A stretch of DNA of 41,989 bases from Gemmatimonadota bacterium. Lineage in GTDB: Bacteria > 4572-55 > J002. Location: positions 1 to 41,989 of the forward strand of contig RFFQ01000040.1 of the NCBI GenBank assembly GCA_003697105.1. Direction: 5' to 3'. Shown here in pieces: positions 1 to 41,989 of this stretch. How positions within the stretch are numbered: position 1 is the first letter of the stretch; each line of letters opens with the position of its first letter. Made by a program: the position numbers and the translations under genes. The notes beneath the pieces were generated by a model that ran no database searches, had not been told where the DNA came from, and saw only the letters and a list, made by a program, of their open reading frames with translations.

Positions 1-2
1 TC

Positions 3-89
3 GACCTCGCGCCGCGCACCACATTGCAACTGAATGCCGGCATAGGTATCCGCTATTTTATTCCCGTCCGAATGGTACGGCCGCAATGA
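3..89 (+). CDS. 3' end of an upstream gene (partial), possibly an outer-membrane beta-barrel protein
   Basis: Open frame from the window edge reads DLAPRTTLQLNAGIGIRYFIPVRMVRPQ*. The alternating LNAGIGIRYF resembles a terminal beta-barrel strand. Confidence 0.35.
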   Translation, partial: DLAPRTTLQLNAGIGIRYFIPVRMVRPQ

Positions 90-152
90 CGTTAGAATTT
101 TCTATTCAGATGATACACGATCTATTTCCCCGCCCATATTAAGGACGCTACC

Positions 153-569
153 ATGAAAATCGAAGTTAAAAAAGAAAATGATATTTACCTGATCCGCCCC
201 TTGGAGCACAAATTGACCGGGGCGATGTTACCGGTTTTCAAAGACACGATGGCTCAATTTTACAAATTGGAAAATGAAACCATTCTGTTGAGCTTAACTC
301 ACGTTATTTTTATGGATCAGGACACCGTACAAATGTTAGTCGAGTATATCAAGCGGTTTCAAGTGAATCATCACTTTGTGATTTGTGGATTAACCCCACC
401 CGTGAAAGCCATTTTTGCCTCCCGGCATTTAGAGGAACAAGTGCTTGTTTACGGGCGAGAGGAGGACGCGCTTGCCGCATTAAACCCAGAACATGCCCAT
501 GAGGATACCCTGCGTGAACGGCTTGAATCTCAATTTGGGCGCTTACTCAAAATCTTTCGGAAACATTAG
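153..569 (+). CDS. STAS-domain protein (anti-sigma-factor antagonist-like)
   Basis: Size and pattern (ILLSLTHVIFMD...ICGLTPPVKAIF...VYGREEDALAAL) match SpoIIAA/RsbV-like STAS. AAGGA RBS upstream. Confidence 0.75.
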   Translation: MKIEVKKENDIYLIRPLEHKLTGAMLPVFKDTMAQFYKLENETILLSLTHVIFMDQDTVQMLVEYIKRFQVNHHFVICGLTPPVKAIFASRHLEEQVLVYGREEDALAALNPEHAHEDTLRERLESQFGRLLKIFRKH

Positions 570-573
570 ACAC

Positions 574-2205
574 ATGCCAACAGGACATCCACTCGGCACC
601 ATCGTTCGGGGATCGCTGACCGGTGGGCTTGAAATGAAACTGAATGCGGATCAATCCGTGGAAGATATTCGCGCCGGTAAGTTTGTGGTGGTACACGGTG
701 ACCGCCATGAATTTTTTAGTATGATTACTGATGTCCAACTGGATTCCACCCAACCTCAGGCGTTGCTCAACCCTCCCGATTCCCGTAACGACCTGCTGTT
801 TCAAGTGTTGCAAGGAACGACGCTCTTCGGGACGGTGAAACTTAAACCCATGTTAATGCTGGCGCGAGATGAAGCCGATGCCGAACATGAAGCGCGTCCG
901 GTTAAAACCATACCGGTGCATTTTGCCCCCGTTCGGGATGCCAGTGAAGAAGATGTCGGGCGGGTATTTGGTAGTGAAGCCGAAGGAGCACATTTTTTTA
1001 ACATCGGTACCCCCTTGGATATGGAAACACCGGTTTGCCTGAACCTCAAGCGCTTTTGTGAGCGCAGTAACGGCATTTTTGGTAAAACCGGCACAGGAAA
1101 AACGTTTTTGACCCGCTTGGCGCTCTGTGGCACGATCAAATCCGATCTCGCCGTCAATTTGATTTTTGATATGCATAGCGAATACGGCTTTGAGGCGTAT
1201 GCAGAGGGCGGCGGCGGTGGCGTTGTGAAAGGGTTAAAACAACTATTTCCGTCCAAAGTCGCCGTATTTAGCCTCGATCCGGAGTCGGCAAAAATGCGCA
1301 ATATTACGCCAGATTGGTTTGTGGAAATTCCATACGACCAGATTCAACCGGATGATGTGGCAACACTGGCAAAAGAACTCAATCTCACCAGTACGGCAGT
1401 CGAAACGTCATTCCTGATTTTTAACCGCTATAAACGCAATTGGTTAACCACCTTACTCGATCAATATCCCGAAAATTTAAAGGAATTTGCCGAAGATTTG
1501 GGTGCGAATGCGAACGCCGTCGGGGCGTTGTACCGTAAGCTTAAGCGATTGGAAAGTCTGCCGTTTTTAAGCCGCCGCGTGCCGGAAGATGCGGTGCAAA
1601 AAATCATGACGTATTTGGATCGAGGGCGGAATATCGTCCTTGAATTTGGGCGACAAAGCAGTATGCTCAGCTACATGCTCGTCGCCAATATCCTCACCCG
1701 GCGTATTCACGAGTTGTACATCGAAAAAGCGGAGAAATTTCTTGCTACAAAGCGCCCCGAACACAAACCCCGCCAATTGATGATCACTATTGAAGAAGCT
1801 CACAAATTCCTAGACCCCGAAACCGCCAAACAGACCATTTTCGGCACCATCGCGCGGGAAATGCGGAAATATTTTGTATCCCTGTTGATCGTCGATCAGC
1901 GCCCGTCGGGGATTGACCCAGAAGTCCTTTCCCAAATCGGGACACGCATCACCGCATTACTCAATGATGAAAAAGATATTTCTGCCGTGATGACCGGCGT
2001 CAGCGGGTCTGAGGCGTTGCGAAATGTCCTTGCCAGTTTGGATACGCGGCAACAAGCGCTCATTTTTGGTCATGCCGTGCCAATGCCGGTCGTTATTCGC
2101 ACCCGCAATTATGACCATCAATTTTATAAAGAAATGGGACATCTGGAAGGTGAACATTTGCAAAAACAAGCCGAAAAAAACATCGCCGAACTTTTTGGGG
2201 AATAA
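574..2205 (+). CDS. herA: HerA/FtsK-family ATPase (DUF87) with N-terminal HAS-barrel
   Basis: N-terminal GTIVRGSLTGGL beta-barrel, Walker A GKTGTGKT, FDMHSEY, Walker B ITIEEAHKF, REMRKY and VDQRPS. Start placed at the ATG at 574, 4 nt after the STAS stop, rather than at 493. Confidence 0.85.
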   Translation: MPTGHPLGTIVRGSLTGGLEMKLNADQSVEDIRAGKFVVVHGDRHEFFSMITDVQLDSTQPQALLNPPDSRNDLLFQVLQGTTLFGTVKLKPMLMLARDEADAEHEARPVKTIPVHFAPVRDASEEDVGRVFGSEAEGAHFFNIGTPLDMETPVCLNLKRFCERSNGIFGKTGTGKTFLTRLALCGTIKSDLAVNLIFDMHSEYGFEAYAEGGGGGVVKGLKQLFPSKVAVFSLDPESAKMRNITPDWFVEIPYDQIQPDDVATLAKELNLTSTAVETSFLIFNRYKRNWLTTLLDQYPENLKEFAEDLGANANAVGALYRKLKRLESLPFLSRRVPEDAVQKIMTYLDRGRNIVLEFGRQSSMLSYMLVANILTRRIHELYIEKAEKFLATKRPEHKPRQLMITIEEAHKFLDPETAKQTIFGTIAREMRKYFVSLLIVDQRPSGIDPEVLSQIGTRITALLNDEKDISAVMTGVSGSEALRNVLASLDTRQQALIFGHAVPMPVVIRTRNYDHQFYKEMGHLEGEHLQKQAEKNIAELFGE

Positions 2206-2284
2206 AGATGGCGCATCACATGGTAACTTCAGCCGGTTCAGGCTGACGTATCCCCACAACAGTAAGCACAGATAACCGCTCATT

Positions 2285-2695
2285 ATGCGAACTTCAATCC
2301 GTATATCTACCCATCAGCGTACCGAAATGATTGATATTACCCGGCAGGTGGAACAGGTGGTGCATTCTCATGGTATTCAAAGTGGCGTCTGCATCGTTTT
2401 TGTACCTCATACCACTGCCGGCATCACCATTCAGGAGAACGCCGATCCCGATGTCAAACGGGATATGTTAATGGAGATCAACAAAATGGTGCCGTTTGAG
2501 GATGGCTATCGCCATGCGGAAGGGAATTCGGCGGCGCATATCAAAACGGCACTTTTTGGTAGTTCGGAATCGATCCTCATAGATCAAGGTGACCTACTCT
2601 TAGGGCGCTGGCAAGGCATCTATTTTTGTGAGTTTGATGGTCCGCGTCAACGAACCGTTCACATTAAACTTATCAAGGATAAGGAGGGGGAATAA
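2285..2695 (+). CDS. yjbQ: YjbQ/UPF0047 family protein (secondary thiamine-phosphate synthase-like)
   Basis: HTTAGITIQENADPDV, HAEGNSAAHIK and LGRWQGIYFCEFDGPRQR signature motifs. Confidence 0.92.
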   Translation: MRTSIRISTHQRTEMIDITRQVEQVVHSHGIQSGVCIVFVPHTTAGITIQENADPDVKRDMLMEINKMVPFEDGYRHAEGNSAAHIKTALFGSSESILIDQGDLLLGRWQGIYFCEFDGPRQRTVHIKLIKDKEGE

Positions 2696-3562
2696 ATGGA
2701 ATTACAAGTGGGAAACCGATTCCTAGACCGGTACGACATTCTTGAACTCATTAATCGGGGTTCACTCGGGAATATTTATAAAGCAAAAGATCGGCAGAAA
2801 AACCAGTATGTGGCGATCAAAATGTTGCAATGTACGGAAGCAGGAAGTATTATCCCGTGGCGGAGACGGGTTTATCGCTTTGTGAAAGAACACCGGATAC
2901 TATCCCGTTTACAGGGTAGCGAACATATCGTCCAGCTATACGATTTTGGCGAATGGGGGGAAGATTATTATCTCGTGCTGGAATATATCGAGGGTAAACC
3001 CCTCAGCCATTGGAAGGGGAAACATTGGGACTTTCCGCTCCTGACCCACGTCATCCGGCAATGCTTGCAAGGACTCGCCACAATGCACAGCAAAAAAATG
3101 ATTCATCGCGACTTTAAGCCCAGCAATATCATGGTAACGGGGCTAAATGAAAAGGATGAGCCCGATCTCGCTCAGGTGGACGCCAAGGTCATCGATTTGA
3201 ATTTGGTCAAAACGGATACTACTCAGGGAGAGACGGCTTCGGATGAGTTAGTGGGGACTCTGTTCTACATGGCACCCGAGCAGTTTAAGCGCGAACACAT
3301 TGATGCCCGGAGTGACCTCTATTCCGTCGGTGTGGTGATGTACGAAATGGCAACGGGGCATTACCCGATTCAAGGAAATAATGCTATTGATTTGGTATTT
3401 CAGTTAGTCGGTAATGGCCAGCCGGAGCCGATCTCCTCGTATCGACCGGAAATCCTCTCGGAGTTAGACCAGCTCATCCTCAGGTTATTGCAAAAAAATA
3501 AAGAAGACCGACCAGAGAGTGCGTCTGAGGTGATTGACATCCTAAATTCCATTGGGATATGA
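2696..3562 (+). CDS. Hanks-type Ser/Thr protein kinase, catalytic domain only, with atypical DLN in place of DFG
   Basis: GSLG loop, VAIK, HRDFKPSN, KVIDLNL, GTLFYMAPE and DLYSVG. GGAGG RBS; start abuts the yjbQ stop. Confidence 0.88.
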   Translation: MELQVGNRFLDRYDILELINRGSLGNIYKAKDRQKNQYVAIKMLQCTEAGSIIPWRRRVYRFVKEHRILSRLQGSEHIVQLYDFGEWGEDYYLVLEYIEGKPLSHWKGKHWDFPLLTHVIRQCLQGLATMHSKKMIHRDFKPSNIMVTGLNEKDEPDLAQVDAKVIDLNLVKTDTTQGETASDELVGTLFYMAPEQFKREHIDARSDLYSVGVVMYEMATGHYPIQGNNAIDLVFQLVGNGQPEPISSYRPEILSELDQLILRLLQKNKEDRPESASEVIDILNSIGI

Positions 3563-3574
3563 CGTGGTATCGTT

Positions 3575-4402
3575 ATGAATCTTGAGGATTGCCTTTTTGA
3601 AGAACGCTATCATATCATGTCTAAAATCGGTCAAGGCGGGATGGGCATAGTCTATAAAGCCATTGATACGCAAACCCAGCAACCGGTTGCCCTTAAATTT
3701 TTGCTCTTCGAGTTTGAAACCAACCGTCGCAAACGCTTTGGACGCGAGTTTCAAACCCTTGCCCAACTGAACCACCCACATATCCTCCGGGTGTTCGACT
3801 ATCGGGAAGAGAGCCTCAACGGTCCATTTTTTGTAATGGAATTTTTGGACGGCGAGCCGCTCTCCAATCGCGCCGTACGACCCCAATCCGTTACAGACAT
3901 TGTAACGTGTGCCCAACAGCTTTTTCAGGCACTGGCGGAAATTCACCGGCATGGGATTATCCACCGCGATTTAAAGCCGGCGAACGTGATGCGGCTCATG
4001 CCATCGGAACACCTTCACCTCAAATTGATGGATTTTGGGTTGGTCAAACACGATGATTTCACGGAGACCTTAACCCAATCCGGGGAAATTGTCGGCACAC
4101 TGGCGTATATCTCCCCAGAACAGGCAACCGGACGCCCCCAAGATCATCGCTCCGACCTCTATTCTGCCGGGGTGTTGCTGTATGAACTTATCGCCGGACG
4201 ACCCCCCTTTGTCGCCGATTCGTTTATGTTGATCCTTCTTCACGCCCAAGATACACCGCCCCCTTTGACGGAGTTTCGACCGGATATACCACCCGAACTG
4301 GCGCAGGTAGTCCATCGTCTATTAGAAAAAGAGCCGGAGGCGCGGTTTGCTTCTGCGCAAGAGGTTGTTGAAATCCTTTCGGCAATTCAGAAAAGGCTAT
4401 AA
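3575..4402 (+). CDS. Hanks-type Ser/Thr protein kinase, catalytic domain only
   Basis: GQGGMGIVY, VALK, HRDLKPAN, DFG, GTLAYISPE and DLYSAG. Confidence 0.93.
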   Translation: MNLEDCLFEERYHIMSKIGQGGMGIVYKAIDTQTQQPVALKFLLFEFETNRRKRFGREFQTLAQLNHPHILRVFDYREESLNGPFFVMEFLDGEPLSNRAVRPQSVTDIVTCAQQLFQALAEIHRHGIIHRDLKPANVMRLMPSEHLHLKLMDFGLVKHDDFTETLTQSGEIVGTLAYISPEQATGRPQDHRSDLYSAGVLLYELIAGRPPFVADSFMLILLHAQDTPPPLTEFRPDIPPELAQVVHRLLEKEPEARFASAQEVVEILSAIQKRL

Positions 4403-5373
4403 TGGGACTGGATTTTCTCAATACATACGAAAAAGAACATCAGGCACAGGAGCAACTCCGGCAAGCCGCCGAATCGTTTGCCGCTACGCTAAAGGAACGA
4501 TTGTCCGAGCGACGGTTGATCCTGCAAAATAGCCCGTTCCGCCAGACGGTAAACGCCCTGATTAACGAGATCGAACACCGCACCGGTTGGACATTCCAGC
4601 AAACAGAGATCGAATCCCGCCATGCCGTTATCGATTTGAAGACCCATACCCCTATTTTTGAACATTTTGCCTTGACCGGTCAACGCAATCCGGTCTTTGA
4701 AGCCATCCAACGTCAAGCAGAATACCTGACGGACACGGTTTTACATCATCGGGAAACCACCCTGATTTATGGGGTCCCGGAAGTCGGCTGGCAATTTCAG
4801 AGCGAACAATCATCCATCCATCTGGAGATCATCGGCGATTTTGACGGTTATGAAGTACGTTGGTGGCAAACAACATTCGGTGAGCCGGAATACCGGCTCC
4901 GGGACAGCCGCCGGTTTGACCCGCTAACACTTTCCAAAGCGGATGTAGAAGATTGGTTTGAGCGGTGGTTTGATCTCCACACCGGGGGACCCGAACAGCG
5001 CCAAAACCGGCGGCGGATCGCCCTAAAAGGGCTTTTTTTCATCCTAATCTTAGCGATGCTTACCGGTGGCGCCTATTGGTGGACCGCCGGTTTTACCCGA
5101 TACCCGAAACTACCGGCAAAATGGTCACCGCTCTGGACATGGCATCATAAAACGCAACCGGTGTTAATGACCATTACAACCACTCATTTACGAAGTGGCC
5201 CCGGCACACAATATCCGGCGGTCACGCCACTCCCGGCGAAAACCCCATTGCTTCCGGTGGGTCACCTCCCGCCCGAAAATGGATGGGTTGCGGTAAAATA
5301 TCAAAAAGCAGATGGCTTTTGGTTGCAGGGATGGGTACCGCAATCCATACTTCAACCCCAGAAACAGGACTAA
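4402..5373 (+). CDS. Single-pass membrane protein with C-terminal bacterial SH3 (SH3b) domain
   Basis: Basic stretch then hydrophobic helix (RRRIALKGLFFILILAMLTGGAYWW). C-terminal HLRSGPGTQYP...GWVAV...GWVP. TAATG overlap with the kinase stop. Confidence 0.72.
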   Translation: MGLDFLNTYEKEHQAQEQLRQAAESFAATLKERLSERRLILQNSPFRQTVNALINEIEHRTGWTFQQTEIESRHAVIDLKTHTPIFEHFALTGQRNPVFEAIQRQAEYLTDTVLHHRETTLIYGVPEVGWQFQSEQSSIHLEIIGDFDGYEVRWWQTTFGEPEYRLRDSRRFDPLTLSKADVEDWFERWFDLHTGGPEQRQNRRRIALKGLFFILILAMLTGGAYWWTAGFTRYPKLPAKWSPLWTWHHKTQPVLMTITTTHLRSGPGTQYPAVTPLPAKTPLLPVGHLPPENGWVAVKYQKADGFWLQGWVPQSILQPQKQD

Positions 5374-5376
5374 CAG

Positions 5377-6624
5377 ATGATGATGACTCACCGTGTTGTC
5401 ATTACGGGAGTGGGCGCGATTACTCCGGTCGGTTTAACTGCCTCCGAAAGTATGCGGCAATTGTGCGCGGGGTGCTCCGGTATTGCCCCGATCACTCACT
5501 TTGATGCCTCGGCGTTGGCATCACGTATTGCCGGTGAAGTCAAAAATTTTGACCCGACCGGTTATCTGGATCAAAAAATCGCCCGGCGGATTGGACGGTA
5601 TGCCCAGTTTGCTATTGTTGCCGCTCAGGAAGCCCAAACCCAAGCCCAATGGGATATAACTCAGGAAGAACCCACCCGCGTGGCATCCCTGGTGGCATCC
5701 GCTATTGGGGATTTTCCCTTGCTGGAGCAACAGATGAAGACCTTTTTGACCCGTGGTCCGGGGAAAATGAATCCCTTCACCGTGTCGCGGGTGAGTTCCA
5801 GTATGGCAGCGGGGAATATTTCGTTGCATTTCGGGGTGCAAGGTGCTAGCTACGGTGTCTCATCGGCGTGTTCCACGGGTAGTCACTCGCTGGCGACAGC
5901 ATGGATGCTACTCCGGTTGGGCTTGGCGGATGTGGCGGTGGCAGGCGGCACCGAAGCGGCGATTTCGGCATCGTTTCAGGAATCCTACATCACAATGCGC
6001 GCCCTCTCCACCCGCAATGATGCGCCGCAACAGGCAAGCCGCCCCTTTGATAAAGACCGCGATGGGTTTGTAATTGGTGAGGGGTGTGGTGTCCTGATTT
6101 TAGAGACGCTGAAACACGCGCAACGCCGGGGGGCACCCATTCTTGCAGAACTCGCCGGCGTGGGAATGACCTGTGATGCCTATCATTTAACTGCAAATCA
6201 TCCCGAGGGACGCGGCGCGGCACAAGCGATGCGCATGGCGCTTCAAACCGCCGGACTGGCACCGGAACAGATCGATTATATTAATGCGCATGGCACATCC
6301 ACCCCAATGAATGACCCGATTGAAACTCAAGCGATCAAAACGGTGTTTGGTGAGGCGGCATACCGGATACCGGTTAGCTCAATCAAATCCATGATCGGGC
6401 ACTGTATCGGCGCCTCTGGGGCGATTGAAGCGGTGGTCTGCGTAATGGCACTCCAACAGAACATCATTCCCCCCACGATCAATCTGGACGAACCGGATGC
6501 CCGGTGTGATTTGGATTATGTGCCCCATCAGGCTCGTCATGCGGATTTAAACTTCGTCATGTCGAACTCATTTGCATTTGGCGGGCAAAATTGTGTGCTT
6601 ATTTTTCGCAAATTTACCGGATAA
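5377..6624 (+). CDS. fabF: Beta-ketoacyl-ACP synthase II
   Basis: RVVITGVG, catalytic SACSTG, YINAHGTST, KSMIGH and SNSFAFGG. Three consecutive ATGs make the exact start uncertain. Confidence 0.92.
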   Translation: MMMTHRVVITGVGAITPVGLTASESMRQLCAGCSGIAPITHFDASALASRIAGEVKNFDPTGYLDQKIARRIGRYAQFAIVAAQEAQTQAQWDITQEEPTRVASLVASAIGDFPLLEQQMKTFLTRGPGKMNPFTVSRVSSSMAAGNISLHFGVQGASYGVSSACSTGSHSLATAWMLLRLGLADVAVAGGTEAAISASFQESYITMRALSTRNDAPQQASRPFDKDRDGFVIGEGCGVLILETLKHAQRRGAPILAELAGVGMTCDAYHLTANHPEGRGAAQAMRMALQTAGLAPEQIDYINAHGTSTPMNDPIETQAIKTVFGEAAYRIPVSSIKSMIGHCIGASGAIEAVVCVMALQQNIIPPTINLDEPDARCDLDYVPHQARHADLNFVMSNSFAFGGQNCVLIFRKFTG

Positions 6625-6641
6625 TTCGCGACGAGTTGATC

Positions 6642-7463
6642 ATGTTTTTATGGCATAATCCCCTATTTGTCAAAGAAGTTCGTAGCCGTATTCGTGGGCG
6701 TGGAGCATTCATCATCTTGACCGTTTATGGCGCGTTATTGGCGGCACTCATCGCCTTTATTTATTACGAAGATGTGCTCCGGTCACACGCTTGGGGTACG
6801 ATTACAAGCGGTCGAGATTTGTTTTACGGACTTTTTGCGATCCAACTAACGGCGGTCTGCGTGATCAGCCCCAGTTTGACAGCACCGAGCATGACCCTCG
6901 AAAAGGAAAAGCAGACATTGGAAATGTTACTGATGACGCATCTAACGGCGGCTCATATTATGTCCGGTAAATTGCTCTCAACCCTATTATTTGGCTTTTT
7001 ATTGTTGATTTTATCCCTGCCGTTTGCCTCCATTGCCTTCATTTTGGGAGGTGTCGCACCGCAAGAGGTGATCGCCGCTTACGGGTTGATGTATATCGAA
7101 ATGATCGTTTACGGCTATATTGGTTATCTTTGCTCGCTTTTTTTCAACCAGACCAAAACAGCCACCTCCGTTTCCTTTTTGATTGTGTTGGTATTAAGTT
7201 TAGGGACGTTGGTTTTGGGGGTGATGCTTGAGGAGTTTGACCTGCTCTCGAAAGCGGCAGTTGTAAGTTTTATTTTTCCAATAACCCCCGTCACCACCGC
7301 CGTTTCACTCCATGACCCCAATGTGTTTTCCTCGGATTTGAAAGCGGTCTGGGGACCCCATGTTTCCTTGTGGATGGTGCATCTCGGTTATTCGGTAGTA
7401 GTCCTGTTGAGCGGTGTGGTGTGGGGTCTGCTTCGTTTCCACCGGCTTGCCCGCGCACGATAA
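6642..7463 (+). CDS. ABC-2-type transporter permease subunit
   Basis: NPLFVKEVRSRIRG N-terminus, EKEKQTLEMLLMT...GKL motif and about six hydrophobic helices. Start at the ATG at 6642. Confidence 0.8.
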   Translation: MFLWHNPLFVKEVRSRIRGRGAFIILTVYGALLAALIAFIYYEDVLRSHAWGTITSGRDLFYGLFAIQLTAVCVISPSLTAPSMTLEKEKQTLEMLLMTHLTAAHIMSGKLLSTLLFGFLLLILSLPFASIAFILGGVAPQEVIAAYGLMYIEMIVYGYIGYLCSLFFNQTKTATSVSFLIVLVLSLGTLVLGVMLEEFDLLSKAAVVSFIFPITPVTTAVSLHDPNVFSSDLKAVWGPHVSLWMVHLGYSVVVLLSGVVWGLLRFHRLARAR

Positions 7464-7480
7464 TCCGGCGAAAAAACTAT

Positions 7481-7510
7481 TTGACAGAAAAAGTGAAAAT
7501 GTGATATGTT
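7481..7510 (+). promoter_or_regulatory. sigma70-type promoter for the HEPN and transferase genes
   Basis: TTGACA-N18-TATGTT with an extended -10 TG and an A-tract upstream. Confidence 0.65.
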
Positions 7511-7556
7511 GTGGGAACTTCACCTATCGTTTATCCCCAATAGATAGAGGTCAAGA

Positions 7557-7979
7557 ATGTCCGCCACCATTCCATCCAATTGGCTTCGTTTTGCCAAAGA
7601 GGATTTGCAAGCCGCTGAAGTGCTAATGCGCGGCGAGCAATTCAATCAAGCTTGTTTTCATGCCCAACAATCGGTTGAGCGCGTGTTAAAAGCGTTACTC
7701 CAAAGCAAAGGGATGCCCATCCCTAAAATTTGCCTGATCACGGAATTGCTGGAGATGTGTTATCCGGTGGATGAAAACCTGAAAAGTTTTGAAGTAGATG
7801 CCCAATGGATGGATAAATACTACCACTCTACGCGCTACCCGGATGCGGACCCAGCAACCCTACCTGCGAATCCACCTCAACAAGAAGAAACAGACCGGGC
7901 GTTACGAATCGCCAAACAGATTTTTGAGTACGCCCTAAAACGCCACTTTAAAGAACATAAAATTATTTTGTTATACTAA
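7557..7979 (+). CDS. HEPN-domain protein (no partner MNT nearby)
   Basis: WLRFAKEDLQAA...ACFHAQQSVERVLKALL...TRYPD pattern of the PF05168-type HEPN family. Confidence 0.85.
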   Translation: MSATIPSNWLRFAKEDLQAAEVLMRGEQFNQACFHAQQSVERVLKALLQSKGMPIPKICLITELLEMCYPVDENLKSFEVDAQWMDKYYHSTRYPDADPATLPANPPQQEETDRALRIAKQIFEYALKRHFKEHKIILLY

Positions 7980-7988
7980 TCCCACTTC

Positions 7989-8690
7989 ATGAAATCGATT
8001 CCTCCCATCCAACCGACCTTAAGTGTGCCCCGCACATGCGGCTATTTTTCGGATCGGCAGTGGGTGTTTGAAGAATTCGGGTACGAGTTTGTTCGCCCGC
8101 AAGTACTCGATGAGTTATTGGCGGCAGGATGGCGGCATTTTGGTATCCATTTTTTTCGTCCGCGATGCCCAGCCTGCCAAGCCTGCCAACCGATCCGGAT
8201 ACCGGTTAAAACGTTTTCCCCCAGCCGGAGCCAACGCCGGGCACTCCGTAAAAATACGGATGTGACCCTAGAAATTGTTCCCCCCGAACCCCGCTTAGAT
8301 ACCTTTCATCTGTATGCCAGGCATAACCAACAGCGGTTTAAAACCAATGCTTCCCCCGAATTTTATCTGTGGGGATTGACCGACAATGTTTGTCAAACCA
8401 AGGAATTTCGCTATAAATTAAACGGGCGTCTGATTGCCGCCGGTTTTATTGATGAAGGTATTACCTCGCTTTCCTCCATGTATTTTGTATATGAACCACG
8501 CTATGCCAAGCGCAGTTTGGGGGTGTTCAGTATTTTGAAAGAAATTGAATATGCCCAAAAGACAGGACGAGAATATTACTATCTGGGGTATTACATCGAG
8601 GGGAACTCCCACATGTCCTATAAAAATGCCTTCAAACCCAATGAAATTTACGATTGGGAGACCCAAAGTTGGTGGGAATTCCTAGAGTAA
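7989..8690 (+). CDS. Arginyl-tRNA-protein transferase family (bacterial Bpt/ATE-like aminoacyl-transferase)
   Basis: CGYF, GWRHFG..FFRPRCPACQACQPIRI, SRSQRR, SLGVFSILKEI and YYYLGYYI...MSYK. Confidence 0.9.
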   Translation: MKSIPPIQPTLSVPRTCGYFSDRQWVFEEFGYEFVRPQVLDELLAAGWRHFGIHFFRPRCPACQACQPIRIPVKTFSPSRSQRRALRKNTDVTLEIVPPEPRLDTFHLYARHNQQRFKTNASPEFYLWGLTDNVCQTKEFRYKLNGRLIAAGFIDEGITSLSSMYFVYEPRYAKRSLGVFSILKEIEYAQKTGREYYYLGYYIEGNSHMSYKNAFKPNEIYDWETQSWWEFLE

Positions 8691-8701
8691 ATCCCCAAAC
8701 G

Positions 8702-9493
8702 TTAGAGGTTAGCTTTCACGAATCCACCATCCACCAATAGCGATGTTCCCGTGACATACGATGACAACGTAGAAGCGTAAAACAACACCGCATTGGCAAT
8801 CTCTGCCGGTTGTGCCATCCGTCGCATGGGGATTGCCGACGTGAACATGGCGAGGGCTTCGGCTTCACTCACACCCTCGGATTTACATTTATCTGCCACC
8901 AGCTCTTGAACACGTTCGGTTAAGGTATAACCGGGGCAAACATTGTTGATGCGGATATTTTCTGCGGCGTATTCATCCGCCAATGATTTCGTCAAGCCAT
9001 GCACCGCCGGACGGATGACATTGGACATCAGCAAGCGCGGGATCGGTTGGTAAACGGAGACCGAGGTGATATTGACAATCTGTCCCCCGCCAACTCGCTG
9101 AAAATGGGGAATGACCCCCCGAATCAAGCGAATTACGCTCATTAGAGTAAGATCGACACCTTTTTGCCACTGTCCATCACCGGTAGCCATAAATGGTGTC
9201 GCCGGCGGACCTCCAGCGTTGGTCACTAAAATATTGATTTGATTAAATCTATCGACGGTCTGTTGGATCCATGCCTCAATTTGATCCGGTTGGGTGACAT
9301 CCACCGGTAAGGACCAAACGGTCGCACCGGTACGCTCCCGAATGGTAGAAGCGGCAGTTTCCAACCGCTCCGGATTGCGAGCACACATGGAAATTATTGC
9401 GCCGGCTTCGGCTAATTTTAACGCGCAGGCATACCCAATGCCTTGACTGGCGGCGGCAACTAAAGCCACTTGATTGGTTAATCCTAAATCCAT
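8702..9493 (-). CDS. Short-chain dehydrogenase/reductase (3-oxoacyl-ACP reductase-like)
   Basis: MDLGL..VALVAAASQGIG, ILVTNAGGP, NNVCPG and SYVTG.SLLVDGG. The GGAGG RBS supports a start at 9493 rather than 9787. Confidence 0.88.
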   Translation of the reverse strand: MDLGLTNQVALVAAASQGIGYACALKLAEAGAIISMCARNPERLETAASTIRERTGATVWSLPVDVTQPDQIEAWIQQTVDRFNQINILVTNAGGPPATPFMATGDGQWQKGVDLTLMSVIRLIRGVIPHFQRVGGGQIVNITSVSVYQPIPRLLMSNVIRPAVHGLTKSLADEYAAENIRINNVCPGYTLTERVQELVADKCKSEGVSEAEALAMFTSAIPMRRMAQPAEIANAVLFYASTLSSYVTGTSLLVDGGFVKANL

Positions 9494-9582
9494 ACGTTCT
9501 GACTCCTCCATGTTTTTGTGTGTTGGCGATTCAGCGAATAGGATATCCAGTGTAACGTAACTCCTTGCAAAAGGCAATAAAA

Positions 9583-10704
9583 ATGAATCCGATTGATGAA
9601 AGCTATTTGCGAATGACGTTTGAACTGGCACAGTGTGCCAAAGGTCAAACATCACCGAATCCGTTGGTGGGGTGTGTAATTGTGAAAGACAATCAAATTG
9701 TCGGGAAAGGGTTTCATGCCCAAGCCGGAAAGCCTCACGCGGAGATAGAAGCCTTGCACATTGCCGGTGAAGCGGCAAAAGGGGCAACGGTGTATATCAA
9801 TTTAGAGCCATGCTGTCATTTTGGGCGGACACCCCCTTGTACACAAGCCCTGATCCGGCATGGGGTAAAACGAGTGGTGGTCGCTATCGCCGATATTGAT
9901 GAACGGGTTGCTGGCAAAGGGATTGCCGCCCTCCGTGCCGCCGGAATTGAAGTAGAGCACGGATTTTTGCAAGAAGAAGCCCGGCAATTAAATGAGGTGT
10001 ATTTGAAACATAAATCCACGGGTCTGCCGTTTGTCTTATTGAAATTGGCGATGTCACTGGATGGAAAAATTGCCACCCGCACCGGACATTCCCAATGGAT
10101 TACCAGTGAGACCGCCCGCCGTCAAGCCCACCGCTACCGGCACGAATCCGATGCCATTTTAGTGGGGATTGGCACGGTGCTCGCCGATGACCCCATGCTC
10201 AATGTGCGGATGGTTGAAAAAAGCACACCACACCATCCCGTGCGGATTGTTCTGGATAGCCGCGCCCGGCTACCCCTGACCTCCCAGTTAGGGCAAACTG
10301 CCACGGACATCCGGACGATTGTGGCGGTAACATCTAATGCGAATCCCGCGCAGATTGAGTCCTTGCGGCAACACTCGCTGGAGGTGTGGGAGTTTCCGGC
10401 AACATCAACGGGACAGGTTGCCCTGGAACCCTTACTCCGACGAATGGTAACCGATCAGTTATGTAGTTTGATGATCGAAGGGGGGGCACAGGTGGCAACG
10501 GCGTTTTTACAAGCCGGTTTGGTGGATAAAGTCGCGGCGGTGATAGCACCTATCTTAATTGGCGGCGACGGGTTACCGGCGGTGCATTCCTTGGGCGTGG
10601 ATACCGTCGAACACGCTTTAAAACTGGTAAACACGCGGTTTGAACCACTCGGCACAGATCTATTAGTGGAAGGGTATCTGGAGACAAAAAACGTCTCCCC
10701 GTAG
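9583..10704 (+). CDS. ribD: Bifunctional riboflavin deaminase/reductase
   Basis: TSPNPLVG, HAE, LEPCCHFGRTPPC, SLDGKIA, GIGTVLADDP and IEGG. Confidence 0.96.
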   Translation: MNPIDESYLRMTFELAQCAKGQTSPNPLVGCVIVKDNQIVGKGFHAQAGKPHAEIEALHIAGEAAKGATVYINLEPCCHFGRTPPCTQALIRHGVKRVVVAIADIDERVAGKGIAALRAAGIEVEHGFLQEEARQLNEVYLKHKSTGLPFVLLKLAMSLDGKIATRTGHSQWITSETARRQAHRYRHESDAILVGIGTVLADDPMLNVRMVEKSTPHHPVRIVLDSRARLPLTSQLGQTATDIRTIVAVTSNANPAQIESLRQHSLEVWEFPATSTGQVALEPLLRRMVTDQLCSLMIEGGAQVATAFLQAGLVDKVAAVIAPILIGGDGLPAVHSLGVDTVEHALKLVNTRFEPLGTDLLVEGYLETKNVSP

Positions 10705-10758
10705 CGAACTCCCACCACCACCATAAAGAAAGTACTGGCGAACGGAATCCGATAAACT

Positions 10759-10793
10759 AAGGGGTGAGTCAAAAGAATGACTCACCCCTTTTT
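10759..10793 (+). terminator. Intrinsic terminator after ribD
   Basis: AAGGGGTGAGTC-N8-GACTCACCCCTT followed by T's. Confidence 0.75.
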
Positions 10794-10990
10794 AAGGTAT
10801 CGTTCCGGAACATAATAGGTAAATTCTTCTGTGATATTGGTGGGAGAAAGGTCTCATCACGGGTTGAAACCCCGGGCGAATGGTGTTGAAAACCCATTAA
10901 CTGGATTTGGATATAAAATCGCCCCATGTTCAAATCCAAGGTCTGGTAAATCCCGTAAAAATATCAGAAGAGCTTGAAGAGCCTAAGGGT

Positions 10991-11275
10991 CTAATCCAAA
11001 ATTGCAAAAATGTTACTCTCACGAATAACCAAATAATCAACATCGTCCAGTGTAATTTTAGTATCACCATATTTGGAGTATAAGACTTTCTGTCCTACGG
11101 CGACTTCGACCGGAATATGGATGTCATTTTTGCGGCGACCGTTACCCACAGCGACAACTTCGCCCATTTGCGGTTTTTCTTTGGCACTATCGGGGATGAA
11201 TAAGCCGCCCGTTGTTTTTTCTTCAGTTTCGATAGGTTTAATCAGCACGTTATCATATAGGGGGCGAAAATTCAT
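10991..11275 (-). CDS. groES: Co-chaperonin GroES (no adjacent groEL)
   Basis: FRPLYDNVLIK, KTTGGLFIPDSAKEKPQ.GEVVAVG and V.VGQKVLYSKY. GGAGG RBS. Confidence 0.96.
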   Translation of the reverse strand: MNFRPLYDNVLIKPIETEEKTTGGLFIPDSAKEKPQMGEVVAVGNGRRKNDIHIPVEVAVGQKVLYSKYGDTKITLDDVDYLVIRESNIFAILD

Positions 11276-11323
11276 GGTTACTCCTCCTTCAGTTTGCGTT
11301 TAACTTATTGATAATGTATTGAA

Positions 11324-11350
11324 TTAGCAGTCTAAATACACGACTGCTAA
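11324..11350. promoter_or_regulatory. CIRCE (HrcA operator), variant
   Basis: TTAGCAGTC-N9-GACTGCTAA is a perfect inverted repeat. It differs from the consensus TTAGCACTC-N9-GAGTGCTAA by one compensated pair and lies between the promoter and groES. Confidence 0.88.
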
Positions 11351-11360
11351 AGCAGAGAGT

Positions 11361-11389
11361 AAATTAGCACACCCGAACTTAAAATGCAA
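11361..11389 (-). promoter_or_regulatory. sigma70-type groES promoter overlapped by a degenerate second CIRCE
   Basis: Minus strand reads TTGCAT-N17-TAATTT with TG extension. Plus strand reads TTAGCACAC-N9-AAATGCAAG at 11364-11390. Confidence 0.6.
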
Positions 11390-11494
11390 GCCTTTTTTAA
11401 ACACTCCTAAATCTGCCGTTGACTTTGCTTCGTAAAATGATAATATACAGCGAATCTTAGAAACCCACAACTTGAAAATTAAGGAGTCGATGTT

Positions 11495-12856
11495 ATGGGA
11501 CGTGATGTTGTCAAACCCAAAGGGGCACGCGGTACGCGGGATTTCCTACCCGATCAGATGATCCGGCGTCAAATGGTTATCAATACGATCAAAACGGTTT
11601 TTGAAACATACGGTTATGAGCCGCTGGAAACACCCGCCATCGAAAATTTGGAAGTACTGACCGGAAAATACGGCGATGACGAAAAATTGATCTATAAGAT
11701 CATGCGGCGTGGCTTGGATGCCAATAATTTACCGCCACTCCATGAGATGGCAGATTTAGCTTTACGCTATGACCTAACCGTGCCACTTTGCCGGGTGGTG
11801 GCGATGTACCAACACCAATTACAATTGCCGTTCAAACGTTATCAGATCCAACCCGTTTGGCGAGCAGAACGCCCGCAAAAAGGGCGATACCGTGAATTTT
11901 ACCAATGCGATGCAGATGCGGTGGGCACGGCATCTATGTTGGCTGATGCCGAAACCTTGACCCTAATCCATGATGTGTTTCGGACGCTAGGCTTCAAGCA
12001 ATTCCGTATCCGGCTCAATAACCGTAAAATTTTGACCGGAATTGCAGAATATGCCGGCGTGGACGCTACCAAAGCGATGGATGTCTGCATTGCAATCGAT
12101 AAATTGGATAAAATCGGTATGGATGGTGTGATCGGGGAATTACAAAAACGCGGCATTGCTCCAACTGCCATTAATAAAATCATGCCTATTTTGGAAATTA
12201 ATGGCACTAATGACCAAATTTTAAACGATGTAGCCACCTTGTTGGAAAACACACCTACCGGCAGTCAAGGTGTCGCGGAAACACAGGAGCTTATCAACTA
12301 CCTGCAAGCGTTGGGTATCCCAGAAGCCAACTGCGGTATTGACCTTTACATGGCACGCGGTTTGACCTACTATACGGGTCCAATCTATGAAACCATTGTG
12401 GAGGAGCCAAATATCGGAAGTTTAGCCGGTGGGGGACGGTATGACAAACTGATCGGTATGTTTTTAGGACAGGACATCCCCGCGACCGGAATGGCACTCG
12501 GCATTGAGCGTATTATTGATGTGATGACAGAATTAGAGATGCTACCCCCAGCAAAAACTACGGTACAAGTGATTGTGCTCCCATTTAACGCGGAGGTACA
12601 ATTAGAGGCATTACACCTTATCCAAGAGTTACGAACGGCAGGTCTGAATAGCGAATATTACTATAACTTAAATGATAAAATGGGTAAAAAGTTTAAATAT
12701 GCGGGAAATAAAGGGATTCCGGTAGGGGTTGTGATTGGTCCCGACGAAATTCAGCAGGGAACGGTGGGAATTAAAAATTTACAGACCAAGCAACAAGAGA
12801 CCGTGTCCCGTACCAAAATGATCGCGGTTATCAAAAATATGCTGGATCGCGATTGA
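11495..12856 (+). CDS. hisS: Histidine--tRNA ligase
   Basis: RGTRDF, LRYDLTVP, RAERPQKGRYREFYQCD, RGLTYYTG, GGGRYD and GIERI. AAGGAG RBS. Confidence 0.97.
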   Translation: MGRDVVKPKGARGTRDFLPDQMIRRQMVINTIKTVFETYGYEPLETPAIENLEVLTGKYGDDEKLIYKIMRRGLDANNLPPLHEMADLALRYDLTVPLCRVVAMYQHQLQLPFKRYQIQPVWRAERPQKGRYREFYQCDADAVGTASMLADAETLTLIHDVFRTLGFKQFRIRLNNRKILTGIAEYAGVDATKAMDVCIAIDKLDKIGMDGVIGELQKRGIAPTAINKIMPILEINGTNDQILNDVATLLENTPTGSQGVAETQELINYLQALGIPEANCGIDLYMARGLTYYTGPIYETIVEEPNIGSLAGGGRYDKLIGMFLGQDIPATGMALGIERIIDVMTELEMLPPAKTTVQVIVLPFNAEVQLEALHLIQELRTAGLNSEYYYNLNDKMGKKFKYAGNKGIPVGVVIGPDEIQQGTVGIKNLQTKQQETVSRTKMIAVIKNMLDRD

Positions 12857-12858
12857 CC

Positions 12859-13521
12859 ATGCCTATCTTGATTGGTATTGGAGGGGGTTCTGGTGCGGGA
12901 AAAACCGTTCTCGCCCAAGAGATTCAACGCCAAATTAGCCCATCATACTGTGTGATTCTCCCGTTGGAATCGTATTACCGGAATTGGGACGATCTACCTG
13001 AGTTCAACGGTTGGAAAAATTTCGACCATCCCGATGCCTTTGATCAGGATACATTAATATACCATTTGCGGGCGTTGTCTATGAACGCTACCATTCAACA
13101 ACCCGTTTATGAGAATCACCGGCGTATTGGCTACCGAACCTTTTCGCCAGCCTATCTCACTTGTGTTGTGGGGTTGCATATATTAAATTTGGCGGAGTTT
13201 CGAGCCGTTTTGAATCTGAACATTTATGTAAACACACCGGACCCCATTCGATATAAACGCCGGTTGCAACGGGCACGGCAGGAATGGGGGCTTTCCACTG
13301 AGCAGGCACGCCTCCAATATGAACAGATGGTCTATCCAATGTACAAACAGTGGGTTGAACCCAGCCAAAAGTACGCGGACGTGATCGTCTCCGGTATAAC
13401 ACCGGTGGCGGAAACTGCCCGACACATTCTGAAACGGTTGCAAAAATGTGACGCCAAAATACCACATTTGCAAATAAAACACAACATTGGCGGGAAATCA
13501 TACCCAGAAAATATAAATTAA
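12859..13521 (+). CDS. udk: Uridine kinase-like protein (divergent active site)
   Basis: IGIGGGSGAGKT, NFDHPDAFD and WVEPSQKYADVIV. Several conserved residues are substituted (see findings). Confidence 0.75.
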   Translation: MPILIGIGGGSGAGKTVLAQEIQRQISPSYCVILPLESYYRNWDDLPEFNGWKNFDHPDAFDQDTLIYHLRALSMNATIQQPVYENHRRIGYRTFSPAYLTCVVGLHILNLAEFRAVLNLNIYVNTPDPIRYKRRLQRARQEWGLSTEQARLQYEQMVYPMYKQWVEPSQKYADVIVSGITPVAETARHILKRLQKCDAKIPHLQIKHNIGGKSYPENIN

Positions 13522-13559
13522 CCTACTGAAAAATAAAAACTTAACCAGTATAATTACTG

Positions 13560-13575
13560 TGGTATGAAGGTTGCT
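13560..13575 (+). promoter_or_regulatory. sigma54 (RpoN) -24/-12 promoter, candidate
   Basis: TGGTAT-GAAGG-TTGCT has exact GG-N10-GC spacing. It is preceded by an AT-rich IHF-like segment. Confidence 0.65.
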
Positions 13576-13585
13576 CATGTATAGA

Positions 13586-13749
13586 GTTACCTTTTCTCCT
13601 CCCTAAACTTAAGGTGAAGGCGCGATAGTTGATTCTGGTTTAAGTTACAGGTTTTCCTGCCTCCTTTTCCTGTAAACTTTAACCCCTGTTTTCCGTTTTC
13701 CCCCTACGGAAACACCTCGACACCAGAATTCGACTATCGCGTTTTTTTT
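13586..13749 (+). ncRNA. Candidate structured small RNA with three CU-rich anti-SD-like loops
   Basis: 5' hairpin TTACCTT/AAGGTGA with loop TTCTCCTCCCT. Long closing stem 13620-13639/13722-13742 enclosing two hairpins with loops TTTTCCTGCCTCCTTTT and TTTCCCCCT. Ends in T8. No ORF. Confidence 0.62.
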
Positions 13750-13783
13750 ATTTTATCTCATTATGTTATAAGGAGTTATGATT

Positions 13784-14197
13784 ATGGCATTTCTGAATAA
13801 AATCGATCATATCGGGATCGCGGTGCGAAGCATCGAGAACAGTTTGAAGCTATATGTAGATCAATTGAAGATGCCGTTGGTACACCGGGAGGATGTCCCC
13901 GAACGCGGGGTACGGGTGGCATTTACTCAAATCGGCGAAAGTACCATTGAATTATTGGAGCCAACACAACCGGAATCGACGATTGCAAAGTTCTTGGAAA
14001 AACGGGGGGAAGGTTTTCATCACATCTGTTATGCGGTTGATGATGTCAATGCAACCTTGAAAGCACTCGAAGCGGAAGGCGCCACATTGATCGACAAAGA
14101 AGCGCGTCCCGGTGCCGAGAACAAACTGGTGGCATTTGTTCACCCCAAATCGATGGGCGGAGTACTGGTCGAATTGGCGCAACCCATGCCCAAATAA
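13784..14197 (+). CDS. mce: Methylmalonyl-CoA epimerase (VOC family)
   Basis: KIDHIGIAV, IELLEP, KFLEKRGEGFHHI and FVHPKSMGGVLVEL. AAGGAG spacing favours the ATG at 13784. Confidence 0.92.
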   Translation: MAFLNKIDHIGIAVRSIENSLKLYVDQLKMPLVHREDVPERGVRVAFTQIGESTIELLEPTQPESTIAKFLEKRGEGFHHICYAVDDVNATLKALEAEGATLIDKEARPGAENKLVAFVHPKSMGGVLVELAQPMPK

Positions 14198-14199
14198 GA

Positions 14200-14829
14200 T
14201 TACGCCAACCATTGTGAGGCGACTTTAACCGCTCCGGAACGTAAAATCCGGGGCGGTTTTTTCGTTACATCAATCACGGTAGAAGGCATGGCTGAAGAGG
14301 ATTTTCCGGCATCCAAAATCAAATCAATTTGACCATCAAGTTGGTCAAGAACATCGTGGGCAGTTAGCGGAGGCGTTTCTCCAGAGAGATTGGCACTGGG
14401 CGCAGTCAAAGGGCAATTGCAAGCACGAAGTAATGCTAATGCCACCGGGTGGGGCGGAATGCGAATCCCAATGGAATCGCCCCCACCCCGCAATATCGGG
14501 GAAACCGCCGGTTTTGCCGGAAAAACTAGAGTTAATGCTCCGGGCCAATATTCTGCCATGAGCGGCGTTGCACCGGGAGGGATCTCCGTGACAAATTCAG
14601 CCAGAGCATCTGTACTGGGGAGTAAAATCAGGATTGGCTTATTTGCGGGGCGATTTTTAATCTCAAACACTCGCTGGATGGCACGGTCATTCTGGGCGTC
14701 CGCCGCCAAGCCATAAAGAGTTTCCGTTGGGAAGGCAATCACTCCCCCATCTTGGATAATTGTTGCTGCCTGCGCAATGATATTCGGGTCAGGGTATTGT
14801 GGATGAATGCTTAAAAGAGGCGTGCTCAT
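14200..14829 (-). CDS. tsaC: L-threonylcarbamoyladenylate synthase (TsaC/YrdC)
   Basis: AFPTETLYGL, KNRPANKP, WPGALT, APSANLSG, PSTVID and LRSG. Confidence 0.93.
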   Translation of the reverse strand: MSTPLLSIHPQYPDPNIIAQAATIIQDGGVIAFPTETLYGLAADAQNDRAIQRVFEIKNRPANKPILILLPSTDALAEFVTEIPPGATPLMAEYWPGALTLVFPAKPAVSPILRGGGDSIGIRIPPHPVALALLRACNCPLTAPSANLSGETPPLTAHDVLDQLDGQIDLILDAGKSSSAMPSTVIDVTKKPPRILRSGAVKVASQWLA

Positions 14830-14884
14830 CTCTCGAAATTCTCCGGCGTTGGCATTGACATATTCCGCTTATTAATCAAGCACG

Positions 14885-14913
14885 AACCTAAAATCCCTCA
14901 GGATGAAAGTCAA
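14885..14913 (-). promoter_or_regulatory. sigma70-type promoter for tsaC
   Basis: Minus strand TTGACT-N17-TAGGTT, just downstream of the sRNA terminator. Confidence 0.55.
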
Positions 14914-14923
14914 TAACCAAACT

Positions 14924-14955
14924 AAAAAACCCCCGAAGTTTTCACTTCGGGGGTT
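14924..14955 (-). terminator. Intrinsic terminator ending the candidate minus-strand sRNA
   Basis: Minus strand AACCCCCGAAG-TGAAAA-CTTCGGGGG-TTTTTT. Confidence 0.8.
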
Positions 14956-15067
14956 CATGGTGTCGCTCACCTTGTAGCAACAACAGGGGGCAGGTGACAC
15001 ACTGGTTAAGGGGGGGTCACCGTGTATCAGCTTGAACCGCCCACGCCCACTGTTACTACGATGTGAC
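14924..15067 (-). ncRNA. Candidate rod-shaped small RNA with a C7 apical loop
   Basis: Nested pairings TCAC/GTGA, GTAGTAACA/TGTTGCTAC, GGGCGG/CTGCCC, TGATACAC/GTGTGTCA and GGT/ACC around the loop GACCCCCCCTTA. Followed by a terminator; GC-rich segment in an AT-rich spacer. Confidence 0.6.
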
Positions 15068-15077
15068 CTTTTCCTAA

Positions 15078-15093
15078 AGCGAAGAATATGCCA
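15078..15093 (-). promoter_or_regulatory. sigma54 (RpoN) -24/-12 promoter, candidate
   Basis: Minus strand TGGCAT-ATTCT-TCGCT with GG-N10-GC spacing. IHF-like TAACAATAGGTTA at 15110-15122. Confidence 0.58.
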
Positions 15094-15325
15094 ACTTTGA
15101 TAAATAACATAACCTATTGTTATATAACAGGTTACTACATTTTAATTTATCTAGTAGGACTTAAAAATGGGCATAACTCCCATAAAAATAAGCCCACGGA
15201 AAGTGTCAAATGGGTGACATTTCCCACGACAACTTTATAAACCGCTTTTCAGCGATAATAAAAAAGCGGTAGGGGTAATGGTACCTTTACCACTAATTAT
15301 ATTTAAATGGTAGCGAATTAAAGAG

Positions 15326-15799
15326 TTACACAGTTAAGCGCTCCATCAAATTGACCATTTCCAAAGCGGTAAGTGCCGCATCCCAACCTTTATTACCGAC
15401 TTTTGTACCTGCCCGTTCAATCGCTTGTTCGATGGTATCTGTGGTAATTACCCCATAGGTGACCGGTATGTCGAATTGGAGAGCGGTTGTTGCAATACCT
15501 TTGGTGACTTCTGACGCGATAAAATCAAAATGGGGTGTTGCGCCTCGGATGACCGCTCCCACACAAATAATCGCATCATATTTACCGCTTTTTGCCATCT
15601 GTTTTGCCACCAGCGGGATTTCAAACGAACCGGGAACCCACACCCCAGTAATATCACTTTCCGCAACACCGTGCCGCAAAAGACAATCAATGGCCCCCTC
15701 CATTAATCTTTTGGTGATGAGTTCATTAAATCGCCCCATCACCAGACCAAATTTTTTGCCTTCACCAGAATATTGACCTTCGATTATATGAATTGCCAT
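15326..15799 (-). CDS. ribH: 6,7-dimethyl-8-ribityllumazine synthase
   Basis: [27 protein letters not shown] and [14 protein letters not shown]. Confidence 0.97.
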
Positions 15800-15811
15800 A
15801 AGAAACTCCTC

Positions 15812-16942
15812 CTATTCAAAAGGTACTGAACTTACGATTTCCAAACCATACGCATTTAAACCTACCCGCCGTTGTTGCGGGTGGTTTGTTAAGAGCCGGA
15901 TCGTGGAGAGTCCGAGGTCTGCCAGAATTTGCGCTCCAATGCCGTAATCCCGCATATCCATGTGCAATACGGATTTGAGTTCATACGGCTCGAAAGCATC
16001 AATTTTTTTAGCATAGTCCACCATTTTATTGACCAAATATTGTCCTCGTCCTTCCTGTGGAATGACAAACACCAAGACGGCATACTCTTCTTGCGCTAAT
16101 CGTTCCAGTGCCCGTACTGCTATATTTTGCCCATGTTCGGACATACCATCTAGCATAGCGAGCAGAGGCGACGAAGAGTGTACCCGAACGAGGACATCTT
16201 TTTTGCCCCGGACATCACCTTTCACAAATGCCAAATGATACTCATCTGTTAATGTCGTCCGGTACACATGCAGTGTGAAATCACCAAATCGAGTGGGGAA
16301 AGGTTTATAAAAGACCCGTTCGATCAGTTTATCTTTTTGATAGCGGTACGAGATTAAATCGCGGATGGTAATCATCTTTAATTGATGTTTTTCGGCAAAT
16401 TTTAAGAGCGCCGGAACGCGTGCCATGGTGCCATCATCATCCATAATTTCGCACAACACACCGGCCGGATAATGTCCGACGAGCCGAGCCAAATCAATTG
16501 CGGCTTCCGTATGCCCTGCACGCCGAAGTACACCCCCTTCAGCGGCTTGTAATGGAAAGATATGCCCCGGGCGCGCTAAATCTTCCGGTTTAGTCTGGGG
16601 GTCAACCAATGCTTGGATCGTGATGGCGCGGTCGTGGGCGGAAATGCCCGTGGTCGTACCTTTGATCGCATCCACGGAGACCGTGAAGGCCGTAGAACGT
16701 TGGGCAGTATTATTGGAGACCATCTGTTCCAATTCCAATTCTTTCAGGCGTTCCGCGGTCATCGAGACACAGATCAAGCCCCGGCCATGAGTTGCCATAA
16801 AATTGACTAATTGCGGGGTAATACATTGTGCCGAACAAATCAGGTCGCCCTCATTCTCCCGGTCCTCATCATCCGTGACAATAATTAATTTTCCGTCTCG
16901 AAAGTCCTCAATAGCCTCTTCAATCGTATTGAACCCAAACAT
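15812..16942 (-). CDS. ribB: 3,4-dihydroxy-2-butanone-4-phosphate synthase fused to a degenerate GTP cyclohydrolase II domain (RibBX-like)
   Basis: The DHBP domain is intact ([26 protein letters not shown]). The C-domain keeps RVHS, QEGRG and [10 protein letters not shown] but lacks the Zn-binding cysteines. Confidence 0.9.
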
Positions 16943-16969
16943 AAACCATCCTTTTTCGGGTTGATGTGG

Positions 16970-19900
16970 TTAATATTCGCCGGAGAGCGTCCGGAAATAG
17001 GATTTGATAAGTTCTTCGTACTGTGGTGGATAGCCTTCTTGAATTGCCCGAAGCAAGTCTTCTCGTAAGGTACTTTTGGGTTCGCCTTTATCGGGCGGAA
17101 GTACCGGAGGACTCGTACGTTCCACCTGTTGACCGGTTTTAGACTTCCGGCGTTTGCTGTAATCCTGCTTGCGAAGGCTTCGTTGGGTATCTAACAGACG
17201 GGTCATGATCTTTTGTTGGCGGTCTAGTGTTTCCTGATCGATGTTCTGCTGCTGCAGGTCTTTCATAATCTCATCCATTTCTCCGGCGAGGTCATCGATT
17301 CGACCCAGAATATCTCCATGCTCTGCCATCTCTTTTGCCAGTTCTTCAACACTTTTTTTCACCGCTTCTTGTTCTGCCGCCAGCCGTGCCATTGCCGCTC
17401 GGGCTTCTGCGCTCAGTTGTCCGTCTTGTCCCATCATCTGCTGCAAACCTTGCATACCTTCCCCAATCTGTTGCTGTTGTCCCGCCATATTTTGCAATTG
17501 TTGCATCAGTTGTTGCATTCCACTGGCAGATTGCCCACCTTGCATCTGTTGTTGCATATTTTCAGCAGATTTCATCAGTTCGATGATAGCGGCATTCACA
17601 CTGGCGGTTGCCTCCCGGACAAAGGTAATGGCGTTCCGCCCGCGCCGTTCCACAAGTTGGTTTTGAGTTTCATCCATTTTATCCAGAGCTTCCCCCAGAT
17701 GTTTCCCAATCGCCGGACTGATCATCATACTCTTTTTGGACATTTCAAAAATTTCATCGGTAACCCGGGCGGTGCCATTTCGCAAAATCTGTTGCCAATC
17801 GGCTAAATCGGTATATGTGTCGTAAGTACGCCCTTGTAACCGTTGAATCTCATTACCTAAATTTTCCTCCTCATCGGAGATATGAAGTAAGTCTCGGATA
17901 GCATCTTGCAGACCTGCCATCATCTGTTGCATGCTTTGCATTTGCATTTGTTGTTGCATGTCTTGCAGTTGCTCACTCAGGTCTAGCAATTGACGCATAA
18001 TTTCTTGCTGGGTTTGTTGGGCTTCTTGGGGTTCACCCTGTTGCATCTGCTGGCTACTCTGCTGCATTTGACCGGACAGTTGCTGGTGTTGCATTTGCTG
18101 GGCAAGTTGTTGCATTTGCTGGGCGAGGTCTGATAAGCCGTTTTCTTGCATCATTTGGGCAAGTTCTTCCAATTCCTTTTGTAAGGCGTCGGTCTCTTCC
18201 GCAATTCGCTCTTGATCTTGAGCTAACTCATCTAACTGATTTTGATCGCCGTTTTTTTCTGCTTCTTGCGTACCTTCATTGACCTCATTTTGCTGGCGGG
18301 TCAGCTCCTGTGCTTTTTGTACGGCGGCATCCATTTTTTGTTCCATTTGGATTTGCTTGAGCAAGCCCAACGTGCGTTCGAGCCGTTCCATATATTCTTC
18401 TTGGGTCAAGCTCATATTTTCCATGGCTTTTTGAATTTCGTTCGGATCAAGCTCTTGCATCGCCTCTTGCAATTTTTCCATCGCTTCTTTCATTTCGTCC
18501 GTGGCGATCTCTTCCATCAACTGCTGAACTTCTTCCATTTTTTCCAGCATTTCTAGGGTGGCGGCTTCATTCTGTTCCAGCTTTTCGACCGTTTCTTCCA
18601 ACGATTTGGAAAGTTCCTCAACTTTTTGGGCGAGTTCTTGCTGTTTTTTCAATGCATTTTCCACACTTTTTTTCTGCTCGTATGTCATATCTGGATTTTT
18701 TAAGAGTTCCCGAGCCACATCATCCAGTTGTTCTTTAATATCACGGCTTTCTTCCAGAATTTCTTCGGCATCATCAATTTGATCATCTTGTTGTTCGGCA
18801 ACTTCATCATAAATTTCCATGAGGGATGGGACCCGTGCCGTATAGGTCGGGCTAACCGACCGTTTCGGTCCCGAAACAGTATCATTGTCGTACACCTCAA
18901 CATAATAGATGATAACATCTTCCGGCAGAAGCATAAATTCATTTAAGTCCCACGTAAATTGGTGTGATACCTCCGTTTTAGCTTGACCATCGGTCAATGG
19001 CATCATCTGCTCTTGACCATCATCATTGAGTTTATATTTTAAGTTGATATGGCGTATTCCGTAATCATCCGCCGCCGAAATCCAAACCGGTAGTCTCAAA
19101 TCATTGGTTAAATCAATATCTTGCTCCGGTTCAATGATGCGCACCACCGGATATTCATCCTCCAACACATTAATTTTATATTGAACCGGATTGACACTTT
19201 CCGCATTCAGATAATCCATTAGTTCAATATGGTACGATGTTTCCTCGGTGATAAGAATTTGACGCTTAGCCGAGCGGGCGGTTTGGAGTTTCATTGCTAA
19301 TTGTTCTCCGTTGGCAAAGACAAGAGCCGCCCGGCGGAGCGGATTGTTGGATGTCACGGTTACCCACACCATTGTACCTTTGATGGCGGTAATGTCACCG
19401 TTATTTTCCTCCACCACTTTTTCTGGAATACCGGTGTAGGCCGGGTAAAAATATTCCAGTTTGATGCCGGTGACCAGTGGAAATTCATTGACGGTCACCT
19501 GATAGATGGGGGACGTTACGTGATCCGCTTGCACCGTATAGAAAAAACTCCGTTCAACGCCCTCAATCGTACCGGAAAACAACCGGTCATCCTCCGAAGC
19601 CAACTCTAGCTGATTTTTTAGGGTAGCCGGTGTACGCCCGTATCGCACGCTGACGGTAGCCGGCACTACATTGCCAATCTCAGCGCTCACCGGAACGGAT
19701 GCGCCCCGGACCACCTCGGCATTACCCGGCAATACACGCAAAATTTGAGGTTGGGGTTTTTGGTCTGGCTGTAGCGCAGGATTTAAAAACAGTGCCCACG
19801 ATTGGCGAAATTGATGCGGGAACACCGCTCCAAAAATCAATAAAAACACCAACACCGCGCTCAAATAGCGTCCGTATTTCCAGAGTGATTGCGTATTTAC

Positions 19901-20341
19901 GATGCGCTTAAAATCAACGTTTTCCGTAGCGTGCACCGATCTTTGGAACGCGGCATCGAGCAAAGCAGAGGAATACGGGTTCGATTCAGCTTGCCGCACC
20001 CGCCATAACTGTAACGCATTGATAACATTGTTCCCTAACGTTGGAAAATGATGTTCCACCCGTAAGGCAATTCGTTCTAATGACCGGTTTTGAAGCAGAG
20101 GACGCACTAAAAAGGTAATCAAGGCATAGCTAACCCCACTAAGGGTAAGCCCTAAATAGAGGTAACGCAACAAGGAGGGTAAGGGGAAAATCGTGTTTAC
20201 AATCAAAGCAAACCCAGTAAAACAGCCAAAGACTAGCAGCAACAACACCATTCCGCGGACTGACGTGATGGCAATATCATACCGGCGTACGGCGGCTAGC
20301 CGCTGAATAAGAGTGCGGTACAGGGTTTCATTTTGATGCAT
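16970..20341 (-). CDS. DUF4175-like membrane-anchored protein with Ig-like domains and a long Q/E/M-rich coiled coil
   Basis: Three N-terminal TM helices, YPAYTG, ADDYGI, YYVEVYDND..SGPK and C-terminal YPPQYEELIKSYF. GGAGG RBS. Confidence 0.8.
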   Translation of the reverse strand: MHQNETLYRTLIQRLAAVRRYDIAITSVRGMVLLLLVFGCFTGFALIVNTIFPLPSLLRYLYLGLTLSGVSYALITFLVRPLLQNRSLERIALRVEHHFPTLGNNVINALQLWRVRQAESNPYSSALLDAAFQRSVHATENVDFKRIVNTQSLWKYGRYLSAVLVFLLIFGAVFPHQFRQSWALFLNPALQPDQKPQPQILRVLPGNAEVVRGASVPVSAEIGNVVPATVSVRYGRTPATLKNQLELASEDDRLFSGTIEGVERSFFYTVQADHVTSPIYQVTVNEFPLVTGIKLEYFYPAYTGIPEKVVEENNGDITAIKGTMVWVTVTSNNPLRRAALVFANGEQLAMKLQTARSAKRQILITEETSYHIELMDYLNAESVNPVQYKINVLEDEYPVVRIIEPEQDIDLTNDLRLPVWISAADDYGIRHINLKYKLNDDGQEQMMPLTDGQAKTEVSHQFTWDLNEFMLLPEDVIIYYVEVYDNDTVSGPKRSVSPTYTARVPSLMEIYDEVAEQQDDQIDDAEEILEESRDIKEQLDDVARELLKNPDMTYEQKKSVENALKKQQELAQKVEELSKSLEETVEKLEQNEAATLEMLEKMEEVQQLMEEIATDEMKEAMEKLQEAMQELDPNEIQKAMENMSLTQEEYMERLERTLGLLKQIQMEQKMDAAVQKAQELTRQQNEVNEGTQEAEKNGDQNQLDELAQDQERIAEETDALQKELEELAQMMQENGLSDLAQQMQQLAQQMQHQQLSGQMQQSSQQMQQGEPQEAQQTQQEIMRQLLDLSEQLQDMQQQMQMQSMQQMMAGLQDAIRDLLHISDEEENLGNEIQRLQGRTYDTYTDLADWQQILRNGTARVTDEIFEMSKKSMMISPAIGKHLGEALDKMDETQNQLVERRGRNAITFVREATASVNAAIIELMKSAENMQQQMQGGQSASGMQQLMQQLQNMAGQQQQIGEGMQGLQQMMGQDGQLSAEARAAMARLAAEQEAVKKSVEELAKEMAEHGDILGRIDDLAGEMDEIMKDLQQQNIDQETLDRQQKIMTRLLDTQRSLRKQDYSKRRKSKTGQQVERTSPPVLPPDKGEPKSTLREDLLRAIQEGYPPQYEELIKSYFRTLSGEY

Positions 20342-20554
20342 GTAACCTCCGAATAGTCATGAAAATATAAAGACAACTCTAAATTTTTCAGGAACTTAGG
20401 CTAATAAGTTTATGGGATATTTCAGGTAAGCTGCTGATGATAAACCGGTTAAGACAATTACCACGGGGTTCTATCTTAAATTGGTTAGCATGGTCGGAGT
20501 CTCAAAAGCGAGGTAAAAGTACAAGGTAACCCTAGTACTGTCAACAAAAAAGTG

Positions 20555-20584
20555 TTGACAAAACCGCGTGGGATATGGTATTGT
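20555..20584 (+). promoter_or_regulatory. sigma70-type promoter for HU
   Basis: TTGACA-N18-TATTGT with TG extension. The -35 is one arm of the palindrome TGTCAACA-N6-TGTTGACA. Confidence 0.6.
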
Positions 20585-20635
20585 GCGGTGTCGAATTTAT
20601 CTAATTTTAATAAAAGAGGAGGTGACACAGACATA

Positions 20636-20908
20636 ATGAAGAAACAAGATTTCGTCAGCAAAGTGGCCGAACAAACCGGGTTGACCAAAAAGCAATCCGA
20701 AGCGGCGGTTAACGCTGTACTGGATACCATCAAAGACGCCCTTTCCCAAGGAGAAAAAGTGTCGTTTGTTGGGTTTGGTACGTTCATGGTGGTTGAACGA
20801 AGCGCCCGTAAAGGGAAAAATCCCCGAACCGGTGATACCATCGAAATTCCGGCGAAAAAAGTTCCGGTATTCCGCGCGGGTAAAGCACTTAAGGATTCGG
20901 CGGCGTAA
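20636..20908 (+). CDS. hup: DNA-binding protein HU
   Basis: [16 protein letters not shown] and [12 protein letters not shown]. The GGAGGTGA RBS supports the ATG at 20636. Confidence 0.95.
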
Positions 20909-20919
20909 CCTAATGATGG

Positions 20920-20949
20920 TTGGCGAGCAGATGGTATACTGCTCGCCAA
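20920..20949. terminator. Hairpin after hup (terminator-like, no U-tract)
   Basis: TTGGCGAGCAG-N8-CTGCTCGCCAA. Confidence 0.45.
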
Positions 20950-20975
20950 AACTCATGTAACAAATAAAAAAGCTC

Positions 20976-21004
20976 TTGACAGGAGACCTTTCCCGAAGTA
21001 GCTT
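20976..21004 (+). promoter_or_regulatory. sigma70-type promoter for the IHF-bS22-tRNA unit
   Basis: TTGACA-N17-TAGCTT preceded by an A-rich UP-like tract. Confidence 0.55.
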
Positions 21005-21124
21005 CCCCCCTCTGAAAATCAGATATATCTATTTCGATCCATCTGAAACATCGATTTGAGAGTTGGGACGATAAAAATCAGCATGATTGCCGTTTTTAAT
21101 GATAGGTTTTAAGGAGTGAAATCA

Positions 21125-21403
21125 ATGACAAAAGCCGAACTGGTCGATCAAGTATCCGAAGAAACCGGATTTACCAAAAAAGACAGTGCTGACATTGTAA
21201 ATGCCTTTTTAGATATTGTCATCGATACGTTGAGCAAAGGTCAAGGGATTGAAATTCGGGGTTTTGGTAGCTTCAAAGTCAAAAAACGAGACCAACGCGT
21301 TGCCCGCAATCCCAGAACAGGAGAGTCTGTGATTGTCCCCGCGAAATCAGTACCGGTGTTTAAGCCCTCAAAAGATTTGAAATCCATGGTTAGTCAACTT
21401 TAA
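21125..21403 (+). CDS. Integration host factor/HU family protein (IHF-beta-like)
   Basis: MTKAELV, IEIRGFGSF, ARNPRTGE and VPVFKPSK. AAGGAG RBS. Confidence 0.9.
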   Translation: MTKAELVDQVSEETGFTKKDSADIVNAFLDIVIDTLSKGQGIEIRGFGSFKVKKRDQRVARNPRTGESVIVPAKSVPVFKPSKDLKSMVSQL

Positions 21404-21426
21404 ATGATGTGAAGGAGGTAGGAACG

Positions 21427-21519
21427 TTGCCCTGCGGAAGAAAACGAAAACGACATAAAATCAATACGCACAAACGTAAAAAACGCTTACGTAAGAATCG
21501 CCATAAGAAGAAGAAGTAA
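21427..21519 (+). CDS. Small basic ribosomal protein bS22/mS38-like (AURKAIP1/COX24 domain), 30 aa
   Basis: TTG start after AAGGAGGT. Reads MPCGRKRKRHKINTHKRKKRLRKNRHKKKK*. Absent from the ORF track. Confidence 0.88.
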   Translation: MPCGRKRKRHKINTHKRKKRLRKNRHKKKK

Positions 21520-21535
21520 GATGAATTAAAGCGGT

Positions 21536-21612
21536 GCGCCCGTAGCTCAGTTGGATAGAGCGTCAGATTCCGGATCTGAAGGTCGTGCGTTCGAATCGCG
21601 CCGGGCGTACCA
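21536..21612 (+). tRNA. tRNA-Arg(CCG)
   Basis: Acceptor GCGCCCG/CGGGCGT, D-arm GCTC/GAGC, anticodon arm TCAGA-TTCCGGA-TCTGA, GTTCGAATC T-loop and encoded CCA. Confidence 0.97.
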
Positions 21613-21622
21613 CTCACACAAT

Positions 21623-21657
21623 AAACCCCCTAACCCAACAACCGGTTAGGGGGTTTT
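21623..21657. terminator. Likely bidirectional intrinsic terminator
   Basis: AAACCCCCTAACC-N8-GGTTAGGGGGTTTT between the tRNA and the convergent TPR gene. Confidence 0.78.
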
Positions 21658-21697
21658 GTATTAGCGTCATTTATCCGTTGGTATGCCTTACCGTATA

Positions 21698-24016
21698 TTA
21701 GCGGGTCATTTCAGCACCCAATCGCATTTTTAGCTCTTCCACCGCCGGCGGTAGATAGCGAATCACCCAAATATCAGCATTCCCATCCTGTGTTGCCGTG
21801 TATGCCAACCAATGTCCATCCGGTGACCAAGCCGGATGATCCACGGTTTCCGCCGCCAACCGCAGTTGTTGAATAACCCCAGAGTCACGTTCCCACATGT
21901 AAAACTGACCGTCAGCGGCAATCCATAACTGATTGAGGGTCGGATGCCATGCCAGCGCCGTAATTGCAGAAAAAGAAGCCGTTATGTGCTGGCGAGTTCG
22001 ATCCACAAGCGGAACAACGGTTACCACCGGCTTACCTGCCGGATACGAAACCACAGCGAACCGGTCTCCTTTCGGATGCCACGCCGGATGGGATTCCACA
22101 GAATCGATAGGGGTTAACCGGATGAGGCTTCCATCCGCAACCCGAACCGCTTGGATGTGGGGCAACGGATTCCCTTTAGTGGTGAAGGCAACCAGCGTAT
22201 CGGCGGCACTCCATGCTGGAACTCCTTTAATGTCTAAGCGATGCGTCAACGGTTGAGGGAATACTGGCACGGTAGTTAAATCCGCCAACCATAAATCAAT
22301 CGATTGATGTTTATCCGAGATAAAAACCAGTTGGTCACCACGATGCGATACCACTCCCGCCCACTGATTCGCGGTCTCCTCCGGGAAAACGCGATCCGGT
22401 TGCGGCACATCAAAAGGGGTTTGCCACAAAGCGATCCGGTTCTGCCGGAACGAGGTAAAAATAAGCGTCCGGTTATCCCCGCGCCAGGTGGGGTAGAGAT
22501 CATTCGCCTCATCTGTAGTAACCCGAAACTGGTAAAAACGCTCCCGTACGGTCTGAAAGATAGGTTCTACCAACGCGGGATCGCTTTCTAACGCGGAAAG
22601 ATAACAGACATAGGCGGAGTCATTGCCGAGTGCGTCATAGGCTAAACCCACCTCATAAAACGGTTCCCCAAAGGACGGGCTGTTTCCGAACCGTTTCCCT
22701 TGAAACAGTGTAGCCACGCATTCGGAGAGTCGCTGCTGCTCCAAAAACTGTTGAGCTTGAACCGCATAAAATGTAGCAATATCATGATGCCAACGAGGGC
22801 TGATCTGGTACGATTTTTCAAAACAAATCACGGCCTGATCCGGTTCTGCCCGTTGAAACGCCGCACGACCGGCATCGTAATAGGCAAACCCCACCTGATC
22901 CCGCCAAATATCGCTGTTACCAGTGAGGGCTAAAAGCAAATGGAAACAGCTATCGGCAAGTGCATAATCGGTGTGAGTGGTGTCCAAATAAGTCTTACCC
23001 GCATTCAAATACGCCCACGGCACCCACTCCTGCCGGACGAGGGTACTATCCAGCGTATTGATTGCCTGCTCAAAACAAAATTGGGCGATGTCCAGCCGTT
23101 TTTGTGCCGGATTCAGGTAAATTGTACCGCCTTTCACATAGGTTTCCGCCGCAAGTTGTCGCCAACGAGGGTTCACACTTAGTGTTAAGGCTCGCTTCAA
23201 AAAACGATCGGCCTGCTGGACATCACGGTGCTCGAAAGCCCATTGCCCAGCACTGAGAAATCCGGCGGCGAGTTCTTCTTTCCAAAGCGCATCCTCAAGA
23301 GACAACGTCTCCAAATGAGAATCCAGCGTATCAAAATGCGCTAAGGCTTGGGCGATATTCCCTGCTTTGTATTGGCTACGCCCTAGAATCAGGTGCATAC
23401 CACCGGTTGGGGATTCGCGTTCTGAAAAGAATTTTTGTGCCTCATCAGCGGTTTTCATCGCGAGTGCCAGTGAATCTTGTTGCAAGTAGCGTACAGCAAT
23501 ATACCAATAGGTCCATTTGCTGGTGGGCGGTTCTGCCAGAATGTTATGGACCCAGTTGTGCCCATCCGGCATGTCCATAACGGCATTAATTCGCTCCTGT
23601 AGTTGCCGCCGGAGCTGAAAATTATCGGAAGTGTACAAAAAAGCTTTATCCAGATTCAATATAGCTTTATCAAACGCCTGTAATGCAAAATAGCTGTGGG
23701 CTAATGCCTCATAAACCTCAACCCGAAAGGGATCGATTTGCCGTGCGGTATGAAAATGCTCTAGGGCGGCATGATAGTCGGGCGGTTGGCGACGGATCAA
23801 GCAGTTGCCCCATTTCAGGTGAATGGCAAACCGGACGGAATCTGGCAAATGGGGGTCTGCCAATGCCGTCTCAAACTGAGAAATCATTTGCCCACAATCC
23901 GTCATGGAATCCGTCCCAGCGAAAGCCGGATGATGGGGTGCCTGTGCAAACGCCATTTCTCCCCCCACCAACAGCCCCAATAGAATCAACCCCGGTATAT
24001 ATTGCCGTATCATCAT
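21698..24016 (-). CDS. Exported TPR-repeat protein with C-terminal TolB-like (PD40) beta-propeller
   Basis: Signal peptide ending AFA-Q, helical TPR-like repeats, then PTWRGD, PAWSAAD, PAWHPKGD and PAWSPDG repeats. The promoter at 24070-24098 argues for a start at 24016. Confidence 0.78.
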   Translation of the reverse strand: MMIRQYIPGLILLGLLVGGEMAFAQAPHHPAFAGTDSMTDCGQMISQFETALADPHLPDSVRFAIHLKWGNCLIRRQPPDYHAALEHFHTARQIDPFRVEVYEALAHSYFALQAFDKAILNLDKAFLYTSDNFQLRRQLQERINAVMDMPDGHNWVHNILAEPPTSKWTYWYIAVRYLQQDSLALAMKTADEAQKFFSERESPTGGMHLILGRSQYKAGNIAQALAHFDTLDSHLETLSLEDALWKEELAAGFLSAGQWAFEHRDVQQADRFLKRALTLSVNPRWRQLAAETYVKGGTIYLNPAQKRLDIAQFCFEQAINTLDSTLVRQEWVPWAYLNAGKTYLDTTHTDYALADSCFHLLLALTGNSDIWRDQVGFAYYDAGRAAFQRAEPDQAVICFEKSYQISPRWHHDIATFYAVQAQQFLEQQRLSECVATLFQGKRFGNSPSFGEPFYEVGLAYDALGNDSAYVCYLSALESDPALVEPIFQTVRERFYQFRVTTDEANDLYPTWRGDNRTLIFTSFRQNRIALWQTPFDVPQPDRVFPEETANQWAGVVSHRGDQLVFISDKHQSIDLWLADLTTVPVFPQPLTHRLDIKGVPAWSAADTLVAFTTKGNPLPHIQAVRVADGSLIRLTPIDSVESHPAWHPKGDRFAVVSYPAGKPVVTVVPLVDRTRQHITASFSAITALAWHPTLNQLWIAADGQFYMWERDSGVIQQLRLAAETVDHPAWSPDGHWLAYTATQDGNADIWVIRYLPPAVEELKMRLGAEMTR

Positions 24017-24069
24017 GACATATCCCCAATCGATTAACTTGAAAAAAAACAATAAATTACACGCAATTA

Positions 24070-24098
24070 ATTGTACCGTAAATCCCAAATGCTGTCAA
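24070..24098 (-). promoter_or_regulatory. sigma70-type promoter for the TPR/TolB gene
   Basis: Minus strand TTGACA-N17-TACAAT. Confidence 0.7.
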
Positions 24099-24201
24099 CA
24101 GGTTTGTCAGGGTGGGCGTGGTGGGATGAGTCTTCGCACCAGATGCCCTTCTTTTCTGAAACGGCACCTGTTGGCATCCTTTTAAAATAGCCAAATTTTA
24201 C

Positions 24202-24230
24202 TTGCCTTCTGTAGGGGCATGTGATATAGT
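24202..24230 (+). promoter_or_regulatory. sigma70-type promoter for the S8 peptidase
   Basis: TTGCCT-N17-TATAGT with TG extension. Confidence 0.6.
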
Positions 24231-24271
24231 TCTAACCCAAATTTTGACCCCTATTCACATGAGGTAATTTT

Positions 24272-27200
24272 ATGCCTAAAACGATGCAACGAACGGTACT
24301 TACAGTACTTTCTCTACTATTGGTACTTGGATCGCTTCACGCCGCGGAGATTCTTCCCGGTAAGATGGTAGTTAAATTCAAAGACCCGCAACTCCGCGCC
24401 ACAACCCTCGCCGAACTCAACCCCCTCACAGCGGCTCCGGCGTTCCCCCACTTTAGCTCTCGACACCCGCTAGCCCGTATTTACACGCTGACCTTCCCGG
24501 AATCAACGGATATTGAAACTCTGACCGGGCGCCTCGCCACAGATGCCAATATCGAATATGCAGAACCACTGTACGTCCATCACACCTATCGATTAAGCCA
24601 GCCAGCGGATTTACGGCAGTGCCGACCCAATGATGAATATGCGAATCTGGACCCCGAAGACCCCGAATACCAGTGGGCGTTGGATAAAATGGAAATGTTC
24701 GAGGCGTGGTGTACCACCACCGGTGACCCCAATGTTCTGATTGCGATTATCGATACCGGAATGGATATGGATCACCCCGATCTGGTGGATCAGTATTATG
24801 TAAATCCCAATGAGATTGAAAATGGCATTGATGATGATCAAAATGGACTGGTGGATGATCTGACCGGCTGGGATTTGGTGGATGGGGATAATGATCCTCA
24901 AGGTACGGCAACACATGGCACAATGGTGGGCGGAATTGCCAGTGCCGTGACCAATAACAGCATCGGTATTGCCGGTATCGGATACAGTTGCGCCTTGTTG
25001 CCAATCCGGGCGGGACAAAGTACAGACATCACATTTGGCTATCAAGGGATACTCTATGCGGCAGTGATGGGCGCCGACATCATCAATTGTAGTTGGGGGC
25101 GGTCCGGACGCTACAGTCACTTTGAAAATGATATTTTGCAAACGGTTACGGAGATGGGGTCTCTCGTCATTGCCGCCGCCGGTAATGAGGGAACAGACGC
25201 ATTGCATTGGCCCGCCGCCTATGAAAATGTGCTCAGTGTAGGAAATACCAATGAAAACGATGTACTGGTCAGCAATTCCAATTATGGCACGTGGTTGGAT
25301 GTGTGCGCGCCGGGAGCCTCGATTCGCACGACTCACGTAAACGGTGGGTACACCACCAGCGGGGGAACATCCCTTGCCGCCCCCCAAGTTGCCGGTCTGG
25401 CGGGGTTGGTCAAAAGTCTGCATCCAGATTGGACACCCCAGCAGATTGCCGCCCAAATTATTGCCACCGCAGACCCGATTGACTCGTTTAATCTGGAACA
25501 ACTTGCCGGAAAACTGGGTTCTGGACGGGTGAATGGACGCCGTGCCGTAACTGAAACTACCGAGTTTGTCCGCTATGAACACTACCAGATTAATGACCCC
25601 GACGGTGATGGCGTGGTGGAACGCAATGAACTGGAACAATCCCTAGAACTTGCCGTTACCTTGCGTAGCCTGCTCAGTGATGTTCCTAATGTGACCGGGA
25701 CACTTACCACAAACGATGAATTTGTGAGCATCACGGATGGCTCGGCGACGTTTGGCACACTGGTTCAAAATCAATTGCAGAGCAATGACGCCGATCCTTT
25801 CCAAATAGTTGCTTCTGTTACCACTCCCAACCACCACCGGGTTGAGTTTGAGCTGGAAATCACGGCAGATGGAGGCTTTCACACGACGGATCGATTCGCG
25901 ATCTACCTCAAACCTTCTTATCGCCAACACCGGGTCGGTGCGATTGATTGTGCCGTTTCGGATCGGGGTGTAAGTGGTTGGGGTTACCTTGCCAGTAACG
26001 ATCTGGAAGTGATCGGTATGCGCTATCCTCAAGACCGCCCATGGGATTTTGGGTTTGGGGGTTCTTTAGTTGTCGGAGCCAGTGTGGATTGGATGGCAGA
26101 AGGCTATGGGAATAATACAAGCGACCCCAACGCTTGGACAACAACCGCCGATGGAAGTTTGATCCTTTCCAGCTCTGAACAAGCCGATGAAAGCGGCATT
26201 GCGGTATATGAGGCGGAAAGTGCCGCCGGCGAGAGTTATCGCGTCACACAAACCACCTTCGCCTGGGCAGATGCACCCAACAATGATTTTGTGATTTACC
26301 GCTTTCGCCTCCGCAACACGGGTGAACATCCACTAACCAACGTCCACGCCGGTTATTTTTGGGATTTTGATGTCCCCGGCGATATTTACGGTTTCTCAGA
26401 AAATCTGGCAGATTTTGATGAGGCGCTGGACGTGGGCTATGCGTACCATGCCACCCGGGATACCTTACCCTACGCCGGTTTGCAACTGCTCAGCGAGACG
26501 GCGTATGCCTTCCGGGTGATTAGTAATTCCACAGATGTGTACCCGACGGGTGATATTTCCGACCGGAAATTATATGAATATCTGGGGGTGAACGAGCCAA
26601 TCATCCAAAGCCAGCCCATGGATTTGAGCTTACTGCTGGGAGTGGCTCCCTTTGACTTGGCGGTTGGAGAAGCAAAAGACCTCGCGTTTGCCTTTCTTGC
26701 CGGGGATGACCTCGCCGATCTGCAAGCGAACGCTCAAGCCGCCCGCGAGATTTATAGCACACTGACCATCCCAGATTTGGTCGTCACGCCCGAATCGTAT
26801 GATTTTGGGGTCGTGCCGGTCGGCGAAAATCGCACTGCCACCTTTACCCTACGGAATGAAGGCACCGCCGACCTCACAATTGACCAAATTACGATTACCG
26901 GCACTCACGCCACAGCATTTGAGCTGACTCGCGGCGGAAATACCACCCTCCTAACGCCCAACCAATCCGCCGAACTGGACGTTCAATTTAGCCCGATCCA
27001 ATCCGGTATGCACAATGCCCAAGTGGTGATTCAAGTGGGGAATAGCTCGGAGGCCATCCTGTTGGGCGGCATCGGTTTGAGCGAGAATGAAGCCGTTTTG
27101 CAAATTGAACCGGAACAACTCGATTTCGGCGCCGTTTTACTGGGCACGACCGTTACCAAACAGTTAGTTCTTACAAATGCCGGTAATACGGATTTAAGCA

Positions 27201-27703
27201 TTCAAAAGATGACGATCCGTGGTGCGAATTTTCGGGATTTTGAACTGGTTAGCCCGCAAACATGGATAATTTCTCCCAATCTGTCCGCAACCATTACCCT
27301 CGAATTTACACCACAAACCGAGGGTTCAAAGTCTGCCCTGTTAGAAATTACCAGCAATGCGTTTTCCAGTCCTGACGAGGTGAATCTGAGCGGTGATGTC
27401 GCCATTTTTGAGGGACCGTGCCCGAACCCGCACTCCCGTACCGAACATGGGGCACGCCCGGTCATTTTTGAGTATCTTGATGCCGCTTCCACGGTACAAC
27501 TTTTTACACTCGATGGCGATCTCGTCCGGGAAGCCGGACCGGCAGATATTGATACGGGGCTTACGTGTGACGGACAATCGAGCTTGGTCTGGAAATGGGA
27601 TACCACCAATGCGAACGGCACTCCGGTTGCCCCCGGAGTGTACGTTTACGTGATTTCTGTTTCCGGCACTATCAAAACCGGCAAAGTGGCAATCTTACGG
27701 TAA
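24272..27703 (+). CDS. Secreted S8 (subtilisin-like) serine peptidase with two choice-of-anchor D/Ig-like repeats and a FlgD-Ig-like C-terminal domain
   Basis: Signal peptide, IIDTG, HGTMVGG, AAAGN and GTSLAAP. Two DFG.V..G...L.N.G..DL.I repeats. C-terminal WDTTNANGTPVAPGVYVY. Confidence 0.92.
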   Translation: MPKTMQRTVLTVLSLLLVLGSLHAAEILPGKMVVKFKDPQLRATTLAELNPLTAAPAFPHFSSRHPLARIYTLTFPESTDIETLTGRLATDANIEYAEPLYVHHTYRLSQPADLRQCRPNDEYANLDPEDPEYQWALDKMEMFEAWCTTTGDPNVLIAIIDTGMDMDHPDLVDQYYVNPNEIENGIDDDQNGLVDDLTGWDLVDGDNDPQGTATHGTMVGGIASAVTNNSIGIAGIGYSCALLPIRAGQSTDITFGYQGILYAAVMGADIINCSWGRSGRYSHFENDILQTVTEMGSLVIAAAGNEGTDALHWPAAYENVLSVGNTNENDVLVSNSNYGTWLDVCAPGASIRTTHVNGGYTTSGGTSLAAPQVAGLAGLVKSLHPDWTPQQIAAQIIATADPIDSFNLEQLAGKLGSGRVNGRRAVTETTEFVRYEHYQINDPDGDGVVERNELEQSLELAVTLRSLLSDVPNVTGTLTTNDEFVSITDGSATFGTLVQNQLQSNDADPFQIVASVTTPNHHRVEFELEITADGGFHTTDRFAIYLKPSYRQHRVGAIDCAVSDRGVSGWGYLASNDLEVIGMRYPQDRPWDFGFGGSLVVGASVDWMAEGYGNNTSDPNAWTTTADGSLILSSSEQADESGIAVYEAESAAGESYRVTQTTFAWADAPNNDFVIYRFRLRNTGEHPLTNVHAGYFWDFDVPGDIYGFSENLADFDEALDVGYAYHATRDTLPYAGLQLLSETAYAFRVISNSTDVYPTGDISDRKLYEYLGVNEPIIQSQPMDLSLLLGVAPFDLAVGEAKDLAFAFLAGDDLADLQANAQAAREIYSTLTIPDLVVTPESYDFGVVPVGENRTATFTLRNEGTADLTIDQITITGTHATAFELTRGGNTTLLTPNQSAELDVQFSPIQSGMHNAQVVIQVGNSSEAILLGGIGLSENEAVLQIEPEQLDFGAVLLGTTVTKQLVLTNAGNTDLSIQKMTIRGANFRDFELVSPQTWIISPNLSATITLEFTPQTEGSKSALLEITSNAFSSPDEVNLSGDVAIFEGPCPNPHSRTEHGARPVIFEYLDAASTVQLFTLDGDLVREAGPADIDTGLTCDGQSSLVWKWDTTNANGTPVAPGVYVYVISVSGTIKTGKVAILR

Positions 27704-27751
27704 ATCAATAGACGTTTCATATTCATTCCATCATGCAACATGAGGTTAAAT

Positions 27752-29974
<2,223 letters not shown>

Positions 29975-30011
29975 CTCATTTTTAAGGGAAGATTTGGAGG
30001 AGGAAATCCAG

Positions 30012-31361
30012 ATGTTTAATTATCACGAAGCAATGCGCCGGGCACTGGCGTATCCGGGACAGGTAAAGTATGAACTGGATTCGTATGATTACTATTTTCA
30101 GCAGGAATTGGATCAAACCCCGATTCCCAATTTTCACCTGAACAAGAAAATTCATGCGGTCTATCCGGTGTTTGATGAAAAATACACCCTGTTTAAGCGC
30201 TTCAGCGAAGGGCTTTTCCGTATTTTTGAAAAAGTAGCAGAAGAACGCTTTCAGGAGATCACCGCCGGGAAGGATGATTTCGGATTTTCGGAATTTGAAC
30301 AACGGTTGGTCAAAGTGCGCCCTCGTTCCGGACGGTTGATCCGCCATTTGCGCTTTGATGCCATCTATTCCCCGTCTTACGAAAAGATCGTGATCTTGGA
30401 ATGCAATCCCGAAAATCCCGGCGGGATGTGGGATAACGACTTTGCCGTCAGTTGCATGGCACGCAATATGTCCAAGCTGTATCAAGGAATTTTTGCACCG
30501 GACGGAGACTGGTCAAAAATCAATTACAACAAACAAAAAGATATGCTGATCAATTCCATCGTGGACGCCCACCAGACCATGTTTGGCAAACCACCGGTGA
30601 CCATTGCCATCGGGCTATTCCCAGAAGATGACGGGCACTTTATCGCCCATTGTCAGGCGCTTTACATGCGACAAAAAGGCTTCAACGCGATTGTGGTCAA
30701 TCCGGCGGAACTGCGCTACCATGAGGGCAAAGTGTACGCCCCAGATAATACCCCCATTGATGTTCTTTTCCGTGGATTCCTGATTTTTGAAGCCAATAAT
30801 CACGCCCATGAACTGGATCAATTTTTGGCGGCATACGAAAATCAAGATTTATGCGTGGTCCCGCCGATGAGCGATGCGCTGGTCAATTCCAAAACCTTGA
30901 TCGCCGAAATCCCAACGCGCTACCGCCACCTGCTCACCGATGAAGAATATGCCCTAACCCAAGAGTTTTTCCCCGAAACCCACGTCCTTACCCCAGATAA
31001 TTACGACCGATTTATGAGCGACCTGATGAACTGGGTCATTAAACCGGGCGAAGGTTACGGCGGTTTTGGCGTGTTAGTGGGGCGGGAATCGTTCGATAAG
31101 GAATTGCCAAGCAAAGCGGATGTTGCCAACGGGCATTGGGTCGCACAGCGCTATTACCCGCATGAAACCATCAAAGCACCCTATTATCATTATGAGAACG
31201 GCACTGTCTCGATTGAGACAATCAATGTGGTTATCGGTACTCTTTGCATCTTGGGCAAATATACCGGTACCTTGGTCCGCGGGGCGTTAGGGAACGTAAT
31301 TAACACCCATCAAGGGGCCGAAATTTTGACCCCATTTGACCCCGACTATTGGGTAAAATAA
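30012..31361 (+). CDS. Circularly permuted ATP-grasp amide ligase (glutathionylspermidine-synthase-like)
   Basis: LRFD...ILECNPENPGG, NSK, WVIKPGEGYGGFGVLVG and WVAQRY. The GGAGGAGG RBS supports the ATG at 30012. Confidence 0.8.
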   Translation: MFNYHEAMRRALAYPGQVKYELDSYDYYFQQELDQTPIPNFHLNKKIHAVYPVFDEKYTLFKRFSEGLFRIFEKVAEERFQEITAGKDDFGFSEFEQRLVKVRPRSGRLIRHLRFDAIYSPSYEKIVILECNPENPGGMWDNDFAVSCMARNMSKLYQGIFAPDGDWSKINYNKQKDMLINSIVDAHQTMFGKPPVTIAIGLFPEDDGHFIAHCQALYMRQKGFNAIVVNPAELRYHEGKVYAPDNTPIDVLFRGFLIFEANNHAHELDQFLAAYENQDLCVVPPMSDALVNSKTLIAEIPTRYRHLLTDEEYALTQEFFPETHVLTPDNYDRFMSDLMNWVIKPGEGYGGFGVLVGRESFDKELPSKADVANGHWVAQRYYPHETIKAPYYHYENGTVSIETINVVIGTLCILGKYTGTLVRGALGNVINTHQGAEILTPFDPDYWVK

Positions 31362-31395
31362 CACCGGTGCAAGTGGATTGGATTGCTTGGCGATT

Positions 31396-31429
31396 AAAAG
31401 GGCATGGAATCCCGTCCATGCCCTTTTTT
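31396..31429 (+). terminator. Intrinsic terminator after the CP-ATP-grasp gene
   Basis: AAAAGGGCATGGA-N6-TCCATGCCCTTTTTT. Confidence 0.78.
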
Positions 31430-31430
31430 A

Positions 31431-31459
31431 TTGAAATCTGATGCCCCGTGTGCTAAATT
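31431..31459 (+). promoter_or_regulatory. sigma70-type promoter for the fusion protein and ATP-grasp operon
   Basis: TTGAAA-N17-TAAATT with TG extension, immediately after the terminator. Confidence 0.55.
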
Positions 31460-31508
31460 CAACGTCACCTGTCCCATTGTTGGTCTCTTCCCTCTAAATA
31501 GGTCGGTT

Positions 31509-33971
31509 ATGCGCGGAAAAATCATTTGTAGCAGTCACAACATCAATCGGGAGGCATTTATCCATCGTTTTCGCGATTTGATTGCCTCCACGAACCATTT
31601 TGACCCCAAAGTACGGCGCACCAAAAAAGTACTGCTCATCACTGCCGGCTGGCAAACGGCAGAGTACGAAGAAAGCCACCTCAAACGTGCCCTCAACCGG
31701 ATTGGTATTGAGTCTCGATATGATGCCCACGGGTACGACATCAATATCCAAAATCTGGCGATTTACCATCAATTTAACCGGTTCAAAGCCCATTCCAGCA
31801 AAATTTATCAGGAATATCACGAAAAACAGGAGACGATCAAGCACATCAAAGAATTCTATCGCACCAAAAATACCGGCATGATTGAAACCTATTGGGAACA
31901 GGTCGATTTGGTGCGAAAGTACTTCCCCGACATGAACCTGCGCGATATTCTGGGATACAAAATCGATCAACCGCGCGGTGATTTGACCGGTTTGCCACTG
32001 CCAGAGGTGCAAAAACTCTATTTTTGCCAGCAAGTGCAAAATACCTTGCGGAATGTGATTCAATATGACGAGATGATGGTCAACACGATTGAGGAGATTG
32101 AATCCTATTTTGTGGCACATTCCAACGTCAAACAAGATGCTCTTTACCAACAAATTCGGAATGATCTGCAACAGCGCATCCTTTCCAGTAACTCGATCTT
32201 CATCTTTGGGGGACACACGACGGTGCTGATGAACCGCCTCCGCTTTTTTGACTTGAAGGAGACGTTGATCGAAGCCCTCAACCGCGGGACAAACTTCTTT
32301 ACGGTCGGTTCCGGGGCGGAAATTTTATGCGATAAATTGATCCTGTACAATAACCATCCGGATCGCCGCACGCCCCGCGAAACCTTCGAGTTTCATGATA
32401 ACGGCTTAGGATTAATCAGCCATCTGCAAATCCTACCCCCCAACGTTTCGCAAATCAATATTGAAGACGCCGACCTGCGCACCCATATCGCGAATCGATT
32501 TAATAGCCATACCTGCGTCTTACTGGATAAAGATTCCTATCTTTACATAGAAGCCCGCCCGGAGACGAACCAATACGAAGAAACAACGACAGAGCAACGG
32601 TACATTGCCCTCGGTGAGACCGATTATCTCTACATTTTTAATAAATCCGGTGAGTTGGAGCGGAAACATGCCGGCGAGGAACTTTTCCCGGGCAAATCGC
32701 GACGGATTACAACCTCGCTGGTCCATCGCGATGCCTCACCCCGCTTGAAAGCGTTGATCAGCCGGGTGCACCATGTCCAGCGAATCAAATACGGTAACAT
32801 CAACGAGGTTGTCCAACAATTCATCCAAAATGAGACCTTCCCCCTTACTGATGGCTATACCACAACATTTTTCTATTTTGATCCCCATCATACCGTCAAA
32901 TCGGTCTATCTCTACAGTTCCATTGGGCACGATGATGACGATCTGGTCTTTTACCAGTACAAAAATACGGGGATTTTTTACCTGCCGATGAAATTTCAAC
33001 CGGTTTCACGGTTGGAATATAAATTGATGTTAGATTACGGGAATCAGCAGTACCGGGAGATACTAGACCCGTACCATTCGCACTGGGCATACGGGCCGTT
33101 TGGTCCGAAATCCGTTATGGTTACTCCGGATTACCGGCGTGCGGCGATGGCAGAATATCATGAGACACACCCTCACGGCACACTGGAGGAAGTCATTTTC
33201 CCCAGCCGGATAATGGGGGATCAACGACAATTTCAATTGTACACCCCGCCGGATTATCAGCCGGATACCCCTTATCCGCTGGTGATCTTCCATGACGGGT
33301 ATGATTATCTTCAGTTTTCGGCCCTCAAAACCATTTTGGATAACTTGATTCATTACCAGTTGATCCGTCCGGTTGTGGCGGTTTTTTCCAAGCCGGTACA
33401 CCGCTTTGAGGAATACGGCGCGAATCCAAAATATGCCCAGTTCATGGTAGAAGAGGTGATAGCGCACGCCCGCCAACGGCGGAACATATCCTCCAATCCC
33501 GTCGACATTTGCACGGTTGGAGCCAGTTTAGGGGGTGTCGTCTCCCTGTATCTATTCGATCAATATCCCGATGTGTTTGGCGGAGTGATCGCGCAATCCG
33601 GCTCATTTTTTATGAATCAAGAAGGATTCGGCTGGGCAAAAGACCGTGCCCCCCGCATCGTCAATTTTGTGGAACGCTTTACGGTCACCCCTCCCCAGCA
33701 CGATCCCAAAATTGTACTGACCTGCGGGCGATTTGAAGGGCTAATCTACATCAACCGGGTTATGGCAGAACGGCTAGACCAACTGGGCTATAATTACCGG
33801 TACATCGAAAACAATGATGGGCATACCTGGGTGGGTTGGTCTGATTTGATGCCTACGGCCCTCCGCAATATATTCGGAACGTTGACCACCGCCACCGGCG
33901 ATCTCATCACACCGGCGGGGATCATCAGCCTTAACAGCGAGGTACAACTGCCAATGGTGCAGTTTCACTAA
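31509..33971 (+). CDS. Fusion: peptidase S51/class-I glutamine-amidotransferase-like domain + Ig/CBM48-like domain + Fes-like alpha/beta-hydrolase
   Basis: N-part has LITAGWQ..E and IFGGHTTVLMNRLRFF...GLGL. Middle has SRLEYK...DPY...GPFG.KS. C-part has YTPPDY, HDG.DY, GASLGG, AQSGSF and GHTW..W. Start moved to 31509 because 31404 lies inside a terminator. Confidence 0.75.
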   Translation: MRGKIICSSHNINREAFIHRFRDLIASTNHFDPKVRRTKKVLLITAGWQTAEYEESHLKRALNRIGIESRYDAHGYDINIQNLAIYHQFNRFKAHSSKIYQEYHEKQETIKHIKEFYRTKNTGMIETYWEQVDLVRKYFPDMNLRDILGYKIDQPRGDLTGLPLPEVQKLYFCQQVQNTLRNVIQYDEMMVNTIEEIESYFVAHSNVKQDALYQQIRNDLQQRILSSNSIFIFGGHTTVLMNRLRFFDLKETLIEALNRGTNFFTVGSGAEILCDKLILYNNHPDRRTPRETFEFHDNGLGLISHLQILPPNVSQINIEDADLRTHIANRFNSHTCVLLDKDSYLYIEARPETNQYEETTTEQRYIALGETDYLYIFNKSGELERKHAGEELFPGKSRRITTSLVHRDASPRLKALISRVHHVQRIKYGNINEVVQQFIQNETFPLTDGYTTTFFYFDPHHTVKSVYLYSSIGHDDDDLVFYQYKNTGIFYLPMKFQPVSRLEYKLMLDYGNQQYREILDPYHSHWAYGPFGPKSVMVTPDYRRAAMAEYHETHPHGTLEEVIFPSRIMGDQRQFQLYTPPDYQPDTPYPLVIFHDGYDYLQFSALKTILDNLIHYQLIRPVVAVFSKPVHRFEEYGANPKYAQFMVEEVIAHARQRRNISSNPVDICTVGASLGGVVSLYLFDQYPDVFGGVIAQSGSFFMNQEGFGWAKDRAPRIVNFVERFTVTPPQHDPKIVLTCGRFEGLIYINRVMAERLDQLGYNYRYIENNDGHTWVGWSDLMPTALRNIFGTLTTATGDLITPAGIISLNSEVQLPMVQFH

Positions 33972-34016
33972 ACACGATCCAGCCTTGAACCTAAAACGTA
34001 CAAAAAAGGAGGAGTT

Positions 34017-35246
34017 ATGCGTCACGTTGTCTTTTATTCGCCTCATTTTGGGGAAAATACGCTGCGGTTTGTGTGGCCCATCCGGCGCCACATGCCGGAT
34101 GTGAATCTCATCGGCATTGGACAAGACCCTCCCGAGTATATTGAGAGTTTAGGTGGGGCATTTAACGAATTTTATCGTGTGGAGGATGCCACCCAGCAAG
34201 ACCAACTGGAAGCAGTGATTCGGGCACTCTCTACCGACCGCCAAATCCACGCCTTGCTCAATATTCAGGAACAACTCCAGATGCTCATCGCGCGGGTACG
34301 GGAACGGTTTGGTATTCCCGGTATCTACCCGGAGACCATGCACAAATTCCGTGATAAAGCCCACATGAAGCGGGTCTTAAAGGAAAATAATATCCGCTGT
34401 GCAGATTATCGGCGCGTGAATTCCGAAGCCGAAGCCCGCCAATTTGCGGAAGAAAACGGCTATCCCTTTGTCCTCAAGCCACTCAAAGGAGCGGGATCGG
34501 TGGATACGTTCGTGGTGTTCAACCAGTTGGAATTTGATAATTATCTGAGACAGATGGATATTACTCCAGAAACACCGGCAATTATGGAAGAGTTTATCCT
34601 CGGTCAGGAAGGCTCTTTTGATACGTTGACCTTGAATGGGGAAATCAAGTATTATGGCATCAACCACTACTACCCCACCCCGCTGGATGCCATGCGCAAC
34701 CCTTGGATACAACCGATTTACATTTTTAATCATGAATTGGTGGATAGCCCCGAACTGGAAGATGTCCGGGAAGTGGGACGCCGCGTGATTGAGGTGTTTG
34801 CACCGGGGACATCCATCACCCACATGGAGTGGTTCCGGCGCCAATCGGATGGAAAAATTTATGTCGGGGAAATTGCCGCACGTCCCGGCGGAAAACCGAT
34901 TATCGATCTGCATAATTTCGCCCAAGATATCGACTTATACCGGGCTTGGGGCGAACTCATGATCAATCACCGGGTTGATTTAAATGCGGAGCGAAAATAC
35001 AGTGCCGGCTGCGCCCATTTGCGGGCACAAGGTCCTAAGGGTGGGCGCATTCGCGAAATTCACGGTGTCGAGCAGGTACGGCAAGCAGTCGGGCGCTATA
35101 TCGTGGATGAACTGATCCCGCCCATCGGGAGCGAGAAAACCGAATCCTACATTGGCGAAGGGCACTACTACTGCCGCGGAAAACGGTTCGACGAAGTCTT
35201 CAGTGCGCTGCGTTATATCGTGGAAACCATCCGAATCTACTGTTGA
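34017..35246 (+). CDS. ATP-grasp domain protein (L-amino-acid-ligase-like)
   Basis: FRDKAHMK, GYPFVLKP..GAGS, MEEFI.G.E, THMEWF and GEIAARPGG. GGAGGAG RBS. Confidence 0.88.
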   Translation: MRHVVFYSPHFGENTLRFVWPIRRHMPDVNLIGIGQDPPEYIESLGGAFNEFYRVEDATQQDQLEAVIRALSTDRQIHALLNIQEQLQMLIARVRERFGIPGIYPETMHKFRDKAHMKRVLKENNIRCADYRRVNSEAEARQFAEENGYPFVLKPLKGAGSVDTFVVFNQLEFDNYLRQMDITPETPAIMEEFILGQEGSFDTLTLNGEIKYYGINHYYPTPLDAMRNPWIQPIYIFNHELVDSPELEDVREVGRRVIEVFAPGTSITHMEWFRRQSDGKIYVGEIAARPGGKPIIDLHNFAQDIDLYRAWGELMINHRVDLNAERKYSAGCAHLRAQGPKGGRIREIHGVEQVRQAVGRYIVDELIPPIGSEKTESYIGEGHYYCRGKRFDEVFSALRYIVETIRIYC

Positions 35247-35288
35247 TGGGTACAGCGAAGCACCAGACATCACCAAACTCAAATTTCA

Positions 35289-36188
35289 ATGACAAAAATC
35301 ATCGCCCTTTTCAGGTATTATTGGGGTGGCTTGATCCACCGGCTGGGTGAACATCACGCCTTTTTGCTGAGTGGCGGGTTAGCATTTTCGATCTTCATTT
35401 GCATCCTCCCCACAGTGTTGATCATATTTTCGGTGTTAGGGCAAATTTTAGAAACATCCTCCATGCAGGAATATCTCAACACCCTGATCGAAAATATGAT
35501 CCCGTATCCCGAATACGCCGAAAGGGTGGAAGATATCCTCGCTGAGCGCATCACGGAAGTCATTCAACAGAAAAAAATAGCCGGAATTGTCGGAATTTTG
35601 GGTCTGTTGATTGCCGCCAGCGGGCTATTCAGCAGTATGCGCACGATCTTAAACCGGGTGTACCAGATCGAGGAGACCAAGCACCCCCTTGTGGGAAAAT
35701 TACGCGATTTAGGGATGATCGCTTTGGTGATGGTCTTTATGTTTTTCTCTATCGCCATCCTGCCGGTTTTAGAAGCATTGAAGGAATACACCCGTCGTCT
35801 GGAAATCCTCAACATTACGCGTAACTTATTTATTTTCAAGATATTTGAATCCGGGACGGTGCAAACCTACCTCTTTTCTCTGCTTTCTTTTTTGATCATC
35901 TTTGGCGTGTTGTACGGTATTTATACGTTGATTCCTTACGGAAAACTCCCCCGGCAGGTGGTGTTGGTGAGTGCATTTTGGACCGCCTTGTTGTGGGAGG
36001 TCGCGAAACAACTGTTTGGCTACTATCTGGCAAATTTTGCCATGTGGGGTAAATTGTATGGTACATACGTGCTATTTGTGGTGGTTGCCTTTTGGATTTA
36101 TTACTCCTCGTTGATTTTCATTATCGGAGCGGAGTTGGGGCAACTTTTTCGGGAGCGGCATTTCGGGGAGGGCGCGGCAATGCCGTAA
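35289..36188 (+). CDS. YihY/virulence factor BrkB family membrane protein
   Basis: GGLAF..F...P, LNRVY and YLANF...KLYG...WIYYSSLIFIIGAE; about six TM helices. Confidence 0.88.
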   Translation: MTKIIALFRYYWGGLIHRLGEHHAFLLSGGLAFSIFICILPTVLIIFSVLGQILETSSMQEYLNTLIENMIPYPEYAERVEDILAERITEVIQQKKIAGIVGILGLLIAASGLFSSMRTILNRVYQIEETKHPLVGKLRDLGMIALVMVFMFFSIAILPVLEALKEYTRRLEILNITRNLFIFKIFESGTVQTYLFSLLSFLIIFGVLYGIYTLIPYGKLPRQVVLVSAFWTALLWEVAKQLFGYYLANFAMWGKLYGTYVLFVVVAFWIYYSSLIFIIGAELGQLFRERHFGEGAAMP

Positions 36189-37124
36189 TCAGTCCATCAG
36201 CGTTTCCAGATGCACCTGTACACAATCGGCTAACGCGTGTACATCGTAACCGCCTTCCAGCACGGAAATTAGCCGGTTTTGGCACAAATCGGCGGCAAGT
36301 TGTTTAACGATCCGGGTCATCTCTCCAAAAAACGGTGTGGTCAAATTGATGTGCGCCAGCGGGTCTGCCTGATGGGCATCAAAACCTGCCGAGATGAGGA
36401 TAAATTCCGGTTGAAAGGTTTCCGTCACCGGTACGATCTTTTCCGAGAACGCCCGCCGGTACACCTCATCCCCAGAAAAGGCAGGTACCGGTATATTAAG
36501 GGTAAACCCTTTGCCTGCTCCGATTCCCACCTCACTCGCCGCACCCGTGCCGGGGTAGAGTGGATATTCATGGATACTCACAAAAAACACGGAGGGGTCA
36601 TCCTCAAAAATGTGTTGGGTGCCGTTACCATGATGCACATCCCAATCGATAATCAAAATCCGCTCCAGATGGTATTGGTGCTGAAGATACCGCGCCGCCA
36701 CCGCCACATTACCAAACAAGCAAAAACCCATTGCCTGATGCCGTTCGGCGTGGTGTCCCGGCGGACGCACCGCACAAAAGGCATTATCCACCTCGCCCGC
36801 CATAACGGCATCCACCGCATTGAGCACCCCACCGGCAGCAAGTTTTGCGACCTCATAGGAAAAATGATTGGCATACGTGTCACTATCAAAAAAGAAGGCT
36901 TTATGCAAAGCCGTGTTCTTGACCTCATCAATGTAATCCGGGTCGTGAACACGGCTCAACCACCGTTTTTCCACCGGTGTGGGGTCAATGGGATGCAATG
37001 CCTCCGACAATCCGGTAGATTTTAATCGATTCACAATCGCGCGGAGGCGTTGCGGGCATTCAACATGCCGGTAGGTGTATTGATGCTTCAAGTAGTCCGG
37101 GTGATAAACAAAACCGGTTTTCAT
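36189..37124 (-). CDS. Zn-dependent histone deacetylase family protein
   Basis: RPPGHHA, GFCLFGN, DWDVHHGNGTQ, SAGFDAH..DPL and LEGGY. Confidence 0.95.
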   Translation of the reverse strand: MKTGFVYHPDYLKHQYTYRHVECPQRLRAIVNRLKSTGLSEALHPIDPTPVEKRWLSRVHDPDYIDEVKNTALHKAFFFDSDTYANHFSYEVAKLAAGGVLNAVDAVMAGEVDNAFCAVRPPGHHAERHQAMGFCLFGNVAVAARYLQHQYHLERILIIDWDVHHGNGTQHIFEDDPSVFFVSIHEYPLYPGTGAASEVGIGAGKGFTLNIPVPAFSGDEVYRRAFSEKIVPVTETFQPEFILISAGFDAHQADPLAHINLTTPFFGEMTRIVKQLAADLCQNRLISVLEGGYDVHALADCVQVHLETLMD

Positions 37125-37132
37125 GTATCCGC

Positions 37133-38311
37133 CTATTTCATTGCTGAAGAAGAATGGTGTTTGATGACGTGTCCGATAATCTCTGCCGTGCGGGACGATG
37201 CGCCCATTTCCCCTAATTTCTCGCGGATACGGGCTAATTTAGCTTGAATTTCCTTCCGGACACCCTCATTTTGCAGGATGTTGAGCGCCTCTGGAACGAT
37301 GTTTTCTGGGGTAGCATCCTGTTGCACAAATTCCGGGACAATACGCTCTTCTGCCACCACATTCACTAAACCGATATTGGGGATTTTCACCACTCGCTTA
37401 CCAATTTGATACGATAGCGGCGATACTTTATACAATACAATTAGCGGTGTCCCAAATAACCCGCTTTCCAGCGTTGCCGTACCGGAACAGCAGAGTAACA
37501 AATCAGACCCGCCCATCACAGGATGGGTGATGTTCCAATCATAATTGATTTCGGGTAAGTGGCGTTCATTCCAGCGGTCTAGGATAGGGGTGATCGCTTC
37601 GGAGGGGATGGTTGGGGCAACCGCAAGTACTACTTGAATCGGCAAGGTATCATGGATTTGTTCCACGGAATCCAACATCACGGGTAGAAGCCGCTCAATC
37701 TCCTGTTTACGACTCCCGGGCAATAATCCAATGACCGGTTGTGCCGGATCGAGGTTGAAATGTTTCATTAATTGATGCCGGTGGGTGCGGTCGGTAAAAT
37801 CGATCTCTTCCAATAGCGGATGTCCCACAAATTCGGTATCCAGACCGGCGTTGGTATATAAATCTACCTCGAACGGAAAGATAACGATCATCTTATCCAC
37901 CAGTTTGGCGATGCGGGGGATCCGGGCGGAATTCCATGCCCACACTTGCGGGCTGATGTAGTAAATGATCGGGGGGCACTGTTCCGCCAGACGCAAGCGC
38001 AAGCGCTGGGCAAACCGGAGGTTGAAACCGGGGTAATCTACCAGTAAGATGGCATCCGGTTGGCGTTCCTGAATGGCATGTTGCAACCGTACCGCGACCC
38101 GTAAGATAAATGGCAGATGTTTCACCACCTCCACGAAGCCCAAAAATGCCATTTCATGGCAATGGTAGATCAGTTCCACACCGGCGGCACGCATTTCATC
38201 CCCGCCCACGCCAAACACTTGCAAGTCGGGGTCTATTTTTTTAAGTTCACGGATGACATTCGCCGTGTGTAAATCTGCGGAGGCTTCGCCAGCAATTACA
38301 AATAGGTTCAT
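37133..38311 (-). CDS. lpxB: Lipid-A-disaccharide synthase
   Basis: AGEASAD, VDYPGFN, SPQVWAW, FPFE, FVGHPL, LLPGSR..E and SGTATLE. Confidence 0.96.
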   Translation of the reverse strand: MNLFVIAGEASADLHTANVIRELKKIDPDLQVFGVGGDEMRAAGVELIYHCHEMAFLGFVEVVKHLPFILRVAVRLQHAIQERQPDAILLVDYPGFNLRFAQRLRLRLAEQCPPIIYYISPQVWAWNSARIPRIAKLVDKMIVIFPFEVDLYTNAGLDTEFVGHPLLEEIDFTDRTHRHQLMKHFNLDPAQPVIGLLPGSRKQEIERLLPVMLDSVEQIHDTLPIQVVLAVAPTIPSEAITPILDRWNERHLPEINYDWNITHPVMGGSDLLLCCSGTATLESGLFGTPLIVLYKVSPLSYQIGKRVVKIPNIGLVNVVAEERIVPEFVQQDATPENIVPEALNILQNEGVRKEIQAKLARIREKLGEMGASSRTAEIIGHVIKHHSSSAMK

Positions 38312-38374
38312 CACAATATCCTAATACGATTCATTCAATACCCAACGGGTCGTTATAAGCCTTCATACCAACAC

Positions 38375-38407
38375 AAAAGCGATAGCTTGGAACAAGCCAT
38401 CGTTTTT
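38375..38407. terminator. Intrinsic terminator directly downstream (minus strand) of a tmRNA/tRNA-like 3' remnant
   Basis: AAAAGCGATAGCTTG-GAA-CAAGCCATCGTTTTT. Confidence 0.65.
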
Positions 38408-38417
38408 ATTTTTCATC

Positions 38418-41400
38418 TGGTGGAGGGATCGCCGCCTTCCAGAAATTCAGTCTCCTCAGCACCAACACATCAAAAGCCCTTTATTTACAATACCTTGAGA
38501 GCTTCCGATTGCCGTTCTCCACGTCTCTATGCGGGAAATGTTTTCTCCACATTTTCCCCAAACAGAGAATGGACGCGGGTTCGATTCCCTCTGCCATATC
38601 AAACGCGGTGTTGTCATAACCCAAGTCTTCAGTTTCACGACTACAACCTTAACCTAACTACTACGTCCTCATAGTCCGGGTCTTCGCAGCGAGAGTATCG
38701 ACGCCTCTCGAGGGGACAAGGGTTTCTTCGGGTTGGTTATCTTTCTCCTTTCCCTCAATCGGTACATCTTGATTTTCCTGTCTCGCTTTTCATTAAATCC
38801 CTTTCTCTGCCATGTCTCAGGAACGTTTTGCAGTGTTTCCAATTTATCCGAAACAACAAGTTTACTCCTCCTCAAAACCGAAGGAGTCGAAGCGAAGTGT
38901 CCGGCAGTTTTCTGTCACATCACGAACGGTCTTATCGGAGGCCCCGTCCGGCAATCGGGCCTGAATCTCAAGCGTTACCTCGACCTCAGCGCCGACAAGT
39001 TTTGTTAAATGCTGAATCACCTCATCGGCGATACGCCCGGCATCACGGCCGACGCGGAGAGAATCCAACGTCACTGATCCATAAAATCGGCGATATACCG
39101 GCGTTACGGGGGTGACACTGCGGTCTCCCGGTTGCACAGCGCCCTGCGCTCCGCTGTCCGGGGGAAAACCCGCTTCACCCGGTTGTCCGGAAGATGTTGT
39201 TTCCCCGCCGGCAACGGCAGATGTTTCCCGGCGGGCGGCGTCTTCGCGGATTTGCCGTGCCGCCACGTCCGGCTTGACCAGAAGCGTCCCCCCCTCGGAT
39301 TGGATGTTTACGGCTTTTCCTGCATCCAGGGCACGATACCGCCCGGATTCTTCGTCTTTGCCCTGGGCATAAGCAAATGTATCTGCTTCCCATGTCAACC
39401 GGGATACACCTTCACGGATCGCCCCCACCAGAACATCCGGATCACGAAGGCGGGGAAGGTACAGGTACGTTGCGAAGTCCTCGATGAGTTGTTTCACCGC
39501 CACATCATCACCGCGCCATAAAGGCACGCGATCCAGTTCCAGGCGGAGCCGGATGCCTCCCATCTGAACGAGGAGCATCTCCTCATTTTTCAGTTTTTTA
39601 CTGGCCCTCAAAGCAAGCGAGTCGGTGCCCTGTAAACGGATTTCCGTCCAATCCAGCGCGCCACGAAGTTCAGGTTGTCCGGGTGCAAGCAACCACTGCC
39701 AGGTTTCGGGGATTCGGGCCTTGACCGTCTCATCGGCTGCCTTGCGTTTCGTTTCGGCCTGTTTGGACTGGAACGGATCCAGATTCAGTTGTTCTCTTTC
39801 GTCCCAGATGGACTTCCACGCCAGGTACTGACGGATGGCTGTCTGCAATTCCTTCAGGCGGGTTGCATCACCGGCCAGAAAAACAAGCGTGTTCCGGTAA
39901 TTACGCGGACCGGCTCCGCGATTGTTCAGAACGTTTTCCGCTTCGACGCGTGCCTGACTGTCATGTTGCCCTTTGGTATGTGGATGTTCAGGGCCAAGGA
40001 TAACCAGGCGTGCTTCACGCTCGTCGGGAATGTCACTGCTGCCCGAGCATGCATGCACCCGATGAAAATCGCCCCGGCTCCGGGCCTCTTCCCGCAACCT
40101 GCGGACAATTTCGTCCTGCACATCATGTTCGTGAAACTGGCCAGCCCGATCTTCGGCCAGACGGGTCACCGTCGGCTGCGTTGAGTACCAGTACCGGCGG
40201 CCGTCCACATACAAATAGGTTGCCCGGTCCGTCAGCCGCCGCAGGGCGTCTCCGAATGTCGCCACCGTCTCTCCGGGCTGGACACATCCAAGTTTGACCT
40301 GCCGGTCGTCAATGCCGCGGTTGGCAGCCCGCTGCGTCGGAGCGGAACCGACATAGATGGTTCGAGCCACCCGGCGGCAGGCAGAGTATCGTCCGAGGTT
40401 GGGCACCTCTCTGTCAAGAGAGAGCGGCAACGAATGTTCGCCGTCCACGTCTTTGGCGATAACCGGAGTCCACTGGTCGTCCAGATAGCGCGTCAATTCA
40501 AATTGCACGGCCGGGTCATCAATGGGGACCGTTGCCGGCATGATCAGCAGATTGCCATCCTGCCGCTCCCATAATGAATGGATCACGGTAGCCATTAATC
40601 GGAGCACTCCCCGTGTTCGCTGAAATTTATCCAGGGTTGACCAGTCGGTGTACAGCCGGTCAAACAACTCCGGGTGGATGGGGTAGGCCATCTTGATGCG
40701 TCGTTCGTACTCCGCCTCCCGGCATTCCGACGGGAACTCATTGTGTTGCGTTCCATACATTTCCACGAACGCGCGCGCCACCGCGTCTCGGGCGACAAAC
40801 GCCTGCTTGTCCGTAATGGGCTCGAACAGACGCCGCCGGACAATCTCAAACCCCTCATCCGGACTTGCCGGACGCCAGCTTGATTCCACCCGGCCGATGG
40901 CGTTCTTCAACCGCGACAACGCCCTTTGCCCCCAGTCACCGCCAATCTCATTGTCCGAGGCGGGGATGCTCACCACCAACAACGTATCTTTCGCCGTTTT
41001 GGCCGACTCGCTCAGAGCTTGGGCGAAGGTGAATTGCGTATCAAACGATCCGGCGGGCAGGTCGCTGCCTTCATGCAATTGCCGGGCGTAAGCCACCCAT
41101 TCATCGATAAGGATCAGGCACGGTGAGTACCGGTTGAACAGATCCTTGAGCCGGTCACCCGGGTTGGTGGCATTCTCGTCATCTTCCCGGACCATTTCAT
41201 AGCCTTCCCGGCCACCGAGCTGCCAGGCGATTTCACCCCAGAGCGTTCGCACAATGGTGCCGTCATCCTTCCGGATCGGACTGCCCGGCGAAATTTTCGT
41301 GCCGACCACCACTGCCCGGTTCACAGAAACGGGAAGATCACACGCTGCCTGGTCGAGAATCTGCTCAGTGCCAGGCAGTTCTGTTACAGGTGTACCGGAA

Positions 41401-41989
41401 AACAGGTGATACAGAGCCAGCATGCTGTGGGTCTTGCCGCCGCCGAAATTGGTCTGCAGTTCGACCACCGGATCTCCGCCCCTGCCGGAAAGGCGCAAAA
41501 CAGCATTGCTCAGCAACTTCCCCAGTCCTTCGGTAATATATGTGCGACGGAAGAATTCCGTGGGATGTTGGTATTCCGATGTCGCTTCACCCAGATATAC
41601 CTGCCAGAGATCGGCTGCGAATTCCGCCTGGCTGTATTTTCCGCTGGCCACATCTTTATGCGGCGTGACAACTTTGCGCCAGGGTTTAAGACCACTCTGC
41701 GGGCTCCCTTCAGTTGGCCGGATGGAGCTTTTCCGCATTTCATTGCGGCGTTGTTCGTCGAACCGCACCCGCAGCAGGGCCATCTTCTGTGTTTCGAGCT
41801 CTTTGGCCTGGGGAGCGGAAACCGCGGTCAGCAGCCGTTCCATACTGTCCAGCGCCCGGTACGTATCGTCGCCGGAAAACCGCTCCTGATGCGCCCACTT
41901 GTTCCGCACATCCCGCAATTCGCTGACCAGGGATCTTTCGGTGCGGCCGAGAATATTTCGGAAGACGTCATTCCACGCATCCCACATCA
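38418..41989. mobile_element. Left end of a probable genomic (defence) island; att-like junction near 38418
   Basis: Minus-strand CCTCCACCA 3' remnant, repeated TTCTCCAC boxes, a tmRNA-like T-arm fragment, a visibly higher GC content and a DUF499 defence gene. No integrase within the window. Confidence 0.55.
38862..41987 (-). CDS. Swt1-like HEPN + DUF499 AAA+ ATPase (5' end beyond the window)
   Basis: ELRDVRNKWAH (Rx4H), PW..VVTPH.DV..G....EFAADL, LQTNFGGGKTH, LILIDE, AYPIHPE and FQRTRGVLRL. The frame is open at the window edge. Confidence 0.9.
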   Translation of the reverse strand: MWDAWNDVFRNILGRTERSLVSELRDVRNKWAHQERFSGDDTYRALDSMERLLTAVSAPQAKELETQKMALLRVRFDEQRRNEMRKSSIRPTEGSPQSGLKPWRKVVTPHKDVASGKYSQAEFAADLWQVYLGEATSEYQHPTEFFRRTYITEGLGKLLSNAVLRLSGRGGDPVVELQTNFGGGKTHSMLALYHLFSGTPVTELPGTEQILDQAACDLPVSVNRAVVVGTKISPGSPIRKDDGTIVRTLWGEIAWQLGGREGYEMVREDDENATNPGDRLKDLFNRYSPCLILIDEWVAYARQLHEGSDLPAGSFDTQFTFAQALSESAKTAKDTLLVVSIPASDNEIGGDWGQRALSRLKNAIGRVESSWRPASPDEGFEIVRRRLFEPITDKQAFVARDAVARAFVEMYGTQHNEFPSECREAEYERRIKMAYPIHPELFDRLYTDWSTLDKFQRTRGVLRLMATVIHSLWERQDGNLLIMPATVPIDDPAVQFELTRYLDDQWTPVIAKDVDGEHSLPLSLDREVPNLGRYSACRRVARTIYVGSAPTQRAANRGIDDRQVKLGCVQPGETVATFGDALRRLTDRATYLYVDGRRYWYSTQPTVTRLAEDRAGQFHEHDVQDEIVRRLREEARSRGDFHRVHACSGSSDIPDEREARLVILGPEHPHTKGQHDSQARVEAENVLNNRGAGPRNYRNTLVFLAGDATRLKELQTAIRQYLAWKSIWDEREQLNLDPFQSKQAETKRKAADETVKARIPETWQWLLAPGQPELRGALDWTEIRLQGTDSLALRASKKLKNEEMLLVQMGGIRLRLELDRVPLWRGDDVAVKQLIEDFATYLYLPRLRDPDVLVGAIREGVSRLTWEADTFAYAQGKDEESGRYRALDAGKAVNIQSEGGTLLVKPDVAARQIREDAARRETSAVAGGETTSSGQPGEAGFPPDSGAQGAVQPGDRSVTPVTPVYRRFYGSVTLDSLRVGRDAGRIADEVIQHLTKLVGAEVEVTLEIQARLPDGASDKTVRDVTENCRTLRFDSFGFEEE

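Follow-up and report, generated by a model that had tools for sequence, protein, structure and literature searches.

Two strongly folded orphan RNAs behind sigma54-type boxes and IHF-like sites: probable sigma54-dependent small RNAs whose common upstream 15-mer is most likely a coincidence

Do two neighbouring RNAs with similar-looking promoters answer to the same activator? An uncultured hot-spring bacterium of the Gemmatimonadota carries two candidate sRNA genes (sRNA1 and sRNA2) about 1.5 kb apart on a 41,989-nt stretch of DNA, referred to here as the window. The initial annotation proposed that the two promoters have a common architecture, comprising a 15-mer (GGGAAAT-N3-ACCCA), an IHF-like element and a -24/-12 box, and that both RNAs are outputs of one enhancer-binding protein (bEBP). 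All the elements that it named were found in the sequence where it had placed them (Table 1), and we compared them with the remainder of the 4.18-Mb genome, 7.6% of which is intergenic. Directly seen or computed were the sequence elements with their enrichment, the RNA folds and the genes for the machinery.

Each RNA has a gene on its own strand directly downstream (mce for sRNA1, tsaC for sRNA2) and another upstream (the kinase gene and ribH, respectively). No promoter of its own was visible for mce, and there is no room for one between the sRNA1 terminator and the gene. The C-terminal tail of the kinase, which lies outside its domain, overlaps the first copy of the 15-mer and the start of the sRNA1 IHF-like site. 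Strain variation was assessed over 12800-15900 using contigs from three DNA runs of one study. Runs X1 and X2 represent the same strain, and within 13424-15295 the sole difference was G>A at 14204 in X2, whose listed contigs leave about 15134-15271 uncovered.

Table 1. Features of the sRNA1-sRNA2 region, in window coordinates
Feature	Position	Strand	Sequence or remark
Uridine-kinase-family gene	12853..13521	+	PRK domain, residues 6-181 of 222
Proposed activator site, copy 1	13492..13506	+	GGGAAATCATACCCA; starts 68 nt upstream of box TGG
sRNA1 IHF-like site, 27-nt matrix match	13513..13539	-	core TTTCAGTAGGTTA, reverse complement of 13519-13531, behind T-rich tract
sRNA1 IHF-like element	13519-13531	.	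TAACCTACTGAAA
Rival sigma70-like promoter	13526..13554	+	CTGAAA-17-TATAAT, 10/12; -35 hexamer within sRNA1 IHF-like site
Sigma54-type box, sRNA1	13560-13575	+	TGGTATGAAGGTTGCT; predicted start ~13585-13586
sRNA1 (candidate)	13585..13750	+	~166 nt; fold and sigma54-type box
mce-like gene (glyoxalase fold)	13778..14197	+	28 nt 3' of sRNA1 terminator, same strand
tsaC/Sua5-family gene	14200..14829	-	~98 nt 3' of sRNA2 terminator, same strand
sRNA2 (candidate)	14924..15070	-	~147 nt; fold, terminator and sigma54-type box
Sigma54-type box, sRNA2	15093-15078	-	TGGCATATTCTTCGCT, TCGC at -12; predicted start ~15067-15069
sRNA2 IHF-like site	15104..15130	-	core TAACAATAGGTTA (15122-15110), 1 mismatch to WATCAANNNNTTR
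sRNA2 IHF-like element	15110-15122	.	TAACCTATTGTTA
TGGG-N7-CCCA dyad	15168..15182	.	TGGGCATAACTCCCA
Inverted repeat	15198..15224	-	GGAAATGTCA-N6-TGACACTTTCC; read from sequence, partly in folds
Proposed activator site, copy 2	15225-15211	-	GGGAAATGTCACCCA; starts 132 nt upstream of box TGG
ribH (lumazine synthase)	15326..15799	-	upstream of sRNA2, same strand

Both RNAs are strongly folded orphans. The predicted fold of sRNA1 consists of a 5' hairpin and a 22-bp closing stem around two hairpins, followed by U8 (MFE -50 kcal/mol, z -6.4), and that of sRNA2 of a long, irregular hairpin whose apical loop is rich in C (C7), followed by a 13-bp terminator and U6 (MFE -67.5 kcal/mol, z -6.0); in either case none of 200 shuffles folded as well. 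The 3' terminator of sRNA2 was called by the scan, and the 3' end of sRNA1 is formed by the closing stem and the U8 tract. The terminator stem of sRNA1 encloses the other hairpins, and therefore no alternative antiterminator pairing is apparent. CCUCC falls in predicted loops of this RNA, which also carries five UUUUCY motifs within 110 nt, more densely clustered than anywhere else in the genome. Neither RNA matched a family in Rfam 15 (best E-value in 13300-15400, 0.18); up to an E-value of 10 only chance-level rows appeared, with scores far below the gathering score of each family, and the sole Rfam match in the window was a tRNA at 21536-21609. Searches of the genome itself with blastn, blastn-short and nhmmer returned only the query RNA in each case. 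The two RNAs have no sequence or fold in common, in line with the different folds described in the initial annotation.

Three species-level genomes were available for the lineage, and the two phylum mates, G001 and G002, have an Mce that is 53% identical. Single-sequence covariance models (R1 for sRNA2, R2 for sRNA1) found only self-matches among the three phylum genomes, DNA searches with both loci found no match in 40 other genomes, and in G001 and G002 the neighbouring genes lie so close to mce and ribH that no RNA-sized gap is left. Since neither RNA was found in these two phylum mates, the folds have no covariation support. A metagenome scan with Mce retained 80 of 219 loci (best identity 54%), and no sigma54-like box was present at the loci inspected (L031 and L033, two of the 80, together with L029 and L030). 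A strict scan for a terminator, a C-rich tract and a box together recovered only sRNA2, and a looser version gave 27 rows, mostly 3' ends of genes. Upstream of a third candidate sigma54 sRNA (C138) lies a clear double palindrome, which differs from the site proposed for this pair. In the reading that we prefer, sRNA1 and sRNA2 are two unrelated, lineage-specific RNAs that most likely act in trans, either on purine-rich ribosome-binding sites through base-pairing or as titrators of an RNA-binding protein.

Enhancer-dependent sigma54 promoters start transcription about 12 nt behind the GC of the box, and require rpoN and ATP hydrolysis by a bEBP. With either box, the predicted +1 falls no more than about 2 nt from the base of the first helix. 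The consensus TGGYAY-N5-TYGCW occurs 21 times in the genome. Six of these matches are intergenic, where 1.6 would be expected (binomial p = 0.004), and the six include both sRNA boxes; intergenic or genic status here rests on crude longest-ORF calls, and one of the six (C158) probably lies within a gene missed by the caller. Spacing mattered as well: 7 of 27 matches to TGGCAY-N5-T[TC]GC were intergenic, as against 3 of 116 when the spacer was changed to N4 or N6 as a control (Fisher p = 3e-4). Within the window, three strict matches were found against 0.36 expected, and none of 100 shuffles reached at least three. A looser sigma54 score (>=17.5) showed no intergenic enrichment (77 of 1214 matches, against 7.6% intergenic DNA). 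Discrimination thus comes only from the strict consensus, by which the -24/-12 boxes of sRNA1 and sRNA2 exceed chance, and the sigma54-type boxes of the initial annotation stand. A sigma70 scan of the 2.1-kb region gave one match against 3.6 expected from shuffles, and no such promoter was found ahead of sRNA2.

For the IHF-like elements, we used a matrix derived from 15 sites at other sigma54-like promoters of this genome, with both sRNA sites excluded. The matrix selected exactly the two elements that the initial annotation had placed between the 15-mer and the box. The sRNA1 site, opposed to transcription, scored 13.7, a value attained in 2.0% of 95-nt windows drawn at random from intergenic DNA; the sRNA2 site runs with transcription and scored 12.9, reached by 2.7% of random windows. 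The sites therefore differ in orientation, and also by 12 nt in position, and the core of the sRNA2 site forms the right half of a palindrome, TAACCT-N13-AGGTTA (15134-15110). At the genome level, 13 of 30 intergenic sigma54-like boxes had a match to the E. coli IHF consensus (at most one mismatch) in the stretch 15-95 nt upstream; among windows taken at random from intergenic DNA, the figure was 380 of 3000 (p = 3e-5). Intergenic DNA held 14 of 29 matches to the genome-specific core TCARTNGGTTA, or, when four tRNA D-loops recognised by sequence reading were removed, 10 of 25 against 7.6% expected. A 21-nt near-match to the sRNA1 IHF-like region on C192, considered as a paralogue, is another IHF-type site. 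The IHF-like elements of both sRNA promoters exceed chance by these measures. Because this layout is common to many sigma54-like promoters of the genome, it does not single out the pair.

The machinery for such promoters is present. An intact rpoN was identified on C10 (PF04552, 214 bits; a 496-aa ORF with AID, CBD and DBD), and the genome encodes 19 bEBPs with a full sigma54-interaction domain (PF00158). HTH_8 accompanies this domain in 17 of the proteins and a receiver domain in 13; no HTH_8 was detected in two bEBPs, so that activation from solution is possible. None of the 24 bEBP matches in the genome lies on the contig of the sRNA genes (C105), and the window indeed holds no bEBP gene, as had been noted at the outset. 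Four matches to the HU/IHF family were detected, two of them within the window (20552-20908 and 21116-21403); for one match IHF models scored above HU models, yet below the cut-off.

The 15-mer is the only element specific to this pair. Its 12 specified bases occur exactly four times in the genome, against about 0.5 copies expected per 4.18 Mb (arithmetic from base frequencies), and two of these copies are at the sRNA pair, in the same orientation relative to transcription; the others, on C48 and C94, are within called ORFs, and no -24/-12 box follows either of them. A 12-of-15 match of this kind was common between unrelated sequences, since 286 of 1500 randomly paired 150-nt intergenic pieces (19%) had one in the same orientation, as did 466 of 1000 pairs of 180-nt pieces (47%) when either orientation was allowed, and 14 of 100 window shuffles contained at least two 15-mer matches with at most one mismatch. 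Near-matches were not enriched between genes (1 of 4, 4 of 48 and 36 of 674 intergenic at 0, 1 and 2 mismatches), so the motif did not rise above background, and across the genome no other near-match with up to two mismatches had a strict box behind it. A 14-of-15 look-alike on C185, considered as a regulon member, has no good -24/-12 box and, by reading, sigma70-like hexamers behind it. Conservation in relatives was not seen either, the 15-mer being absent as an upstream site from both phylum mates (no copies in G001; two in G002, inside ORFs).

The form and setting of the 15-mer were also examined. It is poorly symmetric and not a real dyad, being palindromic only in GGG-N8-CCC, with one copy per promoter, and it lies 64 nt further from the box at sRNA2 than at sRNA1. 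The second copy falls largely within the inverted repeat at 15198-15224, which has no counterpart at sRNA1. The related dyad of the initial annotation is present, but its spacing differs (GGG-N7-CCC), and on the minus strand it reads in a simple terminator scan as a weak terminator-like hairpin followed by U5. Local palindromes exist at each promoter, on the sRNA1 side at about 13441-13475, with none common to both, and the two upstream zones have no dyad in common with half-sites of 4, 5 or 6 nt. We noticed after the fact that in both promoters the first base of TAACCT lies exactly 41 nt ahead of TGG; identical runs of at least 6 nt at matching offsets are seen in 2.9% of pairs (11 of 378 for other sigma54-like promoters; 582 of 20000 for random intergenic DNA), and TAACCT-N35-TGG-N10-GC is found six times in the genome, three of them at or near intergenic DNA, the sRNA pair included. 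The common 15-mer is most likely a coincidence, so that the RNAs may answer to one activator or to two. Of the proposed common architecture, the sigma54 box and IHF-like site hold up, while the 15-mer is at chance level.

Taken together, these features suggest that the locus probably encodes two sigma54/IHF-dependent sRNAs. From them we infer that the RNAs are transcribed, that sigma54 is required, that IHF binds, and how the RNAs act. Each RNA would be transcribed from its sigma54 promoter; an IHF-type protein would bend the DNA just upstream of the -24 box, and the bend would allow an enhancer-binding protein, bound further upstream or acting from solution, to open the complex. In their predicted folds the RNAs expose C/U-rich loops (CCUCC and the UUUUCY motifs of sRNA1, C7 of sRNA2). 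We give slightly better than even chances to each RNA having a genuine sigma54 promoter with an IHF-type bend and a bEBP acting from upstream or from solution. The opposed orientations and 12-nt offset of the IHF-like sites weigh against this reading, as do the unenriched loose sigma54 score, the absence of both RNAs from the two other phylum genomes, the 10-of-12 sigma70-like promoter that overlaps the sRNA1 IHF-like site, and the position of the RNAs directly upstream of mce and tsaC on the same strand, where they could be leaders instead of free sRNAs. In another explanation, one or both boxes are silent or due to chance and the folds are leaders or attenuators of mce and tsaC, or elaborate terminators of the kinase gene and ribH, in transcripts that arise from sigma70-type promoters or read-through. 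Both structures do lie between same-strand genes, mce begins 28 nt behind the U8 tract with no visible promoter of its own, and the sigma70-like hexamers at 13526-13554, the loose sigma54 score and the lack of conservation would all fit. However, strict boxes are enriched between genes at the correct spacing only, both boxes have IHF-like sites that are rare in random intergenic DNA, sRNA1 has no apparent antiterminator pairing, sRNA2 had no sigma70-like promoter ahead of it in the scan, and no Rfam riboswitch or leader matched above chance; we regard this explanation as improbable.

The remaining alternative is that of the initial annotation, in which one bEBP recognises GGGAAAT-N3-ACCCA at both promoters and switches both RNAs on together, forming a Qrr- or GlmY/GlmZ-like circuit with non-homologous members. 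The proximity of the genes, the shared promoter class, the aligned TAACCT and the placement of two of only four exact genome copies in equivalent orientation speak for it, and the 64-nt difference in distance may be read as close to six helical turns. On the other hand, the match is of a quality seen in 19 to 47% of random pairs, the site is single and poorly symmetric at each promoter with no dyad common to the two zones, and its near-matches elsewhere are neither enriched between genes nor followed by strict boxes. Copy 2 is embedded in a palindrome missing at copy 1, copy 1 lies within the kinase ORF tail, the phylum mates do not carry the site upstream of genes, the RNAs are unlike each other, and the C138 candidate has a different palindrome. 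Control of both RNAs by one bEBP through the 15-mer is thus unproven, and we consider it unlikely; even a common activator of any kind, should the promoters be real, appears rather doubtful. A very unlikely extension of these ideas would make sigma54 a main driver of riboregulation in a candidate phylum of three genomes, with sRNA1, sRNA2, C138 and perhaps C165 as a sigma54/IHF orphan set, the pyrimidine loops (CCUCC, UUUUCY, C7) mimicking an anti-Shine-Dalgarno sequence or soaking up a pyrimidine-binding protein, and sRNA1 and sRNA2 as paired outputs of one activator bracketing mce and tsaC.

If the promoters are real, two, perhaps three, sigma54-dependent sRNAs would be added from a deep uncultured hot-spring lineage, which would also gain a usable sigma54 box and an IHF-type consensus (TCARTNGGTTA behind a T tract) for regulon annotation. 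Sigma54-driven sRNAs with IHF sites are already well known from GlmY/GlmZ, Qrr and CrcZ. The attractive part of the proposal, one activator for two unlike RNAs, is not carried by the evidence.

The Qrr genes are paralogous to one another; they have the same fold, and their LuxO sites are conserved. In Vibrio, Qrr1-5 are described as sRNAs under LuxO and sigma54 (PMC10162802, PMC4878744). This system, with several sigma54-dependent sRNAs as outputs of one activator, was the model of the initial annotation; here, in contrast, the folds differ, and there is neither paralogy nor a supported common site. GlmY and GlmZ of Yersinia and Salmonella are described as having sigma54 promoters activated by GlrR (QseF) with IHF, in some species with an overlapping sigma70 promoter, and as mutually homologous, each with three conserved GlrR sites to which binding was shown experimentally (PMC3045617). 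As in GlmY/GlmZ, there are two sRNA genes here, each with a sigma54-type box and an upstream IHF-like site, and the sigma70-like hexamers at sRNA1 recall the overlapping promoter, although the sigma70-like start would fall on a different base from the sigma54 start. Unlike GlmY/GlmZ, the RNAs are unrelated, the proposed site occurs once, has only weak symmetry and does not exceed chance, and no activator gene is nearby.

CrcZ is a protein sponge whose unpaired regions contain repeats of a short, A-rich motif that binds Hfq/Crc. CrcZ and CrcY of Pseudomonas are reported to be under CbrB and sigma54, with IHF (PMC6296734, PMC8871633). The repeated UUUUCY of sRNA1 resembles this arrangement; the motif, however, is pyrimidine-rich, and there is neither sequence similarity nor an Rfam match. 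Activator sites of sigma54 promoters usually consist of at least one inverted repeat about 80-150 bp upstream, and an IHF bend is common, not obligatory. Generic sigma54 promoters with an IHF bend are exemplified by NtrC at glnAp2 and NifA at nifH (PMC2709558). In contrast to these, a convincing upstream activator dyad was identified at neither sRNA promoter; like them, both have a GG-N10-GC box near TGGCAC-N5-TTGCW and an IHF-like site that separates this box from the upstream region.

The source genome, that of a Gemmatimonadota bacterium (4.18 Mb in 199 contigs, 48.5% G+C, 96.9% complete), originates from a hot-spring metagenome. Locally, hisS and a uridine-kinase-family gene precede sRNA1, which is followed by an mce-like gene, tsaC (-), sRNA2 (-), ribH and ribBA; the two predicted small RNAs are convergent around mce and tsaC. 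sRNA1 lies directly 5' of mce and sRNA2 directly 5' of tsaC, each on the strand of its neighbour. All sequence strings quoted in the initial annotation were present where it had placed them. It had proposed that a single enhancer-binding protein, encoded outside the window, drives both RNAs from sigma54 promoters. Besides a complete rpoN, the genome encodes 19 full activators, of which 17 carry HTH_8 and 13 a receiver domain; none of the 19 was found on the contig under study (C105), as had been claimed.

A loose sigma54 box score was uninformative (77 of 1214 matches intergenic, with intergenic DNA making up 7.6% of the genome). The strict consensus TGGYAY-N5-TYGCW did discriminate: it occurred 21 times genome-wide, and 6 copies were intergenic against 1.6 expected (p = 0.004); the boxes of sRNA1 and sRNA2 are two of these six, and another, on contig C158, is probably coding. 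For TGGCAY-N5-T[TC]GC, 7 of 27 copies were intergenic, compared to 3 of 116 with N4 or N6 spacing controls (p = 3e-4), and the TCGC at -12 seen for sRNA2 was found again at 5 intergenic sites. The transcription starts predicted from both boxes fall about 2 nt or less from the first helix. The sigma54 part of the earlier proposal holds, as strict boxes are enriched between genes at the correct spacing only.

The E. coli IHF consensus (at most 1 mismatch, 15-95 nt upstream) was detected at 13 of 30 intergenic sigma54-like boxes, compared with 380 of 3000 windows drawn at random between genes (p = 3e-5). A matrix derived from 15 IHF-like sites at other promoters selected exactly the two elements described before, whose scores were reached in 2.0% (sRNA1) and 2.7% (sRNA2) of random windows. 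The genome's own IHF-type core, TCARTNGGTTA after a T-rich tract, was intergenic in 14 of 29 cases; 4 of the 14 are tRNA D-loops, as read from the sequence, leaving 10 of 25 against 7.6% expected. This appears to be a lineage-specific IHF-type consensus that extends beyond sigma54 promoters; examples are C192:1313, C53:59148, C78:1065, C16:3054 and C190:1208. The elements at sRNA1 and sRNA2 do not share an orientation, and their positions differ by 12 nt. They exceed chance at both promoters and are generic rather than specific to the pair, as many other promoters of the genome have such a site. They support sigma54 dependence and not co-regulation. HU/IHF-family genes are present in the genome, and the products of two adjacent ones in the window are candidate bend-site binders; the second scored ~100 bits with IHF models vs ~58 bits with HU models, all under curated cut-offs.

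The predicted folds of sRNA1 (-50 kcal/mol, z = -6.4) and sRNA2 (-67.5 kcal/mol, z = -6.0) were each equalled in 0 of 200 shuffles. sRNA1 ends in a 22-bp closing stem followed by U8, and sRNA2 in a stem-loop and U tract called by the terminator scan. The two RNAs are orphans, with predicted folds that lack covariation support, because neither matched an Rfam family, a paralogue in its own genome, or the phylum's only other genomes, G001 and G002 (DNA search and single-sequence covariance models). In these two genomes mce and ribH are packed tightly against their neighbours. Taken together, it is quite likely that both promoters are real and sigma54/IHF-dependent, and drive two orphan sRNAs. 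Five UUUUCY motifs occur within 110 nt of sRNA1, all in predicted loops; this cluster is the densest in the genome (next best 4), five were reached in 0 of 20000 base shuffles, and it hints at a protein-titrating RNA.

Features in the window and elsewhere in the source genome
Feature	Location	Strand	Remark
sRNA1	13585-13750	+	box 13560-13575; 15-mer 13492-13506
Nine-codon ORF	13577-13606	+	MYRVTFSPP, stop
UUUUCY cluster	13592-13701	+	
sRNA2	15070-14924	-	box 15093-15078; 15-mer 15225-15211
Structured zone	15094-15330	-	9-bp hairpin at 15241-15270
HU/IHF-family gene	20552-20908	+	profile-model scores
HU/IHF-family gene	21116-21403	+	profile-model scores
Candidate sRNA	C138:1030-1210, outside window	+	box TGGCACAGCGTGTGCT at 1089-1104
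Candidate	C165:28943-29060, outside window	+	weaker box CGGCATTAAATCTGCT
Tandem units	C183:~51500-51690, outside window		GGGAGTTT-like
Probable repeat element	C88:1-120; C172:50560-50755		GTAGAGACGTTGCA / TGCAACGTCTCTAC

The locus on contig C138 looks like a third sigma54/IHF-driven sRNA candidate. An IHF-type site, TTTCAATGGGTTA, starts ~39 nt upstream of its box, and further upstream two TTTCA-N3-TGAAA palindromes form a clear double-palindrome site, unlike anything at the sRNA1 or sRNA2 promoters. The RNA (~100 nt, ORF-free) lies between convergent genes; its CCCUCCUU is unpaired, and it has a terminator. Downstream of the C165 box lies an ORF-free RNA with CUCCUUCCCCUCC at its start and two strong hairpins; it is antisense to neighbouring genes. 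On C183, the ~8-nt tandem units lie directly 3' of a gene end. The same ~100-nt element is found at the ends of C88 and C172, and twice within C172; its 'sigma54 box' falls within its palindrome GTAGAGACGTTGCA / TGCAACGTCTCTAC, and it is probably an assembly-breaking repeat.

Given real promoters, we consider it rather unlikely that one activator serves both, and the shared GGGAAAT-N3-ACCCA 15-mer does not hold up as its site. A 12-of-15 window was common to 19% of random intergenic pairs of comparable size in the same orientation, and to 47% of pairs of 180-nt pieces in either orientation, placing the likeness at chance level. Each promoter has a single copy of the 15-mer, which shows hardly any symmetry and whose start is 68 nt from the box in one case vs 132 nt in the other. 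The sRNA1 copy lies inside the tail of the kinase ORF, and the sRNA2 copy inside a palindrome missing at sRNA1; the two upstream zones had no dyad in common at half-site lengths of 4 to 6 nt. Two of the four genome-wide copies are outside the locus, both within ORFs, and intergenic enrichment was absent at 0, 1 or 2 mismatches (1/4, 4/48, 36/674). In the phylum, G001 had no copy and G002 two, both in ORFs, so the proposed activator site finds no conservation as an upstream site. One observation that favours a single activator is TAACCT, which begins exactly 41 nt upstream of TGG at both promoters; this likeness was spotted post hoc, overlaps the IHF-like sites, and an identical run that long at the same offset occurs in 2.9% of pairs.

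The RNAs, above all sRNA1, may instead have a leader or read-through role, because a sigma70-like promoter (10/12) overlaps the sRNA1 IHF-like site and too little space is left for mce's own promoter 3' of the sRNA1 terminator. Against this, the other hairpins of sRNA1 are enclosed by the terminator stem in the predicted fold, with no obvious alternative pairing, and a sigma70-like promoter was not found before sRNA2. The nine-codon ORF, 3' of GAAGG and within the sRNA1 -12 region and 5' hairpin, is relevant only if the sigma70-like promoter is the transcription start. Unusual structure (z = -4.3) is also predicted for the 230 nt that separate ribH from the sRNA2 box, with two more hairpins besides the 9-bp one, so this putative 'enhancer' zone may also serve as terminator region of ribH.

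sRNA1 and sRNA2 lack two features that define sRNA circuits under one activator: they are not homologous to each other, and they have no conserved sites in common. Their nearest precedent is GlmY/GlmZ (PMC3045617), where each of the two sRNAs has a sigma54 promoter with three conserved GlrR sites and requires IHF. The present pair would resemble GlmY/GlmZ in its use of sigma54 and IHF.

Follow-up and report, generated by a model that had tools for sequence, protein, structure and literature searches.

A candidate small RNA with three C-rich loops and a predicted three-way junction, behind a sigma-54-type promoter site, between udk and mce of a Gemmatimonadota bacterium

What is the role of the strongly structured segment that separates the uridine kinase (udk) and methylmalonyl-CoA epimerase (mce) genes in a Gemmatimonadota bacterium (assembly GCA_003697105.1)? 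A first-pass annotation of the DNA letters had proposed that positions 13586-13749 form a sigma-54-dependent, trans-acting small RNA (sRNA) with three anti-Shine-Dalgarno-like loops. Positions refer to the window, the whole stretch of 41,989 nt of contig RFFQ01000040.1 that was analysed, unless a contig number is given. The host genome (G000) comprises 4.18 Mb in 199 contigs and is 96.85% complete. The sequencing runs that carry the element are labelled hot-springs metagenome, and no run of RNA is listed among them; two DNA runs have contigs with the identical sequence of the element, which a third run leaves uncovered.

The segment was described at first as free of open reading frames, and it contains no ORF of at least 20 amino acids on either strand; the sole ORF listed for 13530-13770 ends at 13578. 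The + strand of 13586-13749 has a predicted minimum free energy of -50.0 kcal/mol, compared with -25.9 +/- 3.1 kcal/mol for 200 dinucleotide shuffles (z -7.78; 0/200 as good), while the fold of the minus strand stands out less (z -4.78). In these models the functional strand is the + strand, as for the flanking genes, because the closing stem includes a U-G pair and the U run is on that strand. RNA folding reproduced the proposed 5' hairpin, three-way junction and terminal T8 (Table 1) with every coordinate correct, and the closing stem, estimated earlier at about 20 bp, has 22 pairs. It contains one bulge and one internal U-G pair, its final three pairs involve the U tract, and it encloses the hairpins at 13642-13679 and 13687-13714 to make the junction. 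Branched terminators are unusual, and the simple terminator scan used here admits loops of 3-8 nt only, so that the terminator of the element is missing from its list. The fold is kept at a modelled 65 C (energy -21.1) and, minus the 5' hairpin stem, at 75 C (energy -13.3); its persistence in the heat matters because of the hot-springs label of the runs.

Table 1. Positions of the element, its predicted parts, its putative promoters and the adjacent genes in the window.
Feature	Position	Strand	Basis and details
hisS	11495-12856	+	4-nt overlap with udk
udk (uridine kinase)	12853-13521	+	ORF call; last gene of hisS-udk
Sigma-70-like promoter CTGAAA-17-TATAAT	13526-13554	+	10/12 matches; predicted start near 13561
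Sigma-54-type -24/-12 element TGGTAT-N5-TTGCT	13560-13575	+	motif and genome-wide enrichment
Predicted 164-nt RNA	13586-13749	+	fold, no ORF, single copy; about 189 nt if begun at the sigma-70-like start
5' hairpin	13587-13617	+	7-bp stem 13587-13593/13611-13617; 17-nt loop 13594-13610 holding CUCCUCCC
Closing stem, 5' strand	13618-13639	+	pairs with 13722-13744
Junction hairpin 2	13642-13679	+	loop 13652-13668, UUUUCCUGCCUCCUUUU
Junction hairpin 3	13687-13714	+	loop 13697-13705, UUUCCCCCU
Closing stem, 3' strand, running into U8 (13742-13749)	13722-13749	+	intrinsic-terminator-like end
mce (methylmalonyl-CoA epimerase)	13770-14197	+	Shine-Dalgarno AAGGAG 13770-13775; ATG 13784

The three hairpin loops are UUCUCCUCCCUAAACUU, UUUUCCUGCCUCCUUUU and UUUCCCCCU, with unpaired probabilities of 0.98, 1.00 and 0.89, and their C-rich motifs are CUCCUCCC, CCUGCCUCC and UCCCCCU, respectively. 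They had been called pyrimidine tracts, and this description holds beyond chance by two measures: 39 of their 43 bases are pyrimidines (binomial 9e-5, given the 35% purines of the element as a whole), and three loops with C-rich motifs arose in none of 500 shuffles. When 1196 intergenic regions of at least 90 nt were scanned post hoc on both strands, the element alone had two or more hairpin loops with C-rich motifs ahead of a T6+ run, and that scan found no sibling RNA of the same design elsewhere in G000. The loops resemble the CCUCC end of 16S rRNA; the host's own 16S rRNA is missing from the G000 assembly. A mini-ORF at 13577-13606 (ATG 13577, TAA 13606; nine codons ending Pro-Pro-stop, with GAAGG before it) shares bases with the first C-rich loop, and only transcripts begun upstream of the sigma-54 start would include it. 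It was dropped as a leader peptide, as it lies upstream of that start and accounts for one loop only.

The sequence ahead of the predicted 5' end has the form of a sigma-54 promoter. TGGTAT occupies 13560-13565 and TTGCT 13571-13575, with the GC at 13573-13574, and position 13586 falls exactly 12 nt after its C, as first reported. The site matches TGGYAY-N5-TTGCW with GG and GC 10 nt apart. Its assignment to sigma-54 has been strengthened by the rest of the genome, in which rpoN is present together with 19 full-length Sigma54_activat matches and further partial or weaker ones. TGGYA-N6-TTGC has 92 matches on the two strands of G000, 20 of them intergenic, compared with 9/266 for controls of the wrong spacing (N5 4/129, N7 5/137; Fisher 3.7e-7), in a genome where intergenic DNA makes up 7.6% by crude gene calls. 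From the same controls about 4-5 of the 20 intergenic matches, a fifth to a quarter, are expected by chance. The textbook -24 word is TGGCA; TGGTAT at the element is typical for this organism because TGGTA is the form taken by 15 of the 20 intergenic sites. Judged by its sequence, the site at 13560-13575 probably (roughly three in four) binds the sigma-54 holoenzyme. Fourteen of the 20 intergenic sites point to a gene on the same strand, and nine of the 13 other than the element's lie 27-118 nt from a predicted start; that of the element is 204 nt from the next gene, mce, with the terminator in between.

No convincing activator-binding site was found upstream, where the repeat finder returned only short or imperfect inverted repeats in 13350-13600. 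By eye only, an imperfect TTGCAAA...TTTGCAA pair could be made out at about -148 to -110, the repeat finder giving no pair there, and no activator gene occurs among the neighbouring ORFs examined. The region also contains sigma-70-like sites, two compared with 2.6 +/- 1.4 in shuffles, which alone is not above chance. An RNA begun at the one listed in Table 1 would be about 25 nt longer; in folding, the extra 5' bases re-pair with the first hairpin and the C-rich tract is still exposed.

The genome-wide matches include several sites of separate interest. Two intergenic TGGTAT sites (C14:39651-39665 and C43:16901-16915 of G000) precede response-regulator genes. On the minus strand of C4:10262-10411 a sigma-54-like site, TGGTAACGAGGTTGC, faces a convergent gene at its 3' end and is followed by about 100 nt of non-coding DNA and by a strong hairpin that is accompanied by a T run; the arrangement may represent another short RNA, or a site that arose by chance beside a bidirectional terminator. 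Two contig ends (C88:104-118 and C172:50673-50687) have the same word, TGGTAGAGACGTTGC, close by, each time followed by a near-complement, and the resulting inverted repeat is probably a repeat element rather than a promoter.

The element is present in G000 as one copy, other matches being 14-23 nt long with E values of 0.6-7. The first-pass annotation had allowed for a dispersed repeat, and the single full copy rules against this and against a MITE-like remnant. The covariance search that it had recommended places the element in no Rfam family, whether sRNA, leader, riboswitch, Y RNA, 6C or RsaE. At gathering thresholds Rfam 15 finds only a tRNA in the whole window, and around the element, at E values up to 10, the matches are at chance level (C0719, 14.7 bits against a threshold of 50; suhB/mmgR, 12 bits against 41). 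The window also contains riboflavin genes at 9565-10704 and 15326-16942 (ribD on the + strand, ribH and ribBA on the - strand); despite these, no part of it scores above the Rfam threshold for an FMN riboswitch. The element is non-coding, single-copy and exceptionally structured.

The homologues that were to be looked for around udk and mce did not appear, and no relative of the element was found in any collection covered. BLAST found none in 40 other genomes, only two of which belong to the same class (G001 and G002), and a covariance model built from the element (R1) found none in these two genomes or in 26 fetched loci. A second match of this model in G000 (C76:41700-41772, E 1) falls within a coding gene and was rejected. 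The syntenic places beside mce and udk of G001 and G002, the DNA that follows hisS at the two closest HisS loci, and phage and plasmid collections also contained nothing like it, and a metagenome scan via Udk gave 91 pattern matches and no relatives. The lineage stands well apart, its nearest relatives sharing 31-56% identity in housekeeping proteins. Compared with G000, the Mce of G001 and G002 is 53% identical and the Udk 31-32%, and the gene order around them is not shared; a search of 5.8 billion proteins gave 44% identity for the nearest Udk, and the nearest HisS proteins, taking one genome per species, are 56% and 49% identical, followed mostly by those of Bacteroidota at 40-46%. As far as sequence comparison goes, the element is an orphan that rests on one sequence.

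A pattern search of three same-class genomes, for a sigma-54 promoter word with CCTCC within the next 10-60 nt, gave three matches in G001 and one in G002, compared with none for reversed-pattern controls in both. One of those in G001 (L122:1500-1700, equal to G001:C127:16368-16568) has a consensus TGGCAC-N5-TTGCA within a gap of 425 nt that precedes a gene on the same strand. About 165 nt after the promoter word are free of ORFs and fold with z -6.97, showing an unpaired CUUCCUCCUCCUUCU tract, a C6 hairpin loop and a terminator-like end made of a hairpin and a U-rich run. The G001 candidate, at L122:1527-1690, has no Rfam match and no detectable homology to the element in the window, and a search for its homologues in 20 genomes gave short chance matches only; two patterns found no analogue in G002. 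It may lend weak support to a theme common to both genomes, weak because the pattern that found it was derived from the features of the element under study.

If the loops act as they appear to, their targets should be common. The first-pass annotation had noted many GGAGG ribosome-binding sites, and these are indeed plentiful: (A)GGAGG precedes 533 of 3243 crudely called genes (16%) compared with 26 of 1669 internal controls (1.6%), and Shine-Dalgarno-like motifs in general 59% compared with 18% in the same sets. No Hfq or RRM_1 gene was found in the genome at its 96.85% completeness. Mean RNAduplex energies of loops 1, 2 and 3 over 3229 start regions and 1741 internal controls were -7.85 vs -7.02, -9.90 vs -9.52 and -6.82 vs -7.21, respectively. 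The extreme tail past the best control held 5/3229 start regions and 1/1741 controls (p 0.67), and 12-mer complements of loop 1 numbered 9 compared with about 6 estimated by chance. Energies near those of controls are to be expected because the seed is a generic anti-Shine-Dalgarno sequence, and this result is uninformative either way. The top RNAduplex matches, a kinase-like gene (C187:38845) and an ABC permease (C10:24948), are not proposed as targets.

From these data we infer a transcript, its two ends, an action in trans and a set of targets. The reading that we put forward, at a likelihood a little below even, is that the element is an independent and probably Hfq-independent sRNA which would mask Shine-Dalgarno sites and double as the hisS-udk terminator. 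Transcription would start at about 13586 from the sigma-54-type promoter and would need one of the roughly 19 enhancer-binding activators; the sigma-70-like promoter may add a start near 13561. It would stop at the U8 behind the 22-bp closing stem, leaving three permanently unpaired pyrimidine loops held on a scaffold whose modelled fold lasts up to 65-75 C. By pairing with mRNAs at their (A)GGAGG Shine-Dalgarno sites, the loops would prevent ribosomes from binding, with no need of Hfq, an activity in trans suggested by the anatomy of the RNA and by precedent. The same stem and U8 would also terminate hisS-udk, and read-through would supply mce.

The position of the element between two genes invites other explanations, in which it acts only in cis. 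The sigma-54-type or the sigma-70-like promoter might belong to mce and the 164-nt structure might be a 5' leader, with the terminator limiting flow into that gene until relieved by a protein or other factor, and with no function in trans. Mce is identified by TIGR03081 (150.2 bits against a cut-off of 114.95), and its gene is monocistronic with its own terminator at 14227-14258. Only 20 nt separate the U8 end (13749) from the mce Shine-Dalgarno site (13770) and the promoter scan found no + strand promoter between them, so that mce is probably fed by transcription passing through the element. A cis role would also suit the G001 analogue, which is likewise upstream of a same-strand gene, and propionate genes are known to be under sigma-54 control by PrpR. 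Such a leader has no antiterminator pairing and no match to a cis-regulatory family in Rfam, however. A riboswitch or attenuator was rejected, there being no exclusive antiterminator fold: forbidding the 3' strand costs 22 kcal/mol and leaves the 5' strand largely unpaired. The terminator is predicted to form by default, because the 5' strand is left with no stable pairing partner until the 3' strand of the closing stem has been transcribed. For pairing with the loops the mce start region is no better than mid-rank (1970, 2063 and 2635 of 3229), mce of G001 and G002 lacks such a leader, and the 204 nt from the promoter to mce exceed the distances at the nine sites described above. A leader would also leave the three pyrimidine loops unexplained, and we regard this explanation as unlikely, although it is the foremost of the rivals.

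A simpler explanation is that the element is a plain intrinsic terminator and 3' UTR of hisS-udk, perhaps with a stem for processing by RNase III, and that the promoter-like sites and loops have no regulatory meaning. The udk product belongs to the Pfam PRK family and matches NCBIfam uridine kinase models at E 1.8e-44, with scores under the curated cut-offs. The terminator scan shows no other terminator-like site between the udk stop (13521) and U8, and the element is on this account predicted to be the sole terminator and 3' UTR of hisS-udk, a role that our preferred reading shares. RNase III cuts helices of about 22 bp, the size of the closing stem; the sigma-70-like match is not above chance, and some of the intergenic sigma-54-like matches are expected by chance. 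Ordinary terminators here, on the other hand, are simple hairpins, that of mce having a 12-bp stem and an 8-nt loop, and the composition of the loops is improbable and, in the post-hoc scan, unique among the 1196 intergenic regions. A 3' UTR contacting a 5' UTR is known from icaR; this is unsupported here because the hisS and udk start regions show no special pairing with the loops (ranks 1178-2985 of 3229). A mere terminator is in our judgement decidedly improbable, more so than an mce leader.

The loops could instead be protein sites rather than pairing seeds, the element being a Y-like partner RNA of a Ro60/Rsr orthologue or another protein-binding RNA. G000 does encode a protein with TROVE and vWA_Ro60 domains (C147:2919-4526), and any partner RNA of it must be encoded elsewhere, because the gaps flanking rsr measure only 12 and 48 nt and Rfam finds no Y RNA, and no RNA but a tRNA, in C147:1-10000. 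The rsr gene follows a multi-PAS histidine kinase gene across the shorter gap and precedes an NfeD gene across the longer one. According to PMC4201824, Y RNAs combine a long terminal stem with a large internal loop, and in Salmonella the sigma-54 activator RtcR controls their operon. The same paper gives a size of 80-130 nt, below the 164 nt here, and places nearly all YrlA RNAs within 4 kb of rsr, whereas the element is on another contig. Read directly, the 5' strand of the stem (13618-13639) lacks the GNCGAAN0-1G motif; no Rfam Y RNA matches at E values up to 10 and no tRNA-like domain was seen. A Y-like RNA is accordingly far the least probable of these alternatives, to which we give very little credence.

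Returning to the masking sRNA, a wider proposal can be framed around it, which we offer as speculation that is more likely wrong than right by a considerable distance. An Hfq-less thermophilic lineage might use sigma-54-switched 'ribosome-tail mimics', in which several CCUCC tracts on heat-stable scaffolds damp mRNAs led by Shine-Dalgarno sites. The scaffold of the element would be the three-way junction, serving also as hisS-udk terminator and mce gate, and the G001 candidate would be a second, independently evolved case. If the sRNA is real, the element would give a very deep, uncultured hot-spring lineage its first candidate regulatory RNA, and would be a further independent origin of the design with several anti-Shine-Dalgarno loops, here under sigma-54 control and inside a branched terminator. 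It would widen the view of C-rich-loop sRNAs as a general chaperone-free solution in bacteria with strong Shine-Dalgarno usage, with no principle changed.

Several families of sRNA work with C-rich loops. RoxS/RsaE of Firmicutes uses C-rich-loop seeds on G-rich ribosome-binding sites and does not need Hfq. According to PMC6486639, 6C of Actinobacteria acts through C-rich loops without chaperones, and in PMC4615179 the anti-Shine-Dalgarno-loop principle was proposed for the cuckoo RNAs and for RNAIII of Firmicutes, the latter with UCCC loops. The element shares with 6C, RoxS/RsaE and RNAIII its predicted unpaired C-rich loops and, with no Hfq gene found in G000, probably the chaperone-free type; it differs from them in architecture and promoter type and has no sequence or model match to them at E values up to 10.

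The predicted -24/-12 promoter in front of the candidate sRNA gene is a feature shared with GlmY/GlmZ and Qrr. For the element no activator site or nearby activator gene was found, unlike these systems. To our knowledge, GlmY and Qrr are not anti-Shine-Dalgarno mimics. [quoted passage not shown] Both promoters of glmY start at the same base, whereas the two predicted starts of the element are about 25 nt apart.

The element also resembles the cuckoo/alpha-r14 RNAs of Alphaproteobacteria (NfeR1, CcsR/RSs0680), which likewise present an anti-Shine-Dalgarno-like C/U tract in several loops. The first-pass annotation had set the nested junction of the element apart from these RNAs, and rightly so: in PMC4615179 they consist of two to four adjacent hairpins with the identical CCUCCUCCC in every loop and no multiloop. 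The CUCCUCCC in loop 1 of the element has eight of the nine bases of this motif and none of the three loops has the full 9-mer; the three differ from one another, and two of them sit on a three-way junction inside the 22-bp terminator stem. The element also lacks an Rfam match and belongs to an unrelated lineage. In NfeR1 the three anti-Shine-Dalgarno loops act redundantly, occluding ribosome-binding sites, and the promoter has no sigma-54 signature (PMC10746234), unlike the site upstream of the element. By analogy with these systems, the element is a candidate orphan multi-seed C-rich-loop sRNA, which is a known kind of regulator, and its unusual part would be the branched terminator scaffold on which the loops are carried.

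Follow-up and report, generated by a model that had tools for sequence, protein, structure and literature searches.

The window analysed here, a stretch of 41,989 nucleotides, is contig C105 of genome G000, which comprises 4.18 Mb in 199 contigs and is 96.85% complete. The only sequencing runs that contain the window DNA carry the label hot-springs metagenome. When ORFs of 100 aa or longer are crudely masked, 8.7% of the genome is left as non-coding DNA. Two genomes of the same class (G001 and G002) are present in the species-level collection, and the next nearest genomes listed share only the domain with G000. Pfam matches identify three genes on the minus strand of this region: ribBA (16942-15812), ribH coding for lumazine synthase (15326-15799) and tsaC with its Sua5/YciO/YrdC domain (14200-14829). 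A candidate RNA element lies between ribH, its upstream neighbour, and tsaC, its downstream neighbour, and all four share the minus orientation. The ribH-tsaC spacer covers 496 nt (14830-15325) and holds, in minus-strand order, weak hairpins, a palindrome, a sigma-54-type box, a rod hairpin, a terminator and the tsaC promoter, after which tsaC begins. All letters of the box, rod, apical loop and terminator, which a preliminary description had placed on the minus strand, are found where it put them. The ribH transcript may extend into the rod element. Directly upstream of ribBA is an ORF of 1123 aa (16970-20341, minus), the middle of which is long, rich in Q and E and coiled-coil-like.

In both same-class genomes, a nusB-like gene follows ribH at a distance of 0-86 nt (L105 of G001, 1501-2472; L106 of G002, 902-1965). 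The nusB-like gene of G000 is elsewhere (C69:33049-33396); the ribH-nusB linkage is broken, and tsaC follows ribH after the 496-nt spacer. Since ribH and nusB adjoin in both same-class genomes, the spacer appears to be recent or fast-evolving and specific to the lineage. It contains no nusB remnant, and a blastn comparison of the spacer with plasmids and phages gave no match. The outer boxes of an integron attC site are RYYYAAC and GTTRRRY, 40-140 nt apart. Both words are absent from both strands of 14830-15325, and an attC site was rejected. The element region (14876-15133) is identical in contigs of two DNA runs, which belong to one study and one of which is possibly the source of the window. 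Among the sequencing runs listed for this DNA there is no RNA run. Contigs of run X2 end at 15133 and resume at 15272, while run X1 spans this gap (15134-15271). The gap may reflect poor read cover where the sequence is A+T-rich, or a difference between strains.

Rod, apical loop and terminator

The rod is an imperfect hairpin of 106 nt (14962-15067, minus strand). Its predicted fold contains 39 pairs, 7 of which are G-U or U-G, arranged in about five stacked helices, in agreement with the five nested helices with G-U pairs reported earlier. The apical loop, ACCCCCCCUUAA, has 12 nt (15007-15018, minus) with an unpaired probability of about 0.9, and it includes a run of seven C residues at 15016-15010 (C7). 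This C7 loop is the sole long accessible stretch of the RNA. An exposed C-rich hairpin loop, the trait of C-loop-type sRNAs, is thus present. Behind the rod, the intrinsic terminator (14924-14956, minus) has a G+C-rich stem of 13 pairs (14956-14927), a 4-nt loop and a U6 tract (14929-14924). It is a canonical terminator of the strong type, as had been described. No T run follows the stem on the plus strand, so the terminator acts in one direction. A structured minus-strand RNA very probably ends at this terminator (14956-14924).

The whole unit of 144 nt (15067-14924) folds with an energy of -65.4 kcal/mol (z -5.54), and no fold as good is seen in 200 shuffles. This strength is owed mostly to the terminator. 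For the rod alone, the energy on the minus strand is -41.9 (z -2.48; as good in 3 of 200 shuffles), while the opposite strand of the same region gives -36.7 (z -0.38; 63 of 200). The rod structure is therefore real and strand-specific, yet moderate. Among non-coding 108-nt windows of the genome, 112 of 11,934 (0.94%) are as stable as the rod or better, as are 54 of the 1,908 windows matched for GC content. With a G+C content of 50-57%, the rod forms an island within a spacer of 23-42%.

Poly-C runs show no enrichment in non-coding DNA across the genome (158 of 1,709). A 14-nt word of the loop is shared with two copies of a MITE-like element; there is no similarity beyond the word, and a link with the MITE was rejected. 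The MITE-like element measures about 350 bp, has terminal inverted repeats and is found at C24:41592-41938 and C131:17131-17480 (93% identical), with partial copies on C92 and C113. Other repeats of the genome include a REP-like palindrome of 29-33 nt (GGTAGAGACGTTGCA...) on at least 10 contigs. A stretch from C64:8969 to beyond 9045, well over 70 nt, is nearly all C; either a homopolymer tract or an error of the assembly could explain it. Two short ORFs were considered as small-protein genes. One of 42 aa (14872-15000, minus) crosses the terminator and has 28 aa from an internal ATG behind AGGTGA; the other, of 50 aa, is on the plus strand at 15088-15240. With an E cut-off of 1, Pfam gave no match for either, and both were judged to be chance ORFs.

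Sigma-54-type box and upstream palindrome

The sigma-54-type -24/-12 box, TGGCATATTCTTCGCT, is located at 15093-15078 on the minus strand and reads TGGCAT-N5-TCGCT (GG-N10-GC). Its GG and GC doublets have a spacing of exactly 10 nt. The sigma-54 consensus used here is TGGCAC-N5-TTGCW; compared with TGGCAC-N5-TTGC, the box has two mismatches. As the GC doublet occupies 15080/15079 and the start is taken 12 nt past the C, the predicted +1 is G 15067, where the rod begins. This position is an arithmetic prediction from the box, and in that sense the +1 at the rod start given in the preliminary description holds. No TTGACW-type sigma-70 promoter was found between ribH and the rod, where only poor matches (4/6 plus 4/6) occur upstream.

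At least one match to the box pattern appears in 17 of 100 shuffles of the 42-kb window, so a single such match in the window could well arise by chance. Over the whole genome, with its 8.7% of non-coding DNA, TGGCAY-N5-TYGC is non-coding at 8 of 27 sites (P 0.0016), or at 7 of 26 when the studied site is left out (P 0.0055). Control words with the wrong spacing are non-coding at 3 of 53 (N4) and 2 of 63 sites (N6), together 5 of 116, and a Fisher test of the N5 box against these controls gives 4e-4 (1.4e-3 without the studied site). The N5-spaced word, with 27 sites in total against 53 for N4 and 63 for N6, is about half as frequent as its controls, suggesting that G000 avoids spurious sigma-54 boxes, chiefly within genes. 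The sub-class TGGCAT-N5-TCGC taken alone shows no enrichment (2 of 10 non-coding, P 0.21). By a cruder weighted score, 27 of 253 sites of the box's class are non-coding, which is near chance.

The genome contains rpoN, recognized by its DNA-binding domain (214 bits), and about 19 enhancer-binding proteins (19 Sigma54_activat matches, each of at least 236 bits). The TCGC variant of the -12 part is also seen at C190:1365, adjoining an activator gene, and a near-identical box, TGGCATTATCTTCGCT, at C88:38011 is 26 nt before an ORF of 81 aa with a strong ribosome-binding site. The operon behind TGGCATTATCTTCGCT (C88:37724-38011; locus L107 2638-4512) encodes this 81-aa protein, which belongs to no Pfam family, and a receiver-PglZ regulator of 524 aa, which we take to be PorX-like. 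Perfect TGGCAC-N5-TTGC boxes, counted among the non-coding sites, precede groES and an hsp20-like gene (C26:22493-22612, C78:29598-29730). An inverted repeat directly upstream of the groES box, TTAGCACTC-N9-GAGTGCTAA, is presumably CIRCE-like. This arrangement suggests sigma-54-driven heat-shock genes with HrcA-type control.

A 25-bp near-perfect palindrome, TAACCT-N13-AGGTTA, lies at 15110-15134, between the hairpins behind ribH and the box, and pairs into a hairpin when the entire spacer is folded. It occurs only once in the genome, and its centre precedes the predicted start by about 55 nt. Possible roles are those of an operator, a site for a regulator or enhancer-binding protein, or a weak hairpin or terminator. 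Sigma-54 enhancers are usually positioned farther from the promoter than this palindrome at -55. A search for an enhancer motif common to the element and the other candidate sigma-54 promoters yielded only A/T-rich words.

The sigma-54 dependence that had been proposed for the element is plausible and stands in part. The presence of rpoN, the set of about 19 activators and the enrichment of the correctly spaced box speak for it; the two deviations and the sub-class count (2 of 10) speak against it. We consider the chance that the box at 15093-15078 is a working promoter to be roughly even.

Separation from tsaC

A sigma-70-type promoter of tsaC, TTGACT-17-TAGGTT, is found behind the terminator at 14885-14913 (minus) and forms a boundary feature outside the RNA. 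Its motif is strongly predictive in G000, whose promoters are plainly of the form TTGACW-17-TAnnnT. TTGACW-N16-18-TAnnnT is non-coding at 339 of 539 sites, against about 19 expected, an enrichment of about 18-fold, and the spacer is 17 nt long in 253 of these 339. The terminator ends at 14924, 95 nt upstream of the tsaC start. With the rod's 3' arm barred from pairing, the predicted fold retains the terminator, and the 5' arm pairs internally. Because the terminator persists, there is no antiterminator logic in the unit. As predicted from its layout, the element is a unit independent of tsaC. Both earlier proposals on this point, that tsaC has its own sigma-70-type promoter past the terminator and that the unit is not an attenuator, agree with these results.

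A neighbouring candidate is present at 13560-13752 on the plus strand. It consists of a TGGTAT-N5-TTGCT word followed by an RNA of 167 nt (-50.0 kcal/mol, z -6.88) with three C/U-rich hairpin loops, one of which contains CUCCUCCC, and with a closing stem plus U8. A CTGAAA-17-TATAAT word, identified by eye, overlaps its box. The candidate ends about 28 nt before a glyoxalase/mce-like ORF at 13778 and therefore resembles a terminated leader more than a free sRNA.

Search for homologues

At the gathering score, the only Rfam match in the whole window is a tRNA (21536-21609), and the element has none. At E up to 10, nothing in 14700-15450 falls below E 0.06, and the chance-level matches are mostly on the terminator stem. 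The 6S RNA (RF00013) and SRP (4.5S) RNA (RF00169) models do not match the element; the genome has its 6S RNA at C165:35085-35279 (61.5 bits) and its SRP RNA at C54:22803-22902 (72.1 bits), both on other contigs. No cis-regulatory Rfam family, riboswitch or leader, matches either. These results agree with the preliminary description, which set the element apart from 6S RNA, SRP RNA and the FMN aptamer.

Neither a DNA search nor the structure model finds a second copy in G000, and the element is not a repeat. The DNA search of 40 other genomes gave no homologue; close relatives are absent from the collections. For the structure search, a single-sequence covariance model (R1) was run on G000, G001 and G002 plus 20 loci. 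Only the element itself matched in G000, the two same-class genomes, 16 metagenome contigs (L007-L022) and four same-class loci. A metagenome scan with TsaC returned 16 loci, the best at 48% identity and with no ribH neighbour, and a scan of genome contigs with RibH returned 80 loci from many phyla, too distant for use. The element is an orphan in all data searched, which says little given that the collections hold no close relative.

Apical loop and its possible partners

Hfq and CsrA were not found in the 96.85%-complete genome. Their absence fits a chaperone-independent C-loop mechanism of the kind described, in the accounts cited below, for 6C and sX13. The preliminary description had the RNA pairing with G-rich ribosome-binding sites or titrating a protein, and the duplex energies of the loop lend the pairing no statistical support. 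Across 3,406 crudely called start regions, the mean is -8.44 kcal/mol, compared with -8.42 kcal/mol for internal gene windows. Duplexes of -14 or below are formed by 299 start regions and 325 internal windows, with no preference for starts. Among real genes, the best target is the ribosome-binding site of a 900-aa ORF at C169:9116. It contains a G7 run and would form 11-13 pairs with the loop; its energy is -27.4 kcal/mol and that of the best control window is -26.3 kcal/mol. The longest exact complementarity of the loop elsewhere in the genome is 14-15 nt, which by a rough estimate (about four 14-mers expected) is no better than chance. In addition, the ribosome-binding sites seen in G000 are of the GGAGG type, for which a run of C is a poor pairing partner. 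Since no target signal rises above the controls, the C7-loop mechanism is an analogy rather than a finding.

Interpretation of the element

We tentatively interpret the element as a lineage-specific sigma-54-dependent sRNA of about 140 nt, transcribed from the minus strand and acting via its C-rich loop, as 6C and sX13 do. We hold this interpretation with somewhat less than even confidence. According to the sequence, sigma-54 RNA polymerase, triggered by one of the about 19 enhancer-binding proteins, would start at or near G 15067. The folding calculations predict that the transcript would form the 106-nt rod with ACCCCCCCUUAA exposed and would stop at U6 (14929-14924), before the tsaC promoter. 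By analogy, the C7 loop would pair with G-rich stretches at or near the ribosome-binding sites of distant mRNAs and block their translation, without Hfq. The sigma-54 start is favoured because the GG-N10-GC spacing is exact and puts +1 on the first base of the rod. It is also favoured by rpoN, the activators, the spacing-dependent enrichment of the box and the lack of a sigma-70 promoter before the rod. A strand-specific rod in a G+C island, a strong one-way terminator and the separate promoter of tsaC favour an sRNA. The sRNA reading is weakened by the lack of homologues, the two-deviation box, the moderate rod, the absence of a target preference and the closeness of the palindrome at about -55.

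The main alternative is a ribBA-ribH transcript with a 3' UTR of about 400 nt, of which the rod and terminator would be the structured end; the box would then be a chance match, and an sRNA might still arise by processing. We regard this as possible but doubtful. It is consistent with the common orientation of ribBA, ribH and the element, and with a box that carries two deviations and belongs to a sub-class without enrichment. The hairpins directly behind ribH are weak as terminators (the one at 15183-15167 has 5 pairs, the one at about 15265-15230 is A-U-rich), so that 14956-14927 is the first canonical terminator after ribH. On the other hand, there are four hairpins between ribH and the box, one of them (15183-15167) with U5, and a tail of this kind is missing behind ribH in both same-class genomes. 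The predicted +1 coincides with the base that opens the rod, and correctly spaced boxes in non-coding DNA are mostly beyond chance (8 of 27 against 5 of 116). There are known sRNAs that are transcribed from a promoter of their own within a 3' region, so the sigma-54 box and read-through from ribH may both feed the terminator.

The element could also be a real independent sRNA, started by sigma-54 or otherwise, that does not pair through its loop with ribosome-binding sites, for example one that binds or titrates a protein specific for C-rich RNA or long duplexes, or one that has a single G-run target. An RNA that is nearly all duplex with one exposed C7, a loop whose complementarity is not enriched at translation starts, and a genome in which Hfq and CsrA were not found would suit such an RNA, and the best gene match covers just one ribosome-binding site, that of the 900-aa ORF at C169:9116. 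This single target does not outperform the best control window (-27.4 against -26.3 kcal/mol) and no candidate binding protein was identified; we find this explanation quite unlikely. Distinctly improbable is functionless debris of the ribH-nusB rearrangement, in which a foldable stretch, a box-like word and a terminator came together by chance. Debris would be an orphan, as the element is, in a place where synteny with the same-class genomes is broken, and about 1% of intergenic windows fold equally well. Box, rod, terminator and the promoter behind them follow one another coherently and at coherent distances, which argues against debris, as does the strand-specific fold. The spacer, moreover, has no nusB remnant, no plasmid or phage match, no attC boxes and no repeat character. 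We consider it highly improbable that the element serves tsaC in cis as a leader or attenuator, with transcripts from the box reading through an overridden terminator. The element does point the same way as tsaC and precedes the start of that gene by 95 nt, and the neighbouring candidate at 13560-13752 does resemble a terminated leader. However, tsaC has the TTGACT-17-TAGGTT promoter of a type enriched about 18-fold in non-coding DNA, blocking the 3' arm of the rod exposes no antiterminator alternative, and no riboswitch or leader family matches. An essential tRNA-modification gene would also be an unlikely client of an activator-dependent promoter.

The sRNA interpretation can be extended to a lineage-invented, activator-gated riboregulator in a cell without Hfq or CsrA, which would form a convergent pair with the 13560-13752 RNA around the mce-like gene and tsaC. 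A sigma-54 promoter plus a C-rich loop plus a terminator would then be a design reached repeatedly and independently. This extension is speculative, and we think it unlikely. If the sRNA is real, it gives an sRNA gene to a candidate lineage that has three species-level genomes in the collection and no known riboregulators, and adds a further sigma-54-gated C-rich-loop RNA outside the model phyla. It would also offer a handle on the control target of one of the about 19 enhancer-binding proteins. Its present value is that of a sequence-only prediction for an uncultured organism, a catalogue entry for such units.

Comparison with known sRNAs

In the 6C/B11 sRNA of Actinobacteria, C-rich loops serve as the seed and form several G-C pairs with mRNAs independently of a chaperone, according to the cited account (PMC6486639). 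Like 6C as described there, the element is a structured RNA with an exposed C-rich loop, and its host has no detectable Hfq. It differs from 6C in having a single C7 loop, at the tip of one long rod, in place of several short C-loop hairpins, no Rfam 6C match and a sigma-54-type promoter, and in coming from an unrelated, uncultured hot-spring lineage. The sX13 RNA of Xanthomonas uses C-rich apical loops to act on G-rich motifs close to translation starts and is reported to do without Hfq (PMC3771888). The element shares the C-rich apical loop, and Hfq was not found in its genome. As far as that report describes it, sX13 has three stems and three loops with 4C motifs; the element has one C7 loop and no Rfam match, and complementary G-rich sites are not enriched at translation starts in its genome.

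Sigma-54-dependent sRNAs include GlmY/GlmZ (PMC3045617), Qrr1 (PMC10162802) and NcS25 (PMC10117139). These are, in the accounts cited, free-standing genes with an intrinsic terminator and a -24/-12 promoter that depends on an enhancer-binding protein, an arrangement that the element is predicted to share. Their promoters and activators are reported from experiments and the RNAs are conserved within their groups, whereas the element has a two-deviation box and no homologue in the searched data. The preliminary description called the element a novel sRNA. This overstates the case, since sigma-54-driven sRNAs with a C-rich loop are a kind already known. Homology connects the element to none of these RNAs. 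By analogy, its layout matches both the sigma-54-dependent and the C-rich-loop sRNAs, and it stands as an unconfirmed addition to that kind, the sigma-54-driven sRNA with a C-rich loop.
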